A stretch of 64,000 nucleotides of DNA, taken from positions 1,798,001 through 1,862,000 of the forward strand of contig OZ218963.1 in the NCBI GenBank assembly GCA_965112735.1. Direction: 5' to 3'. Origin of the DNA: Phaeosaccion multiseriatum (taxonomy: Eukaryota; Protista; Ochrophyta, other classes). Below the pieces are notes generated by a model that did no database searches, was not told the DNA's origin, and saw nothing but the letters and a program-made list of their open reading frames with translations. Both the position numbers and the translations under genes were made by a program. Positions 1 to 64,000 of this stretch are shown here, in pieces. How positions within the stretch are numbered: the first letter of the stretch is position 1; every line of letters starts with the position of its first letter.

Positions 1-345
1 AGAGGTACTGGAGGCAGGGTGTCAAGGTACACTTCGCCCATTCGGGGTAGGAAGGACCGATGACGAGGAGCCGCTTCTTGATTGGAACCTTCTCGCACTC
101 TCCTTGGCCTCTAGCCCCCTTTTCTCTTGCCACTTTGCTTGCTTTGCGATGGATGTGCACGGCTTAAGCATCTTCCCCTCCCCCCTCCCCCCTTACACTG
201 TTGCGGTTCCTCGCCTTGATAGTGGAGGGAAAGCATGGAGATGGCTCGCGAGATGTACGAGCAGCAAAAGGGACAGTTTGGAGGCGGAGGACCAGGAGCA
301 GGCGGCAGCATCGGGGGCGACGTGGACGATCTGGACGACGAGTGA
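1..345 (+). CDS. 3' end of an unidentified gene (last two exons, partial)
   Basis: Exon ..1-26 (aag|gtac) joined to exon 223-345 (gatag|tgg) reads RYWRQGVK-WRESMEMAREMYEQQKGQFGGGGPGAGGSIGGDVDDLDDE*. Family not recognised. Confidence 0.55.
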
Positions 346-1408
346 GTAGAAGTAGCTTATGTATGTCTGCTTGGGGCGGTCTGCCATTGGGTGTGAGGGT
401 ACGATTTGGACGGCGAGTAGCTTATGTATCTGATTGGTTTGTCTATTTGCCCAAGCACAGTGGGAAAGGGAGAGTGTGAGGGTAAGAAGGCGTCAGTCGG
501 TCCTGAGACCACACACAGGAGAACGATGGCATTGGAAGGCTCTGAACGAAGGGCCGTACACATCCACAGTAGAGAACACCCCTGCCAATATAATGATACC
601 GTACAAGTCATTCACCCCCTCTTTGTCCTCATAGAATGATACAAACCATCCACCCATTCACCCTCTCTATGTGAAAAAACATATAAATAGGCGAGTGAAA
701 AGCCAGAAGAGAAAAAAAGCCTCTGTTTGTACTCATAGAATGATACAAATGATACAAGCCATTCACCCTCTCTTTGTCCTGCAGGTAGCGCAGCGAGTAG
801 CGTTACGCTCGCTGCCCACACTTCTTTCAAGGTGTTTTTGGCGTACAGCTCAGCACAGAGGCACGCAAGAGAGGGTGTGAGAGAATCCACCGTCCAGATA
901 CAATATGCAAATGAACATAGGAATCAGTAACCCTTGAGTGTAAGGATGTGTGTCTATTGTTCTTTCACTCGCTCAGGCTCAAAGCGAACGCCCTACGCTG
1001 CAAAACGCTGCAAAACGTGATAACGTGTGGAAACACAAGCTCTGTTTTCTTCATAACGGCCCCCCCACCCTCCATTTCACTGCCCTCCAGCTTCTGCTGC
1101 TACTGCGCAGCCCCTGCCTCCACAGACTACAAAACGGTACCACAGCTCTCTGCCCGACTCCGAAAGGACTTGCCCCCCTTCCGCCTCGTTGTCATTCCTC
1201 GCCTCCTTCCTATTGTCTCTAAAACACCACTCCTCTCTCCTGCGCTCCTCACCTGCCGCTGTCCCACCGCCTCTCGAAACCATGGTCCACGCCATCGTCG
1301 TCACCACCTCCGCTCCTTCCCTTCCGCCCCAATACCAGCGGATGGGCTCATCTCTTCATCACTTGCGTCTACCTGTCGACCATTTCACGTGTCCTGCACC
1401 GATCCGGC

Positions 1409-1663
1409 CTAGTTCGCGATACCAACCTCCTGGTGTTGCTGCTGCTGCTCCTGGCTTGCCTCGTCCTCCTCCTCCTCGCCACTCGAACCACAGATGAAAA
1501 GTTTGGACAGGAACTCCACCTTCTCCTCCTCCGCTCTGTTCGAAGCCTCCTGTCGCACCACGGCCTTGCGGCTCATTGCCCTCGCAGCAGGCTGGTACTG
1601 ACGCATGTTGAGCCGATTCCTCTTCACCTTCTCCTTCTTGGCGTTGGCCCGGCACGCCATAAG

Positions 1664-1696
<33 letters not shown>

Positions 1697-1837
1697 CCTG
1701 CTGTTCACCGCGGTGGCACTGCTTCTACTTGCCACCATAGAGGAAGCAGGGGTAACTACCACAAAGGCCGAGGCGCAGGACGAGGCAAGCAGGACCAGGC
1801 ACATGCTCAAGGCAGCCGTCACCACAGACGCGCTCAT
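1409..1837 (-). CDS. Small basic plastid-targeted protein of unknown function (142 aa, single exon)
   Basis: MSASVVTAALSMCLVLLASSCASAFVV: signal peptide with ASAF cleavage motif, then a Ser-rich transit peptide and a K/R-rich core RANAKKEKVKRNRLNMRQY...EFLSKLF. Confidence 0.8.
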
Positions 1838-2403
1838 ATTGCTAGGTCCTATCGGATTGTACAAGACCCCTCTTGTCCTAGGTTGGTAAGTAGGCGGGGC
1901 TGTGGTGCTGCCGTCGTTGGTAAAGACAAGTAAACACAGATCCTTGTGTACTTTACTTGACCTTGTGTTGTTGCCTGTTTCGCCCCACGACAAAATGTGT
2001 GTGCGAGCCCCCTGGGAAGTGTGGTTGGGTCCCCCCGCTCCTGCCCAAAAAAGCCTCACAACAGCCCTCCCCTGGGGTCGACTGATCACTTCTTGTTTTT
2101 GGCCAGAAGGTCATATGGATATCTCATATGTGTCCGCGTAGGGTTTTGAGCGCCGGGATACTTTCTTCCTGTCCGATGTCTAATAGCCGAATATAAAGCA
2201 TTACCGTTGATGTGTGGACGAGGTAGAAGCTACACCTGCTGTAGTAGCAGGGGACGAGGTTGAGGGGGGCGAGTTAGAAGCGCGAGAATTGTCGGACGGC
2301 TCATAAAGGGAGGATGAAATTAACGGGACTGCTTTTGTGGCCAGGCTGGTTTCTTTCGGCCAAAAGACACCCAATAGCTGCTCACGAAGGTATGGTGAGG
2401 CAG

Positions 2404-2655
2404 TCGGGTCCAGGCGAGGTTTCTCGGGCCCGATAAAGCAGAAGCCTGCGGCGGCCTGCGGCCGAAAGTAAGAAGCCTGCGGCTGGCCTGCGGCCAGAAG
2501 CCTGCAGAAAGTAGCGAGAAGCCTGCCAAGTCCCCCATTTTTCTCCCAGCCTGAGAAGCCTGAAGCCTGACCACTGGCCTGCGGCCAGAAGCCCGAAGCC
2601 TGGAGGGGGCTACGGCCCAGAAGCCTAAAGCCCGAGAAACCTCGCCTGGAGCCGA
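2404..2655. mobile_element. MITE (252 bp) with ~26-bp TIRs and AGGCAG target-site duplication
   Basis: Left tcgggtccaggcgaggtttctcgggc (2404-2429) and right gcccgagaaacctcgcctggagccga (2630-2655), one mismatch. aggcag lies at 2398-2403 and 2656-2661. Internal GAAGCCTG subrepeats. A second copy of the interior starts at 44537. Confidence 0.85.
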
Positions 2656-4360
2656 AGGCAGTTGATTCTCATGTTATTCATTGCACTCCCGTCATCGACC
2701 CTCGAGCCCTCTTTGTGTGTCTTCCTCGCGGCGGCCAGAAGCCTCACCCCTCTTCACGTTGCGGCCATGACCTTACCCTTCCCCCCCCTCTCTCTCATTC
2801 GAGATCAAGCTCCCCCGTTTCCCGGGAGGAACTTTTTCGCTCGGCGTCCCTAAATCGTCTCACGCGCCCACGCTCCTCTCTCGGCTCTCATTTCCCCTCG
2901 GCTCTGCTCCGCAAGAACGTAAGGGAACTGCGCGGATGAATCCGTGCTTGACGAGCTGGCGCGGCCAAGAAGAGTCTCACACCCGCGTCGCTTGATCCAA
3001 ACTTGGTGTCCGTCGAGGCGCTTGCCTGCTCCATTCCACGTTGCCCCCGCCGTCATCCTTGCTGGGGTCAGGGGCAAACTATTCATTGAGAATGTGGCCC
3101 CAGTGCCCCATCCTTGAGAGAGGATCAGACTCTCCAACGAGTGAGTGCGGCCATTTTTTGGTACGGGAGAGGACGCAAGTTTTGAATGTAGCGGTGTTTG
3201 GGGAGCTGACAAGCTACACTCCCCGGTCAGCCCCACCCATCCAGGCATACCGAGTGTGCTCAGGGCGGAGCAGTATATGCGTGAAGCCCAGGTTTCCAGC
3301 ATCATCTTCACTCCTCGCTGCACGGCAGTGAGAGCATCTCCTTAACCCCTCCTCCTCCTCGTCGTCGTCTTCGTCCTCCTCACCCTCGTCCTGATCCCTC
3401 GGTGTCGCTCCCACCCAGTGTCACCAACGCCACCGACGAAGCTTCTGCTGCTTACCCACCACCGTCAGGTCTGGAACGCCGCAGACAATCAGAAAACGAG
3501 AGAGTCCCTTCCTTCATGGATAGTGGCACATAAGCACACAAGAGTACAGGGAGTGAAGGACCAGTCTCTCTGCTCAGCTCGCGAGGTCTTTAAAGGTGGG
3601 TCAGCCCTGATAGCCACCACCCCATTTCCTCTATCTACAAGCTGCCCTGGAAGGGTGACAGTGTGTTCACGTCGATGGGGCTGACGAAGATGTGCTTGAT
3701 TCCCTTACTTCCATTCCTTCCTTCCTTTTCACTCCTCGTATCCTGCTACCCTGCATACGGTTCGGATGTCTCTCGGAAGAGGTACAAGGGCTCTATATCA
3801 TTCGCTTCGGAGCGCTTGCATCTCATTCATCGCTGCCGTGACACCCGAGCAGAGGAGGCGCCTACTTTGTGATAAAATTGGCCTGCAAAGATCCATTTCC
3901 CCCATCTTTCGGCATCTTTCCCAGCTCGCCCTCAAGCTGCTACAGATCCTGCGTCTCAACGCCTTCTCAAGAGACATGTGGCTCCCTGTTTGAGCATGCT
4001 ATCTTTGTGAGTGCTGTCCTTTAGGGGAGGGGCGGCAAGACAACATCAATTTTGCAAAGAGCACGAGTACGTTGTGTCCCGGGGGGCGGGAAAACGATAA
4101 ATCAACCCCGCCCCACCCACAGACGAGTTGCACTCTAAGAATAGCCGGCACACCATTGAAGGGAGCAACACGCCTCTGAAGACGAGCAGCAGCGTAACGA
4201 CCCTGATGATCGAAGCCCGATAAGAAGGTAATTATTGCTGAGCTTTTTTCCTTGCTCATGCGGTGCTTGGTTTGTAACGATCACTCCTTGGCCTTCCATC
4301 CTCTTTTCCTCTCCACTGCTTGTCTCAGTGCACCCAATCAAAGTCAAGACGAGGAACACA

Positions 4361-7300
4361 ATGAAGATCGCTGTGACAGCTGCGCTGGTGAGTTGCTCCA
4401 CCGCCTTCGTGTGCCCTTCTGCGCAGCTGGGGCCGATCGAGAGCAGTGCCATGAACGCCCTCAAGATGATAGCGGGAGGAGGTGCAGGCAAAGGGAACGT
4501 GGGTGTGAAGAGAACCGACATGGCACTCAAGGTGAGAGCAATACGTATGACCCGTGACCAGCAGGCTGCTCTTATGGTGCTGCTCTACTAAGCTCTCCCC
4601 TTGGTGCTGCTCTACAAACAACCCTCCCCTTCCTCCTGTTTTGGTGTGGGCATGTTCTGTCCTGCTCTCTTCGTGCCCGCAGGTATCTGCCATGGGGGCT
4701 CCAGCGGCTGTGGCGGTTGCCACAGAAGAGAAGGTACGAGTTCTGTAGCCGCCTTTCCTCTTTAGTCTTCCTGCTACCTTGCCCTCCTTATTCTTGCCTC
4801 CCTCACTCTGTCCCCATGTGGTCCCGTACCTCGTGGCTCGAAGCTGTGTTGACGGCTTTTGAGCCCCTCTGATGTTGCAACGCCCTTCACAACAATACCA
4901 CCCAGAAGGAGAAGACGATGCTGAGGAAGAACATAAAGACGCCTGACCCCATCCCAGAGGCCGGCATTGAGGCTGCGGTGGCTCTCATGCGCACCGGACG
5001 GCTCTACCGTTACAACAGCGACAGTGCCGAGTCGTGTGCTGTTTCAGAGGTGGAGAAGGTCTTTGCCGAGTACACGGGACACAAGTACTGTACGGCACTC
5101 AATAGGTGAGGGGGGGGGGGCGATCGAATTGCTCCGGATGAAGCTTTCGATTCGGCTGCGTCGCCACCTATCCATGCTTTCACCGCTCTCTCTTACCCCA
5201 TGCGAGCAAGGCATAACGTTTACCTTCGCCTTACGCTCCTTTCCCACCACACTCCAGCTGCGGCAGTGCCATCTTTCTGGCCCTGCGGGCGTGTGGAGTA
5301 GAAGCTGGTGACAAGGTAACATGTCATCAGTCATCACTGGGCAGGGGTTTCGTGCTCGCCTTGTCACGCGTTGCCGTTTCTAACAGCACGCCAGCCTCTT
5401 ATCCTTTTGTCTCATCTCTGTTCCACCGTGCCTCCTCGTCTTCTCCTCCTTCGCCTTGCACCCTCCCCGCCTTGTCCTCCCTCGCTTGGGCATCACTCAC
5501 TTCAGGTCTTGAGCAATGCCTTTACGTTTGGTGCTGTTCCCTCCGCTATCGTCCACGCCGGGGGAGAGCCCATTTACGTCGACTGCCTGGAGGGGGTGAG
5601 TGCCTGCCGCTAGTCTGAACAAGCAAAGAACTGTTTCCAAATGCTAGACTTCTATGCTTTCCCTCTGTCCACGTGTATGACTCTTATGCTCCTTTCCTGT
5701 CGGGCTCTGCCGCTGCCGCTGCCGCTGTATGTCTTGTCCCCCTCTCCCCTCTCGACCCGAAAGTACGTTTTGGACCCGGAGGACCTGGCGCGAAGGGCAG
5801 ATGAGTCCGGAGCAAAGTACTGCGTCGTTTCACACATGCGTGGTAAGTAAGGCACATGGTGTGTGTGTTATCGCGCGGTTGACCTTCACAGCGGCCAAGT
5901 CATTCTGCATGATTTAATGGATTCCCAACAACTACTACTACTCACACCCCACCGCTCCTCTCTATACACCGCCGTCCTTCCTCGCTCACACGCCCGCCGC
6001 TCTTCTCCATATGTGCGTCAGGAAAACTCGCCGACATGGACCGTATCAAAGCCGTGTGCGACGAGAGAGGCATCACACTCATCGAGGACTGCGCCCACAG
6101 GTACGCACTTGAATTGAAGCACAAGCAGTCAGTATCATTGTGTGATCGTCCTTGTCCTTTGCGAGGGGGAGCATGCCCGATTCGATCGCCATGGACAATC
6201 TCAATCCGCCGTCTTTTCTCTTTGCTCTGAGCCGCTCTGGATCTCTCAGGCTCTTCTACTCGTCTTCCTCTCACTCTACGCTCGTACCTCTCCTTTTCTC
6301 ACTTTCTCTCGCCCCTCCGGAGCTGGTGTTTCTCCTCTACTATTCTCGTCACCATACCCTGCCATCCCAACTCACTCACCCGCTCTGCCAACCACTACGA
6401 ACAATCATACACGCACAAAAAGCCTGGGAGTAAGGTGGAAGGGCGACCACTCGGGCCACCACGGCAAAATGGCATGTTTCTCGAGCCAATCCTACAAGAT
6501 GCTCAACAGCGGAGAAGGCGGTTTCATTGTGTCCAACGACGATCAGCTGGCAGCAGACGCCATCATCATGGCTGGAGGTTACGAGAAGCTGTAAGTAATG
6601 AGTGAGTGATGAATACATGGGATGGAATGGAACGGACCGATGGACCGATCCGATCTGCCCGCTGCGAGAAGGTTCCCTTCCCCTTTCATGCTTTTTTCCT
6701 TTGTCCTTTGTTGTTCAAGCTGTGAAGATTGGAGTCAAGTTACGCGTGCTTATCGTAGCACCGCGAATCTCTCCTCCGGGACAGAGGGAAGATGTGTTCA
6801 CATTCACACTATGTAACGGCATCTCATGCGGCCATGGTTCCACCAACTTACCCCATCTAGCCGGCTTGGCTCACACAACGATGCTTTCTCCCTTTCCCTT
6901 GCTTTTGCAATGCACGTCGCAACGCGGGTATGTATTCACCTGCGATACCTCCTCTCCTCAGATACACCAAGCATCTCTTGGCCCCTCCTGGCGAGTGCTT
7001 TGAAGACAAGAGACATCTTCCCAACTACTCCCTTCGAATGCACGCCGTCACAGCCGCGATGCTCACCCCTCAGGTGAGTGCACAATGGCAAGGAGGGGGG
7101 GGATGCCGCACTGAGCTGGACCTGCTCCATAACTGGCCAAGCAAAGGGGACGGAAAATCGAGGGCGGCTGTCAATGGTCGCAGCTTGGACGCTTGTTTGG
7201 GCAGTTTTGAGCCACCAGTCATGCGTCATGTGTGCTCATTTGCTCCAACCCCTTAGCCTCGCCTCCCTCCCTCCCTGTCTCTCTCTCTCTCTCTCTCGTG

Positions 7301-7680
7301 CATATAACCAAACCGATCCACTGGGGCCGAAATGCACCCCCTTTCTTTTCCACTGTGTGTTCCTTTCATTTGTCCATCAGATGGATACTTTAGACGACAG
7401 AATCGCCAAGTACAACGCACGATATGAATGTGTAGCGAAGCGATTAGAGGCTTCAAGGTACGGACGGACGGAAGAGTCTTGCTTCTTTTGTGTCTTCGCG
7501 TTGTGCGTGAGCAGAGAACTATGCGTGCGTGCGTGCGTGCGTGCGGGGGGTTCATGTGTCTCCTCATCCCAGGCCGAATCGGGAAATCGCTGTCCTCTTT
7601 CACACTTCAATCTCACACCTCCTCTCATCATGACCACTCTCTTCCTTCCTCTCTCTTGTCACCCAAACCCTTCCTTCTTC

Positions 7681-7754
<74 letters not shown>

Positions 7755-8828
7755 GGTGGTGGTGGTGGTGGTGTTGTTGTTGTTGTTGATGTTGGTGGTG
7801 GTGGTGGTCTCCAGACACATTACCATCCCCAAGCAACTCCCGGAGGTGTCTCCCGTATGCGATAGTCTCCAGTTCGTACTTACCGACATGGACATTCCCC
7901 AAGTCAACAAGTTTGCGGAGGCATGCGGGGATCGGGGGTTGCCCGTGGAGATCTTTGGTGCTCCCTCGAACGCGCGTTTCTTCCGCAACTGGCTCTTCCA
8001 TGAGGACAGCCACAAGCAGTTTGACAGCCTGGGCCAGACGCAGGTAGATGTTTGTTGGCTTGTGTAGCGGTGTCAGCTTGTAGAGGGGGGTGTGGGGGGG
8101 GGGGAGGGCTCACCTCGACTTTTGGTTTGGAATGGTCCCACACAATATCGAGACAATGGGCTGGGGACCCCTATCGTCGGGGAGGGAAGGGGGTTCTAGA
8201 TGCGAGTGCTGAGATTCGGATTCACGTGCTCGGTCATGGACGCAGGAGCTCCTTCTTACCGTTCCTCTCCTCCTCCTCCTCCTCCTCCTCCTCCTCCTCC
8301 TCCTCCTCCTCCTCCTCCTCCTCCTCCTCCTCCTCCTCCTCCTCCTCCTCCTCCTCCTCCTCCTCCTCCTCCTCCTCCTCCTCCTCCTCCTCCTCCTCCT
8401 CCTCCTCCTCCTCCTCCTCCTCCTCCTCCTCCTCCTCCTCCTCCTCCTCCTCCTCCTCCTCCTCCTCCTCCTCCTCCTCCTCCTCCTCCTCCTCCTCCTC
8501 CTCCTCCTTCCTCCTCCTCCTCCTTCTTCCTCCTCCTCCTCCCTCCTCTCCTCCTCCTCCTCCTCCTCCTCCTCCTCCTCCTCCTCCTCCTCCTCCTCCT
8601 CCTCCTCTACCTCCTCCTCCTCCTCCTCCTCCTCCTCCTCCTCCTCCCTCCTCCCCCTCTTCCCCCTCCCCCTCCCCCTCCCCCTTCTCCTCTTCCTCCC
8701 CCTCCCTCCAGCGTCTGATTGAGTACTCAGCGGACATACGCCTTCCACTCATGTTCGAGGATGACGACTTTGAGACAATCTGCATCATTGTCGAGGAAGC
8801 TTTAGAGGAAGCCATCAGCAGGGCCTAG
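4361..8828 (+). CDS. Plastid-targeted PLP-dependent aminotransferase, DegT/DnrJ/EryC1/StrS family (~12 exons)
   Basis: Presequence MKIAVTAALVSCSTAFV. Motifs PIPEAGIEAAVALMRTGRLYRYN, VLSNAFTFGAVPSAI, SHMRG, LIEDCAH, FSSQSYKMLNSGEGG (PLP lysine). Exons approx. 4361-4531, 4683-4733, 4906-5105, 5258-5315, 5506-5596, 5764-5842, 6021-6100, 6423-6590, 6962-7073, 7381-7457, 7815-8043, 8712-8828. Confidence 0.9.
7681..7808 (+). repeat. (TTG)n/(GTG)n compound microsatellite at the 3' end of an intron
   Basis: Directly visible, ending just before the ccag acceptor at 7814. Confidence 0.95.
8268..8705 (+). repeat. (CCT)n microsatellite in the last aminotransferase intron
   Basis: About 80 perfect CCT units followed by degenerate units up to the acceptor at 8711. 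Confidence 0.95.
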
Positions 8829-9448
8829 TTGTAAGAACCACACGACGGACTGCGTTGTGAGGCAAAGAGAGAGCGTGTTGCGAGCAGGAGCAGACAAGAG
8901 TTATGTCTCCCCTTGGGGGATGCGTGGGCCGCCGACGGAGAGCGGAGGCGGTGACATGCAACCCCTTGTTTATAGGTATTCGTCGGCCTTTTCCATTGAT
9001 CTTCTCCTCTTCAGTGCAAGAGGGAGCAGGCATTCTCTGATAGAGAGGGTTGGACAAAGGAAAGGCATACGGACGGAAGAGGACGCAATTTTTTGGGGAA
9101 ACGTGGGGAGATATTGGTGTAGAGTAGACGGTTGCTTTGTTGTTGTTTCACTGATGTTGTTTCAGTCCGACAAGGATGTCGGAGTACACGTGGAATGGGT
9201 GGGTGGGCAGGAACAAGAGTACTAAAGCACTGAACCTGGAAATCCGAACACCAAGTCGTGTTTTAGAGCTTTGGGAGAGATTCGAGACTAAAGGGTTTTT
9301 GTGAGCATGGTACTTGAAAATCAAGAACGGATTTAGGTGTAAGATTCCTTCGTTTATATTCATTTCTCACATCTGTACAGCACCGCATCACCGGCCCCCA
9401 ACCCCTCTTGAAAGAGAAAGGCCATTCCTTGACAGCACACCTGCCCCC

Positions 9449-11287
9449 TCAGCTGTCGAGGAGGCTGGTGGAGAGGGGCGTGGCAAGAACGGGCTCGCCC
9501 TTCCTCCCCCGAGCAACGACCCGCCGCGTCTGGGCGCTCCAGTTTGCACCCCCTTTCTCGCTGCCGCCCCGCCCATGAGCCCTTTCACCCTCCTCTTCAC
9601 CCTCGCCATGGAGCGAACCGTAGCCATAGGACCCTCCTGCCTCATCGTCACCCCCACTGCGACTGCTGCGGCAATTATCTCGCCACCAGCAGCCGCCCCA
9701 GCAACTCTCCTCCCTGTCACTACTTAGTCCTCCACTGCACCCCGTCAGCCGCTGTCTCCAGCACCGAAGCACGGCCGGGGTGCACAAGAAAATGATGGCG
9801 TTGCATACGCCTTGCACAGCTTGGAAAGAGTACTGCAGCAGGTAGAGCGCGAAAACCGGGTCGTAGGGCTTAAACACTTGATAGACGCGGTTAACAGTGG
9901 CCCAGCTCCAGCACACGAGCAAGACCAGCGTGTACAAGCCCAAGCGTGTGATGATGCTGTGCGTCAATGAAACCGTCGTGTTCGAGTGCACGGCTATCCT
10001 ACCTCCTCCTTCTGCTGCTCCTGCTCCGACTCCTTCCCCTCCTCCCTCTGGACTCGGAGCCCCTCTCTGTCCGCCACCTCCTCCTCCCTCGCTCTCTTCA
10101 GCTCCTCCTGCTCCCCCTCCTCCTCCTCCTCCTCCTCCTCCTCCTCCTCCTCCTCCTCCTCCTCCTCCTCCTCCTCTTCCTTCTCCTCCTTCCCCCCCAC
10201 CTCCTTCTCCCTCGCCGTCTTCGGCTGCGTCTCCTTCTTCTCCGACCTCTGATGTAGCAGCAGTATTCGGTGCTGCTGGTGGCGACAGAGGGCTCGAGCT
10301 GGACCATGCTGTCCTCTCCCTCCCCTGTCCACCTCCCCTTCCCCTGTCCTCTTCTCGGCTAACGGCTGCTTCTAGGGCTCTCGTGGCTCGGCGTACTTTC
10401 ACAACTAGTGTGAAGTTCACAAAGATGCTGATCCAAAGAGGGATATAAATCACCGTGAAACGCCAGACAGTGCCTACGTAGTGGTATCGAGGGAAGGGAA
10501 GAAGGGAGGGGGTTGTGGGGTACTGTTAGCAACTCTTCAACATTTGCTACACACACAGAGACACGACCCACGGCATGTATGTAGAGCACATTCCCCCCTC
10601 TGAGCCCCCATTGGAGGAAGCCGACCCTCCTCCGGGCGAGACTCACCCCATTCGAGGCTCTTGAGGTCATTGGAGGTGATGGTACACCATACGCCGGAGA
10701 TGCCGTAGCTATCTGTGAGTTGGAAGGCGTACAATGATGCACAAACAGGGTGTTCAGTAAGAGAGTCACGGGAGCACGTGGCGGAAAACAGAGCAGAGTA
10801 CCCTACTTGAGCCCAAAACCATCCCCACCTAACCTGTAGTGAGGGGCAAAAGCGCCAAGACCAGCGGCACAAGCCAGCATACGGCAGTAATGGTCCAAAA
10901 CCTGTTCTGCCAGGCGTAGTTCCTTTTGACTATCATGACGAAGCATGCCGTCGTCATGGCGGTAACAAGAGCAAACTGCACGATGGCGAAGTACACTCGC
11001 ATGAGGCCCTGGGTCTGGCACTTGACCGAATGGTCTTCCGTCGCCTGGCCCATGAGGTAGGCCACATCCATACCCATATTGGCGTATGCCAGCGATGCGA
11101 TGAGTCTGAAGGCGAAAGTGTGTAGCTTCCGAAAGCAGTGGTAGCTGAAGACGATGAAAGAGCTCGCCATCAGAGACAGAGCGCAGAGAACCATGCTGAG
11201 GTAGATGAGGATGAGTGACTGAGACGAAGAGAGGAAGTCCTCCGGCGCGCTGGGCTTATCGAAGTTGTGTGAGCGCTTTCCTGCCAT
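9449..11287 (-). CDS. 7TM GPCR, cAMP-receptor-like (Dictyostelium CAR / GCR1 type), 3 exons
   Basis: TM1 LSMVLCALSLMASSFIVFSY, RKLHTFAFRLIASLAYAN, CQTQG, SYGISGVWCTI, FYIPLW-like TM5, RLGLYTLVLLVCWSWATVNR, QGVCNAIIF. Long Gly/Glu-rich third intracellular loop. Confidence 0.85.
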
Positions 11288-11777
11288 CGCTGCTGCTCTG
11301 CCGCACCATTGCAGGCCGAGCAAAACGAAGAGGGGCACTGTGAGCCCTTGTGAGGCCACATTCTTCACAGCGCCGCTCCTGCTCACACATCGGGCAGCAG
11401 GTCTTGTGTCGATGGTGGTCGTGCTAATGAAAGAACGGTCTGACGCTCTGCCATCGCGCATGGCCCTGTCTGGTGGCTCGAAGCGGCCAACCGCCCACCC
11501 CTCCAAAAACTAAAAGTATTTTTTTGGCCGTTTCAAAGCTTGTCCTCAAGGCAACACCAGAAGCGTTAGGATGTCTTGATTTGATGGCATAAAGAGAAGG
11601 AAACAAAGAACGAGGGGGGCATGCATGTAGAGCAAGGCCTTAGATTGTGCTGCTCGAAAAGTAAAGGAGGAGTTCGTAGGAGGGGCAGCAGCGAAGGGGG
11701 AGGTGATATGAAAGTGCCTCCGTCAAAGCGGTGGTGGTAAGCCAACGCGCGAGGCTTTCCTTGGTATCAGGGTCGCC

Positions 11778-14700
11778 ATGCCATCCTTCCGCGTAGAGCC
11801 ACCGACAGTGTCTCAATCAGCGGCTGTCCCAGGAGCACGCGCGGGGGATGAAGGACCGAGGGAAGGAGGGACAGCGAACCCAGGGGCGGAGGAGATAGTG
11901 GGCAGCTTCGGGGAAGGAGGGCAGACGGTAGCATCGCAAGAGTCCAATCTGAGTGAACTCCAACCCCTTGCTCCAGCGCGGGCCACAGAAACCGTACCTA
12001 CAGCAAGAGAGGATAGGGCATCAGTGGCAGCTTCAGGCTCAGCAGAAGGCGAGGCACAGACCGCCCCAGCATCTCCTGCGGGCGAGGCTTCCACCCCGAC
12101 CTCGAATGTAGAAAGCACGTTGCCCGGAGAGGTGGCGGGCGGTGAGTCAAGCGAAATCGCACAAACGCTGACCATTGATAGAGCTTGGCTGGAGAGGAGG
12201 AGGCAAAAAGCACCGCTCTCCCTCGCGAAGGTAAACGACGGCCCACCCAAACACTCTTGCTTCTTGGTTCGCACCGCCCCCTATCTCTCACCTGTCGCCA
12301 CGCTTTTCTATCGGACACTTATCGCTTGATCAGCAGATGCAAGGTCTGCTGATGTCCCTGTTGCCTTCCCCAACTCTCTCGAAAGCAACTCCTCGCCACA
12401 CTGCCCTTCACTCCCTCACCTCCTACCCCTGGTCGGTGACACGTGTTGCCTCTCTCTTCCACAGGTGACCATGGCAGCAACCGGATTGACCGTGCATTCC
12501 GCGCCGAGGCTTGCAACCCTCGCTGCCCAGGCGAGGAAGGAACATGCCGCTGAGCCGTCTGCTGGTGATGCTCATGCTGTCGCCACTGCTGCCGCCGCTG
12601 CTGCTGCCGCCGCTGATTCTTCGCTGTCCGCGCATACCTCAGCCCAAATAGACATAGCACAAGCAGCAAGAGTCAAAGGAGGAGGTGTGGGAGGAGTAGG
12701 GAAGGCAGGAGATGACGACGTACGAGAAGGCGTGGATCTGAATGCCTCAGCTGAGGCGGGGGAAATTCGCAGGGCCTCCTGGCGGAGATCAAGTGCTAGC
12801 AGAACAGGGGCCCTGAAACAATTAGGGAAGGAGGGGGGTGTGAGAAGGGAGGAGAGTGTCGTCGGAGTGGCAGGGGCCAATTTGCTTGTTGTAGGGCTTT
12901 CGTCTGCAGTTCAATTGTTGCGAGCGGCAGGCAAAGCACACAAGAGAAAAACACGGAAGGTAAGACAATTGATGGAGGAAAGAAGCATTCAGCAACGCAC
13001 TCTTTGCTCATGCAGAGATCGCACCCTCACAGGGATGTGAGGTAGTATGGGGTGGCACCGGATAGAGGGGAGGTCGTGCAGTTGGCAGAGAAGAGGCACA
13101 CTCCTGAGAGCCCCGTGAAGGTCTTCACATTCGCACTTTGGCTGAACCTCAAAGGAAAGGCCTTCCTTCGTGCCGTACCAGAGGCTCAAGACTTCTTGTT
13201 GTCTTCGCTCTGGTTTCACCTCGGAATCGCAGGTGTCGGATGAATGTCTTTGTGACGAGGAGGACGGGAAGGGGGGTCGAAGGCAGCCCATCGAGACGGG
13301 AAATGTTGCAACCAGTGGAGCAGGTATGCGGGAAAGTGTGTCCAGCGGGGAAGAGGATGGGTATCTAGGCACACATACGAGCTTTGTGGTCTCTTCGACA
13401 TATACCGTAGTCCACCGTGTGCTTCGATCTAAGTCGCCCTCCTGTCCTTTCCTACGGCCCCTTTGCAACGCGGACACCGAAATCTCGACACGGCACCGTG
13501 TGACACGCGCTTGCCCGCATACACACAACACGCGCACACACGCGCACACACGCACACACACACACACACCAGCCGTTGAGGACCTGTACAGAAGTAGCCG
13601 AACCGTGCGTCACGCGTTGGCCGCTTTGACGGTCTACATCGCCACCGGCCTGGTGATATACATGAACGTAGAAGGGTGGAGCGCGATAGATTGCATGTAC
13701 TTCTCCATGGCTACCATCACCACTGTGGGCTATGGAGACGTTGCCCCCAAAACCGCGGCGGGGAAGGTGCTGACCATCTTCTATGCCATGGAAGGGCTCG
13801 GCATGCTACTCGAGCTCATCAGCATGATGGGAAGGTAAGACTGAGCAAGAGAGCAAGAGCAACAATGTTGACATCCTGAACTGTTGGCGGTGCTTTGCCG
13901 CTTCTATGCTCTGCATGCGGCTTGTCCTCTGCCGCCAAAAGCAAAGAGGGTGTAGCCCCTTCCTCTCTATCTCTCTTTCTCTTTTGCCTTCTTCTCATGT
14001 ACCCCCCCCAACATCTCTCATTTCTCCCCTCCCCTTCTCTCTCTCCTCCAGATACATGATCGACACCTTCTTATCGCAGCACCACATGTCGAGCCAATCG
14101 CCACCCCAGTCGTCCACCTCTTTGGGAGGTCTGGGTAGGAGCTTGGCGCACCCGCACCTCCTCTACTACTGGGAGAAGATTCCATCTCGGCTGAGGACGC
14201 TGCTTCTTTCGCGGTGCATCATGTGGATGGCCCTGTCGATAGGGTAAGCACACGGCGGGAAAGCAAGAGGCAGGGCCTACCTGAAAAGGAGGAGGAGGGA
14301 AGGGGGGTTTGGAGTGAGGCACGGTATCACCAGACAGGTCACTTCTCCCCTTTCTCAAGCGAACTCTCCACTCCTCCAGCGCGAGATTCAGGCGTGCTTG
14401 ACAGCGTTGGTCAATCGCCTTTGCTATAGGAGAATGGGTTGATGTATTCGCTCCTTCTCTTGCTCCTTCCTAGTGTGTCGCTTCACTAACCTACTCAACC
14501 TACCCCCCCCCCTCCCCTCCCTTCCCCTCTCGCCTCCTCCTCCTCCTCCTCCTCCTCCTCCTCCTCCTCCTCCTCCTCCTCCTCCTCCTCCTCCTCCTCC
14601 TCCTCCTCCTCCTCCTCCTCCTCCTCCTCCTCCTCCTCCTCCTCCTCCTCCTCCTCCTCCTCCTCCTCCTCCTCCTCCTCCTCCTCCTCCTCCTCCTCCT

Positions 14701-16120
14701 CCTCCTCCTCCTCCTCCTCCTCCTCCTCCTCCTCCTCCTCCTCCTCCTCCTCCTCCTCCTCCTCCTCCTCCTCCTCCTCCTCCTCCTCCTCCTCCTCCTC
14801 CTCCTCCTCCTCCTCCTCCTCCTCCTCCTCCTCCTCCTCCTCCTCCTCCTCCTCCTCCTCCTCCTCCTCCTCCTCCTCCTCCTCCTCCTCCTCCTCCTCC
14901 TCCTGCTCCTCCTCCTCCTGCTCCTCCTCCCTCTTCTAAACCCTCGAACCAACCCTCGCGCTATGTCCTTTGCCTCGTCATGCCCTTCCAGCATGCTCTT
15001 CTACGGCTCCCTGGAAGCGGAGAACTTGAGCTACTTTAACGCGCTTTACATGAGTGCCATGACCATCACCAGCGTCGGTTACGGAGACTTCTCGGTAGGT
15101 GGTTTGGTATGTGGGTACACCCTTGCTAGAACGAAGCTACGGAAGGGAGGAGGGATTGGCAAGCGCGTTCGAGCCTTCCTCCTTCCCTCCCAACCATGGC
15201 ACTTCATGCCCACGTGCGCATAACCTTTGTTTGGCGTTGCCCTCCACGAGAGCAGCGTTCAGTTGCGCCCACTCATCTTCTCGCTCCGGGAGGATAGATG
15301 GAGTAGGAGCCTTTTTTGGTTTCTTGAGGAGGGATATTTGTTTTCTCCCCGTATGCCTCATCACCCGCTCCCCCACCCCCGACGAATTGCTTGCTTTTCC
15401 CGTCCCCGCCCACACACACGTACCCCCAGCCCAAGACCCAGACGGGCAGGGCTTTCGCCATTGTGTGGCTGCCGTTGAGCTGCATGATGGCTGGGTACGC
15501 GCTCTCCATGGTCGTCAAGACCTTCATCCGAGAGAGCCAGGAGACCATCCGTTATCAAGTGCTCAAGCAGAGGCTCACTTCCGATGAGATGGCAGGTACG
15601 TGTTGCTCCGTGTACAAAGGAGGAGGGGGGCGGGTGGGTCGGTGAAGGGCGCGCTCGCTACACAGTAGAGTAGAGCCTTGATTGTTGGCGCGGAAGTGTT
15701 CCTGCCCATCTATCTGCCGAAAAGTATTGTGGGCGACGGCTGGTGTCGAGACAACTAGCTATTCTTGATTCCTGCGTTGTGCCGAGGAGGTACGCCAACA
15801 CGCATTCGCTCACCCCCTTTGCCTTCCTACCCCTGCCCCCCCCCTCCGCTCCTTCTCCTGTACGTCCCACTACTCTCTGCTGTCGGTATCGGCCATGTGT
15901 TTGAAAACTGGACCAAATGGAATGGGATGGTGCATACAACACGAAAATTACAGACGTGGACGATGATCAGGACGGCATAATCACACAGTCCGAGTACATA
16001 CTGTACAAGATAGAGAAGATGGGTCTGGTGCCGCCCGATGAGATTAACCGCATTGCCATGGAGTTTTTCGCCTTTGAGAAGCACAGTCTGGCTATTGCGG
16101 AGTATCAGGCTAGTAGCTAA
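11778..16120 (+). CDS. Two-pore (TPK/K2P-like) potassium channel with C-terminal EF-hand; 5' exon structure uncertain
   Basis: Pore 1 YFSMATITTVGYGDVAPKT (~13698-13755), pore 2 LYMSAMTITSVGYGDFS-PKT (~15045-15440), EF-hand DVDDDQDGIITQSEY followed by ILYKIEKMG. Confidence 0.85.
14532..14930 (+). repeat. (CCT)n microsatellite (>100 units) in a K+ channel intron
   Basis: Directly visible, shortly upstream of the acceptor at ~14991. Confidence 0.95.
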
Positions 16121-16684
16121 TAGCAGAGGGTTAGAAAAAGAGAGATAGGAAACGTCCAGAACCGTTCGAACACACACACGCACACGCACACACACACACA
16201 CGGTGGCATGTGCGTAGACACACATATGCCTCTTCACGGCAGCAACGCCATATTCGTCACTGTGGCTGCCTCCGAGAGGGGGCGTGTTGGGGCGTTACGA
16301 ACGGGACGGGAGACGAGTAAGTAGCAAGAGGAGCAGACAGGGAGGGGATGGAAGACAAGCGCAAGGCAGAATGGCGAGAGATCAATCGCCACAGACTTTT
16401 GAGGACGACGCCCCAGAGGGAGGCGGTTACGGAGGGAGACGGTTACAGTATGTACGTGTCATTCCCATGCGGGCGCGCCGGTGAAGGCAGACACACACAC
16501 ACATACATGCGAGCAAGTAGGAGGAGAAATCGAAACCCCAATGCACACAGGGGGGCGGAGCGCTCTCGGCCAGTCACAAGAGAAATAGAAAAGTCATGTA
16601 AAAACTGAAACTAATGTATTGCGCCCCCCATAAGATTAGGTACGTACGACTGAGCACTCGCGATTGCGACCCCCCCCCTCCCCT

Positions 16685-19174
16685 TCAGCCAGCTCCTGAC
16701 AGCGAAGGCTGTGGGGGCAATGGCAGGGACAGTGAAACCACCCGCCCCGCCCCCAACCCCCCGCATTGCTCGTCCTCCTGTCGCGGTTTGCTCTTGCCAG
16801 GACCAGTGCTTGTAGCTACCCCTCCCCTTCCGCCCGACAACAATGTGAGCTCTCGACGCATTTGACTCATTTGTAACCGATACCGCTTGTCTTGCTCCTC
16901 GTTCTGCTGGCGTGCACGACGTTCGGCCTCTAGCGCTCTCGCCAAGGCCCTTTCACTCACGCTCAGCACTCGCTCAAGCTTGCGGTTCTGATGAGCGGCC
17001 TTCTTGAGCTCGCCTGTAGAGGAGGAGAGGAAAGGGATCGGCGGTGAGGGCGCGGGTGCGGGGGCGGGGTCCAGTATAGGGGGAGAGCAAAAACAACACA
17101 GCGAAATGCATCGATCGGTGTAGCGCGGTGACTCTCTCTTGGGGGGGAAAGAACAAGATTAGGAACGGAAGGGAGGAGTGATCATATAAACTATGCTCTC
17201 TGTAAGACCAGAGCCCACTCAGAGGGGCGGGGCAGGAAGAAAAGGAAGGAGTGGACAGGGCATCATGAAAACTGCAGTCCCCTCCCGGGCTCTATCTCTG
17301 TGGTAGAATATAACAGGCAAGTTCCAAGCCTCGCGGCGGGAACATAAAAGCAAGAGGAGCTGTGGCTGTTACACAAGGGCTCAGGGCTGAGTACCGTCAC
17401 ACCTAATATGATACGTACCACCGCCCCTAAACACCACTCAATCAGCCGCACACACAGTACGGAGGCAGCGTTGGAGCCATGACGGGCCAGGAGCAACTCA
17501 TCGCACCGACGCGCGCCTTGTCCTCTTGTATCTCCCCCTTCCTTCCTTCCTTCCTTCCTTACCTTGCAACAGCTTGATGGTTTCATCTCTGTCCTGCGAC
17601 CCTCTCCCCGCCTCCTCGTGTTGCTCCGAGGCACCACCGCCGTCTGAGTGGGCAAAGGAAGGGCAGCGGAAACACACTTCCACATTACTACACGAGAGAG
17701 AGACGGAAGAACAATCAAGTAAAGGCATTGTTCGTCTCTCTCTCTCTCACTGGTGGGGAACGAAATAAGTCCATTCTTTCAGAGGGTGGCACAGCAGATG
17801 AGTACTGTGGACTGTGGGGTTGTGGTGTCGACATCCCTGCTCTGAAGTGGAAACTACTGTTCTGCTTACCCTCCTTGTGGGACGTGCCGTACCCCACACA
17901 CTCATTGTCTTACTCACCTGATGCACGAGCAGTTGCGCGGGGTAGAGGGGATTTCCTATGACTCCTGCCGCTGCCGTTGACCCATGCAACGCTGCTACTG
18001 CCGCTGCTGCGGCTACTACTGCCTCCCTCTGCACCCAGGGCACGCTCCGCGGTAAGGGCCTTCGGTGGTGTGTGTGTGTACGAAAAGAGAATAGAGCAAA
18101 GGGAAACGGCAAGAGAGAGGGAAAGTAAGGAGAGGGAAAGTAAGGGATGAGAAGAAGGGTTGGTTCGGCACCGTACTCGGCGCCTGCCAAGACGGTCCTT
18201 TGGAGAACGAATCAATTGAAACTCAAAACAGAAAAAACAGCCCTCAACTCGCGACCGAACCTGAATCGTGCCGAGAAAGGCGTCTTCCTTCCTCTTCCAT
18301 GCCTCTTCGAGGGCTTTGATGTGCTGCGCGTGGCTCTTCTTCAACAGCATATGGGACTCCGCCGTTCTGCGCATGTGCACAGGGTAGAGAGAATGAGGGA
18401 ATAGACGGGTGGCAGGGAGGGGGGGCAAGAGGAGTGGGGGAGAATGGAGGAGGAAGGAGCTTCTCACATCAGAAATGTGTTGAGCAGCCGGGGGAGGGGG
18501 GGGCGAGCGAGAGAGAGAAAGGGGAACCGCCGAATGCGTATTGGACAGGGCACATGCTCCACTTCAATCCTCTTCCTCTCTGCTCCTTCACCCGGCCTCC
18601 TCTGCAACAGTCCAAGTCAATACTACGACACGTGTATAAGTCGTCGTATGTATGGGATGGGTGCTTCTTGCTTTCCTTCCTTTTCCCCTCTCTTCCATCC
18701 AACATAAGATAACTTGCCTCTCCTTCAAGCGCTGAAGCCTGGTCTGTAGCAGCTGCACCTCCTCGGCTCGATGGATCGCTTCAGCGGCATAGCGCCTTTG
18801 GACCAGCGTCCGCATCTTCGGCATTTCCATCGGGTGAGGGTGGGTGTAGGAATGCAGGACATGGGGGGGGTGGGTGGGTAGCGTTGTAGGGTAGGAAGAC
18901 AGCGAATGACTCTGGTGGGCGCGCAAGGGGGTCAGGGTGGTGATGTATGATGAAGACTTGAGAGAGCTCACCTTCTCCCAAGAAGTTTCCTTCTTTGTGG
19001 GCATAGCGGGCGGACTAGCCGTTGCTGTTGCTGCTACTACAGAGGGCGCCGAGGGAGGAGAGGGGATCGGTGGTAAAGGTGCCTCTCTTGGCTTCTCGGC
19101 ACGCTGTACGACAACCGCCACCGCTTCCTCGCGGCTCTCCGCCTTCATCTCGCCAGCTGCATGTGTCTCTCCTG

Positions 19175-19212
<38 letters not shown>

Positions 19213-20117
19213 TCTGTCTCTGTTTTTCTCTCTACTGCGGTCGCTTCTGCTGCTGCTGCTGCTGGTGCTGCCGCCGCCGCCGTTGTTTCCTCAGCTGTGG
19301 CCACATCTCTCGCAGCCTTCAGCGCGGCTGCGACATTAGCCTCACTACCAGGATTGTCCATCGGGTTCGCTCTCTTAGTTAGAGCAAGGTAGTCCACCGG
19401 AGGGAAGCTCATCCCAGCCCCTGGGGTGGACGCAGCAGCAGCAGCACCACCGAGCTGCTGACCCGGTGTAAAAGGGGTTGCTTCTTTCCATACAGATGCT
19501 GCTGCTACCCGTGAGCTCGATTCCTGTTTTACAGAGTGCATGGGTTGGTGGCCTTCAACAGTGGGTACAAGGCTATCACTCGGACAAGCTAAAAGTTTGG
19601 ATCCACTCACCGCACATGCTTCTTCTTCTTCTTCTTCTTCTTCTTCTTCTTCTTCTTCTTCTTCTCCTCCTCCTCCTCCTCCTCCTCCTCCTCCTCCTCC
19701 TCCTCCTCCTCCTCCTCCCCCTCCTCCTCCTCCTCCTCCTCCTCCTCGTGGTGGTGGTGCAACATGCTCTGCATTCGGAATGTGGGGATTCGCTTTCGCC
19801 GCCGTGGCAGTCGCGATTTGGGTGATCCAATCCAGACCTTGAGGAATCACGAGGCAGGAAGGAGAGGTGAGAGAGTCAGAGATCAAGAGAAGTTGGAAAG
19901 GGAGAAGAGAGGAGGCGCGAGGGAGAGAGAAGAGGGAACACAAAAAGAACGGGAGAGAGGAGCTTGAGGGGGGGGAAGGGGGGAGAGGAGAGAGGAGGGG
20001 GGAGTAGAGGAGGGTGAGAGGAGGAGCGTAAGAGGGGAGGAGGGGGAGGAGAGAGCAGAGAGTCAGGGGGAAGGGTGACAGAGAGGGGAGACAGGGGAAA
20101 AGGAGGGGGAGGGAGCA

Positions 20118-20162
<45 letters not shown>

Positions 20163-20412
20163 GAAGAGGGAAGGGAGAGGGAGAGGAGGGAGAGAGGGAG
20201 AGAGGAGAGAGAGGAGAGAGAGAAGACACACATTCACGCACACACACATAGAGAGAGAGAGAGAGGGGGGGGGGGGGGGGGAAGAGACAGAGAGAGACAG
20301 ACGGACGGAGAGAGGCAGAGGAGGAAAGAGAGAGAGAGAGGGAGAGGAGGGAGAGAGGGAGAGAGGAGAGAGAGGAGAGAGAAAAGACACACATTCACAC
20401 ACACACACACAC

Positions 20413-20473
<61 letters not shown>

Positions 20474-20659
20474 AGAGACAGAGAGAGACAGACAGACAGA
20501 GAGAGGCAGAGGAGGAAAGAGAGAGATAGATGTTGAGGAGAGAAGAGGGAGACAGAGGAGAGAGAGGGCTCAGCATATAAGCATATAGTATAGCATAAAT
20601 ATTAACATACCTGTCATCCTGCTTTCTGATATGATATGTGCGTTTTGTCTGTCTTCGCA
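16685..20659 (-). CDS. Multi-exon low-complexity/coiled-coil protein, function unknown; start uncertain (20659 or 20726)
   Basis: Exons chain in frame: GLDWITQIAT...KKETSWEK, MPKMRTLVQRRYAAEAIHRAEEVQLLQTRLQRLKE, RTAESHMLLKK...GTIQ, ...ERALARALEAERRARQQ...*. Includes a GC-AG intron at 18717-18367. Confidence 0.55.
19860..20570 (+). repeat. (GA)n/(CA)n purine-rich intronic low-complexity tract with internal duplication
   Basis: Long AG runs; the unit agacacacattcac..cacatagagagag occurs twice (~20225 and ~20385). Confidence 0.9.
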
Positions 20660-20690
20660 TCGTCTTCGCCAGTTGGAGGTGGGGCCATGA

Positions 20691-22220
<1,530 letters not shown>

Positions 22221-22647
22221 AGGCAAAGTAAAGCAAAGCAAAGCAGAGAAAAAGGAGAAAGAAGAAACGGTTGCGCCAAGGGGGCACGCTGCTACTACTA
22301 GTCCAACGTCGGCGTTGAGAGTACGATTTGGTAACGGTCTCTACTTGTCCACGGATATCCACCAATCGACTCGCCCCGCGCTCTTCCCTCTTCCGACTGA
22401 TCCACTTTCCATGAGCGGAGCAGCAATACAATGTAGTACATCTCTTTGTTTTCTTCCTTCCTCAACTCAACACACAGAAGCGCTTTAATTTTTAATTTTT
22501 AATAAAAAATTAGAGTTAAATTTAATTACAAGCAAGATGGTGGAAACCTACATGTTCTACCGCAAAGGAGGGATGAAACGGGCGGTTAGGCGCAGACAAG
22601 TGTCGACGACGCGCGGCCCCCATGCTGCGTCCAAAGCCCAAGGCGTA

Positions 22648-24465
22648 CTATAGGGACATGACCAGCCGTCGGACATCCTCTCGCACAGCTAGTCCAGCGG
22701 ACCTGCCAGAAGAGGCACCCACTACTGTCGCCCCCCACACTCGGAAGAGAGCGTCTCTGGCGAACCACGCGCTGCCAGACCACGTAGCAGCCGCTTCATC
22801 TGCTCGATCCGCTGTCTCCATTGGCACAGGCGAAACGTCTCCAAAAAGAATCTCCTGGACAGACTCAGACTCGTGCTCGTGGTGTGGCGCATCGCTGACG
22901 AGCTCGTGCTCCTCGCCGAAAGCCAAGTTCTCGGGCTCCATGCCCACAAAGCCCAGAGTCCTCATTTCTGACAGCAGAGCCTGCGCCCGCTCCTCGTTTG
23001 CGCGCCGCCCTGCCGTTGTCGCCGTTCGTTCCCCTGCCGCTGCCGTAGCGCCTGGTGCTGCCCTCCCCAAGGGACGACAAGCCGCAATTGCGGAGGAGTA
23101 GCAGAGCCGCACGTCGTCGTTGTCGCTGCTCCCGGTACCACCGTGCCCAGTCATAAAGTCACGCAGCAAGGCAATTGCCTTTACACCGTCCCCAGCACTA
23201 CCCCAGGCTTCGATGACTGCGCTATAGCACTTGCCGCAGATGGTTAGCTCCACCTTTGCCATTTCTTCCAGCAGTTGGCTGCCCCGGTGCGGCTGACCAG
23301 CCTTCCGGCACGCATCAGTCGCGCAAATGTAGGTGCTGGCGTCGGCCTTGCCACCCTTCTCCTGCATCTCTACGAGGAGGGCCAAGCACCGGTCATACTC
23401 ACCAGCCTCTAAACACGCCCTCATTGCCGCATTGTAGCAGGGGGTGTTGACCCCGCCCTCCGTTGTCCCTTCCAGCTCGCACAGGAGACTGAGGGCCTTT
23501 TGGTAGTCTCCCACAACCGCACATGCGCCCATCACGGAGCCGTACACGTACTCATTTGGAACCAATCCCACCTTGCCCACTTCGTCAAACAAATCCAAAG
23601 CCTTTTGAAGCTCTCCTGCGCGGCCTACGGCGTTTATAGCGGAGCAGTAGATCCTCAAATCGGGTTTAATGCCCTTCCCAGGCATCTCTCGCATCAAGCC
23701 CACCGCCCTCTGCCACTCGCCCGCGGCTCCACAGGCATTTATGGCAGCAGAATAGCACACCACATTGGCGCCTATACCCTGTCGGTCCATCTCACGCAAC
23801 ATGGTCAGGGCCTGGTCTGGATCAGGGTTCTCTCCCTGGCCACAAGCGTGAATCGCTGAGCTGTACGTGTAGCAGTCGGGCTCCAGACCTGCCGCTTGCA
23901 TCTCGGCCACCAGCTCCAGTGCCTTCTCTGTCTGCCCCGCGTTTCCACACGCTGTGATGATCGCATTATACGTCACCACAGTCGGTGTTAAGCCCGTCTC
24001 TCGCATTTCGGCCAGGAGCGCCAACGCCCCCTGCCACCTCCTGCAGCGGCCCACAGCGGTAATGGAACCATTGTAGATAAAGACATTGAGAGGAAGCCCG
24101 TCCTGCTTGGCTTCCGACAGCGCCCTGGCTACCTTCCTCCACGGTTCGGTCGAGGGGCATGCATGGCCCAGGTACTTGATGCGCCGCAAGAGAGCCTTTT
24201 GCCTGGCCCATATCTCCCTGCCATTCCCCTCGGCAGCTGCTGCAGCAGCAGCCGCAGCCGCAGTAGGACGGCGACGACTACGAGGAGGACCAGGAGAAGG
24301 AGTAGAAGTTCTGGTGGTAGGAGGAGGAGGCGACTTGGGGCCAGGTCGTGGATGAGGGGGGCGAGAGTTTAGCCCTCCGGCGCCGTACAGTCTACATGGC
24401 GGTCGAGCCCAGGCGATAGAGGCCTTTCTGCGACGCTGGGCCCCGGCTATGGCGAACCGACGCAT
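22648..24465 (-). CDS. P-class pentatricopeptide repeat protein (single exon, ~9-10 repeats), probably organellar
   Basis: 35-aa repeats such as VVTYNAIITACGNAGQTEKALELVAEMQAAGLEPD and VVCYSAAINACGAAGEWQRAVGLMREM. Arg-rich N-terminus. Confidence 0.92.
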   Translation of the reverse strand: MRRFAIAGAQRRRKASIAWARPPCRLYGAGGLNSRPPHPRPGPKSPPPPTTRTSTPSPGPPRSRRRPTAAAAAAAAAAEGNGREIWARQKALLRRIKYLGHACPSTEPWRKVARALSEAKQDGLPLNVFIYNGSITAVGRCRRWQGALALLAEMRETGLTPTVVTYNAIITACGNAGQTEKALELVAEMQAAGLEPDCYTYSSAIHACGQGENPDPDQALTMLREMDRQGIGANVVCYSAAINACGAAGEWQRAVGLMREMPGKGIKPDLRIYCSAINAVGRAGELQKALDLFDEVGKVGLVPNEYVYGSVMGACAVVGDYQKALSLLCELEGTTEGGVNTPCYNAAMRACLEAGEYDRCLALLVEMQEKGGKADASTYICATDACRKAGQPHRGSQLLEEMAKVELTICGKCYSAVIEAWGSAGDGVKAIALLRDFMTGHGGTGSSDNDDVRLCYSSAIAACRPLGRAAPGATAAAGERTATTAGRRANEERAQALLSEMRTLGFVGMEPENLAFGEEHELVSDAPHHEHESESVQEILFGDVSPVPMETADRADEAAATWSGSAWFARDALFRVWGATVVGASSGRSAGLAVREDVRRLVMSL

Positions 24466-24594
24466 CTCAATTCGCTCGGGTTTTGTCTTCTCAGACTCTT
24501 CTTTCTTTCTCCCCTGCCCGCGATGGCCCCCACTGACTTATACTAGGACGGAAATGTGCCCTCCCACTTCTCCTTTTCCTCTTTGCTCTCATCC

Positions 24595-26552
24595 ATGGCT
24601 TCTTTACGAGCGATGCAACTGCTCATGGCGGCACTGCTCGCTGTCTCCGCGCACGGCTTCATGGCGGGCTCTCCTCTCCGCACGCAGGTCTGCCTGTAGC
24701 AGGCCTTGTATATCCCATCCGATCCCCCACACAGACGTACATGACATGTTTCGTGGCACCCTCCTTCTTTCTCATCCTTCTCCTTCCTGTGGGGCTTGCA
24801 TTTGTTGTTCACGCCCTGCTCCTCTCGTTTTGTCTCGATCCAGGCAACTGCTGCGGCTAGTCGCGGGAGGAGTGATCGTGTGACTGGGCCCACGTCCGGG
24901 CATGCGGCAGGCCCGAGCCGTGTGGTGAGGCACATGGCCCTCCAAACAGAGGAGCAGAAGGCGGCAAAGGCTAAGAAGCTTGAGGCAAAGAAGAGGATGA
25001 AGGCCGCAGCGAAGGAAAAGAAGAAGAAGGCGCGAGAGGAACAGAGGGAATTGGCCCAGCAGAACATTGCCATACAAGAGAAGGAGATGGAAGAGAAGCG
25101 GGCAGCAGCAGGCTTGCCCCCAAGCAGTGGCGGCAGTAGCACTAGTAGTGGCGGGACAGCGGCCACCAGCGGTCCCATCAAGTTATATGTCAAGGTGCGC
25201 AGCGGGAGAGAGACGTGGTTATAACTTCATGACAAGACTTGGTTGCAACGAAGAGGGAGGGATACGCACGTCTATGCACGCGAGCCTCACGCCCTCCCCC
25301 CGCCCCACCCCCTTGCACTGTGTGTATACACTACCTCTCCCACAGGCGGGCGCCACTGGGAAGGCGCTGGGAGACTGTCCCTTTGCGCAGGCTGTGCAGA
25401 TGGCCCTCTACCACAAGGGTCTCAAATTCGATCTCATCCCCTGTGCGCCGGACGCGAAGCCGGACTGGCTAGTGGAGGAGTACGGAGGCTCCATGCCCGC
25501 AATGGTGCACGACGGAGAGTGCTACACGGAGAGGTGAGTGGTAAGCAAGAGGAGCGGGGCGTGCAACGCGGGGGAAGAGAGGAGGGCCAGGTTGACACGA
25601 TCACCCCTTCGCGGTATTGAGACAGACATAGAGAAAGAGGGGGAGAAGAAAGAGAGGTCCCTTATGGTACCATCCACTCCAACTCACCCATATGCCTCCA
25701 CACCCTGTGCTGTGCCTTGTCGTCCTGCTGTCCCTCTCAGCGCCGACATCGTTGAATACATTGATTACTTCTTCAAGGACGCACCCCTCGCCCCCGAAGG
25801 TACCGAGGACAGAATTGAGAAGGCAATGGAAGTGACACAGCCCTTCTTCGGAAAGCTCGCCAAGTGAGTCAGTCAGTCTGCTGCATGAGATAGTTGCCTC
25901 TGCCTCTTCTCCACTGCACTGTGGCAACCCCGTTGTGTGTGATGTGACAAGAGAGTCACACTCTCACTCACTCTTGACCCCCAACTTGTCCGACCCAACC
26001 CAACCCACTTTGTGGTGTGTCAATAGATGCATCAAGAACCTCGACGCTTCGACCGACAAGCCACTGGTGAGCGACGTCATGACGGAGCTGGAGAAGGTGG
26101 ACAAGTTCCTCAAGGAGGGGGAAGGTCCGTTTCTGTGCGGGGACAAGATCACCATGGCGGACTGCTTCTTCGCACCCAAGCTCTACCACGCCAAGGTGAG
26201 TGTGTCAGTTTGCAGTTTGCAGTTTAGGTGACCTTGAGTTTGAGTGATTGAAAAACGAAATGCCGACCTATCGGAGTGCCCTCCAAGAGCTTCCTACGTT
26301 TTCTCTCTCTCTTGCTCTTGCTCTTTCTCTCTCTCTCTCTCTCTCTCTCTTTGACTTTGCCCTTACCCTTGCCCTCGCCCTGCACAGACGACGCTTGCCC
26401 AGTTCAAGAACACGATCATTCCTCCCGACCTGGAGAAGCTGCAGGCCTACATGGACGCCATGTTCGTGACGGAGACATGGCAGAAGAGCTCCTACCCTCC
26501 CGACGTAGTGGTGTGGGGCTGGAACAACGCCCGCGGTACCCAGGCCAAGTAA
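24595..26552 (+). CDS. Plastid-targeted dehydroascorbate reductase (DHAR/CLIC-like GST), ~6 exons
   Basis: Exon 1 24595-24687 MASLRAMQLLMAALLAVSAHGF. LYVKAGATGKALGDCPFAQ, KPDWL..GGSMP, ESADIVEYID, GPFLCGDKITMADCFFAPKLYH, YPPDVVVWGW. Confidence 0.9.
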
Positions 26553-27149
26553 TGCGCCATCACAATCGGTCAGAAGATCTCTCACTCATGCTTGACTTGA
26601 TTAGAGCTCTCATGCCCTCCACTCATGCTTGACTAAACCGGACAGTCAATCGGGAAGACGCGGGCGGGGGGAGAGGAATAAGGCAGAGAGTTCTTCATCA
26701 AAGCTGATGAGCAGAGGCACATACCTCACCTGAACCGTGACTTTTGTTACTTTCTCCCAGGGGAAGTTCACTGTCCCGTGTGGTCTCACACGCCGTGTCG
26801 GGTGTTCTTCTCAATCAAATTACGCTCCCGCAACCCCTGCGGTGCATGCAAGCCAGCGGTCGACAATCACTACCATCCCAGCGAGGGTTGGTTGCTGATC
26901 TTTGTAGTGTTTGAATTAATTTAAATTAGAGACTAAGAGACCACAGAGAGAAGCGCCCCATCAAGAAGAGCCCGACTCGTGCTGTATGTGCTTTTTGCAG
27001 TACTTGAACATCAGCGGGTGCAACTCAATATATATATAGCACCTTCCCGCTCTCCACTGTTTATGTTTACAATACTCTGTTTGAATAGCAGTGCTTTCCC
27101 CAAAGTACGGCAGCTCATCTATCCCAATACATGTGTTGTGCTCATACTC

Positions 27150-30100
27150 TCAGGTAGGTGGTGTCGGCTTGACCCCATGGCTGCCCCGAACACGGGGCGG
27201 AGTAGGAGGGGGAGGAGGAAGGGATGGCAGTGGAACGCCGGACCTCACATCACCCGAAGAAGATGTGGGGTGACGGGGCGTAGGCCGACCACACCCTCGA
27301 AAATCCGCGTTGCCCTTGCTGAAATCGGAACCGGACCGGGACGCCGACCCGGACCCCGATACGGATCCCGATCCCGAGCGCGTAGGGAAAGGCGAGAGGG
27401 ATAGAGCCTCCCTTGGCGGCAGAGGGGGTGCCACTCCTTCTGCTGGCCAGAGCTTGTTGCTGCTGCTCGCTCCTCCTCCTCTCCCCTCCCGTTGTCGTCG
27501 CTGCTGCCCCCCTCCACCACGCGCAGGGGAGCCTCGTCGGGGCTCCTTCTCCTTCTCTTCCTTCTCGCCCTCTTCCCCTTCCTCTTTTCCGCCGCCTTCC
27601 GAGCCGGAGGCTGACCTCAGCGCCTTTTGGGCCCAAGCCAGCTGCTCTCGAAGCTTTACAACCTCCGTCTCCAGCTGAAGGGCCCGTGGATCTCCTCCTC
27701 CTCCGTTAGTCCCCTTTCTTTCTTCCCTTCCTTGGCGCTCCGCGTCTTTCCTCTCGCCCTCGTTCGCATCACCATCGTTGGCACCCCCTCCCTCCACCTG
27801 CTCTTCCTCGTCTTCTTCGTCAAGATCCATGTTTAGCTCGTGCGGCATCGCTGTCGCATCCATTCCTTCCTCGTCTTCCTCCTCCTCCTCCTCCTCCTCC
27901 TCCTCCTCCTCCTCCTCGTCTCCTTCCAGCAACTCCTCCTCTGCCTGCACCTTCTCCTTCTCCATCCTCTGCTTGACTGCCCTCTCCAACAGCTTGCTTC
28001 GCACCAAGGCACGTAATCGCATCATCACCGACACCACAATGCCCCCCACCTCCGCACCCCGGATAGCCTTGGCTAGGCCTCGGAGCCAGGGCACGGCCGT
28101 CAACAGACAGATGGCCACAAAGTGGATCCCCGAGGGGTCGCGTGGGTCCTCATGGACCTCGATGAGTTGTTTGATGGCAGTCAGCACCCATTTGTCCAGG
28201 AAATCGCCACCAAACACCTGCCAATTCACCCGCGCACGACGAGAGTGAGGAAGTGGGAGGGGAGGGGAGGGGCTTAGACGAAGTGGACTCCCCTGCAACT
28301 AGTTGACTGAAGCTGCCATCTAGCACACGAAGATGCACACATACTAAGTACGGAAGTAGATAAGAGACGTTAGAAGGGAAACGAAAGAAGTTTTTGAAAG
28401 GGAAATGAACGAATGCTTATGCACGGACTGACGCACAACGCCATTGCACAAACAACACAGGAAAACACAACCACAACAGACCCCTTTCAAAACCGCACAG
28501 GAACACAGCCATACAACAGCCATACAACACACCTTGAGCAGAGTGAGGTACATCTGCGCCTTGTGCTCCTCATGTGCCTGCGTCAAGTGATGCACAAACA
28601 CGGGCAAGTGCGGCGCGCGCTCCTTCATCGTGGGGAACTGCCCACTGTACCACGCTACAACCGCCAAGTGCAGGCGGCGCCGCTGTTTGAAGGGCGTGGA
28701 GGAGTAGACTTGGTCGAGGAAGAGGATGTCGTGCGCAGCGCTCAACGTCTTCTCGTCCGCGGACAGGGACACAAAGCCCAGCGCGCTCAGGTGCTGCAGA
28801 CAAGCGAGGAGAGCCTCTCCGCTGCCCACCACCTCGCTTCCTGCTGCCGCTCCTCCTCCTCCTCCTCCTCCTCCTCCTGCTCCTCCTCCTGGTGCTGCTG
28901 CTACTGTTGCCTTTCCTCCTGTTGCTGCACCCAGGCGAGCGCTGCTGCCGCGACGATATCGCCTCTTGAGGATGTCAAGCACCGGAGAAAAGCTGCACAT
29001 TCATTCACACATGATGGACCGGAGAAGGGAGAGGAGGAGTTGAGTGAATGAGTACTTGTTTGTCCCTCTTCGTGCGTGTACCCCCATCCTGCTCGCATAG
29101 CTTTTGCTCCGTGGACACAACACAGCGACATCACTCCGAAACCTTACCTGGCATCATGGTACTGGGGCTCCATTGCGGGGGTTGACGACGAGGGGGCCAC
29201 AACCACTGCCCCGGTGTCCTCCTGCTGTAGGTGGTGGTGGTGGTGGTGGTGGCGGTGGTGGTTGTTGTTGTTTGCCTTACTCACACTCTTGCGCATACTT
29301 GCCACCATCATCTTCCAGTACTCTGCATACGGGCCACTGGATAGTATATCCCTGTGGAGCGTCGATTGTGTGGGAGAGAGATGGATGAAAAGGTTGGATA
29401 CGGTTAGAGAGAGAGCTTCAAGACGGGCAGAGCTCTGAGAAAAGAAACCCAGCAGCCCTAGGCACGCACTCAGACACTTGAGAAGCTGCCCTCGGGTCTT
29501 TCTCACCGAAGTAAGGCCACTTGTACCGTGCCCCCTACGACTGCCACGGCCCTCATAATGTAGCGCAGGGGAGGAGCGAGCCCGCTGAGCCTCCGCGCCA
29601 ATTGCCTGGCCACATGCAAGGGTATCCAGCTGGCGGCCTTGAGCAGGTGTCTGAACTCCGTGTTGCCCAGATAAAAGGTACCTTCCCACTCATAGCCCAT
29701 TTCCGAGTCTGGGCTGACGAGGTGGAACGCAATCTCGCGCACGTATTCCACCTGTCCCCCCGTGCGAAGCCACAGAAGGTTCTCCAACACTTCCTCTACG
29801 TAACGGCTTTGGAGCATGGTGGGTAGCAGACGCCGAAATGCACGTCGGGAGAGCGTCTCTCCCCTCCGTGCACTCAACAGATCCTTGATGGTCTCGTCTT
29901 CCTCCTCCACTTGCCCACTGCCCACCGACAGGAGTAGCGAATCGTCGTCTGGCGTCAAGTACAGGTTGCTGTCTCCCCGAGTTAGCAAGGATGGCTTACT
30001 GGCCTCTACACCCCCTTCTTCGATGGTCGCAAAATGCACAGATTCTCCACCACCTGTCGCGGAGGAACCACTTCCCGACCCTTCGAGAGGAAAGTCTACC

Positions 30101-33100
30101 TGTGGTGATCCCCCCCTCCATCCTCGGCCATAGGCCGCAGCACTGAGACCAGGGGCGAAGATCTGCAGGGAGGAAACAGAGTGGGGGGGGGGGGCAGCAC
30201 ATCACGCATTTGATTGAGAGGACTCAAGGAAAAAGCGTGCATCTTACCGTCACGGGGCGCTCCTTGCCCTTGACAAGGATGTCCTCAAACGCTCGGAAGA
30301 CGAGGCTCTTACTCATCGTGCAGTCTTCTCTCGTGGCCAGATCTAGCAGCACAGCCTCGCTGTACACCGGGGTAAAGCCACCACCCACGACTCTGACGCC
30401 TGGCGAGACAGCAGCAGCAGCAGGCATTGCCCTGCCACCGTAGGTATGACTGCCTCTGCGAAAGCTGCTGCTGCGCGTCTTGGCAAATAAGCCCCGAGGA
30501 GGAGGAGGAGGAGGGGGGGGGGACGCACTACCTTCTCCACAGCCCTGTGATTTTTGCTCTTGCACTCGCTTCTCTTCCTGCCGACTGCTGTCTCTTCCAC
30601 TTTCTCCAAGCCCCTCTGCTCCGCTCCTTGCCCGTCCTATTTCCTCGCCTCCTTCTTCCCCGTCGACTCTCCCCCCCTTCCCCGCGTCTGCACCTGTGTC
30701 TATGTCTTCTTCTTCTCCAATGGCCGAGGGAGGCAGCACCTCCCGAGACAGGGGAGAGAACAAACGCTCCACCGCAGTTCCAGTGGAAATGGCACCGCCG
30801 TGGGCAAGACTGCTCCCCGTTGTTGCCGGCTGTTGCTGGTCGCCCCAACGCCTCGAAAGAGATGCGTGTGTGGGGGATGAGGCCACAAAGAGGTCCGAAT
30901 TGCCGGCAAGGGGTGGCACTGCCCCACCAACACCCCTTCCGCTCCCCTCTGCAGCTGCTGTTGGCGACGCTGCGCCTGCCATTGTATTCGAGCTTCTCCT
31001 CAGCATGTGCTGGGAGGCGACCACGTGTGACATACTGCCTCTCCGGAGACCCCCCCCTCCTCCTCTTGCTGCTGCTGCTGCTCCTGCTGCTGCTGCTGCT
31101 GCTGCTGTTGCTCCTCCTTCCCCGCCGCCCTCCCCCCAAGCCTCATTCGCTGTCGTGGCTTTGACCTTGAGTTCCGAGTCAGCTTTCGACCGGACCCCCA
31201 TCAGCCGGGCACTGGAGCGTTGGGTATACGAAACGAACCGAAAGTGTTAGTGCGGTGGCGGTGAAGAAGAGAGTCAGGAATTGGGCGAAGCGGCAGAGGG
31301 GATTGAGAGTGGAAGCATGTGCGTGTGGGTATCGATAAGTCTTGCAAGAGATAAAGATGGGGAAAAAGGGGGAGGGGGTGAGAAACTCGCAGAGACAGCA
31401 CACTCTTGAAGACGCACAAGGAGCAGGCAAGGCGGCGTGACTGTTCCAGAGAACGTTCAAGAGAGCTGCTCCTCTTCACCTGAGGTTGACGGTATCCGCA
31501 ACCATTGCGTACTCTCGGCGAGACTGCGATCCCAGTGAGGCACAGAACACAGGCCCAGTGGAGATGCCCATACCTGGGAGGAGAAGAGGCAAACGCGTGG
31601 AGCGGAGCAAGGTGGGAACATAGGAACCATGTGCGACGATGGGTGGTGAGTGAGTGAGTGAGTGAGTGAGTCAGATGTGCAGCATGGGCAGCCGTGGATT
31701 GAGGTGCAGTGTAGAGTGAGTGGGCCTGAGCTGACCCCAACGTCGGAGTTAAGCGATCTTCCGGACTCAGGAGCGGGCACACAAAACGGCAAGCAAGTCG
31801 GCTGCGTGATGAGCTATTCTTCGTACAGCCAATGATCACACACACCGAAGCAAAAAGGTGCAAACCACGGTTACGACTGGGCACTTACTGCATTGGGCCT
31901 GTCCGGTGTTGTGGAGCTCCTGCTCTATGTCCAAGGCGCAGTGGCAGGCCCGAGCCGCCGGCATGTGGCCCATGGAGCTCCCCAGCCCGAAGCCAGCCAC
32001 GAGTACCATACCCTGAGGGCGAGACCACCGACCACCAGTGTGGGGCAGCAAGACGCACCAACAGCAGGAAGAGAAGGCCAAGTGGGACAGCAAGCATGTG
32101 TGCAGGTGTGAGAAAATCATCGCGAATAGAGCTTTCTCCTCCTCCTCTCTCATCCTCCTCTTTCCTCCTCCTCCCCCTCCTCCTCCTCCTCCTCCTCCTC
32201 CTCCTCCTCACCTTGTCGTCCACAGACAGCTCCTTAATGACTCCCTGGTGCCTCCTGAGCAGGAGCTGAAGGATGTTAAAGCTTCCCTGCATGAGCTCCA
32301 GCGCCTTGCCATAGTCCACTGCACTCGACCCTAGGCCCAGGTCCATCGTCAGCTTGACAAACAGCACCGACACTCGCTGTATCTCCGCCAGCAGCCCCAC
32401 TTTCTCCAAACCCACACCCGCACAGACGGGCGCCGGAGCATATCCCCGCAGCGCGCTCGCCACAGCCTGCATCCTTGTAATGGTCCCTCCCTCCAACGCC
32501 TCCATGAGCTTCGACCTCTCAGTGTTGATCATGTCGGCCTGCTGCTGCTGCAGGTGCATCTGCTTCTCAATCCACATCCTCCGCTCGATGGCCATAGAGC
32601 TCCCGTTGGTATTGTAACTCATATTCAGAGCCAACTCACGAATGGAACCCGCCGGCCGCAGCATTAGGTTGGACGGTAGCGGAGGCGAAGACACTCTCCT
32701 CTCTCGGCTCTTCTTTCGCTCCAGCATGAGAGGGGAAGGCGAGCTCAGTCCCTCATCACCGACTCCTCTACTCCCCGTTGCCGCTGCCACCACAGAGAAG
32801 AACGACGCAGCCTCGGGCGGCAACGGAGCAGCCGTTAGCTTCATGAATGGCATTGCTTCGCCGTCGATCTTGACGGTGGTAGCTTGTGCCCCCAGATCAC
32901 CCGTCTCGATTTCATCCGCGAGCCAGCCTGTCCCCTCGAGAACCGCCCAAACCTCCGGAGAGACGACAACTTCGCTGGCGCTCGCGGAGTCGAGAGCCAC
33001 AGAGACCTTTCGGGGACGGACGAGAGGGCGTTTGGGGAACAAGGGAATGAGCAGAAGAGGGGAGGGGGGGGGGGGGGAGCAGCGGCTACGGCGACAAGAA

Positions 33101-33974
33101 TGAGACAACAACAGAAACCCTCCATAAAACGACGGAGGAATACCGTGTCGCTTCATCCCTTCTTTCGTTTTCTCCTCCCCTCCCCTGCTGGACCCACAGG
33201 TCCAACGCGCGGCTGGGATTGACTGAAGGCAAGACATAATACAAACCTGCTCGAATGGCTGGCCCGTGACCACGAGCTGCATGCCCAGCTCGGCTGTGCC
33301 CACGTGGAAGCACACGAGCTTGCCCGCACCAATGCCCACATGCACTGACATGCCCAGGCTCCGGGGGTCTTCCCTGAGTTCCCGCGCGCACTCCCAGCCC
33401 GCCTGTGCACACCGCTGGAAGAGCGGCGTCACAACATCCCCGTCAGTGCCGCTACTGACGATGCGGACGTTGTCTCCTCCAATGCTCCGACCGGCAGAAG
33501 CGGTGCCGCCCTTACAGAACGCCTCCCTCGGACCTGAGAAGGACACCCTTTCCGAAAAATAGGGAGGACGCCGTCCTCCTCCTCCTGCTGCTCCTGTTGC
33601 TGCTATCTCTTGCGCCTTCCTCTTGTCATTCATCGCCCAAATGAGGTCCGCCCCTGGAGCTGTAGCACCGGGCCCGATGGAGCCTGCGACCCTCCTTCCT
33701 GGTGTTCTCCTCTCCGCGGACGCAAACACACTTAGTCCCCTCTGCTTGCGAGGTCGATGAGCTGCCTCCGACATTTGTGAAAGACGCCCCATATTGCCAT
33801 CTCTCTTCCTGCCGTGACTCGTATCAGCCAGCGGGCCACTTCGTGACGCAGCGGCAAACTTCTTGTCGTACATCCTCCTCTCCGGTGGCGGAGAGAGGGA
33901 CGAACGTGTAATCGATGCTCTGGAGGAAGCAGGAGGGCAGGGTCTCCCGGACTTGCTTCCCACCTTCCTCTTCC

Positions 33975-34008
<34 letters not shown>

Positions 34009-35607
34009 GTCCTTTGGAGAGACGGATGCACTCCTGCCCCCCTGTGTATCGCCGTCGCCCTCATCATCATGAGGAGAGGTGTTGTGGAAGATGACTATGA
34101 TGGCATCCCCCGCGATACGTAGCACATCCCCACCATGCCTCTCAACGCAGGTGATGAGCTGACCAAAGTAGTGATTGAGCGTCTCTCGGACGCCTTCTGC
34201 TCCCATCCCTGCCTCCTCTGCTTCATTGCATTGACGATACAGCAGAGTGCCCATCGCAGCCGCATTTCTCGCGGCTTTTCTCATCTGCAGAGGTGAACAA
34301 ATTGGACGGATTAGCATCAGAAAAGTGACAGGAAAGGAAGGTGAGATGAGAACCTTGTGAAGGGAGCAGCTACGCCAGAGGAACACGCTCCACCCCAGCA
34401 AAAAGTGGCAAAAGAGGCCGAGAGACAAAGGGAGGGCGAAAGAAAGAGCCGTTTTGGAGACATGCTGCAAGCATCCTCCCCGGTGTACCTGCGGCGGGAT
34501 CATTCCCGTGCCAAAGGCCTCGCACAACTTGGTGAAGCCCGTGAGGTCCGCCATCATCAATACGCCGTCCACTTGCTCGACGGAGCTCGCCATCTCCATC
34601 CTGTCCTTGCTGCCCTTTGGGGCCTCGGAGAGAGCGGCAATTTTGCGCAGGGCAAGGGTTGGGAGGAAGCGAGCCATTGTCGCGTAGTCGTCGTCGTCGA
34701 AGTCGTCGTTTCCCTCGTTGTGCTGCTCAGAGCACACGTTCGGGAGGAGGAGGAGAGAGAGGGGGGGGGAAAGACGGGGACACGTTTCGTCAATGTCAAT
34801 CCTCTACAAGCCGCGCACAAACGAGGGAGGGGGGGCCTCGGGGACTAACGAAGCAAGCACTGCATCGAAAACAACTTTGCAGGCAGCAAGCGTATGACCC
34901 CACCTCTGCAATGAGGTCGGGATCGGCAACGGCCGCCGCCGTGGACTTCCCTCCCAGAAAGTTTCTCCTGAGTGTGGCCACATCAGCCAGCTTGGCACCC
35001 ATCACCTCCTTGCGGTGGGAAGGAGGCGACTCCGGCCGCCGGGGATCCGCGCCAGCTCCCCCGCCTCCTCCCCCTCCCCCTCCTCCTCCTCCTCCTCCTT
35101 CTAGAGCTTGGTCATGACCATCGCAGTCTCCCTCGGGGCCCATATATAATTCATGGGCCTTGCCCTCTTCCAGGCTCCTCACACGACTCTGCACAGACCA
35201 ACTGGTCCATGAAGAGTTCCCTCGAGGCGAGGTTGCTGAGGACCGAGTCGGGGAGTACGACAATGATGTTGGGATGATGGGAGCGCGCTTCCTCTGCTTC
35301 ATGGTCAGCGGTGTGGTTGGCGTGGGATGCACCCTCGAATACTTCCCCTCTTCCTCCACTACTGGTTTCAAAGGGAAATCCTTCTTTCGTTGCCTGTCCA
35401 GCTGTAGCGTCGGTGGGGCCATACCTGCTGGCATCCCGCAGAGAGGACGGTTCTGCTCTCTTTCCACCTTTCCACCACTGCTGCTGCAGCTGCTACCGCC
35501 GCCGCTGCCGCCTTTAATGCCTCCATTAGGGGCCGACACGGCAAATAGCACCCCGCCGCTCCTGTTACTGCTGCTGCTGCTGCTGCCGCTGTTGTTGACC
35601 CCCCCCC

Positions 35608-35645
<38 letters not shown>

Positions 35646-35722
35646 GTTTGATCACTGTTCTCATCTTGGTAGATTTGGGCGCGCAAGTCACTCCTGTCTT
35701 CTTCTCCTGGCACCCCCTCCAT
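27150..35722 (-). CDS. Soluble adenylyl cyclase (ADCY10/sAC)-like tandem class III nucleotide cyclase; 5' end uncertain
   Basis: C1: GVLMMADLTGFTKL, GGDVLRIAGDAII, VHVGIGAG. C2: LAEIQRVSVLFV, VIKELSVDDK, GISTGPVFC..RREYAMVADTVNLSARLM, ILVKGK. Followed by STAND-like helical motifs (LWLRTGGQVEYVREI, RRRLHLAV). Confidence 0.85.
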
Positions 35723-36004
35723 CTTGTTCAACTGCTGCTTTCCCCTTCTCCTTTCCCAACGGGATTCTTGTGGAGTTCCCCAGCATCCTCCGCATTTACG
35801 ACACAACCGCCCCCATCCTACTTACTCAGCCTTCGGCTTTGCCCCGAGACAACTTGTGATTGGGGTTGCTTCTTCTCGTTTAAGGTGGGAGGGCTGGGAG
35901 GGTACTATTTGAATAGAAGGTCGATCCTGAGTTTGTCGTCCACTGCCATCTGTCCGATCTGGCTGCTGTGTCGCGTCGAGTCATAGGAAACAATAAAAAA
36001 GGGA

Positions 36005-38060
36005 ATGAATAGCCTGGTCTTCTTTGTGCTGTGTTGCTTCTTCTACTTCTGCTGCTCTTACTGCAGTGGTCAGTCATGGAGCAGCTTTGCCTTCGTGCCG
36101 AGCTGTGCGACCAACTCACACCACCACGCACCTTACAGCACTTCGCGCCTCCACAGGGGTCACCAGCAGACAAACCCTTTCTCTTTCTCTTCCACTAAGC
36201 TCCATTACAGTTCAAAAGAGGAGCTAGATGATGCGCTGGATGAGATCGACGACTTCTTTATGGATCGGCCTGAAAACAAGCGTGACCAGGTAACCATCCC
36301 CCCTCCCTCCTCCTTTATCTCCTCCTTCCTTCTTACTGCTGCAATGATCGCCTGTATTTCCTTCATTTTTGAACAGGTTAAGGTGTACGGAGTATGGCTA
36401 GACCAGGATGTTGCGGTGAGTGAGTGAACGAGTGAGGGAGGGACGCCGAGAGCCCATTGGGACGCCGTGAAGAGCTCGGACCTATTTTATACTTTCTCGA
36501 CCTCTTCTGACTCTTGGCCCAACTCTTGACTTGCAGGGCAGGAAAGCTGGACAGGCCAACAGATCTGTCTATCTTAAGAAGAGAGCCGCAAAGGGAGTCG
36601 CGTTAAGCGATCGTGAGAAGGCTGAGGTACGAAGTTGGAGCAGCTTGTGATAACGTCCTCTGCTTCGAAGCCTCTTCACCTCCCCCACCTCCTCTCCCTA
36701 CTTGCTACTCCTATCCCAGGTGTTCTACGAGGATGCTATTTCGTACATGAGCAAGTAGGTCGATGAACGTACTGCAGCCTATGTTTCGCTGCACGTCCGG
36801 CGCTTGTGGCTGGCCTCTTATCAAATCACTTGTCCCGGCATTCTTGGAGACGCTGGCCCTCACTACGCCTCGATAGCGTCCGACGTTGTTTTACGTACGC
36901 GAGCAACCGCCACGATCCTATGACACCATTCATGCATCCTGCCTTGCGTTGACGTGACCCCTGCCACGTCCCTCTGCTGTTGTGATCACGGGCATTGGGC
37001 AAACAGGGGCATGTACTCGGAATCGAAGCAATATTTGGCGAGGGCTGTTCAGTACGCCGGGCCTGAAACCCGCCGGGGGGGCGAATTTCAGCTGTGGCAA
37101 TCGCAGGTGCGAGAGAAACAGGACAGGGAGCTGTGTTGAACGCCGTTGCCATCACCTGTCTTGCCTTGTTAGCTCATCAGACGGCACCTCTGCCCCCCCC
37201 CCCCCCGTGCAAAAACTACAACAACAAAAACAACAACGACAACAACAACAACAGGCTTTGCAAGCAGCAGGACAGGTGGAAGACGCCCTTGAAGTCCTCA
37301 AGGGTATGAAGCACCACCGAGACCGTGCTGTTAGAAAGGTGGCCAATGAGCTCCGCATTGTAATGGAGGTAAGTCAGTCCCGTTGCTGATGGAGCATGTC
37401 TATTCTTCAAATGGTGATGGAGCATGTCCATTCTTCAAATGGGGCCGGACCACGCCACCACGTCTGTTTAAAAGTCATCTTTGCTTTCCTGTCGCGTTGT
37501 GCTGCTTTCTATCCTCGGCCAGGCACCCGAGACGGAACTTATTGCGGGGGTTGACTACATAGATTTCGGCCCCATGGAGACGGATTGGGACGACTACTCC
37601 AGGAAAAGAAGGTCTCGAAGTGTGAGTACGTACTTGCACTTCTCCTTACTCGGCACCCTCACAAGTGCCAGGGTACCAGTGGCTGACTGGCCGCATGGCA
37701 TGACTGGTGGCCGCTTGGGGCGTTCGTCATACGAGGGGAAAGTTTCTGGCGGCTGCCTGCCTCTCAGACTGCTTGCCTCGCGCAGCAACTCAAATCTCGG
37801 CCTCCTTGCCTGACTGACTGACTGACGCTCGTGCATGTGGTCTTGCTCTTTGTTTTTGTCCACCTCAGGGCCGGGTCAAGAGCAAGGTGGAGTTTCAGTA
37901 CATACCCACTTCCGCCACACCTGAGATCATTGCCCCTCTTGTTGTCCGACCCGAGGAGAAGGATCAAGACCTGACCCTCACATATGCCGCGGTGTTCGCT
38001 ATCGTGTTTGGGCCCATCTTCTTGGGTATCTGGCTGGTACTGAGCCCCAATCTGGCTTAG
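36005..38060 (+). CDS. Plastid-targeted TPR-like protein with C-terminal TM helix (cyanobacterial/plant-type), 8 exons
   Basis: Exons 36005-36289, 36377-36415, 36537-36626, 36720-36754, 37007-37106, 37255-37368, 37523-37621, 37869-38060 give YEDAISYMSKGMYSESKQYL..GGEFQLWQSQALQAAGQVEDALEVLKGMKHHRDRAVRKVANELRIVMEAP and the TM segment YAAVFAIVFGPIFLGIWLVL. Confidence 0.75.
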
Positions 38061-38726
38061 CTGTAGGGAGACGAGGAGACAGGAGACTTCCCGCCAGAGG
38101 TGGATTACAGCGAGTGGGCGGGTGGCTGGGGGGAAGAAGCGGTACATTAACCAGGCAAACAGGACAGTTTTAAGGGAGCCGCTGGAGCGGCTTCGTTTGT
38201 TTGGTGGTGCGTGGAGTACGAGTGGCTTGTGGCTTTGGCGAGGGGTTAGGCGCAAGGACGAAGAAGGCGTAGGAGAGAACCGAGAACCGAGGCAGAGAGG
38301 TCAAATCGGCTACATTTTTGTTTGTAAGTACAGGCAGGAGAAGTGGGGTGCGAGGTGGAGAGAACGGGCGGGGGGGGGGAGGAGGAAGGGGGGGAGGCGG
38401 TGTGAGTGGCGGCCAAGGCGGGGAAGGAGGGTCATGTGCGACAATCCAGCGGCCACCCCTGTGTGTAAGAGGAATGAGTGTTAAGTGATGCTTGCTTGGT
38501 CATTGTAGATACTGAGGCTGAGTGAAGCTTGTACGACCGACCCCTTTACGGTACGGAACGGAAAATGAAACAAATTGGGTTGGATGGCACTTGATGGCGG
38601 GCAGCGTTTGGCGCGTTCAAGCATGCCTTCTCCGCACATAGGCACGATGCCCCCGCGACTTACGAGCACGGGGAGGTTGTGAATTCAATCAGAGCAGCAG
38701 ACAAACGTCTCCTTGCCTGCACTCTA

Positions 38727-40716
38727 CTATCCGGTCAGCGCTACAGCTGCGGAGGAGGACGGGGCTACCGACGCCAGCACGAGCACACTGACGTCACCGT
38801 CTACCCCCCCTCCAGCGCCCCCACTCCTCAGTCGTGCTTGCCCTACTGCATGCTGCTGCGGGTGCGCCTCGACGTGTGCTTGCTCCTCCTCAGACGTCGT
38901 GGTCTTGTGCCGCGAGGCCGCCACGCTCTGCTGGACGCTTGCCAGACGAGCTTGGAGGAGCCTTTTGGCCTCTTGGCTTTCCGCAAAGCGACGACCCGAA
39001 TCCCGGCGATGCTCCTGTGTCGACTCTTCACTCACCCCACGGCCTGATCGCCCATCCCCCCTGATTCGAGCACCAGTGCCACCTGCTGCTCTCACAGCTG
39101 ATGCTCTCCCGGCTGTGGCTCCGCCTTCCTGCTTACTCCTCCTGCTGCTACTTTGCAGCCTCTTCATCTCATTGGTCTTCATCTGCAGCGCCACGCGTAA
39201 CTTGACGAGGTCTGCGTCTTTAGAGGCGAGAACGCGTTGGAACGTCGCCCTGTCTTTGCGGCGGGCTTCGCGCTCGCTCCTGAAAACCTCTCTACTTTCC
39301 TGACGCGTCCGCTCCGCCAGTGTGTCGCTGTGTTCAGCTGCATCCCCGCACTGCTGACTGCTCTCTTCCTGTCGCTCCTGTTGCTGCAGTCCGCTGCCGA
39401 CTGCGCTCCCTGCTGTTGCAGGTGCTGTTGCAGGAGCAGCGGCAGGTCTTCCAGCGGAAAGGGACGACGGAAGGGCGACTCTGACGTTGGGCATGGACAA
39501 CTGGCGGCTGATGGCACCTCCACTCCCCAGGGCCCCATCTATCCACCGCCCAGTTGTCGACATCTGAGACGGAGATGGGAGACCCAAGGGCAACAAACAT
39601 CCCACCGCAAGAGGTCAAAAGAACGGCTCGCTTCTTTGCAGAGGGAAAGTGGAAAGTGGAAAGGCCAGACAGAAGGAGGTGGAAAGAGGCGGAACGCCAC
39701 TTCCCAGCCAAAGCGATACTCACCGTGGGTGTATGATGGACGGAGCCAGCAGAAGCAACAACCCCGCAGTCTCGTAGACTCATCAGCGCATCTCTCTCCG
39801 CCTCCGCCGAGGAGAGGGAGCGTGTGACCCGGGCAAGGGCAGCCGATAGTTTTTCGATCTCCCCCTGTTTCTCTGCGAGGCTCTTCTCGGCCGCACTTGC
39901 TCGCTCTTGTGTGCGGTTGCACTGATCCACAAGTTGGCACATGTGCCGATTGGCCTCTGTCACGCAGTCCTGAGCCGCGTCCAGCTTGGCTCGAAGTATC
40001 TCCACCTGCGGGAGGAGCCATCGGCCGAGAGCCAGGGGAGGGGTTTAGACACCCCTCGCACTACGTAGCCACCATTATAGCCTACCTACCTTCGCTTTCT
40101 CAGCCTCTATTCTCTGCAAGGCCGTCTCGTTGGTGGTAAGAGAAAAGGTTCGCCCCATCTGCAGCAGCAAACGCTGCATCTCTCCCATCCCCATGCTATC
40201 GCCGCCCCCCTCGCCATCTGCCTCCACCTCGCTATCTGCATCCACCGCGATATCTTCTCGCCAATCCCCGTCACTTGTCACTCGCCCATCTGCTGCGGAT
40301 GATTGAGCCTGAGAGGACTGCGTCCCTTTTTCAGCCTTCGACGCAGTGCTTCTGCCCTTCCTCTGAGAGGCACGCCGTCCACGCCCCTCTCTACCTGCGT
40401 CTTTCACTTCCTCTCCAGAAGTTCTTCTTTCTTTCGCTCCTCTCCTATCTGGTGGTGACGTTCTCTCAGTTCTTTCGAGCTTTTCGGCTTCAGCATCCCT
40501 TTTCTTACTCTGTCTCCTTCCCGTCCTCCTTTTCCTCTTCTCCCTCTCGTCCTGCTTTCGGTCATCGCTCTGTTCAGACTTGTGCCCCCTGGTTGCCATC
40601 AAATCGTCCAGATTTAACGTCGCCACTGGCGTTGCACATCCGCTCGTGTCCTCTATCCTTCCTCCCTCATCCCGCTTCCGTCTTCTCTCTGACTTTCTAC
40701 GAGGCGAATCCTTCAT
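38727..40716 (-). CDS. Multi-exon coiled-coil protein of unknown function
   Basis: Three long charged/heptad ORF blocks (MKDSPRRK.., EILRAKLDAAQD.., REARRKDRATFQRVLASKDADLVKLR) with plausible splice sites. Confidence 0.55.
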
Positions 40717-40922
40717 CAAATTTTTGATCTTACAATGTACAAGGTGATGCTTCGGGCTGCGCCCTCGGCAGGGAGGAGGAGGAGGAGAGAAGAGGGTTGG
40801 AGTCGGCAAGAAGTGGGAGAGTGGGGGGGAGGAAGGTGAAAGGGGGAGGCGAGGCAGGAGGAGCAGGGACTCACAAATGGCGAGTGCAGGATGTGGAAAG
40901 ACTCAGAAAATCGGCTCCAGGC

Positions 40923-43871
40923 AGTTCTCTGTAGTCCGTATGTCTAATAGTACCGTGATGTGGGGCACCTGCCCCACGAAATTATGGTTTTGGATATTTT
41001 ATGGGCCACAAATGCTCGTTTTTCAAGTTTTTTATCCAATATTTTTTGGTTGTGGGGCATTCTCCCCCCCCTCCCCACATGGATTTTTATTCATTCACAG
41101 CATCAGCATATTTGCACAGGGCAGCTATGTAAGAGGAGCAGCGGCTGCGCGGACGATACCCGGCTGTAACAGCTGATGCCAGTGGTGGGAGGGGCATCTC
41201 CCACGTGAATTTGCAGGAGAACAGAGCATACCATGGCTGACGTCGCTGTTGCTACGGTTCCGGAAGCACCAGCAGCAGAGGGGGAAGAAGCACCGCTTAC
41301 TGCAGAGCAGCAGCAGATTCAGAACCTCCGAAACAACACCATCGCCCCACGCTCGAGAAGTGGATATGCATGCGCCTCCACCATGCTGATCCGATACCTC
41401 TTCCGCAAGCACCCGGAGCTACTGGACCCTGACTTCAGGACAGCATTTGCTCCACCGGAAGGGGAAGAGGAGGAAGACGGGGAAGATGGGGAAGAGGAGG
41501 AAGCACAGAGGAGAGCAGCAGCAGCCGCAGCAGCCGCCGCACCTGGCGGAGCGGGTGGTGCCACTGCAGCGGCACAGCAGACGCCGGCTGAGGTGTCGAG
41601 AGCAGCGAAAGCCCAAGCAAAGGCCAAGAAGAAGGCTGAGGCGCAGTGGACGAAGCGGGTGAAGGCACACTTGATCCAAGCACCTCGGGCGCCGCACCCT
41701 TTGCTGTTCCATCTGCTGACAGCCGACGCGTTCTTCGGGTGGCTGCTTGAAGTCAAGAAGGGGCCGAAGGGCTTATCCAAGGCCGGTGCACAGTCGAAAC
41801 GCTCTGCACTCTTCAATCTGTACAGAGACTACCATCAGGAGGAACAGCACCGCAAATTGCAAAGCGACCTTGCGACGCTGACCAAGGGGCTGAAGAGGAC
41901 GATCGCAGGAGAGAAGCAGGAGGGAAATGTCGAAGTCAGAGAAGGGAAGGCTCCCATGCCGTTCGCTCTCTACCGCGCTCTTGCCAAAGGTAAATTCCCA
42001 GCTGTGTGGAGTCAGTGGACAGTGGAAACTAGTGGAGTGGGTGGAGACAAGTGGCTGATGCATTGAATGCCCCCCACTCACTTCCTAGCCCTGACGCCGT
42101 CTTTGGTTGCCACTGTTTCCTTCGCTTGTGTACATCGCAGCAATGCTGAGCTCGGCAGTCTGTGAGAACGGGCACAGACAGGGCGCCTTTGGCCACCCCT
42201 TCCTCGTTCTCTCCTGGAATCTGATGTGCCGCGCCACCAACTGTGTGGAGATTTGTCTCGATCATCTCGAGTGGAAGGGGGACGCGCTCTGCGTCTATTT
42301 TGGGAAGCAAAAGGGCGATCAGCTGGGAGAGAAGGCCCGACATCCTCGCCACGTCTACGCGAATCCAATCATGCCGGAGATCTGCCCCGTCCTCGCGCTT
42401 GGTGTTTACCTCCTGAGCTTTGGTTTTGAGAAGAACGCGCTGTTCGCTGGCAACAATCAGTACGATAGGTATTGCGGCTTCCTCAGACGTACGGCGGCGG
42501 CGAACTCGTCCATTTTGGAAGGCATGGGGCTGACTCCAGAGGACCTCGGCACTCATTCTGGGCGCAAGGGCGCTGCCTCGCACGTCACAAGCGGCTCGTC
42601 CGCTGCTCCCAACCCAATTGCTGTGCAACTTCGAATGGGATGGTCTCTTCCCGGCGTGCAGGGCATCTACTTCAACCCCATCAATGCAGCAGATCAGTAT
42701 GTGGGCCGGGCTGCCTCCGGCGCGAACATCTCAGCGAAGGAGTTTGCATTGCTTCCTCCCTTTTTTCAGCGCCTCAAGGTGGACGGCACAGCGAAGGAGG
42801 GCATTGAAGACGTGCTCGCGGGAGCCATTGTGAGCTGCTTCAGGGACGTGCCGCTGAGATTGAGGAAGGTGGCTGAATTCTGTCTTGCCAGTGTGGTGTA
42901 CCACGCCGGCTTTCTGCGCAGCACTCTTCAGGAGAATCACCCTCTTTTCACGACACAGCTCTTCCGAGATCAAAGGTTGCTGGCGGACCTTTCAGAGCAT
43001 GTCGTGCTGAAGTATCCGGACGAGACGGACGAGATTTCTGCAACCGGGATTCCTCCCCACGTCGTGCAGCTGAGGCAATTCCAAGTCGTGGCGGACAGCG
43101 TGGCCTCTCTAGGCGGCAAGCTTGAGGTGTTGGGCCAGACGATCAAGGTCGACTTGGAGACGCTGATCCGTGACGTTCTGGAGGAGAATGCACAGGCCTC
43201 TGGCACTGTCACCAGTCTGGGTGTGAGCAGGGCCCTGCAGACGACCCTCGACGCAGCCTTTTCTAAGAGTGGGCTCAGCGACCTTCTCGCGGCTCACCAG
43301 GCAGGCACTCTGGGCCTTGGTGAGGGTTCGAGCAGCGCCCCGCCCTCTTCTTCTTGTGCAGGTGCAGATCAGCCACCTCTGTATCTCTACAACGGCCGGT
43401 GGCATACCCTTCCCGAGCACTTTGAGGTCCCTAGCTTCACTGTGCGCGCTGCTTGGGATGCTTGGATGACAGGCACTCCTCGCCTTCGAGAATTCACGAC
43501 AGCAGACGTGCAGGGGAGGGCGGAGAAGCGAAGGATGTCAAAATTTTGCTGTTTGATGGGTGCGATTGAATCCGCGGCGAAAGAAAAGGGGCTCTGGAAG
43601 GACAAGCCGACGCTTGAAGAAGCGCGAAGCATGTTTGACGCAGTCAAAGACGCCTTTGACATCAAGTCTCGTTCTGATTCTCACAAGCGCCGCTTCAATC
43701 AGCTGGTGTGGACCACCGTGTATAATTTATGGAGCGCGCAGCAGGCGGACGCGAAAAAACGGGCGAAGCGGGCGAGGGCGAAGGAAAGTGGCACTGGTGC
43801 AGACGAGTCGAAGGAGGGGGATGGAGGTGATAGCGGTGCAGAGGACGACGAGGAGGGAGGTGGCAGCAGCA

Positions 43872-43905
<34 letters not shown>

Positions 43906-44536
43906 AACAGGAGGAGGCGGAGCCGGAGGAGGACGAGGAGGAAGGGGTGGGGGAAGGGGGGCCCAAAAAAAACAGCGTACTGGTACTGGTACTGCTTCTG
44001 ATGCTGCTTCTGCTGCTGCCTCTGATGCGGCCGCTGCGGCCGCTACTGCCGCTGCTGCCGCGTCAGCAGCGCCGTCGTTGGGCGGCTTGAGAGAGGGAGA
44101 CATGGCCTTCACATGCTCGTATGGCTGTACTAAGCCCTCGCAAGTCAAGCTGTTCCTCTGCCCATCCGAAAGAGCGTGTGGAAACCTCGTGCACCACATG
44201 TGCACCGTCGAGTTTTGCGACAGCAAGGGTTTTGCGGAAGGCGATTTTGACTGCTACTGTAAGCCATGCATGATTGAGGACGGACACTAAGTGTGTCTGT
44301 AAATATGAATACCATTGTTATCGTGGTAATACCATTAAATCGTCATATCATAGCGTAGTATATTTTGGAGGAGGAGGGGAGAGATACACACACAAAAAAG
44401 GAGGGGGGGGGGGAGGGGCGCTACTGGTCCATATTGGGTACTGTACTAAAAATACCCACTTTTAAAAAAATTGGGTACTAAAAATACCCACTTTCACCGA
44501 GTGGGGCATCTCGCCCCACCAAAACCGGTCATCAAT
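40923..44536 (+). mobile_element. Crypton-type tyrosine-recombinase DNA transposon, nested in a MITE TIR
   Basis: Contains the recombinase ORF. Flanked by the two halves of the MITE TIR (tcggctccaggc 40911-40922; aggtttctcgggcc from 44537). Subterminal palindromes at 40960-40977 and 44501-44519. Confidence 0.8.
41233..44290 (+). CDS. Crypton tyrosine recombinase with GCR1_C-like region and C-terminal PHD-like finger (2 exons, 968 aa)
   Basis: Exons 41233-41989 and 42141-44290, phase-1 GT-AG intron, no internal stops. Catalytic set: R (WNLMCRATN), K (KQKGDQ), HxxR (GTHSGRKG), W (RMGW), Y (VQGIYF). Also RHVYANP..PEICPVLALG and a C-terminal C-x3-C-x10-C-x5-C-x4-H-x2-C-x18-C-x2-C motif. Confidence 0.9.
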
Positions 44537-44720
44537 AGGTTTCTCGGGCCGATAAAGCAGAAGCCTGCGGCGGCCTGCGGCCGAAAGTAAGAAGCCTGCG
44601 GCTGGCCTGCGGCCAGAAGCCTGCAGAAAGTAGCGAAAAGCCTGCCAAGTCCCCCATTTTTCTTCCAGCCTGCGAAGCCTGAAGCCTGGCCACTGCCTGG
44701 CCTGCGGCCAGAAGCCTGGC
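44537..44720. mobile_element. Second, interrupted and truncated copy of the 2404-2655 MITE
   Basis: Near-identical to 2417-2595. The outer part of its TIR is at 40911-40922; no right TIR was seen. Confidence 0.85.
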
Positions 44721-45068
44721 TGCGATGCGTCTCCGCACTTGAGCTGCTGGGCCTGCAGGTCATCCATGCAGGAAATCGGCTGCCGCGTGGAGGAAGTGGG
44801 TGGGAAGGCTGTTAGCCTCCGAGCCAGGGCAGTGGCGACCCTTCTCGAACTGCAACTCACCTGGTGGTCTGCTGCTCACTCCAACCCTCCTACAAGTGAC
44901 GTAGAAGATATGTGAAATATGAAGATATGAAGTGATGATGTATTGATAGACGCGCTACTGTCCTACTCCACCCCTTCACTTATTTCTTGTCCTGACACTT
45001 ATCCTAGTGCCTTGCCTGTCCCTTTGCCTTTGTTCCTTCCCTTGCCCTGTCTCGCCTACTTGCCACAC

Positions 45069-45387
45069 CACGGCCTCGTCACTGAATCCCTCCCACTGTC
45101 CCGAATCTGACCAAAATAGACGTCCTCGATATCCAATGTCGATGTCCTGCCTCTATAGAGGCCTACCGCTCACTCCAAGATAGAAATTCCTTGTCCTTAC
45201 ACTTGCCTCCATGTCCGGTGTGTCCTTGTCCATATCACTTTTGCCTCCTGCACGGCCTTGTCACTTCCCTTTGCCCCCTACACGGCCTCATCCCTTTGCC
45301 CCCACACGGCCTCGTCACTGAATCCCTCCCACTGCCCCGAATCTGACCAAAATAGACGTCCTCGATATCCAATGTCGATGTCCTGCC
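45069..45387 (+). repeat. 83-bp direct repeat pair
   Basis: 45069-45151 and 45305-45387 differ at one base. Confidence 0.9.
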
Positions 45388-46602
45388 CATACACTAACAA
45401 GGCGAAAGACTCGAAGTCTGCAGGAGAGAAGACAGAGGAGGGGAAGGAGAAGAGGAGGCTGCAGGAGAGAAGACAGACGAAGAGAATTCATGGGCGTGAC
45501 AGAGAAGACAAAAAAAAGAAAAGAAAAAAAGGCACAGCGTGTGCTGGTCCGAAGGGAGGTGAAAAGTTATCTTCAAGCGGAGTTTCCCGCACGAAGGGGG
45601 CGCCCAGCGTGCTGGAGGAGGTACCGGGGAGCCTGTACTACAGGAAAAGGCAGTGGGGAGCCGGTCCGGAGGAAAATCGTAGAGGCATATGGTTAGAGCG
45701 CTGAGCGTGCAGTATTTTGGACATGGGAGAGGAAGGGAGAAAGGGCGGTACTTTGTTGGCACAATAGGAATCACCTAAGAAACTGAAAGTGTGATTGTGA
45801 GTGTGTGAGTGTGTGTGCGTGTGTGTTATCTTGAGGGCTATCTCTGGCTGGAAGAAGTTTTTAGTCCCCGAGGTCGTTTCCCATCGGAACAACAACAGTT
45901 GATGCCGACCAGAACCCGGCGGCGAATCGATCTCTCTTGGCGGGCCCGCTGGAGCGCCACAGCCAAGCGCCTCCGAATGACACAAACAGCTCGTGCATAA
46001 GCCCTCATGTTCGATCATGTTCACGGCGTTCGTGCTTCGTGCCCCAGCCATGTGGGTGGCGAGTGTTTTGATAAACACCTGACTTCTTGAAGGACCAAAT
46101 ACCCCTTGCTGTTCCATCCCTTCATGTTCACCGTCCGTGAGGTGGAGTGCTCTCCTGGCTGCCTTCTTGGTCGGCCGAAGAAGGAGCCACGCACCACCAG
46201 CCCCCTTCACGCTTTGGCTGAGGGCCCTGGCCAGGCCCTTCTCCCGTCCGTCCTGCGCTGGGATCGCTTTCAGGCGTTCCAGAAAGTCTGTCCTCGCCTT
46301 CGACGTGAGGAGCTCGGTCAAGCGCTTCTACACCCCTCGCCTTTCCCCCTGTCGGCTCTGTGGGATGGGAGGGTCCACCCCCGTCCAACATCTTCGTCTC
46401 CTCGGTCCGCCAGTGTTTTGGCATCATCATCAGCTCCTAGTTCCTCTTCATGCTCACCCCCTGGGTCTTCGTCACTCCCACCCCCTGGGTCTGCGCATGT
46501 TGGTGGTATGAAACCCTCCTACACACACACTTCGACACACTGGAACACACTTCCCGTTTCAGTTTACAAGAAAATGCCTCCTCCTTTACACTTACACGTT
46601 AG

Positions 46603-49600
46603 CTACATCATTTCCAGGCCTCCCTCTTCCGGTTGTGAGACGCTGGCCCCTCCTGCTCCTGATGGTGCTGTTGCTCCTGCCCCTTCTCCCCATTCCGGAG
46701 ACTCTACTTTGCTCACCACCCCACCCGCTTCTCCTCCTTCTCCTCCTCCCGCTGCTGCTGATGATGACAATGACGAGGAGGGGACAGTGACGGGCGAGTA
46801 CCCGTTTCCATTCCCATCCCGCTCCGCCGTGCCAGTGCCAGACCGTCCTAGCTGCCGATGATCGTCTTCCCCAACGATCCCTCCTGAAGCTATGAGACGC
46901 GTAAACTGTGCCCCAATGTCGAGAGAAATGATGAGCAGCACGCAGGCCACTGCGAACGAGGCCAGCGAGCCGTAAGTCAACAGAACCTTGGGGTTGCGAC
47001 GGGTGGACTCGGTGATGAACGATCCGAGGCCTGCAGGGTTGAATTGAACACAACGCAAAAGGGAGGGCCACGATTAGGCACACGACAGAAGGAGCAATCC
47101 GGAGCCGTGGAAGGTTGAGGCGCGTCCGTACCTTTGGCGCATCTCGCTCCAAAGACGTCAATCCAGCCCTTGGCCTTGAACTTGACGGCCTGCGTCGTGG
47201 GGAGGTACAACATCTCCTTACAGGGCTCATTTAAGGAGTACGTGAGCGCCTATTCCATCAATCGACACAAATGTGAATGCGTGGGGCAGTCGTGGAGAGA
47301 AGAGAGGGAGAGGGGGCAGGGAGAAACAGAGTATGCGTGAGAGAGAAGCGCTAGGAAACGAGACGCAGTAAGCTGCGGGAAATACACTGCACGTCTGCTG
47401 TCTTCGCACCCCCAACACACTGCACGTCTGCTATCTTCGCACCCCCCCCCTTCTGCCTTGGGCCTTGGAGGACTCTCGAGAGGGCACGGTCCACGCTGGC
47501 AAGTGAGAGACTCTCCGCTGGAAGCATCAGGCGTCGCACTCTGCTGCCGACCTTGCAAATAGCGGGACACGGCAAGGACGGGATAACCCAACCACTCTCT
47601 GCTCGGGCTCCCGATGGAATGGACAGGACTCAATCAAGGCCTGCTCTGCTGTACGATGCCTCTTCTCTCTTGATACACACAAACACACACAATGCACTCC
47701 TCACCTTGAGCACCGAGACACACACGAAGAACATCCACAGCTTAGGCTGGAAGTAGCTGAACACCACGGCCACTATGAGCAGCGTGGGGAACAACCGCAA
47801 CGTCCGTTGTACACCGAATCTTCGCACCACGTAGCTGTTCACGGTGACCACGTTCAGCGTCCGTGTTAGCACAGAGGGTGGGTAGGGCAGGGAGATAGAG
47901 CAGACACGTGAGATTCAGCAGACCACAAGCAGCAGCAGAAGGGGTGGTTGGCACGCCAACAGGCGCAAGCAATCATACTACCAAAGTGTAAGGTGTGACG
48001 CATCAAGTGCCCCTGTGCACATCCACCCATCCACATCGGACCCACTGACTTCACACACCACCCACGCCAACCTCCGTACCTCGTTCCGAAGAGGGAGAAG
48101 AGAAGCGAGAGGGAGTTGGTGGCCTGCCCGAACCTACCCATGAGGGTCGCAAAGCCTTCATCCGCCTCGTCCGAGGCGTCCATGGTTCGGAAAGTGGCCA
48201 CCCCGATAACTTTCATCTCATAGTCCAGCACGGTTAGCACCACCTCGTACAGGCAGGAAATGCCGAGCAAGAGCAGTAGATACTGGTTCCCGATCACCAT
48301 CTTGAGCCCCTCCATGGCGCTCTCCCACACGCCGGACGGACTGATGATACTGACACTGCTCGTACTCCTCGCTGTCTCCCCCCGTACTGCTGTTGTTACC
48401 CCCTCCATGTCCCCTCCTTGTTCTTCTTGTTCTCGATTGCTGTCGAACAGCCTGACATACCCCCAGACAAGAGCCATCATGAGGCAAGGGGACAGGCACC
48501 CTCCCATATAGAGCTGATAGACGTGAATGTCCTTGCTCTGCATTGTGTGGTTGTTGTTGTGGGTGGCGAATTCAGCGGTCGGTCACGGAGCACACACAAG
48601 AGGGTGAGAGCGGTGGAGAGTCGTCAAGGGAAGGGGTCGGCCGACGACCACTGAAGAGAGCTCAACTAGTCACAGCAACAGGGAGTGGAAAAGGGGCGGT
48701 ATATAGGGGGAGGGGGGGGGAATGGCAACACCTGCGTGGTCAGAGTTGCACCAGTGGAGCCCAGGATAGCTCCTATCTGCGCCCCCGCTATGATGAGTCC
48801 GTAGCTGGACTTTGCCTCGGAGAGATTCACGCTCGAATTGCAAAAGGCCCAAAACAGAGCCACCGCCAGGGACCCATAGCTCTCGATAGCCACGTAGCTC
48901 ACCCACCCTGCGCATGTATATACAGACAGATGAGGCAGACGTGGGGACGGCGGCAGGCACGCGTTAAGTTTAGAAGGAGGAGGAGGAGGAGGATAAGTCT
49001 ACCATGATCGATTACCTATGAGACGAGAAGGATGGGAGTCTGCATTCTCCATGCCAATACTCGTGCCCAGCAGTGCCCCCACACAAGCAAACACCACGGT
49101 GTAAAAGGCGCCAATGACGTAGAACAGCTGTGGAACATAGTAAGGTAGGGCGTTGTGCGAGAAACAAATGAGTTCAAGAGAGGACACGGAACTTGATTAT
49201 CGTAAGCATGGCTCTGACCAGCGGCGCTCCCCTCTACCTCGCACGTACCACCGGTTTGGCCACTGTATCAATGAGCTTATTGTACTGCAACACGAGGAGG
49301 AAGGTGATGAGCACAGAGATGAGCTTCGCCCTAGGCTGGTACTCCATCCCTACGGTACGCTCGAGAACCGTGTCTTTGAGTGAGTCCAGCAGCCAGAAGC
49401 CCCCGATGATCACGAAGAGGGTCATGGATAACTGAGGGACGCAGGACGAACAGCAGCAGTAGGTACAGAGGTTCAACGAAACATCAGCGATTTTTTTACC
49501 CCTTCCCTCTCACTCACCCATCCTATTCTCCAAATATCCCCTCTGTCGAGATCGCCGTACAGGGCGTGGACCCAGCGATCGAAGGTCCCCAAATCTGCTG

Positions 49601-49889
49601 CTGCTAACCCGTTCCCTTGTCCATTGCCACCACCTGCACCCAAATAGTGATGCACTTTCCCCCCACCCTCTTCTCCTTTTCCTCCCGTCTTCTGGCTCCT
49701 TCTCAAAGCGTCGTCGTCCTCCGTTCGCTCCCCTTCCACCAGCAAAGGCTGTGCCTGTTCTTCCATTGCGTTGTGCGCGTTCTGCGCGTCGGCGTACATC
49801 AAATGGTGGCACTCCTCTTCCTCCTCCTCCTTCTCCTGCTGCTGCTGCTGCTGCTGCTGCCGGGGCTGCTTCCGTTTCTTCCCCCGCAT
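46603..49889 (-). CDS. TLC/NTT-family (ATP/ADP or nucleotide) MFS transporter, multi-exon; start uncertain
   Basis: [88 protein letters not shown]. Confidence 0.88.
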
Positions 49890-50029
49890 CGGCTCTACTG
49901 TGCCTCCTTGTTCGACCCCCCTGTTCTCTCGAGCACGACAAGGCCCCCGAGAGGGAAAGGCAGCGCTGCTGAGGTCATTGACAACAAGGATGGGCTGGCC
50001 AGAAGGGAAAAAAAAGGAAAAGGAGGAAT

Positions 50030-50540
50030 GAGCGGGAGGGGAAACCTCCCTACTTAATCCAGGGGGGCGGGGGGGGGCGTCTGCGCCCCCTTTTTTTTGC
50101 TTTAGACGGTCTTTCTCCACACACACTTCTCGGCGAACAGAGCTTCTTTCACCAGCATGAGCACCGAAAATAGCGCTATCGATCTTTAAAGGTACTTCCT
50201 ACCCCGTGCTTGGCGGACTGGGTGGGGCGAGCGAGTAAAATGCCATAGGTTTAATAAAAAAAAAGACTTGTTGCCGGAAAAATGGGACGGGCAGCCATGT
50301 CGGCCCCTGACATGCTTCTGAGGCGACCCTGCTTCCTGCTTCTGGCCGGCGCCAGCCGGCCTGCTTCCTGCTTCTGGCTGGCGCCAGCCGGCCATGCTTC
50401 TTGCTTCTGCTAGAGATGAGGGCACCCCTTGGCAAAAATACGCGCCCCCCTGGATTAAGAAGGGAGGTTTCGCCTCCCGCTCGTTAACTCGCTTGGAGGA
50501 AGAATATCCCCGGGCTTCGCCCGGGGAGAACCTCCCCTAA
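50030..50540. mobile_element. Inverted-repeat/hairpin structure (MITE-like, or a TTAA insertion into a palindrome)
   Basis: ~40-bp inverted repeats at 50030-50069 and 50443-50482 with 2 mismatches, each containing TTAA. Extra hairpin tccccgggc-ttc-gcccgggga at 50507-50527. Confidence 0.7.
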
Positions 50541-50854
50541 AAAAAAAACGAAAAAAAAGGAAACTGAAACTGTTTATTCGCGCCTTCCTCTCTTGCTTCT
50601 TTTTTTCTCCCGTTGCCGGCCACAGTGCGCGGCTGCAGCTGCTGCTGGTGCTGCTGCTGGTGCTGCTGCTGCAGCTCCTCCTCCTCCTCCTACTCCTCCT
50701 CCTCCTCCTCCTCCTCCTCCTCCTCCTCCTCCTCCTCCTCCTCCTCCTCCTCCTCCTCCTCCTCCTCCTCCTCCTCCTCCTTCTCCTCCTCCTCCTCCTC
50801 GGTGCTGCTCGCTCCTCCCCTTCTTCCATTACTACGTACACAGAAAGGTAAGAG

Positions 50855-52800
50855 TCACCCTGAAGGGCCCTGCTTAGCCTGCTGTAACCTTTCCCTTTCC
50901 CTTTGCCGCGCTGCCCTTTTCTGGAGCTTTGCCCTCTCCCTCCCCTCCGCGCCTGCCTCTGTTCTTCTCCTTTTCTCGGCCTCCCTCCTCTTCCGTAGCT
51001 CTGTCTCGCGGGTTCTCTCACCTCCGCCCCCCGAGAGCGACACCACCCTCTGCAGCAGCAGAGTCTGCAGGTGCTACAGCTGCTCCTGCCCCCTATCCTC
51101 CAGCTGCCGGTCCTGCCCCTGATCCTCCCATTGCAGGCCACAGTGCTGCGGCTGCTGGTGCCGGCGGTGGTCCTACTTCTGCTGCTGCTGCCCTTTCCCC
51201 TCCTCGTCCTCCTCCAGCAGCAGCAGCTCCTCCTCCAGCAGCAGCAGCTCCTCGTCCTCCTCCTCCTCCTCCTCCAGCAGCAGCAGCAGAACCAGCACGT
51301 ACTACTCCTACTCCTGCTGTTGCTCCCCCTGCTCCCACGGCTGATCCTCCAGGCAGCTCTGCAGTCACCCACTGGAAGCACACGTTCTCCTTACACGCTG
51401 TGGTGACGCGTGGGTCGTAGGAGTAGAAGGAGGTCGAGTACTCGCTAACGGCTTTCTTCTGAGCGGCAATCTGAACAGGGGTGGGGACAAGGAAGGAGGG
51501 CGAAGAAGAGAGGCGAGGCGTCTTCATCAAAAGCCCCAGAGAGTAGCGCAAATGAGACACAACCGAAGCACACGAACCTGCTCTTGCAATGTTTCCTTCC
51601 TCTTCTCCGCCTCGTTGTACTCAGCTTTCACCCGTTTCTTCTCCTCCAATCGCTCTGTACACCGATGCCTTGTCCCCACCATGAAAAAGTTGTCCTCGAG
51701 GCTGGTGACATACACAGCCCGCTGCGGCGACGTCCATCCTTTAGCTTGTACACACTTTGACGAGGTATGCCATGCGCAAAGAGGCTGTCGATGGTCCTCT
51801 CCAAGGTTGTGGAAGAGGTGGACATACACGTCACGTTGGGCGTACCCCCCCCACTTCAGACTGGCGGCTTGGCGTCGAGGCCCTGAAGTAGGGAGTTTGC
51901 CAAGCAGGCAACCCTTTCTCTTGATCCTTTGCCGCCTGGAGTGCTACCTTGATGAACTCAGTCTGCGCTGGTGGTCTATTCTTCGTCCCAAACCCTCCCC
52001 CACCACAACCGCCCCCCTCCTCGCCCGTATTACCATCATCATCGTCCTCATCCTCGTCGTTCTCACCCCTGTTAGCACAACAAAAGATGTAGAAAGGGGG
52101 CGAGAACAACAGGGGCAAGAAAGTGTGTCAAGGTATGTACAGAAAGGGCGGCGAAGAGGCGATAATTGAGAACGTACCGCTTAGACGTGCGACCAAGGGG
52201 CGGCGAAGAAAACCCTACGAAGTGGTCACCACTTGCACCATCTACCCTGTCTGCGCTCGAAGACATGTCACAGCCCTTCTTCTTCCTCTCCTCCATCTCC
52301 TTCTTTCGCTTCTCTTCCTGCTCCGCTGGGAGCAGGAAATCCTCATCAATTCCTTTTATAGCTGCAGCAATCAACCGCTTCTTCTCGCTTATATCCTTCG
52401 AGGGCCGGCCTCGTCCTCCTCCAGTTTTGTAAGCATCTTCTAAAGTCGCCTTCTGGTTGAGCAAGTCCTGCCTTGCTGCCTGCAATTGTTTCCGCCTCTC
52501 CTCTTGTGCTGCGGCGATTGTTGCAAGCTCAGCCTCCACTCTCGCTTGAGTGCCAGTTTTCGAAGCGGTCGCTGGTTGTGCCGCCGCAGCGGCTGCATCT
52601 GCCAGAGCACCGGCTTGCGTCCAAGTCTCGTCGTCCCAATCACTGGGGCACTGTCATTGTCGTCGTGCGCTCCTGCGGCCTTTCAACTGATATCCGAAGA
52701 GCCCTGTGCGCCAGAAATCTCTTCAGGACTGTCACAAAGGTGGTGCTGTTCCATCCTTTTGTGCTGCCCCGCTACAGCTTCTTCATTCTCCTCCATTTGT
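50855..52800 (-). pseudogene. Disrupted transposon-like gene with a DUF6729-like Cys/His domain
   Basis: VYVHLFH..QPLCAWH..KGW..RAVYVTSLEDNFFMVGTRHRC...SFYSYDPRV..ELP. Frameshift near a C8 run (~51845), stops upstream, no catalytic domain downstream. Confidence 0.45.
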
Positions 52801-53023
52801 CTCTGCTGCTGCTGGTGGTGTCATGGTTTGAAATGTTTGATATGTACCTCTCTTTGCTTGACTGCTGCTGCTACTACCAGCCCTGCCACCTTCCTGCCAT
52901 GAGAAATCCTTCACTAAGCCAATACTACTGCTGGAATGTAGCAGTTGTGGTTATTTAAGCAGCGTTGACCTTCTTAGAGGAGGGGGAAGGGGGGGGGTGA
53001 GCAGAAAATTATAAAATTATAGG

Positions 53024-53086
53024 AAAAAAGTCGCTCCACGGACCAAAAAAAATCGCTCCACGGACACAAAAAATCGGCCACGGACA
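53024..53086 (+). repeat. Three tandem ~21-bp units AAAAAA(G/A)TCG(CT/G)CCACGGAC
   Basis: Directly visible; may be subterminal repeats of the 50-53 kb relic. Confidence 0.8.
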
Positions 53087-53189
53087 GGTCGACACTATAA
53101 AAGTGCGCCTCTCCCCTCTCCAGGTACCTCAAAAAACTAAAACTCAAATGAAACGTCGGATTGGCGAGTTGAAATTAAATTAGGATAAT

Positions 53190-56100
53190 ATGTCGGCACG
53201 GCAAAAGGGCCTGCGCCTTGGATACTATTACTCGCACCACCAGCAGCAGCATCATGATGACGGTTGTAAGAAGAACTATAGGGAGAGCGCCCCTGCCTTC
53301 GGCTTCTTGGGCAGGTCGTCTCCCCACGCCAGCAGGTCGCGGCGGAGAGGCCGGGAAGGAGGCCGCTTGAGGCCGAGTGCCCTGTGTGTGGCAGCGTATG
53401 TGGTCTCCGCGGCGACGTTTGTGGGCACATGTTGTGTGCCCTATGCCCTCTTCCACTCCTCTCACTCCTCGATGGACAGAGGACAGAAGGACAGCGGGGT
53501 GGTTGTTATGGTCGAGGCGCAATTGTACCAGGGAGACCGGCAGAGGCAGCACGTGGTAGAGCAGCTGCAACATGAGCTGAGTGAGAAAATATCCTCGGCC
53601 ACGAGAGGGGACGGAGAAGGACGAGGAGGAGGAGGAGGAGAGACAGCAAAAGAGGCCACATCCACAGCTGTGGCGACACACGTAGACTTGGAAGCCCCAG
53701 CAAGGGGGGCTTTGGAGGAGGAGAACGCGCAGCAAGCAATCGGGGCATTCCTTCGGACGGAGCAGCGCTTTGCGGCGGACGACGCGGAGGTTGTACTGAA
53801 GGAGGTGCAGCGCTATGTGAGCAAGGCGAAGCTCACCTTGGAGGAGGATGCCCGGCGAGTCGCCCAGGGCCTGCCGGTACAAGTGAGTAGCGAGGGGATA
53901 GCAATGTGCAGACCAAGTACGCAAGTTAAGGCAGTAGTTTGACCACCTCTTTGCTGCCGCCGCTGTCCTCAACGTGCATGGAATGCTACCATCTGTTGCT
54001 GCTGCTGCTGCTGCTCTGATGCAGGGCCGTTACCTGGTACTGTCAGGCATCAAGAACGAGCTCGTCAATCGTCTCCGAGCCGTTATCAGTGGCTTCTTTC
54101 TGGGGTGCGTCCGGTGCTTGGGTACTTGAGCCGATCGGAACGGCAGGAGGGCAGAGCTCTTCGCTCTTTCTCTCTCTCGCCCTCGATTCGGAAGAGAAGG
54201 AGAGAAAAGGAGTCGTCTACTCCCTTCTCTCTCTGTCTTTCTTTGTCCCCCCTGTATCTTCTCTCATTTCTGTGTTTCCCTTTCTGCATCTTTCTTTCTC
54301 TCCCACTGTCCCTATTTCATCAGTATGATGACGGACCGCGTGTTGCTGGGAGATATCACGTACCAAAAGGACAACACTAAGGGCCTTCTGTCGCAGCTCT
54401 TTGAGACTCCTGGCTACGACTGGGACTTGTCGCTGCTCTCTCCGGCGCTACGGAAGGCAGTGGAGGGAGCGCAGGTGAGCCCACTAAGCTCTTGTCTTGT
54501 CAAATGCGGTGGGAAAGGCGGGAAACGCGTGGGTTATAGCGAGCAACCGTTTCCTGAGCAGACTGAGGAGCCTACCGTCTCCAGCTTACCATCCTCTTGA
54601 AGAAATGAAAGGAAGGCTTTGTTTCTTCGAAGGTTCCCTTCTGCACATGTTCTCTGACGCTCTTATGGGATGTATGTATCTCCCCACCGACACACAAAGG
54701 GCCCAAAGCTGGCGTTTGACATGAGGTCTGATCACTTCGAGCAGTGGATGTGCGAAGGGGTGGGGGAGGGCAGCGCTCCTGTCATCAAGGTAGGGGCACT
54801 ATTAGTAGTCACTCGAGACTATTGGAGGATCACAGCTACCACACAACAGCACATGAATTCAGTCACTTGCCCTTGCAAGTGCACATGCACACGACCCTTC
54901 GTTCGTCTCCTTTGGGGGTGGTGGGATCTGACTTCATCCTGGAGGTGCGGACATTGACTCCTGCCTGTCCCTCCCCTCGGCCTTATGTTGCTCCCCACAG
55001 ATGACGACGATGCTGTACCCCTTCCCGCTCCTCATTAGGAATGCTAGGTAAGTTGGCATGGGCTCAAGGGAGCAAACACAAGACCTGAGAACGGAAAGTC
55101 ACCCTTCAGACCCCCACCCTCCCCACAGGTTCCTGACTTCTCTCCCCCGCCTTGCCTCTCTATTGTACGATACCTTGCGCAGTTTCAAGGCCTCCAAGCT
55201 GTATCAGCACTTCCGTTTGGACGATGAGAAGTACGGCAAACACGAGGCGTTGGAGACGCTCTTTGTGAGGTGTGTGCATTAGCTGAGTATCCTTTTTGTG
55301 ACAAACTGACTGCGTCGGAGACTAGTGACCGTCTTGCCTCAAGTCAAAGGGGCAATCCCCCCCACCAACTCTATACTCACATTCTCCCTCATTCTCCACA
55401 CCCACGTACAGTTGTACGTAGTCCTTGATGATTCCTTTAAGTCAATGAATGCCCCCTCATTCTCCCTACTCTCGTCTCCTCTCCTCTCTCCTCTCTCCTC
55501 TCCCTTTCGCTCTGTCTACCTCTCTATCTTTCTCGCTTCTCCCCTTCCCCTTCTCTTGCACGCACTTCCCAACCACCCACCCACCCACACACACACACAC
55601 ACATACCGTGTCCCACACGGGGATGGGGTCTTGAACGAACCACACGCGATGGCACTCCACTCCTCACGCACAGGCGCATCTTACGCCCCCAGCCAGAGCT
55701 CCGCGACCAAGCGCGGGGTGTCATCAAGGACCTTCGTACTCAAGCGAGGACGTTTCAGAAGGACAAAGGCCTTGCGGAGCCGCCGCGCGTTGCGGGTCTG
55801 CACGTGAGGACTTTCTATGTGGAGGCCATGAGCAGCAGCAGTAGCAGCAAGGGCAAAGGAGGAAATGCCGGTGCAGACCATAATGTGAAGCTGTTTGAGC
55901 ACTGCGCACATCGCTCGTTGCAGGCGCAGACCCTGCCTCAAGCCGCGCAGAGGAGGGGCCACGCTGGCCCTGACCCTGGGGTGGAGCACACGCAGCTCTT
56001 TGTTGCTACGGACACAGCTGCCAGTCAGTCTCTAGCCAAGAAGGTGGGTGCATGGGTGTGCGCGTGAGTGCGTGCGTGTGTTACCCATCCCGTTCCGCGA

Positions 56101-57200
56101 TCTATCGCGTATTGGGTTCTTCATTCGTCGAGCCGAGTACATGAAAGACTTGGCCTCTAGCCAAGCTATGGGATGCTGGGGTGAACTTACCAGCTTCTCT
56201 CTCGCTCCTTGGCTCTCTCTTCTTCTCTTTCTCTCCGTGTTTGGCCTTCTCCCGTCTATCTCCCTTTCTCTCCCCCCCCGCCCCCCCCCCGCCCCCTCCC
56301 CCCTCCGTCTCTCCCTCTCTCCCTCCCTCCCTCTCTCCACTCTCCTCCCTCCCGCGCCCTCTCTTTCTCTTCTCCTCGCAGCTGTGGGGTGGCCGCGCAA
56401 GCTTTATTCCCTTCGGCCAGCCGGGAAGATTCCTAGGTGGTATCAAGACGGCTTTGGTGGACCTTCTCGTCGTTGGGTCACTGGACGGTACGTACTCTTA
56501 CGTAGTGAAGTTCTACTTGACCATATCCCCCCCCCCCTCCCCCCCATCCACTCACTTCCCCCCTCGTCCTTTTCTCCCTCAACCCCTCCTCGATCCGTTC
56601 AGCCTACGTGATGACGCCTCACTCAAGCTTGTCCGAGCTTGCCTCTGTCTTGTCCTTCACATGGGAGGAAGAGCAACCATCGGGTGAGGGGGGGGCTGCC
56701 CCTCACCCACGCAACAAGGCCATCACAAGCAGTGTACATCCCTATTACTCAGGCTACACCATCATGCCCAACAAACCTGTCCTCCCCGTCTTTGAGGGAA
56801 TGGTGAGTCATCTCAAACAGAGGATGGGTATTGACAAGAACAGTTGTAGGAGAGAGGGCCCCCTGGGGGAGAACGTGTCTGCGGTCTGTGAACTTGAACC
56901 GTACCTACTTACGTGTGGAGTTTGTGGTATGTACCTAACCCGCTCCGCCTCTGCTCTCCCCCCCCTTCCCTATCGCCTCTCATACTCCTCACACTTGTCA
57001 TCCTCCCTCTCCCTTCCTCTACGACGTACATGCTGCAGAATGATTTGGAACATAAGAAGCTTGCCGCACTCCTGGATAGGCGAGGTGGCGTACTGGAGAC
57101 CAGCGAAGGGACCTGCATGGAGCAAAAAGGGGTGAGTATGGAAGTGGTACAGAGGGAGAGAGAGACTTCCCCCTTTGACGTGTACCTCACACACGAGTGA
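53190..57200 (+). CDS. Type II membrane fucosyltransferase-like protein (GT37/GT23 alpha-1,2/1,6 clan), multi-exon
   Basis: N-terminal TM, NELVNRLRAVISGF...MMTDRVLL, motif I ILRP..VAGLHVR (~55675-55810), motif II LFVATD, motif III ALVDLLVVG. Confidence 0.75.
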
Positions 57201-57275
57201 GCGTGGCCGCCGTTCATGGACTTGCACTGACTTGGATAGCGACGCGGATAGATTGGGCCACCCAGGCGGATGAGG

Positions 57276-57435
<160 letters not shown>

Positions 57436-58380
57436 TGAATGCAGCCACTCGACTAGCTCCTTGCCGCTACGGCCTTTGCCTCGCTGTGCACGGTGCCTGA
57501 CGTACCGCATCGCCCCCCCTCGCCCCCTCTTGTGTGAATGACCATGGCACCGAAATGACACCGAAATGACACCGACATGACATCGACAGGCCGGTCTGAG
57601 CGTGATGATTGCTGTGGGAGGGAAGCTGTCCAGCATGGCGGAGGAGGAGAACAGAGCCAAGTGCCACTGATGGAGCTAGAGGGATAGAAGCTTAGCAGCT
57701 TCACCCCGATCGTTGGATCTTGAATTATTATTATTGTACTTGCAGGACCCCACCCCATCCCCCTTGAGTATACGAGTGCACCACCCTCTTAAGCTGTACT
57801 TCCCGCGATCAACCGTTACACTCCCCGCGGTCAACAGCCCAAGCACTCATGTATGACGAATGGCGAATGACAGACAGTCGTCCTCGAATCAAAATTGGCA
57901 CCGAAAAGCTCGCTCCCCCCCCCCTCCCTCCCTCAAAAAATGGTTCGGCTCTCCTTCCTTGCCCTCCAGCACCTCTAGATGCCCTCGCGATGCCCTCGTG
58001 CAGGGCATGTGGGTGGTCGCCTAAGTTAACCTATCGCATTTGTGCGACTGCCTGTCTGCTGGGTCGTATCACACAGCGACACGTAAAAAGCGCACACGCT
58101 GCTACTAGTATTACTGCTGCTGCTGCTGCTGCTCCTGCTGTTGCCGGAGTTGGATGGCGACCCTGCCGATGGAACCAAAGCCCCCGTCGAGTCGTTGCCT
58201 CCCCTCCCTGATGAAGGGCTCTGTGTGAGCCTTGTCCCGAAAGGGCCAAAAGGGCCCGTAGGAACGAAATAGTGGTGCGTTGCCTGAAACCGTCAAAACG
58301 TGGCTCCAAGTCCAATGGAGCGTGCCCTCCGGTTCCACTACGTAAGGCTCCCCGTCATCTCATGCAAGAAAGTATACCAT

Positions 58381-61300
58381 TCAGGCAGCGGCGGTGATGA
58401 ACACGGCGACGTGGTGAGCTAACATCTTGCACAACTTAATGTCCGCGTCGTCGAAGGTTCCTCCATTCACCTTGTTCATCATCTGAGTGAGAAGAAGCAT
58501 CCCCGCATCCGCCAACAGAGAGAGAAATGGGAGGCAACAGAGTGTGAATAAAGAGGCGCGATGGCAAGAGAACAGTTACGGGGAAGACGGAACACTACGG
58601 TGGAGTTTCAGTTCAGTGACAGTAACAAGCAACGTGATGGCAATTCTCACCTCGATGACAGCCAGGACTTTTCCGTTGCCGTCCGGAGACATGACCGGCA
58701 CCCTGCATGCATAAGTCGAGGATTCATTCACTGTCAGTTAGGTAGGGAGGGCGCCTTGGGACGTTTCAGGTGGCAGTGGAAGCAGTGGAAGGCCCCCCAG
58801 CTCGCTCACGCGTCTATTCCTCTCCCCTCCCTCCTCCCTATCAACACAGAAGTACTTACGCGATGAGATTGTATGTGCTAGTTTTGAGGGACTGGTCGAT
58901 TTTGGCGTAGAAACGGTTATCCTTGGCGGTGTCCTTGACATGGATCACCTGCCCCCCCCCCCCGCACACACACGTAACACACGCAATGGAGAGAAGCAGA
59001 GAGAAGATGAGCGGCGAACACATCAACGGAATCATCGCACCCTCCTTGATTGAAGCCTTTTTAGCCCCCTTCATCTTGTTTCCATTTCCACATGCCCTCC
59101 ATCCCCTCCCCGCACCTGCTTGGTCCTGACCGCCTCTCCCACCACTCCCTTGCCCATCGGCACAGTGATGAGCTTATGTGTCACCAGCGTGCCGTCGTGG
59201 GTCGTCGCCACCTGTGACCAGCACGACCGGGTTCGTGAGAAATCTGGTTGTTTCACTTCCACACGTGTGAGGAGTAGTCTCTGTAGGCGTTTTGTTGAGT
59301 GCCCAGAGGAGCTCTATTTCCACTTGTACCTTTTTACGCCCCTCCACCCCCCCACCCCCTCTTTCTTTCTCGTCTTTCTCGCCCCCTCCCCTCCTCGTCT
59401 CTCTCTCTCTCTGATTCCGTTACCTTGCTCCAGAGCTCCTGCTTCTCCTCGTCCACAAAGAAGAGCGAGCAGCGCGAGGCACTTATCATCTCATGCCCGT
59501 GATCGAGCAGAGCGGTGAACAGCGTGTCGAGCTCGCGTTGCTTCCTGCGGTACCAGGAGGGAAGCAGACGAGACAGGGAGAGAGGGAGGGAGGGAGAGAG
59601 AGAAGGAGAGAGGGGGAGAGAGACAGGGCGTGTGAGTGTTGTGGGAGGAAAGAGAGGAGGAGAGAAAGATTAAGTCCTTCACATCCAAGAGGGTGTTGCT
59701 CTTCTGTGCGCCTTGGTAGGTGAGCTTGGGCTGCTCGGTTTCTCTACCCCCCAAACTCTCTACCGGCATACGCACTCACTTCTCTCTCTCCTTGGTGGTC
59801 GTGTCGATGAAGAGGAGAGAGCACTTCATTTGCAGTTTCCGGGGTTCCGGGTTCAGCAGTTCCAGTTTCAGTTGCGGGACAAGGCGAGGCAGCGAGTGCA
59901 CAGGGGAAGAGAAAGAGAAAGAGGGGGGTGGTGGAGTGAGCAAAAGAGGGAGAGAGAGGCATTAGTTTGGCTAATTTTTCTGGAAACAGGATCGCTTCGC
60001 TCCAATTTTCTCCTGTGTGTGTGACCCCATCAACTGTGCCGCTGATGATTTGGCCTGGCTCTGAACACCACCCGGTGCCATCCGGTGCCATCCGTCAGTT
60101 GCGGTGCTGCTGCCACGGCCGCCCCTTCCCACTCTACTCCATGCTCCTTCCCTTCTTCGCCCCCTTCTGCTCCGCCACTCTGACCCTCCCTCCCTTTCTT
60201 TGCTTCCTTCGTTCCTCCCCTAATCCTTCCCTTCCTCCACTCCCTCCGCTTGCCATCCTCACCATTCCCAGCAGGCAGCCCGCGATGACGCCAATGGCCG
60301 CTCCTGCAGTTGCCACTATCTGGGTTATTCTCAGCCTGTGCTGCGCGGCCGATATGACTGGGATGGGGAGGCCAAGCTTCGTAGCCATGGATTCCACGTA
60401 TCCTGTAATGGGAGGGAGGCGAGGAGGGCACAAAACAAAATCGAGAGAATCCGGGAACAAATGAACTTCGACGACTGCAATAAAGATTAAGAGGGTGAGA
60501 GGGTTACTCCGTCGGTCGCTACTGTGTGTGTGGCTCAATCTCTCTCTCGTGTGTCCCTATCTCTATCTCCCCCCCTTTTCCCTTCTCTCTCTCTCTCTCT
60601 CTCTCCTATCTAATCTGCTTGAACGAACCTCCGAACAGAACGCCCGAGGTGTCCGACACCACTTGTCCGAGAGCGGCGGCGCTCAGGGTGGCCAACCCGA
60701 ACTTGACTCCAATGGTGTTGTCGATGAGATCCCCTGCCTGGATCATGACCTGAGAAGAAGAGAGGACGAGGGGGAAGCCGGGGGGGGGGGGGTGGTAACA
60801 TTTCCTGAGCCAAGAATCCTTGCTTGGGACTTGGCTGAGAGAAAACTTTGCTTCCAATGAAACTATATACTCTTCCCCTTCGTCCTCAGCTCAGTCTTAC
60901 CAGATTGTCCACAAATCCGAAGCCTATAAACGGCACTGCTGAGTGCATGAAGAGGACGCGCAGCTGTTCCAAGGAAGGGCGGGGAACGACGGTGCCTCCC
61001 TCTCCTACTTCACCCCCACCCCCTCTTTCCGCTACTATTGGTGCTGCTGCTTGCTTCAGCTCCTTTCCCTCTTCTATTGGAGCTGTCGACGGAGGGGAGG
61101 CGGCTTTCGCAGGGGAGGCCCTGGTCAGAGAGGGGCCGGTGAAGCGCCTCACCATTCCGCAGTGTCCTATGGGGGGAGAAGGGTGCCAGTCAAGGCGGAA
61201 ATCAGTTCGTCTTCTTTCCTCTCGTGCAACGAGTGTTGCTTGCACTCGTGATTCCGTTCATCCAACCCCTCCATTCCCAACAAATCTTGCGTACCTGCTG

Positions 61301-61574
61301 GTGTTGGTGGGGGCCGCGACCATGCGATGGTTGACTGCCCTGAGAACGTGTAGCACGACCTGCTCAAGGAATTGCTGTAGCCGCCATTAGCCCTGATCCA
61401 TGCAGCGCTACCGGCTTCGTGTGGCCTCGCCCGTCGCCTCGAAGAAGATGAGGAGTACTTCCGCTGCTGCTGCAGCTGCTGCTGCAGCACGCGCCCACTA
61501 CCTATTGCTACTCGCTGCCGACAGCTCTTGAGGCAAAGAGCGCCGCCATGAGGCACTATTGCGGGGGCCGTCAT
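58381..61574 (-). CDS. TMEM65-family mitochondrial membrane protein fused to a C-terminal GAF domain (10 exons)
   Basis: R/S-rich presequence. TMEM65 motifs AVPFIGFGFVDNLVMIQAGDLID, AAALGQVVSD, GAAIGVIAGCLLGMCSLLF. In-frame continuation ASRCSLFFVDEEKQELWS..PMGKGVVGEA..DNRFYAKID..VPV..VLAVIEMMNKVNGGTFDDADIKL. Confidence 0.85.
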
Positions 61575-63151
61575 CTTTCTGTGTGCAGGCGCCTCACCAA
61601 ATACACGTCTTCTGGTGCCATCCTATTGTATTACCCCCCCCCCCAAATCCCTCCTTCACCCTATCCTCCTCTTCACCCGGCCTTATGTCTCTTGCCTGCT
61701 TCGTCGTCAGCCCTCCTCCTCTTCCACCTCCGCTTCCTTGCTGTGAACGCGCCTTCGCAGCCTCTGGAGCTGAAAAAGGAGCAAGACTACAAGGACCATC
61801 ATGCATAAGACGTTGGAGGGGTAGTGTCCTGCATAGCAGCAGCAGCGGCAGCAGCAGCATCACGAGGAGGAGTAACAACAGGAAGCGCACACAAAGCAAA
61901 GCATGGAGGGCTCGGAGTAGAAGCGAGTTGGGGGCTGACAACAGCAGCAACAGCGCCGTTTTCCACCTCTACAGGAGCCCAGGAGTGAGAGGGAGAGGGA
62001 ACGGCATTCGCGGCTCTCATATGATGGCCTTGTCGCATTCGATGGAAGAAGACCATCCGGAGGGGGATGGTGCTGTCGAAGATAACGACGAGGACGATCG
62101 AGTGAGCAGGGAGGGGGGAGAAGGTGGTGCTGGTGTGGGTGAGACAGACGCAATCACACGCGCGAAAGCTGCGGCTGCTGCTCGGGAAAATGCAGGCACC
62201 CAGACCGTGAGCCAGAGGGTGAATGAAATATTCGGCAAGTTCGTCATGGAAGAGGAAGAGGACGACGACGTGTACATTGACGAGGAGGCGGACATTGCCA
62301 ATTTGGCGGAGCTAAGAGAAGAGTCCAAGAGGCTGGTGACGACGTACTTGAAAAAGATGGGGACAGGAGACATGATGGGGTCGCCAGCAGCGACGGCTTC
62401 GGACGGCGGCGGCGACTGGGACGTGAACGACCCGCAACAGATGGCCAAACAAGTGGCGGCGGCTTTTCTGAAAATGAAGGAGAGAGAGAAGAGAGAGGCG
62501 GCGGGGGGAACCAATGAGAGCAAACCAGAGGGGGGGGATGGAGGCGGCCAGACACCGGCTTGGAGAAGAACGTTGCCCAGACGGAGGAATAAGAAACTCG
62601 GTAATAGTGGTGGTGGTGGTGGTGGTGGTGATAGCGTGGGGGAAGGGGGGAACGACATGCAGGAAGTGCAAGACTCACAGGTCCCTTATTCAGGCAATGA
62701 TGCCTCCTTGAGTGGCTCTATCGGCGGGAGGCGGAGGAGAGGAGCCACTATCTCTGGCGAAAGTTGGGCAGAGGTGATGAAGACTCTCCAGCAGGAGGGG
62801 ATGCACGGGAAGGAGGAAGAGGGTGCTACTCAGAATGGTTGGGTCAAGGGCAGCAGTACCACCTCTGGAGCGCCAACAACCCAAAGGAAGAATGCACAGA
62901 CGACTACCCCGAAAGAGCAAGAGGATAGTGGCGACGACTTTGAGAGGAGGAAGCACCAATTCTCCTACGAGGTGGGTGGAGAAGGAGAGGGGCAAGAAGG
63001 CCCGCGGTGGGGTCGCGCGGTGGAGAAGGTCATGGCGGCGGGAGAAGTGGCCAGTACTCCAGAGTTCTTTGCCGCGGCCGAGGAAGAGAGGGAGGACTGG
63101 CTCGCCGTTCTGCAGGAGATGAAGGCGAGGGTGAAGGCGGGCGAGGAGTGA
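61559..63151 (+). CDS. Acidic low-complexity protein of unknown function; true start probably downstream
   Basis: 530-codon open frame with non-repetitive, protein-like composition; no recognisable domain. Confidence 0.55.
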   Translation: MRGPSSFCVQAPHQIHVFWCHPIVLPPPPNPSFTLSSSSPGLMSLACFVVSPPPLPPPLPCCERAFAASGAEKGARLQGPSCIRRWRGSVLHSSSSGSSSITRRSNNRKRTQSKAWRARSRSELGADNSSNSAVFHLYRSPGVRGRGNGIRGSHMMALSHSMEEDHPEGDGAVEDNDEDDRVSREGGEGGAGVGETDAITRAKAAAAARENAGTQTVSQRVNEIFGKFVMEEEEDDDVYIDEEADIANLAELREESKRLVTTYLKKMGTGDMMGSPAATASDGGGDWDVNDPQQMAKQVAAAFLKMKEREKREAAGGTNESKPEGGDGGGQTPAWRRTLPRRRNKKLGNSGGGGGGGDSVGEGGNDMQEVQDSQVPYSGNDASLSGSIGGRRRRGATISGESWAEVMKTLQQEGMHGKEEEGATQNGWVKGSSTTSGAPTTQRKNAQTTTPKEQEDSGDDFERRKHQFSYEVGGEGEGQEGPRWGRAVEKVMAAGEVASTPEFFAAAEEEREDWLAVLQEMKARVKAGEE

Positions 63152-63732
63152 AGGAGTGGACTGGCTGTGTGGGCAGGAGAGGAAACGTCCCCCAGGGCCC
63201 CTCAAACCCCCCACTCCTCTACACCTGTCCTTCTCCTCTTCCACAAAAAGAGCGTTCTAGACGCCCTTTGACGGCCTTTGCAGAGTAGCAAACGAGCAAA
63301 GAAGGAAAAAGGAAAAAAAAAGAATAATATGTCAATAAAATCCGTTAGCGGGCCCGGTCACAAGCGGATTTGATTTATTTTGCGAGCGGCGGTAATTAAG
63401 AGAAGGGAGGGGAAAAAAGCGGCAAGCACTACTGAAGACGGGCTCCTCACCGTAGAGTAAGGACTTGTTCGAGTTTTGAAAGGGAAGGGCTGGGAGGGAT
63501 GGAAGAGGAGAAGATGGGAGGAGGAGAAGGGCGGCAATGATATACCTTCATCGCCATCCGCTTTCCGCTTCATAAGGAGTCGGCACCCGTAAATAAATCG
63601 GCGTGTCCACACGAAGAGGAGAGACATGAATCCAGCAACTAGTAGGAGCAGAAGTATTGGTCTTGATTGATCGCTAGGTAGGCCCTTACTCGGGAAAGGA
63701 GGGGGACAATACTAGGAGGGGGAGCCAGCAGT

Positions 63733-63962
63733 ATGCCTCTTCTTCGACTGCTGGGCATGAGCAATATCTTGGCTGTACTGCTGCTAGGATTCGTCAATAG
63801 TAGCTATGGCCAGACAACAGGAGGGGAGGGCTCGGTGGGGGCACCATCTCTGCCGTTCACTCTCGTACAACCGTTCCACCTCGTCAGCTACTACAGCTTT
63901 GACGGTGATGACACCACTGCAGACCAAGAAGGGGCGCACAACAGCGCACCACTTTCTCAGAG
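63733..63962 (+). CDS. 5' exon of a secreted protein, possibly LamG/ConA-like (partial)
   Basis: MPLLRLLGMSNILAVLLLGFVNSSYG signal-like segment, then LVSYYSFDGD; donor ag|gtatga at 63963. Confidence 0.5.
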
Positions 63963-64000
63963 GTATGAGAGAGCAAAGGGAAGACGGTACAGACCGTGTC

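Follow-up and report, generated by a model that had tools for sequence, protein, structure and literature searches.

A Crypton-type tyrosine-recombinase transposon nested in the left terminal inverted repeat of a MITE in Phaeosaccion multiseriatum

The window, by which we mean the whole 64,000-nt stretch of Phaeosaccion multiseriatum DNA that was analyzed, holds at 40923-44536 one of the 32 full-length copies in this genome of a single-gene tyrosine-recombinase (YR) transposon, a Crypton (Table 1). The two-exon YR gene occupies 41233-44290 of the 3.6-kb element, and the predicted splice signals of its intron are present in all copies. The N-terminal part of exon 1 gives a weak SAM-like integrase match. 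Exon 2, which is open in 22 of the 32 copies, carries the catalytic residues R30, K57, H138, R141, W167 and Y175 (exon-2 numbering), together with a conserved C-terminal region, a low-complexity tract and a Cys/His-rich tail.

Table 1. Features of the window that bear on the nested insertion (TIR stands for terminal inverted repeat and TSD for target-site duplication).
Feature	Position	Strand	Remarks
Intact reference MITE	2404..2655	+	252 bp, 26-nt TIRs
AGAAAA, putative left copy of the MITE 6-bp TSD	40905..40910	+	placed by position relative to the TIR
MITE left TIR, first 12 nt (positions 1-12)	40911..40922	+	TCGGCTCCAGGC
Crypton copy	40923..44536	+	3,614 bp; 32 copies with common ends and unrelated flanks
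AG, Crypton left end	40923..40924	+	in 32/32 copies
Subterminal palindrome	40960..40977	+	GTGGGGCA-CC-TGCCCCAC; 38 nt inward of the left end
Recombinase exon 1	41233..41989	+	252 codons + 1 nt; open in 32/32 copies
Inferred phase-1 GT..AG intron	41990..42140	+	from sequence and the frames of two ORFs
Recombinase exon 2, tyrosine-recombinase catalytic domain	42141..44290	+	
Subterminal palindrome	44501..44519	+	GTGGGGC-ATCTC-GCCCCAC; 17 nt inward of the right end
AG directly 3' of the Crypton right end, MITE TIR positions 14-15	44537..44538	+	in 32/32 copies
Remaining MITE, TIR positions 14-26 and interior	44537..44722	+	to about position 190-200 of 252
23-nt hotspot motif, unoccupied copy	45767..45789	-	CTTTC-AG-TTTCTTAGGTGATTCC

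The R..K..HxxR..W..Y pattern is kept across 22-41 homologues of the protein; a set of 40 comes from oomycetes, a xanthophyte, a chytrid and metagenomes. Pfam returned sub-threshold matches only on both exons, and sequence searches of the PDB, with the single sequence and with a 22-sequence profile, found no recombinase; the assignment of the fold therefore rests on structure prediction and Foldseek. The recombinase was modeled by AF2 with a pLDDT of 91, and all of the Foldseek matches listed are tyrosine recombinases (Flp, Ndc10, Cre, XerH and Tn1549 Int), with probabilities mostly of 0.9-1.0 (lowest 0.51) and weak E-values of 5e-3 to 0.3. No other enzyme domain (DDE, other nuclease, reverse transcriptase, RNase H or methyltransferase) was found by Pfam in the two exons, to which the scan was confined; the other ORFs of the element are of at most 199 aa and nearly all overlap the YR gene. 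The absence of reverse transcriptase, RNase H and methyltransferase sets Cryptons apart from DIRS, Ngaro and PAT elements. The element described here has the catalytic R-H-R-Y set and, in its two exons, none of these three enzymes, and a search for terminal inverted repeats or long direct repeats yielded only GCA/TGC microsatellite matches. It is a further member of the already known Crypton transposons.

All 32 copies start with AGTTCTCTG and end with CATCAAT, then AG, the copy in the window having AGTTCTCTGTAG at its start and GGTCATCAAT at its end; the two termini are unrelated to each other. Genome-wide comparison placed the ends exactly at the bases proposed in the preliminary description (40923 and 44536). 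The 32 left ends in the genome are identical over 28/28 nt, the right ends comprise 31 identical sequences and two variants, and divergence between the flanks of the copies begins precisely at AGTTCTCTG on one side and after CATCAAT, at the AG, on the other. Owing to this AG the boundary is ambiguous by two bases, 40925-44538 being an equivalent reading. The AG dinucleotides seen earlier at both junctions of this locus are a property of the whole family; that at the right junction probably forms the shared core, the dinucleotide of crossover. A repeated AATAG, also listed earlier, is indeed present at 40946-40950 and 44534-44538; no test gave it significance, the inner copy is part of every element, and the 5-mer recurs about every kb by chance. 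The family is very young, with a mean pairwise divergence of 0.5% and 0-5 private substitutions per copy (n = 32 for both), and the near-identity of the copies suggests that it is probably still mobile. Older relatives (81-87% identity) keep ends of the form CATCAAT or CATCAGT plus AG. A search of the assembly for a head-to-tail or circle junction of the Crypton found none.

The element that the Crypton interrupts is a MITE, being small, non-coding and present in many copies, with TIRs and a TSD of fixed length. The family, of which at least 40 copies were scored, has copies of 252-278 bp with a 26-nt TIR, a TSD of 6 bp (from about 20 intact copies) and 87 perfect TIR 20-mers in the genome; the intact copy in the window is flanked by AGGCAG at 2398-2403 and 2656-2661. 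At the interrupted copy, AGGTTTCTCGGGC and the MITE interior begin at 44537, and the MITE part to the right of the Crypton (D12) matches at 97% over 150 nt. The right 60-80 bp of this copy, right TIR included, are gone, and AGAAAA is a putative TSD because that end is lost. When 40800-40922 is joined to 44537-45100, a single contiguous BLAST alignment, running from 40911 through 44722, is obtained to about 25 MITE copies. The Crypton therefore lies within the left TIR of a MITE copy that has lost its right end. The coordinates given previously for both parts of the interrupted MITE all hold, as does the insertion within a TIR; the split, however, is not clean, since the G at TIR consensus position 13 is absent at the left Crypton-MITE junction.

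Based on these results we consider it highly probable that a Crypton-type DNA transposon, moved by the tyrosine recombinase that it encodes, inserted into the left TIR of a MITE copy already in place. The earlier proposal of a nested, recombinase-mediated insertion without a long TSD is now backed by 32 copies and by paralogous empty sites. In the Goodwin model, the circular form of a Crypton reportedly recombines with a target that has a short core in common with it. Following this model and the chemistry of tyrosine recombinases, the element would be excised, or copied, into a circle in which the joined ends read CATCAAT-AG-TTCTCTG; the recombinase would then exchange strands between this junction and an AG of the chromosome that is set in AT-rich AG-W-T-W, and the outcome would be one AG on each side, without any synthesized duplication. 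The data appear to fit the Goodwin model, with a core of only 2 bp where Cryptons described so far have 4-6 bp. Some points weigh against this reading: strand exchange by tyrosine recombinases typically takes place at positions 6-8 bp apart, whereas the shared core is of 2 bp; no heteroduplex-type variation was seen at the Crypton junctions; and the head-to-tail or circle junction was missing from the assembly.

Rather than a shared core, the pair of AGs could be a true 2-bp TSD, left by repair synthesis after a staggered cut at a target restricted to AG, for which the TA target of Tc1/mariner would be the analogue. AG flanks every copy and the empty paralogues carry a single AG, a pattern that, taken as sequence alone, is compatible with either model, and some events may have involved repair synthesis, as is hinted by the loss of 1 bp at the MITE and by a 62-bp duplication at another copy, L029. 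However, the sole protein encoded is a tyrosine recombinase, and Pfam found neither a DDE nor another nuclease domain in its exons; the chemistry of tyrosine recombinases is conservative and involves no DNA synthesis. Furthermore, active Chlamydomonas Cryptons agree with the shared-core model, and their clean excision restores the target motif (PMC9977147). We regard a genuine duplication as very unlikely.

Insertion through a shared AG is targeted by sequence, namely AG followed by W-T-W in AT-rich DNA, with AG(G)TTTCT as a favored variant. AG is invariant at the targets (32/32), T is found at +2 in 28/32 (p 1e-19), AGWT is present at 25/32 targets versus 5% of background AG sites, and the AT content of the flanks is 62% versus 43%. 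At 10/32 targets T occupies both +1 and +2, such that the shared repeat extends to 4 bp (AGTT). The majority of targets are plain AT-rich AGAT/AGTT sites; the AG(G)TTTCT subclass accounts for five of the 32, the MITE TIR included, versus 0.075% of background AG sites. The 9-mer AGGTTTCTC in the MITE TIR is also the target of L029, which lies in unique DNA, and we conclude that the TIR was struck because it holds this favored variant and not for being a MITE.

The preliminary description had raised a preference of the Crypton for this MITE family, or for MITE or TE chromatin, which would make the TIR insertion a case of family-specific targeting. With approximately 87-120 TIRs in 67 Mb, one insertion out of 32 in a TIR is unlikely under random choice of AG; in addition, an intact MITE is found 670 bp away from a second copy, L014, seven of the 32 copies are in, or at most 1.2 kb from, another dispersed repeat, and the neighborhood in the window is a mosaic of repeats. 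The genome-wide comparison nevertheless speaks against this preference. Only one of the 32 insertions is in this MITE family, and no MITE TIR is found within 500 bp of the other 31; use of AGGTTTCTC in unique DNA means that sequence accounts for the TIR insertion, most targets being the plain sites described above, and the association with repeats may equally stem from selection against genic insertions. Family-specific targeting is thus highly improbable. A strong association was observed with a different dispersed repeat (282 copies, not the MITE), at which three independent Crypton insertions occurred at the same base, splitting the 23-nt hotspot motif at its AG. Besides the insertion in the window, three have paralogous empty sites that carry one AG. 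The motif was considered as the TIR of a second MITE and rejected, as it lies inside longer repeats or beside (TG)n tracts and its copies share only about 40 bp; by its appearance the motif may rather be the 3' end of a retroposon with a 5' truncation.

There is next to no likelihood that the 12-nt left match is fortuitous or that the MITE-like flanks are part of the Crypton: although the match is just 12 nt long and one TIR base is absent, a 12-mer at a fixed position has a chance probability of about 1e-7, the match lies directly at the junction and is in register with the 186 bp of MITE to the right, the other 31 copies have no MITE sequence at either end, and these flanks and the contiguous MITE alignment refute both ideas. 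The earlier caveat, that this match might be a chance hit contained within other Crypton copies, is not borne out, since TCGGCTCCAGGC occurs three times in the window (in both TIRs of the intact MITE and at 40911-40922), is absent from the inside of the Crypton, and would abut a given position by chance with a probability of about 1.3e-7.

Two junctions depart from simple expectation. A pre-existing G-less MITE subfamily was rejected as the source of the missing TIR base, as no uninterrupted MITE TIR without G13 was found in the genome, versus the 87 perfect 20-mers; therefore the insertion was imperfectly conservative, a privately mutated copy was hit, or the base was deleted later. At L029, a perfect 62-bp duplication of unique DNA flanks the element, with an interposed CAAT, which is not predicted by simple conservative recombination. 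The 62-bp unit is unique to that locus, and its interpretation as a repeat family or miniature non-autonomous element was rejected. We speculate, while judging it unlikely, that the recombinase needs only the 2-bp AG core and AT-rich W-T-W, that it picks sites mimicking its own joined ends (AG-TTCTCT versus AG(G)TTTCT), and that integration is not always conservative. If so, the missing base and the L029 duplication would have been left by a step coupled to replication or repair, and such a step would be the 'complex mode of transposition' that active Chlamydomonas Cryptons are suspected of using.

Among described elements, CryptonS of oomycetes and diatoms have 5-6-bp terminal direct repeats, mostly TATGG (Kojima & Jurka 2011, PMC3212892). 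Like them, the present family has a single YR gene without GCR1_C or DUF3504 (no Pfam match to either in the recombinase exons), lacks TIRs and long repeats, and is of low to moderate copy number. Its conserved C-terminal region appears to align with oomycete homologues; the named homologues include oomycetes and Tribonema, and those of Phytophthora, Aphanomyces and Globisporangium share 40-50% identity in the YR domain. Unlike most CryptonS, it has no TATGG-type 5-6-bp termini, its ends being AG...CAAT-AG; AG alone is shared, followed by a degenerate W-T-W, and the element has a Cys/His-rich tail and an algal host. The active CryptonF-1_cRei of Chlamydomonas reinhardtii, with end CACCG and target CAYCG (Lopez-Cortegano et al. 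2023, PMC9977147), is likewise a young multi-copy algal Crypton with an end motif equal to its target motif and non-random insertion sites. However, it belongs to group F, carries GCR1_C and uses a 5-bp core rather than 2 bp, and its activity was directly observed whereas ours is deduced from near-identical copies.

Bacterial YR elements with Tn916/CTnDOT-type integrases tolerate heterology in the overlap region, the identity requirement of CTnDOT being about 2 bp. By analogy, these may resemble the Crypton in their AT-rich, loosely defined targets and very short identity requirement; in contrast, they have variable coupling sequences at their ends, whereas the ends of all 32 Crypton copies are invariant, and the sequence relationship is confined to the YR fold. 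From the viewpoint of genome annotation the locus is nothing more than a routine case of nesting within DNA rich in repeats. As with the ordinary nested TE insertions from which TE boundaries are defined, the older repeat that was interrupted can be read as a paralogous empty site, a routine curation device, and only the missing junction base is unlike them.

Crypton ends are notoriously difficult to define, and few families have termini known to the base as well as a target logo and numerous young copies. All three are available for this algal family, as are natural empty sites, and the nested position in an older MITE sets its ends at single-base resolution; the family is therefore a usable substrate for testing target choice by eukaryotic YR transposons and cut-and-paste versus copying. 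Finally, a palindrome related to the left subterminal one was found near the right end of the Crypton, and a degraded form of the right subterminal palindrome is kept in the older relatives L070 and L071.

We retrieved all 32 full-length Crypton copies and one 5′-truncated copy, each with 500-bp flanks, from the whole genome (67 Mb in 22 contigs); a G+C of 57% and introns of spliceosomal type fit an algal source. Every copy has the left end AGTTCTCTGTAG, with the first 28 nt identical in 32/32, and the right end is the same 24-mer, ...GGTCATCAAT, followed by AG in 31, with small near-end variants in two others. Outward from exactly these shared terminal bases the flanks are unrelated between copies. 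The boundaries placed in the preliminary description are thus borne out across the genome, and no copy ends elsewhere; its coordinates for AG and AATAG are also correct in the window sequence. Because AG stands on both sides of the element, its boundary can be shifted by two bases, an ambiguity inherent to the structure. In two older relatives (81-87% identity) the right ends read CATCAAT/AG and CATCAGT/AG.

The interrupted repeat was identified by comparison with the intact MITE at 2404-2655, which has 26-nt terminal inverted repeats (TIRs) and AGGCAG flanking each side. Within the window there are three occurrences of the 12-mer TCGGCTCCAGGC, in both TIRs of the intact MITE and at 40911-40922 (chance probability at a fixed position ~1.3e-7), and AGGTTTCTCGGGC is repeated at 44537, after which 150 nt match the MITE interior (family D12) at 97% identity. 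When 40800-40922 was joined to 44537-45100, the flanks gave a single-piece BLAST alignment, spanning 40911-44722, with about 25 MITE copies of the genome, so the proposed nested insertion in a MITE TIR is right. The MITE family, with TIR TCGGCTCCAGGCGAGGTTTCTCGGGC, was scored in at least 40 copies of 252-278 bp; about 20 intact copies have 6-bp target-site duplications, and the 20-nt TIR core has 87 perfect copies genome-wide. In the interrupted copy the right 60-80 bp, including the right TIR, are absent.

Features of the Crypton and its surroundings
Feature	Window position	Remarks
Crypton copy	40923-44536	3,614 bp; one gene takes up nearly all
Subterminal palindrome	40960-40977	inside left end
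Recombinase exon 1	41233-41989	
Recombinase intron	41990-42140	phase-1 GT..AG; inferred
Recombinase exon 2	42141-44290	
Subterminal palindrome	44501-44519	inside right end
Unoccupied 23-nt motif copy	45767-45789	- strand

The element carries just one gene and has neither a reverse transcriptase nor terminal repeats (TIRs, when looked for, were absent), and it therefore fits the definition of a Crypton. The two recombinase exons were searched individually; Pfam returned no match above threshold and PDB sequence searches no match. A word search, in contrast, returned 200 homologues with 36-50% identity across the catalytic domain, several labelled integrase and one Ndc10 domain-containing; the few named by organism come from Phytophthora, Aphanomyces, Globisporangium, Lagenidium, Tribonema and a chytrid. 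R30, K57, H138-x-x-R141, W167 and Y175 are conserved in the homologue alignments. An AlphaFold model of exon 2 residues 1-300 has a pLDDT of 91, and its listed Foldseek matches are all tyrosine recombinases (Flp, Ndc10, Cre, XerH and the Tn1549 integrase), with probabilities mostly of 0.9-1.0 and weak E-values, 5e-3 and worse. The absence of GCR1_C and DUF3504 from the element in the Pfam search, together with the oomycete homologues, suggests a tentative placement in the CryptonS group described by Kojima and Jurka (PMC3212892), although the TATGG termini typical of CryptonS are lacking here. The family is new and well-resolved, Cryptons as a kind being already known; it is of modest general interest and useful for work on eukaryotic tyrosine-recombinase transposons. 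The two subterminal palindromes are candidate protein-binding sites. The recombinase C-terminus (44092-44290) is a Cys/His-rich tail preceded by a long low-complexity tract of Ala/Gly/Ser; the tract is encoded by (GCT)n-type microsatellites, which account for most length variation among copies.

To define target choice, the 32 reconstructed target sites were aligned and set against 9,302 AG sites in the window.

Composition of the aligned Crypton target sites
Property	Insertion sites	Background	p
AG	32/32, invariant		
+1 = A or T	29/32	0.41	5e-9
+2 = T	28/32	0.15	1e-19
+3 = A or T	31/32	0.39	4e-12
-6 = A	22/32	0.33	3e-5
-1 = G	2/32	0.41	1e-5
AGWT	25/32	5%	
AT content, 60 flanking nt	62%	43%	2e-19

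The target logo, the single AG in empty paralogues (unoccupied copies of the targeted repeats), the Crypton ends with their invariant AG on each side, and the recombinase are all established directly by the data. A preference for the MITE family, also suggested earlier, is not supported, since only 1/32 copies lies inside a MITE and no MITE TIR is found within 500 bp of the others; one copy, L014, has an intact MITE 670 bp away. Instead, the MITE TIR was hit owing to its sequence. It belongs to a target subclass, AG(G)TTTCT, that makes up 5/32 sites vs 0.075% of the AG sites in the background (p 5e-11) and resembles the Crypton's own left end, AGTTCTCT; the other members are copies L029 (the same 9-mer, in unique DNA), L015, L016 and L024. 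The last three, which represent two different sub-lineages and have diverged flanks, all interrupt one 23-nt motif, CTTTCAGTTTCTTAGGTGATTCC, at the identical AG; they are three independent hits, and the motif is a Crypton hotspot. It has 282 genomic copies (<=3 mismatches), with a single AG, and intact copies lie <=200 bp from Cryptons L001, L009 and L030; the window Crypton has one 1.2 kb away. Cryptons are genuinely associated with DNA that is AT-rich and repeat-rich, and with one other repeat; in this single assembly the association may reflect insertion preference or, equally, selection against genic insertions. The 23-nt motif often adjoins (TG)n/(CA)n tracts, only ~40 bp are common between its copies, and it may represent the 3′ ends of a family of 5′-truncated retroposons.

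Tyrosine recombinase chemistry is conservative. We propose that a circular Crypton whose joined ends read CATCAAT-AG-TTCTCTG would undergo recombination at an AG in the chromosome, one AG being supplied by the incoming element and no duplication arising. We infer this route from that chemistry, from the Goodwin model for Cryptons (summaries in PMC3212892 and PMC13465315), and from a directly observed active Crypton with a CACCG end, a CAYCG target and clean excision (PMC9977147). The 2-bp core is unusually short, whereas those of described Cryptons are 4-6 bp. The Crypton junctions are constant and give no sign of heteroduplex resolution over a 6-8-bp overlap.

Three anomalies are not predicted by simple conservative recombination. 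The left junction in the MITE reads CAGGC/AG and all other MITE TIRs read CAGGCGAGG, so that position 13 of the TIR consensus, G13, is missing. No uninterrupted TIR without G13 was found anywhere in the genome, and the loss is private to the interrupted copy; it could reflect mutation before insertion, mutation after insertion or non-conservative insertion. Copy L029 (contig 6, 2675046-2678653) has on its two sides a 62-bp stretch, perfectly duplicated in direct orientation, that is absent from the rest of the genome, with CAAT, the Crypton's last four bases, between the left 62-bp copy and the AG start of the element; its site (G000 contig 6: 2674980-2678717), TATCCAAT-AG-GTTTCTC, closely mimics the joined Crypton ends. 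The left junction of L016 has AGTTTC extra relative to the 23-nt motif consensus. Together these anomalies leave room for a step coupled to repair or replication in some insertions.

Mean pairwise substitution divergence among the 32 copies is 0.5% (maximum 1.1%), with 0-5 private substitutions per copy and three sub-lineages about 0-8, 20 and 30 substitutions from the majority. All 32 copies have an open exon 1, and in 22/32 exon 2 is open over its full length. A survey of all left and right ends in the genome revealed no non-autonomous derivatives, because full-length copies account for all ends, and the assembly contains no head-to-tail junctions. To judge from these sequences, the family is probably very young and plausibly still mobile.

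The 5′-truncated copy, L032, lies 1.7 kb from the full-length L024 (G000 contig 1: 4957779-4965986) with an identical right flank, which suggests a local duplication taking in part of the element. Diverged older fragments (76-94% identity), namely L070 (contig 14: 2353483-2353900), where two partial copies face one another, L071 (contig 1: 2722700-2723700) and L072 (contig 14: 1474763-1475033), keep the right end CATCAAT/CATCAGT plus AG and have a variant left end, AGTTAAGTTTTTGTAG. In the stretch 44723-46100, on the downstream side of the truncated MITE, at least four other dispersed repeats form a mosaic (about 44917-45151, 45188-45399, 45399-45724 and 45880-46100), and 113 nt are repeated locally in direct orientation (45039-45151 and 45275-45387). 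Long simple-sequence tracts occupy 8200-8700, 20100-20560 and 57260-57420 of the window: (CTC)n of ~400 bp, (GA)n/(CA)n arrays and (GT)n of ~150 bp.

What the first reader, a model, noticed from the sequence alone, without database searches (positions are those of the whole stretch)
41233..44290. Intact Crypton tyrosine recombinase fused to a PHD-like finger
Seen: a spliced 968-aa ORF with all catalytic residues (R ~42230, K, HSGR ~42554, W, Y ~42668). After a Gly/Ala linker it ends in C-x3-C-x10-C-x5-C-x4-H-x2-C-x18-C-x2-C (44114-44269). Known: these recombinase motifs match stramenopile/oomycete Cryptons, and C4HC3 is the PHD histone-reader pattern. Inference: a possibly still active recombinase transposon whose integration is steered by a chromatin reader. 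I do not recall this architecture among described Crypton groups, but could not check.
Basis: partly seen in the sequence, partly recalled or inferred. Interest (0 to 1): 0.85.

Follow-up and report, generated by a model that had tools for sequence, protein, structure and literature searches.

The report
Crypton transposon with zinc-finger tail
This is one intact, transcribed copy of a young, many-copy "jumping gene" of the Crypton type whose DNA-cutting enzyme (a tyrosine recombinase) carries an extra cysteine-rich tail that no relative has; the tail is laid out like a PHD zinc finger, but its fold and any chromatin reading remain unproven.

Summary
A two-exon gene (41233-41989 and 42141-44290) gives a 968-aa protein, and assembled contigs of two runs skip exactly the predicted 151-nt GT..AG intron.

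- **Recombinase:** R283, K310, H391, R394, W420 and Y429 sit in columns at least 90% conserved across 46 family members. A confident model (pLDDT 88) matches Flp, Ndc10, Cre and Xer recombinases (Z 14.2 to 11.3).
- **Relatives:** the closest are oomycete and metagenomic CryptonS-like proteins (38-39% identity). They share the family's C-terminal region up to residue about 785.
- **Activity:** the element is about 3.6 kb with no terminal inverted or long repeats. It is roughly 20-fold over-represented and differs from the majority sequence at only three bases and one 3-nt indel.
- **Tail:** the last 64 residues carry C-x3-C-x10-C-x5-C-x4-H-x2-C-x18-C-x2-C. The order is non-random and PHD-like, but the spacing is not canonical.
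- **Tail, negative results:** Pfam, PDB and an exhaustive search of 1.84 billion proteins find no relative. The single-sequence model is unusable (pLDDT 53).
- **Verdict:** "Active Crypton" is supported, "PHD" is plausible but unshown, and "chromatin-steered integration" is untested.
- **Prior scan notes:** sister copies on other pieces of this genome were already followed up, with the same verdict.

The parts
40926..44536 (+). Whole Crypton element, about 3.6 kb. Boundaries are good to about 9 bp. AG-TTCTC (40924-40930) and AGGTTTCTC (44535-44543) stand at the two junctions.
   Evidence: An uninterrupted copy of the flanking repeat at window 2404-2426 reads TCGGGTCCAGGCGAG|GTTTCTC. Here TCGGCTCCAGGCAG ends at 40925 and GTTTCTCGGG resumes at 44537. 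Contigs of other copies of that repeat end or diverge at 44537 (table 7). High-depth contigs cover 40923-44443. There are no terminal inverted or long direct repeats.
40960..40977 (+). Left sub-terminal palindrome GTGGGGCAcctGCCCCAC, a candidate recombinase binding site (inferred).
   Evidence: The pattern GTGGGGC-N(1-7)-GCCCCAC occurs only twice in 64 kb, both times inside the element ends, against 0.02 expected.
41233..41989 (+). Exon 1, residues 1-252 plus the first base of codon 253. It holds the N-terminal SAM-like/core-binding region, interrupted by an acidic and Ala-rich low-complexity insert.
   Evidence: ORF and splice phase. Weak Phage_int_SAM_4 hit, E 0.058; 6 of 46 family members hit the same model, best E 1.2e-4. 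Homologues align from about residue 160.
41990..42140 (+). Intron, 151 nt, GT..AG.
   Evidence: Sequence. Contigs of X5 (632 nt, depth 2337) and X6 skip exactly 151 nt, while the genomic runs X4 and X1 retain it (tables 5 and 8).
42143..42904 (+). Tyrosine-recombinase catalytic domain, residues 254-507. Catalytic residues: R283 (42230), K310 (42311), H391 (42554), R394 (42563), W420 (42641), Y429 (42668).
   Evidence: Invariant or at least 90% conserved columns in the 46-sequence alignment A1. AlphaFold2 model pLDDT 88.2. The Foldseek top 50 are tyrosine recombinases or their inactive relative Ndc10. VIA-align Z 14.2 to Flp, 12.8 to Ndc10, 11.4 to Cre/Tre, 11.3 to XerA over model residues 1-254.
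42905..43753 (+). Family-specific, mostly helical C-terminal region, residues 508 to about 790, shared with the oomycete relatives.
   Evidence: Homologues align up to query residue 776-789, median 780. High pLDDT helices in the model. Kojima and Jurka 2011 describe a conserved C-terminal region in CryptonS.
43754..44095 (+). Basic KKRAKRARAK patch (43754-43783, NLS-like by inference), then an acidic/Gly/Ala low-complexity linker holding an RGG box and KKQR (43934-43978).
   Evidence: Translation. No homologue aligns here. Reads and contigs are cut at 43844-44028 because of the simple repeats.
44096..44290 (+). Cys/His-rich tail, residues 905-968, plus the stop codon. Ligand pattern spans 44114-44269. 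Net charge is -4. Residue 957 is Cys here and Tyr in the contigs of all four runs laid.
   Evidence: Pattern and shuffle test. G>A at 44253 in all runs gives C957Y. Contigs over 44029-44337 have the same depth as the gene body, so most or all copies appear to carry the tail. No homologue found.
44443..44494 (+). Two exact 20-nt direct repeats (GTACTAAAAATACCCACTTT) downstream of the stop. Each sits in a small GGGTA..TACCC palindrome.
   Evidence: family D5; sequence.
44501..44519 (+). Right sub-terminal palindrome GTGGGGCatctcGCCCCAC, 17 bp from the right boundary.

Best explanation
Window 40926-44536 is one copy of an autonomous, recently active DNA transposon of the Crypton class, closest to the stramenopile group CryptonS. 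Its single two-exon gene is transcribed and spliced.

The 968-aa protein has five parts: an N-terminal core-binding region, a catalytic domain with a complete R-K-H-R-W-Y active site, the helical C-terminal region typical of the oomycete relatives, a basic patch with an RGG/low-complexity linker, and a lineage-specific 64-residue Cys/His tail.

Mobility is inferred by analogy with Cryptons and bacterial integrases. The recombinase would excise the element as a circle and reinsert it by site-specific recombination at a short sequence resembling the element's own junction (here AG..TTCTC). The two sub-terminal GTGGGGC..GCCCCAC palindromes are likely protein-binding sites.

The tail is most likely a two-zinc, cross-brace module of the PHD/RING kind (my estimate about 0.6). 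Because it is acidic, it more probably contacts a basic protein surface such as a histone tail or a partner protein than DNA (about 0.35 of the total). Fold, metal binding, ligand and any effect on target choice are all untested.
For: - Gene model and splicing.
- Family: 190 hits, best E 1e-103, from Phytophthora, Aphanomyces, Globisporangium and metagenomes. Some are named integrase or core-binding domain protein.
- Active site: conserved in alignment A1.
- Fold: pLDDT 88.2. The top structural matches are tyrosine recombinases plus their inactive relative Ndc10, Z 14.2 to 11.3.
- Multi-copy and young: genomic run X4 has element contigs at depth 2335-2758 against 111.5 for the unique flank contig. 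The majority sequence differs from this copy at 2 synonymous sites, 1 missense site and one 3-nt indel. Other notes of the scan flag the same 3.06-kb gene on several other pieces of the genome.
- Transcript: in X5, high depth is confined to about 41176-44343 and the intron is removed.
- Element anatomy: no TIR or LTR, a boundary from an uninterrupted copy of the target repeat, and palindromes only at the two ends.
- Tail: ordered C4HC3 ligands that are improbable under shuffling. The ten best named language-model neighbours are all PHD clusters, score 0.89-0.81. Net charge is -4.
Against: - No sequence method recognises the tail as PHD or any other domain.
- The first and second ligand pairs have non-canonical spacing, x3 and x5.
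- The AlphaFold2 single-sequence model is unreliable (pLDDT 52.8) and finds nothing.
- The language-model score is below the tool's own 0.9 and 170-feature marks.
- All copies are near-identical, so keeping the tail says nothing about selection.
- Contigs do not bridge the low-complexity linker 43844-44028, so continuity of the mRNA between recombinase and tail rests on the open genomic frame and the absence of any reported joint.
- Runs X5 and X6 are only guessed to be 'DNA?', so the spliced form could in principle be an intron-less DNA copy.
- Copy number from contig depth is rough.
- Element ends rest on one insertion compared with one intact target copy.
Confidence: 0.72

Rival explanations
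1. One reading: the tail is a genuine PHD histone reader that steers integration to particular chromatin, for example marked promoters.
For: - C4HC3 ligand order with C-x4-H-x2-C and a terminal aromatic-x-C-x2-C in the majority copies.
- PHD clusters are the nearest language-model neighbours.
- The tail is acidic.
- PHD fingers are common accessory domains of other transposons (PMC8557442).
- The PiggyMac cysteine-rich domain contacts histone H3 (PMC8086355).
- This copy sits about 120 bp from the start of a neighbouring minus-strand ORF, which is a single anecdote.
Against: - Fold not shown.
- No Pfam PHD hit even at E 10.
- No aromatic residue between the fourth Cys and the His (C-G-N-L-V-H), where methyl-lysine-cage readers such as ING/BPTF carry Trp. 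That comparison is from my own knowledge and was not tested here.
- No insertion-site survey was possible.
- An earlier follow-up on a sister copy reported nothing supporting promoter targeting (unchecked).
Confidence: 0.2
2. The tail is a DNA-binding cross-brace zinc finger that recognises the element's own ends, as the C-terminal cysteine-rich domain of piggyBac transposase does. It is not a chromatin reader.
For: - The piggyBac precedent: a domain first taken for a PHD finger binds specific repeats in the transposon ends and is essential for transposition (PMC5861402).
- This element has repeated sub-terminal motifs that need a binder: the palindromes at 40960 and 44501, and the 20-nt repeats at 44443 and 44475.
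Against: - The tail has net charge -4, with only 5 basic residues in 64, which is poor for DNA binding on its own.
- Relatives without the tail presumably recognise their ends through the core-binding and catalytic domains.
- The basic residues lie in the linker (RGG, KKQR) rather than in the finger.
Confidence: 0.13
3. The tail is a recently captured or read-through fragment with no role in transposition. It is carried along only because all copies descend from one recent master.
For: - No relative among 120 listed homologues or 1.84 billion representatives has it.
- It is joined by a long low-complexity linker typical of this genome's coding sequence.
- Copies are too alike to show selection.
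- This copy tolerates a Tyr-to-Cys change at residue 957.
Against: - The ordered eight-ligand arrangement is very unlikely by chance, so it derives from a real zinc-finger domain.
- The frame is open to the end in a family that has just multiplied about 20-fold.
Confidence: 0.15
4. It is a domesticated host gene derived from a Crypton, not a mobile element.
For: Crypton recombinases have been domesticated repeatedly (PMC3212892), and fusions to new domains are typical of domestication.
Against: - The catalytic set is complete.
- Depth is about 20-fold that of the flank, and copies are near-identical.
- The same gene is flagged on many other pieces of the genome.
- It interrupts another repeat.
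Confidence: 0.02

Closest known systems
CryptonS elements of oomycetes and a diatom (Kojima and Jurka 2011, PMC3212892)
   Same: - One gene for a tyrosine recombinase with the R-H-R-Y set.
- A conserved C-terminal region after the catalytic domain, and no GCR1_C domain.
- No terminal inverted or long repeats, and short similar sequences at the two junctions.
- The best sequence hits are Phytophthora, Aphanomyces and Globisporangium proteins.
   Different: - Only 38-39% identical to the nearest relative.
- Carries an extra linker and a 64-residue Cys/His tail that none of the retrieved relatives has.
- The ends are not the TATGG repeats reported for most CryptonS.
- No direct comparison with Repbase consensus sequences was possible.
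CryptonF-1_cRei, the active Crypton of Chlamydomonas reinhardtii (Lopez-Cortegano et al. 2023, PMC9977147)
   Same: An algal Crypton with evidence of current activity. Integration is at a short motif resembling the element terminus (CACCG into CAYCG there; AG..TTCTC suggested here).
   Different: It belongs to a different Crypton group, whose accessory domain is the GCR1_C DNA-binding domain. Activity there was seen directly in mutation-accumulation lines; here it is only inferred.
C-terminal cysteine-rich domains of piggyBac-family transposases (PMC5861402, PMC8086355)
   Same: A small two-zinc cross-brace module at the C-terminus of a transposase, once predicted to be a PHD finger. It serves to bind either the transposon ends or histone H3.
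   Different: The catalytic enzyme is unrelated (DDD transposase, not tyrosine recombinase). There is no sequence similarity, and the fold of the present tail is not established.
PHD fingers carried by other transposable elements (Chlamys Penelope-like elements, CR1, Rehavkus; PMC8557442)
   Same: An accessory Cys4-His-Cys3 module added to a mobile-element enzyme, and common in algal elements.
   Different: Those are recognised by PHD profiles and sit in reverse-transcriptase or DDE elements. None is reported on a tyrosine-recombinase DNA transposon in the papers searched.
Flp recombinase and the kinetochore protein Ndc10
   Same: They are the best structural matches of the catalytic domain (Z 14.2 and 12.8). 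Like Flp and Cre, this protein has Trp in place of the second His.
   Different: About 10% sequence identity. Flp belongs to a yeast plasmid, and Ndc10 is an inactive domesticated relative.

Membership tests
Tyrosine recombinase superfamily | Catalytic-domain fold shared with Cre, Flp, Xer and lambda Int | tested here: met
   AlphaFold2 model pLDDT 88.2. The Foldseek top 50 are tyrosine recombinases or Ndc10. VIA-align Z 14.2 to Flp (219 residues aligned, rmsd 3.6), 11.4 to Cre/Tre, 11.3 to XerA.
Tyrosine recombinase superfamily | Active-site residues R, K, H-x-x-R, H/W and the nucleophile Y | tested here: met
   R283 is invariant. K310, H391, R394, W420 and Y429 are at least 90% conserved in 46 sequences. 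Their equivalence to the Cre or Flp residues was not checked residue by residue in a superposition.
Tyrosine recombinase superfamily | Match to the Pfam Phage_integrase profile and the SAM-like N-terminal domain | tested here: inconclusive
   The window protein has no Phage_integrase hit and only E 0.058 to Phage_int_SAM_4. Among 46 family members, 2 hit Phage_integrase (best E 0.017) and 6 hit Phage_int_SAM_4 (best E 1.2e-4).
Crypton DNA transposons | Mobile unit whose only enzyme is a tyrosine recombinase, with no reverse transcriptase, LTRs or TIRs | tested here: met
   The 3.6-kb unit holds one gene. There are no terminal inverted or long direct repeats.
Crypton DNA transposons | Several dispersed copies in the genome | tested here: met
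   Contig depth is 2335-2758 against 111.5 for the unique flank in genomic run X4, a rough figure. The scan's notes place the same gene on several other pieces (unchecked by me).
Crypton DNA transposons | Short (4-6 bp) direct repeats at the termini that match the target | tested here: inconclusive
   AG-TTCTC and AGGTTTCTC stand at the two junctions of this one copy. Other copies could not be fetched.
Crypton DNA transposons | Excision as a circle and site-specific reintegration | not testable with these tools
   The single read-laying run reported no end-to-end joint of the element. Contigs cannot show rare circles.
CryptonS group | Recombinase clusters with the oomycete and diatom elements and shares their conserved C-terminal region; no GCR1_C | tested here: met
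   The best hits are oomycete proteins, aligned to query residue 776-789. No GCR1_C in Pfam. No tree against Repbase CryptonS, F, A and I sequences was made, because those sequences are not at hand.
PHD finger | Cys4-His-Cys3 ligand order with canonical spacing | tested here: inconclusive
   The order is met, and C-x4-H-x2-C and the final C-x2-C are canonical. The first pair is C-x3-C and the second C-x5-C, so the strict pattern fails.
PHD finger | Recognised by PHD sequence profiles | tested here: not met
   No Pfam family at E up to 10. No PDB chain. No true hit among 1.84 billion representatives.
PHD finger | Interleaved (cross-brace) two-zinc fold | tested here: inconclusive
   The single-sequence AlphaFold2 model has pLDDT 52.8, and its fold search is meaningless. 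The language-model neighbours are all PHD but score below the tool's threshold.
PHD finger | Aromatic residue two positions before the seventh ligand | tested here: inconclusive
   The contigs of all four runs laid read Tyr957, while this copy reads Cys957. That PHD fingers carry Trp here is from my own knowledge.
PHD finger | Binds two zinc ions and a histone tail | not testable with these tools
   This needs purified protein.
RING finger (C3HC4) | His as the fourth ligand | tested here: not met
   His is the fifth ligand.

The most novel reading that the evidence does not exclude
This would be a natural tyrosine-recombinase transposase that carries its own histone-tail reader, so that a site-specific integrase is directed by chromatin state as well as by a short DNA motif. 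That combination is not described for any Crypton or other tyrosine-recombinase element in the papers I searched.
Probability: 0.2. Interest if true: 0.7.

Novelty: new variant of a known kind. Interest (0 to 1): 0.45.

Why it matters
Cryptons are the least understood class of eukaryotic DNA transposons. Their activity was first seen directly only in 2023 (PMC9977147), and nothing is known about how they choose targets.

This family is young, expressed and has about 20 copies, with a complete active site, so it is a practical system for studying Crypton excision and integration.

If the extra tail is a working zinc finger, it would be the first accessory chromatin- or protein-binding module reported on a Crypton recombinase. 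It would parallel the chromodomains of retrotransposon integrases and the cysteine-rich domains of piggyBac transposases.

If the tail is inert, the element is simply a new CryptonS-like family.

Tried and rejected
- **Pfam** on exon 1, exon 2, three sub-pieces and the tail alone gave nothing significant.
- **PDB sequence searches** found nothing, with the protein, the family profile or the tail.
- **Exhaustive phmmer of the tail** against 1.84 billion representatives gave two hits at E 2e-4. Both are repeats in bacterial surface proteins with no cysteine conserved, so I rejected them as spurious.
- **AlphaFold2 of the tail alone** gave pLDDT 52.8, and its Foldseek search returned only E > 4 noise.
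- **A host PHD finger in the window**, to seed a profile comparison: none found.
- **Terminal inverted or direct repeats**: only low-complexity matches.
- **The 25 letters** that a contig of X1 places between 40904 and 44716 are absent from the window.
- **RING reading**: rejected on ligand order.
- **Domestication**: rejected on copy number.
- **Organism B** holds near-identical pieces at depth 2-5, against 2337 in a run of the same study. I take this as possible carry-over between libraries, not as evidence of a second host.
- **Host organism**: I did not identify it myself. 'Stramenopile alga' comes from earlier notes of the scan.
Full report
**1. What is in the sequence**

The ORF list shows two open frames on the + strand, 41233-42066 and 42107-44290. 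A GT at 41990 and an AG at 42139-42140 join them in phase, with one base of codon 253 in exon 1 and two in exon 2. The result is a 2907-nt coding sequence of 968 codons with no internal stop.

The last 64 residues read GDMAFTCSYGCTKPSQVKLFLCPSERACGNLVHHMCTVEFCDSKGFAEGDFDCYCKPCMIEDGH. A loose PHD-type pattern matches nowhere else in the six-frame translation of the whole window.

**2. The recombinase**

Pfam and PDB sequence searches do not recognise the protein. A family search with the exon-2 product did find relatives:
- It gave 190 hits, best E 1e-103 at 38-39% identity.
- They come from Phytophthora, Aphanomyces, Globisporangium and many metagenomic or transcriptomic contigs.
- Some sources call them 'integrase' or 'core-binding domain protein'.

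In a 46-sequence alignment (A1), R283 in WNLMCR is invariant. K310, H391 and R394 (THSGRKGAA), W420 and Y429 are at least 90% conserved.

An AlphaFold2 model of residues 254-799 built on A1 has mean pLDDT 88.2. Its 50 best Foldseek matches are all tyrosine recombinases or their inactive relative Ndc10: Flp, XerH, Cre, XerA, Tn1549 integrase. Re-alignment over model residues 1-254 gives Z 14.2 for Flp (219 residues, rmsd 3.6), 12.8 for Ndc10, 11.4 for Cre/Tre and 11.3 for XerA. The enzyme class is therefore shown by fold and by conserved catalytic residues, not just by motif resemblance.

Homologues align from about residue 160 to residue 776-789. They therefore share the helical region after the catalytic domain. 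Kojima and Jurka (PMC3212892) describe that region as conserved among CryptonS elements, which lack the GCR1_C domain of fungal Cryptons.

**3. Is it a mobile element, and is it young?**

One read-laying run on 40600-44900 used four runs, all held as contigs. X4 has a 254-kb contig, so it is genomic.
- **Depth.** In X4 the element's contigs have depth 2335-2758, and the 5.2-kb contig covering the unique left flank has 111.5. That is roughly a 20-fold excess. The tool warns that depth is a poor copy-number measure, so this is an order of magnitude.
- **Independent lead.** The scan's notes flag the same 3.06-kb gene on several other pieces of this genome. I could not check this.
- **Divergence.** The contigs of X4, X1 and X5 differ from this copy at only three substitutions and one indel. 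These are 41421 A>T and 41880 G>C (both synonymous), 44253 G>A (Cys957 here, Tyr in the contigs) and an extra TCT after 43345 (one more Ser in a Ser run). X6 shows the first and third of these where its sparse contigs cover them.
- **Tail in all copies.** Contigs over 44029-44337 have the same depth as the body, so most or all copies appear to carry the tail.

**4. Expression and splicing**

Contigs of X5 (632 nt, depth 2337) and X6 skip exactly 151 nt with GT..AG ends. The genomic runs X4 and X1 have contigs that run into the intron (tables 5 and 8).

In X5, high depth is confined to about 41176-44343. The element's first 250 bp and last 190 bp are covered only weakly or by a variant contig. 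In X4 they have full depth. This is the footprint of an mRNA starting just upstream of the ATG and ending about 50 bp after the stop.

Two caveats apply:
- The run type of X5 and X6 is only guessed by the tool ('DNA?'), so an intron-less DNA copy is not formally excluded.
- No listed contig bridges the low-complexity stretch 43844-44028. Continuity of the transcript between recombinase and tail rests on the open genomic frame and the absence of any joint there.

X6 is labelled as another organism. It holds near-identical pieces at depth 2-5, in the same study as X5 (depth 2337). Carry-over between libraries is as likely as a second host.

**5. Element anatomy**

Downstream, 44537-44716 is 95% identical to window 2417-2593. 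This is a high-copy GCCTGCGGCC-rich repeat.
- The uninterrupted copy reads TCGGGTCCAGGCGAG|GTTTCTCGGG.
- At the finding, TCGGCTCCAGGCAG ends at 40925 and GTTTCTCGGG resumes at 44537.
- Contigs from other copies of the repeat diverge from this locus exactly at 44537 (table 7).

The element is therefore about 40926-44536 (3611 bp), inserted into a copy of that repeat. AG-TTCTC stands at the left junction and AGGTTTCTC at the right. This is the kind of short similarity between terminus and target expected for Crypton integration (PMC3212892; PMC9977147). The left match is only 14 nt, so the boundary is good to about 9 bp and needs other copies.

There are no terminal inverted or long direct repeats. 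The motif GTGGGGC-N(1-7)-GCCCCAC occurs only twice in 64 kb, against 0.02 expected. One is 35 bp inside the left end and the other 17 bp inside the right end, in the same orientation. I take them as candidate protein-binding sites, which is an inference.

**6. The tail**

Evidence against a recognisable domain:
- No Pfam family at E up to 10 and no PDB chain.
- An exhaustive phmmer search of 1.84 billion representatives gave two E 2e-4 hits. Both are repeats of bacterial surface proteins with none of the cysteines aligned.
- None of the 120 listed homologues has a Cys-rich C-terminus or the pattern. Those with long C-terminal extensions have few cysteines there.
- The tail is therefore specific to this lineage of elements, and no alignment can be built. 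The single-sequence AlphaFold2 model is unreliable (pLDDT 52.8) and its fold search returns noise.

Evidence for a PHD-like finger:
- The ligand order is far from random. With the tail's own composition, a loose C4HC3 order appears in 0.1% of 100,000 shuffles. The version with canonical C-x4-5-H-x2-C, C-x2-C and an aromatic two residues before the seventh ligand appears in 0.002%.
- The ten best named neighbours in the ESM Atlas are all PHD clusters, scoring 0.89-0.81. This is below the tool's own reliability marks, so it is only a lead.

Other features:
- The strict canonical pattern fails because the first two ligand pairs are C-x3-C and C-x5-C.
- The tail has net charge -4.
- The basic residues sit in the linker: KKRAKRARAK, an RGG box and KKQR.

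My estimate is about 0.6 that it is a two-zinc cross-brace finger of the PHD/RING kind. What it binds is open.

**7. Comparison with what is known**
- Kojima and Jurka list GCR1_C, a DDE transposase, C48 peptidase and HTH as Crypton accessory domains. They mention no PHD, and their only zinc-finger mentions concern domesticated host genes.
- The 2026 Glomhopper paper and the Chlamydomonas work on active Cryptons mention none either.
- Three full-text searches combining Crypton or tyrosine recombinase with PHD or zinc finger found no such architecture. This shows only that it is absent from the library searched.
- PHD fingers are a common accessory domain of other algal and animal elements (PMC8557442).
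- The C-terminal cross-brace fingers of piggyBac-family transposases show that such a module can bind transposon-end DNA (PMC5861402) or the histone H3 tail (PMC8086355). Pattern alone does not justify 'chromatin reader'.

**8. Verdict**

This is a real, intact, expressed copy of a young CryptonS-like transposon, a new variant of a known kind because of its lineage-specific zinc-finger-like tail. The PHD assignment is plausible but unshown, and chromatin-guided integration is untested. Three earlier follow-ups of this scan on sister copies reached the same conclusion.

- The structural proof of the recombinase fold.
- The exhaustive negative search for tail relatives.
- The shuffle statistics.
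- The copy-specific Tyr957Cys change.
- The element boundary from an intact target copy.
- The end-specific palindromes.

Noticed in passing
window 44537-44716 and 2386-2593: A GCCTGCGGCC-rich repeat, 95% identical between the two places. Its summed contig depth reaches about 12,000-14,600 in genomic run X4, against 111 for a unique contig, so it is probably present in very many copies. The Crypton sits inside one copy.
   Followed up: partly
window 40904 / 44716: One contig of run X1 (depth 6.6, close to that run's unique depth of about 9) joins 40904 to 44716 with 25 unrelated letters between. This may be an allele lacking both the Crypton and the adjoining repeat, or a low-complexity misjoin. 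The 25 letters are absent from the window.
   Followed up: partly
window 44443-44494: Two exact 20-nt direct repeats (GTACTAAAAATACCCACTTT) lie downstream of the stop. Each sits within a GGGTA..TACCC mini-palindrome, just before the right sub-terminal palindrome.
   Followed up: no
runs X5 and X6: A run labelled as a different organism holds near-identical pieces of the element at depth 2-5, while a run of the same study holds them at depth above 2000. This looks like carry-over between libraries rather than a second host.
   Followed up: no
homologues in alignment A1: Four of the 46 aligned family members hit the OTU cysteine-protease profile (best E 3.3e-5). Some relatives of this recombinase therefore carry a protease, recalling the C48 peptidase reported for some CryptonS elements.
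   Followed up: no
window 22651-24465 (-): A 605-aa ORF with strong pentatricopeptide-repeat matches (PPR_2, E 3.7e-48), which is an ordinary host gene.
   Followed up: no
window 40075-40809 (-): A 244-aa Glu/Arg/Lys-rich ORF with no Pfam match begins about 120 bp from the Crypton's left end, so this copy lies next to the 5' side of a possible host gene.
   Followed up: no

Follow-up and report, generated by a model that had tools for sequence, protein, structure and literature searches.

Described TMEM65 proteins and cyclic-nucleotide-type GAF domains

TMEM65 is involved in Ca2+ efflux (PMC12830682, PMC13254257, PMC10592617), and the human and worm proteins support its Na+-dependent form (PMC12830682). 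Animal TMEM65 (human Q6PI78 family, PF10507) has a basic N-terminal extension and three hydrophobic helices, and ends about 15–20 residues past the third helix. A sequence-based search for a solved TMEM65 structure found none. Among GAF domains, the NKFDE motif is the mark of most characterised members that bind cyclic nucleotides, yet it is not proof of binding, and some GAFs of this clade, such as PDE2A GAF-A, act in dimerisation. In CyaB2 and the PDEs, the GAFs form a tandem pair that lies N-terminal to an enzyme, and a long helix joins GAF to output module.

A gene that combines these two kinds of module is found in the window, the whole 64,000-nt stretch of Phaeosaccion multiseriatum DNA analysed here (contig OZ218963.1, positions 1,798,001 to 1,862,000). 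Like animal TMEM65, its predicted product has the complete domain, including every acidic and glycine position that the family conserves, three hydrophobic helices and, putatively, a basic N-terminal extension. Unlike animal TMEM65, it adds a GAF domain of 150 aa, and the role and location of the algal protein are predicted from sequence. This GAF differs from those of CyaB2 and the PDEs in being single, in lying C-terminal to its partner and in having a membrane transporter-like domain rather than an enzyme as that partner.

Gene structure

This single nuclear gene of a stramenopile alga lies on the minus strand (61574..58381) and was rebuilt as ten exons in one reading frame (Table 1), separated by nine introns that are all GT..AG. 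The spliced coding sequence of 1311 nt encodes 436 aa, with the C-terminus ...NKVNGGTFDDADIKLCKMLAHHVAVFITAAA and a TGA stop codon. Ten in-frame exons with this same end had been proposed in a first-pass annotation, and the rebuilt model agrees; the start of exon 6, placed there at 59545, moves to 59544.

Table 1. Exons of the TMEM65-GAF gene (positions in the window).
Feature	Coordinates	Strand	Residues	Content
Exon 1	61574-61295	-	aa 1-93	Putative start codon and Arg/Ser-rich presequence; open from ATG, GT donor
Exon 2	61166-60901	-	aa 94-182	Variable N-terminal region, then start of TMEM65 domain (first membrane helix); candidate alternative start M98; Pfam TMEM65 profile positions 2-14
Exon 3	60749-60629	-	aa 183-222	TMEM65 core with conserved GDxID and GQxxSD motifs; Pfam TMEM65 50.7 bits
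Exon 4	60402-60263	-	aa 223-269	TMEM65 amphipathic stretch and glycine-rich third membrane helix; Pfam TMEM65 38.2 bits
Exon 5	59823-59780	-	aa 270-283	End of third helix and conserved linker CSLLFIDTTTKERE(K); gap-free alignment across both junctions
Exon 6	59544-59424	-	aa 284-324	GAF N-terminal helix and first strands, pocket residues R308/S310; Pfam GAF_3 match
Exon 7	59211-59116	-	aa 325-356	GAF, pocket residues V325, V347/V348; alignment to relatives
Exon 8	58948-58860	-	aa 357-385	GAF; Y370, D374 and T381 at ligand-contact positions; alignment
Exon 9	58702-58651	-	aa 386-403	GAF strands; alignment to relatives
Exon 10	58482-58381	-	aa 404-436 + TGA	N406-K407...F413...D417-I418 motif, then C-terminal GAF helix

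Splicing was judged by homology, through alignment to single ORFs that include transcript-derived ones. Eight of the nine exon junctions, all those from exon 2 onward, align without gaps to relatives, among them the junctions that link TMEM65 through exon 5 to the GAF. The exon structure is thus established, as far as homology can show it, from exon 2 onward. The same alignments gave no homology support for exon 1 or its junction; exon 1 (aa 1-93) lacks clear codon periodicity, and homology of the model to relatives starts near aa 153. Codons 153-436 have a clear coding signal (GC3 0.76, GC2 0.39). Translation could alternatively begin at M98 in exon 2, which would give a product of about 340 aa. 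DNA contigs from four sequencing runs of one sample are identical to every exon and run through the locus with no splice joints.

Single BLASTP matches extend over both domains, with 60.6% identity to Ectocarpus P0152 (model aa 157-432) and 60.5% to a Tribonema gayanum transcript ORF, P0155 (model aa 155-432). Together with the in-frame model, these matches bear out the earlier proposal of one gene for TMEM65 and GAF, and the fusion is almost certainly real. The locus might instead yield two products, with TMEM65 stopping at a TGA after exon 5 and the GAF belonging to a separate gene, or with a GAF-less isoform that retains intron 5 beside the fusion. Read-through at the exon 5 donor does meet a TGA at once (59779-59777; ...KEREK, then stop), and the resulting C-terminus would be about as long as in the animal proteins. 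An in-frame ATG occurs just upstream of exon 5, and one Tribonema Trinity isoform is a GAF-only ORF from a conserved Met (P0203). Against this, a complete GAF of its own would lack both an upstream exon and a start codon. The linker belongs to the best conserved stretches, and exon 5 matches the end of the TMEM65 profile; dozens of single ORFs, complete transcript ORFs among them, continue from there into exon 6 without a gap. Two products are accordingly very improbable as an account of the locus, and a minor GAF-less isoform is compatible with the fusion as the main product.

Distribution of the fusion

The window's own protein was not among the homologous proteins found in the protein database search, and the best matches overall, at about 60%, come from Tribonema and brown algae. 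The layout that had been noted for this gene at the outset is shared: a Pfam GAF is present in at least 50 of 95 long TMEM65 relatives, and among the 150 best TMEM65 representatives, 68 have this GAF directly after TMEM65. These proteins occur in stramenopiles, apicomplexans, Amoebophrya, chlorarachniophytes and one choanoflagellate. Precomputed Pfam annotations combine PF10507 with PF01590 in brown algae, Chrysoparadoxa, Chrysophaeum, Amoebophrya and chlorarachniophytes, and only one of the two is on record for Phaeothamnion (P0140) and Trieres (P0243). Further members are found in Besnoitia, Eimeria, Cardiosporidium, Salpingoeca urceolata and Atlas clusters, and green-algal members are suggested by a single source, an ESM Atlas cluster label. 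Several of the relatives are MMETSP or Trinity complete ORFs. In a sister group, an EF-hand pair is nested inside the GAF.

The same TMEM65-linker-GAF order is present in database entries named "GAF domain-containing protein" or similar (Besnoitia besnoiti XP_029219738.1, Chrysophaeum taylorii CTAYLR_004352, Trieres chinensis A0A7S1Z4I3 and an unnamed product of Ectocarpus), and such relatives share 45-60% identity over both domains. Apicomplexan members are two to three times longer than the algal protein, with extra N- and C-terminal sequence. None of these database-only relatives is characterised in the literature searched, in which no paper with both TMEM65 and GAF was found. The layout is visible in public databases under generic names and undescribed in that literature. 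Judged from these sequences, TMEM65-GAF is a widespread rather than a local eukaryotic architecture, and it is probably old.

The TMEM65 domain

Pfam TMEM65 (PF10507) matches single exons in consecutive order, with profile positions 16-54 in exon 3 and 57-102 in exon 4 following those in exon 2. Exons 3 and 4 each exceed the Pfam cut-off of 25 bits alone, and the remaining profile positions are matched by exon 5 in the alignment to relatives. Exon 3 as sole query retrieved 466 relatives. Across 95 relatives, 34 TMEM65 columns are at least 85% conserved, and the model is identical in 33 of them; conserved residues include D180, D192, D215 and D276, Q211 and Q243, and the glycine-rich third helix. 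A hydropathy peak lies at aa 255-270, in exon 4. Exons 2-5 accordingly encode a complete three-helix TMEM65 domain.

The GAF domain and its pocket

Exon 6 alone gives a weak match to Pfam GAF_3 (18.1 bits, profile positions 1-34), and phmmer gives the GAF part, once spliced, 160-170 bits against relatives that themselves match Pfam GAF at 47-64 bits. Exons 6-10 thus encode one C-terminal GAF domain (Pfam PF01590). A profile built from the family's GAFs scores 101-116 bits against CyaB2 GAF-A/B and PDE2A GAF-B, versus at most 58 bits against GAFs that do not bind cyclic nucleotides (PtsP, Nlh1, DevS, fRMsr). The name free methionine-R-sulfoxide reductase, given to some relatives at JGI, was ruled out: such GAFs score about 21 bits.

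A predicted structure of the Tribonema orthologue P0155 stands in here for that of the Phaeosaccion multiseriatum protein. This model has a GAF fold, and its top PDB matches are all GAFs: Foldseek places PDE2A, CyaB2, PDE10A, PDE6C, PDE5A and Lcd1 at the top together with 4mcw, the GAF of an HD-GYP cyclic-di-GMP phosphodiesterase. In the fold search, identity to PDE10A GAF-B is 36%. Profile and predicted fold both place the domain nearest to those GAFs of CyaB2, PDE2A, PDE5/6 and PDE10A that bind cAMP or cGMP, the best individual matches being CyaB2 (1ykd), PDE2A GAF-B, PDE5A/PDE6 GAF-A and PDE10A GAF-B. Its first-pass assignment to the cyclic-nucleotide-binding clade is therefore upheld by the family profile scores and the Foldseek ranking. 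Of the NKFDE motif, N406, K407, F413 and D417 are kept as in the CyaB2 and PDE domains, whereas the final E is replaced by I418, at a position that varies among relatives (27 of 44 family members have E).

For PDE2A, the contact positions used in mapping the pocket (e.g., T488) are those reportedly described by Martinez et al. 2002. The ligand contacts listed for CyaB2 GAFb include R291, T293, I308, D356 and N359 (PMC4411481). The first four correspond to the family-conserved R308, S310, V325 and D374, and the domain carries an R-x-S/T motif resembling the one in the CyaB2 GAFs, which bind cAMP. Unlike in the CyaB2 and PDE domains, the position equivalent to CyaB2 N359 and PDE2A T488 is L377, so that one ligand-contact position is lost. 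Within the family, S/T310 is conserved in 41 of 44 members, D374 in 41 and T381 in 42, which suggests that the pocket is maintained.

The domain may nevertheless sense something other than cAMP or cGMP: another nucleotide, a metabolite or Na+, which has reportedly been proposed as a ligand of CyaB1/PDE2A-type GAFs. Consistent with this are the changed contact position and the EF-hands added in the sister subfamily, the latter suggesting that the sensed signal differs between relatives. GAF domains as a class also bind many different ligands (PMC4411481), and Na+ is the counter-ion in TMEM65-dependent Ca2+ efflux (PMC12830682). The nearest solved relatives, all but 4mcw, bind cAMP or cGMP, however, and the R-x-S/T motif likewise argues against a different ligand, which we consider rather unlikely. 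A cyclic nucleotide as the ligand is held tentatively, at somewhat short of even odds.

Linker and proposed coupling helix

The two domains are joined by a short helical linker, DTTxKEREKKQRE. In the AlphaFold model of the Tribonema orthologue (mean pLDDT 83.5), the third membrane helix and the first GAF helix are continuous but for a kink of two residues, a predicted arrangement reminiscent of the helix between GAF and output module in CyaB2 and the PDEs. Ion transport by a three-helix protein requires oligomerisation, and GAFs of the cyclic-nucleotide clade often dimerise along connecting helices. Both points would suit a ligand-free GAF serving, like PDE2A GAF-A, as a dimerisation or scaffolding module that joins TMEM65 subunits, as would its predicted position directly against the last membrane helix and the failure to retain the E of NKFDE and the N359/T488-equivalent residue. 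By contrast, the two GAFs of PDE2A score very differently against the family profile: the ligand-binding GAF-B reaches 116 bits, double the 58 bits of the dimerising GAF-A. The conserved pocket positions, too, suggest a pocket that is maintained. A purely structural role is thus unlikely, slightly more so than a ligand of another kind.

Location and topology

The first 60 aa, which come from the putative exon 1, contain 10 R+K and 1 D+E, and this basic N-terminus is without a hydrophobic stretch of the kind seen in ER signals. It is a putative mitochondrial presequence to the extent that exon 1 holds, and the protein is likely to be mitochondrial. For human TMEM65, a C-terminal Flag tag was removed by protease in mitoplasts (PMC12830682; PMC3994636), which places that C-terminus in the intermembrane space. 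By analogy the algal GAF would probably be there too, and it is with modest confidence that we assign it to this compartment rather than to the matrix. The mitochondrial membrane fraction of Toxoplasma includes a GAF domain-containing protein (PMC7877769), a candidate orthologue; membership of Toxoplasma TGGT1_270800 in the TMEM65-GAF family was looked for and not confirmed.

Proposed function and implications

The full reading, to which we give a probability of roughly 60%, is that of a presequence, a TMEM65 domain, a linker and a ligand-binding GAF that would tune Ca2+ export at the inner mitochondrial membrane. The protein would sit in this membrane as animal TMEM65 does. Its N-terminus would face the matrix and the GAF at its C-terminus the intermembrane space, within reach of small molecules of the cytosol. 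There the GAF would bind a small ligand, most likely cAMP or cGMP, and would alter the activity of TMEM65 in cation (Ca2+) export through the helix that continues from the third membrane helix.

An analogy may be drawn with MICU1/MICU2, the gatekeepers of the mitochondrial calcium uniporter, in that a mitochondrial Ca2+ pathway would again be tuned by a sensor in the intermembrane space; with its EF-hands, the sister subfamily comes closer still to these gatekeepers. The algal sensor has no sequence relation to MICU1/MICU2 and, unlike them, forms one protein with its membrane partner and would influence efflux, not uptake. A further and doubtful extension is that TMEM65 began in ancestral eukaryotes as a mitochondrial cation exporter coupled to a sensor. 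A cyclic-nucleotide-type GAF in the intermembrane space, in some lineages with EF-hands nested inside it, would have gated Ca2+ efflux, and animals would have retained the bare membrane core. If this were true, mitochondrial Ca2+ release would be a direct target of cAMP/cGMP signalling, both in this alga and across much of eukaryotic diversity.

Recent work has given TMEM65 a central place in mitochondrial Ca2+ efflux, and its own role as a transporter is debated. Its fusion to a cyclic-nucleotide-type GAF, or to a GAF with EF-hands in the sister group, offers a concrete idea of how efflux may be regulated, and these fusions would be independent comparative support for a Ca2+-related role of TMEM65. 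For mechanistic and structural work, the TMEM65-GAF proteins may provide natural ligand-switchable versions of TMEM65.

Structure of the TMEM65-GAF gene

Joining the exons by script from the minus strand of 58000–62000 gave ten exons, separated by nine GT..AG introns of 128–439 nt, and an open frame of 1311 nt encoding 436 amino acids. The in-frame ten-exon model of the first-pass annotation was thereby rebuilt, and its coordinates agreed in all cases except the start of exon 6 (59544). Over codons 153–436, GC3 is 0.76 versus a GC2 of 0.39, while the introns are 50–57% GC. Every exon is identical in the DNA contigs from four public runs (one sample), the sole indel relative to these contigs being a one-base length change at 60779, in the poly-C run of intron 2 (60771–60790). 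Sequence conservation among the relatives does not extend to exon 1 and junction 1, both of which are putative, as is the start codon. A start at M98, an alternative in exon 2, would give an N-terminal extension as long as that of the Tribonema relative.

A long open frame on the opposite strand, with a predicted acidic, low-complexity product, would share a divergent promoter region of ~475 bp with the TMEM65-GAF gene. A long (GT)n microsatellite is found downstream of the gene.

In a Pfam scan performed exon by exon, matches to TMEM65 (PF10507; cut-off 25 bits) run in profile order across exons 2–4. The model is identical to the family at 33 of the 34 columns whose conservation among 95 relatives reaches 85% or more. 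Among the columns retained are D180, D192, D215 and D276, all acidic, and those of the glycine-rich third helix.

Features, profile matches and mapped pocket residues of the TMEM65-GAF gene and its surroundings
Feature	Position or counterpart	Score or state	Basis
Putative start	ATG 61574		spliced model
Stop	TGA 58383–58381		spliced model
In-frame TGA at exon 5 donor	59777–59779 (minus strand)
Open frame, opposite strand	61559–63151 (+)	first ATG ~62050
(GT)n microsatellite	~57300–57450
Exon 2	TMEM65 profile positions 2–14		Pfam
Exon 3	TMEM65 profile positions 16–54	50.7 bits	Pfam, above cut-off alone
Exon 4	TMEM65 profile positions 57–102	38.2 bits	Pfam, above cut-off alone
CyaB2 GAF-A and GAF-B (cAMP)		103 and 101 bits	A1 profile vs PDB
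PDE2A GAF-B (cGMP)		116 bits	A1 profile vs PDB
PDE2A GAF-A		58 bits	A1 profile vs PDB
PDE5, PDE10A, PDE6		E-values 1e-50 to 1e-25	A1 profile vs PDB
PtsP, Nlh1, DevS, fRMsr		58 bits or less	A1 profile vs PDB
CyaB2 GAFb R291	R308	kept
CyaB2 GAFb T293	S310	kept; S or T in 41/44 family members
CyaB2 GAFb I308	V325	kept
CyaB2 GAFb D356	D374	kept; D in 41/44 family members
CyaB2 GAFb N359	L377	lost

TMEM65 and GAF are encoded by one gene

The public runs of the organism being DNA, the fusion was judged by comparison with relatives. A phmmer search of 1.84 billion representatives with exon 3 as query returned 466 relatives, and in 68 of the best 150 of these a GAF-homologous region begins exactly where TMEM65 ends. 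Among the 95 relatives in which 100 or more residues follow TMEM65, Pfam GAF was found in 50 and EF-hand models in 17. Single continuous BLASTP matches cross both domains in the relatives from Ectocarpus (P0152; 60.6% identity, model residues 157–432) and Tribonema gayanum (P0155; 60.5%, residues 155–432). In a multiple alignment of the model and its relatives, all junctions from exon 2 onward are gap-free, and the linker over exons 5 and 6 (FIDTTTKEREK/KQRELDTLF) is among the best conserved stretches. Several TMEM65 + GAF relatives are MMETSP/Trinity ORFs marked complete, and thus derive from single transcripts. The first-pass annotation had named two separate genes as the finding that would overturn its proposal; the continuous matches, gap-free junctions and single-ORF relatives instead place both domains in one gene. 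By sequence comparison the fusion is established, and two separate products are nearly excluded as the main form.

The GT of the exon 5 donor belongs to an in-frame TGA. Retention of intron 5 would place this stop directly after KEREK, so that a GAF-less TMEM65 isoform of approximately animal TMEM65 length is conceivable. P0203, a second Trinity isoform of the T. gayanum gene DN12193_c0_g1 that also yielded P0155, carries only a 173-aa ORF comprising linker and GAF, which begins at the conserved Met of GM/SLLL. Its likely source is a transcript that was left unspliced or was truncated.

The GAF domain and its pocket

Exon 6 alone matched GAF_3 positions 1–34 (Pfam, 18 bits), and the spliced GAF (residues 284–436) scored 160–170 bits against relatives whose GAF Pfam confirms at 47–64 bits. 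A profile of 44 family GAFs (A1) was run against all PDB sequences (see table). A structure predicted by AlphaFold for the Tribonema orthologue (mean pLDDT 83.5, pTM 0.66) served as stand-in; its best Foldseek matches were the same proteins, with PDE10A GAF-B at 36% identity. Both searches also placed near the top 4mcw, a GAF from an HD-GYP cyclic-di-GMP phosphodiesterase.

At the T381 position, 42 of the 44 family GAFs have T; we take this to be the equivalent of PDE2A T492. The N, K, F and D of the NKFDE motif hardly vary across the family, while its E occurs in 27/44 and is I418 in the model. The cAMP contacts of CyaB2 GAFb, which include those in the table (PMC4411481), were mapped through the HMMER alignment of the A1 profile to PDB. 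Profile and fold searches support the cyclic-nucleotide-type label of the first-pass annotation as a subfamily assignment. In the pocket, most contacts and N/K/F/D are kept, but the N359 equivalent and the E of NKFDE have changed. Beside the proposed cyclic-nucleotide binding stand two rival readings, in which the GAF is a ligand-free dimerisation module or senses another ligand. The R-x-S/T motif looks more like the cAMP-binding CyaB2 domains than like PDE2A and so points, weakly, to cAMP.

Distribution of the architecture

With the Undaria relative as query and domains taken from precomputed Pfam, a word search recovered TMEM65 + GAF in the brown algae Ectocarpus, Choristocarpus and Discosporangium, in Chrysoparadoxa and Chrysophaeum, in the alveolate Amoebophrya and in chlorarachniophytes. 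The Phaeothamnion record (P0140) has TMEM65 only and its sequence runs on into the start of a GAF; that of the diatom Trieres (P0243) has GAF families only, although the TMEM65 part aligns. Cluster look-up added Besnoitia besnoiti, Eimeria flavescens, Cardiosporidium cionae, T. gayanum and the choanoflagellate Salpingoeca urceolata, the last from a transcriptome (choanoflagellate and apicomplexan relatives: P0096, P0148, P0068, P0146). The apicomplexan proteins (Besnoitia, Eimeria, Cardiosporidium) are 760–1020 aa long. ESM Atlas TMEM65 + GAF clusters are labelled Apicomplexa, Chlorophyta and Bacillariophyta. The fusion may be older than the divergence of the main eukaryotic lineages, with subsequent loss in animals.

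P0140, an NCBI model from Phaeothamnion confervicola, is family-like over its TMEM65 part and the initial 50 residues of the GAF and then continues for 220 aa out of frame, likely through an annotation error at an intron. Another relative, P0088 (416 aa), has two tandem TMEM65 domains without GAF.

In a sister subfamily (P0185, P0195, P0219, P0221, P0205), TMEM65 is followed by a GAF with an EF-hand pair nested after its first ~45 residues (in P0185, GAF 116–328 and EF-hands 163–227). Such an insert would fit a Ca2+-related role of the family.

Proposed function

Protease treatment of intact mitoplasts strips a C-terminal tag from human TMEM65, and residue Y77 was assigned to the matrix side (PMC12830682), a topology also proposed earlier (PMC3994636). 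If it carries over, the algal GAF would lie in the intermembrane space, within reach of small cytosolic molecules. In the structure predicted for the Tribonema orthologue, the third membrane helix and the first GAF helix are continuous except for a kink of two residues, at the conserved F-I-D. Through rigid links of this kind, GAFs control the outputs of PDEs and cyclases. Na+-dependent mitochondrial Ca2+ efflux needs TMEM65, for which exchanger activity in vitro has been reported (PMC12830682; PMC13254257). Inferring location, membrane side, ligand and effect alike, we propose that TMEM65-GAF may be a mitochondrial cation exporter tuned by a ligand.

Many entries in public sequence collections have this architecture and bear names like “GAF domain-containing protein”; no paper treating TMEM65 and GAF together was found in the literature searched. 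TMEM65-GAF is a genuine form of TMEM65 that bears a sensor, is conserved, is undescribed in that literature and is not unique to the window. A Toxoplasma GAF domain-containing protein was found in the mitochondrial membrane fraction in a study of Complex III (PMC7877769); if it is a TMEM65-GAF orthologue, a member of the family would already have an experimental mitochondrial location.
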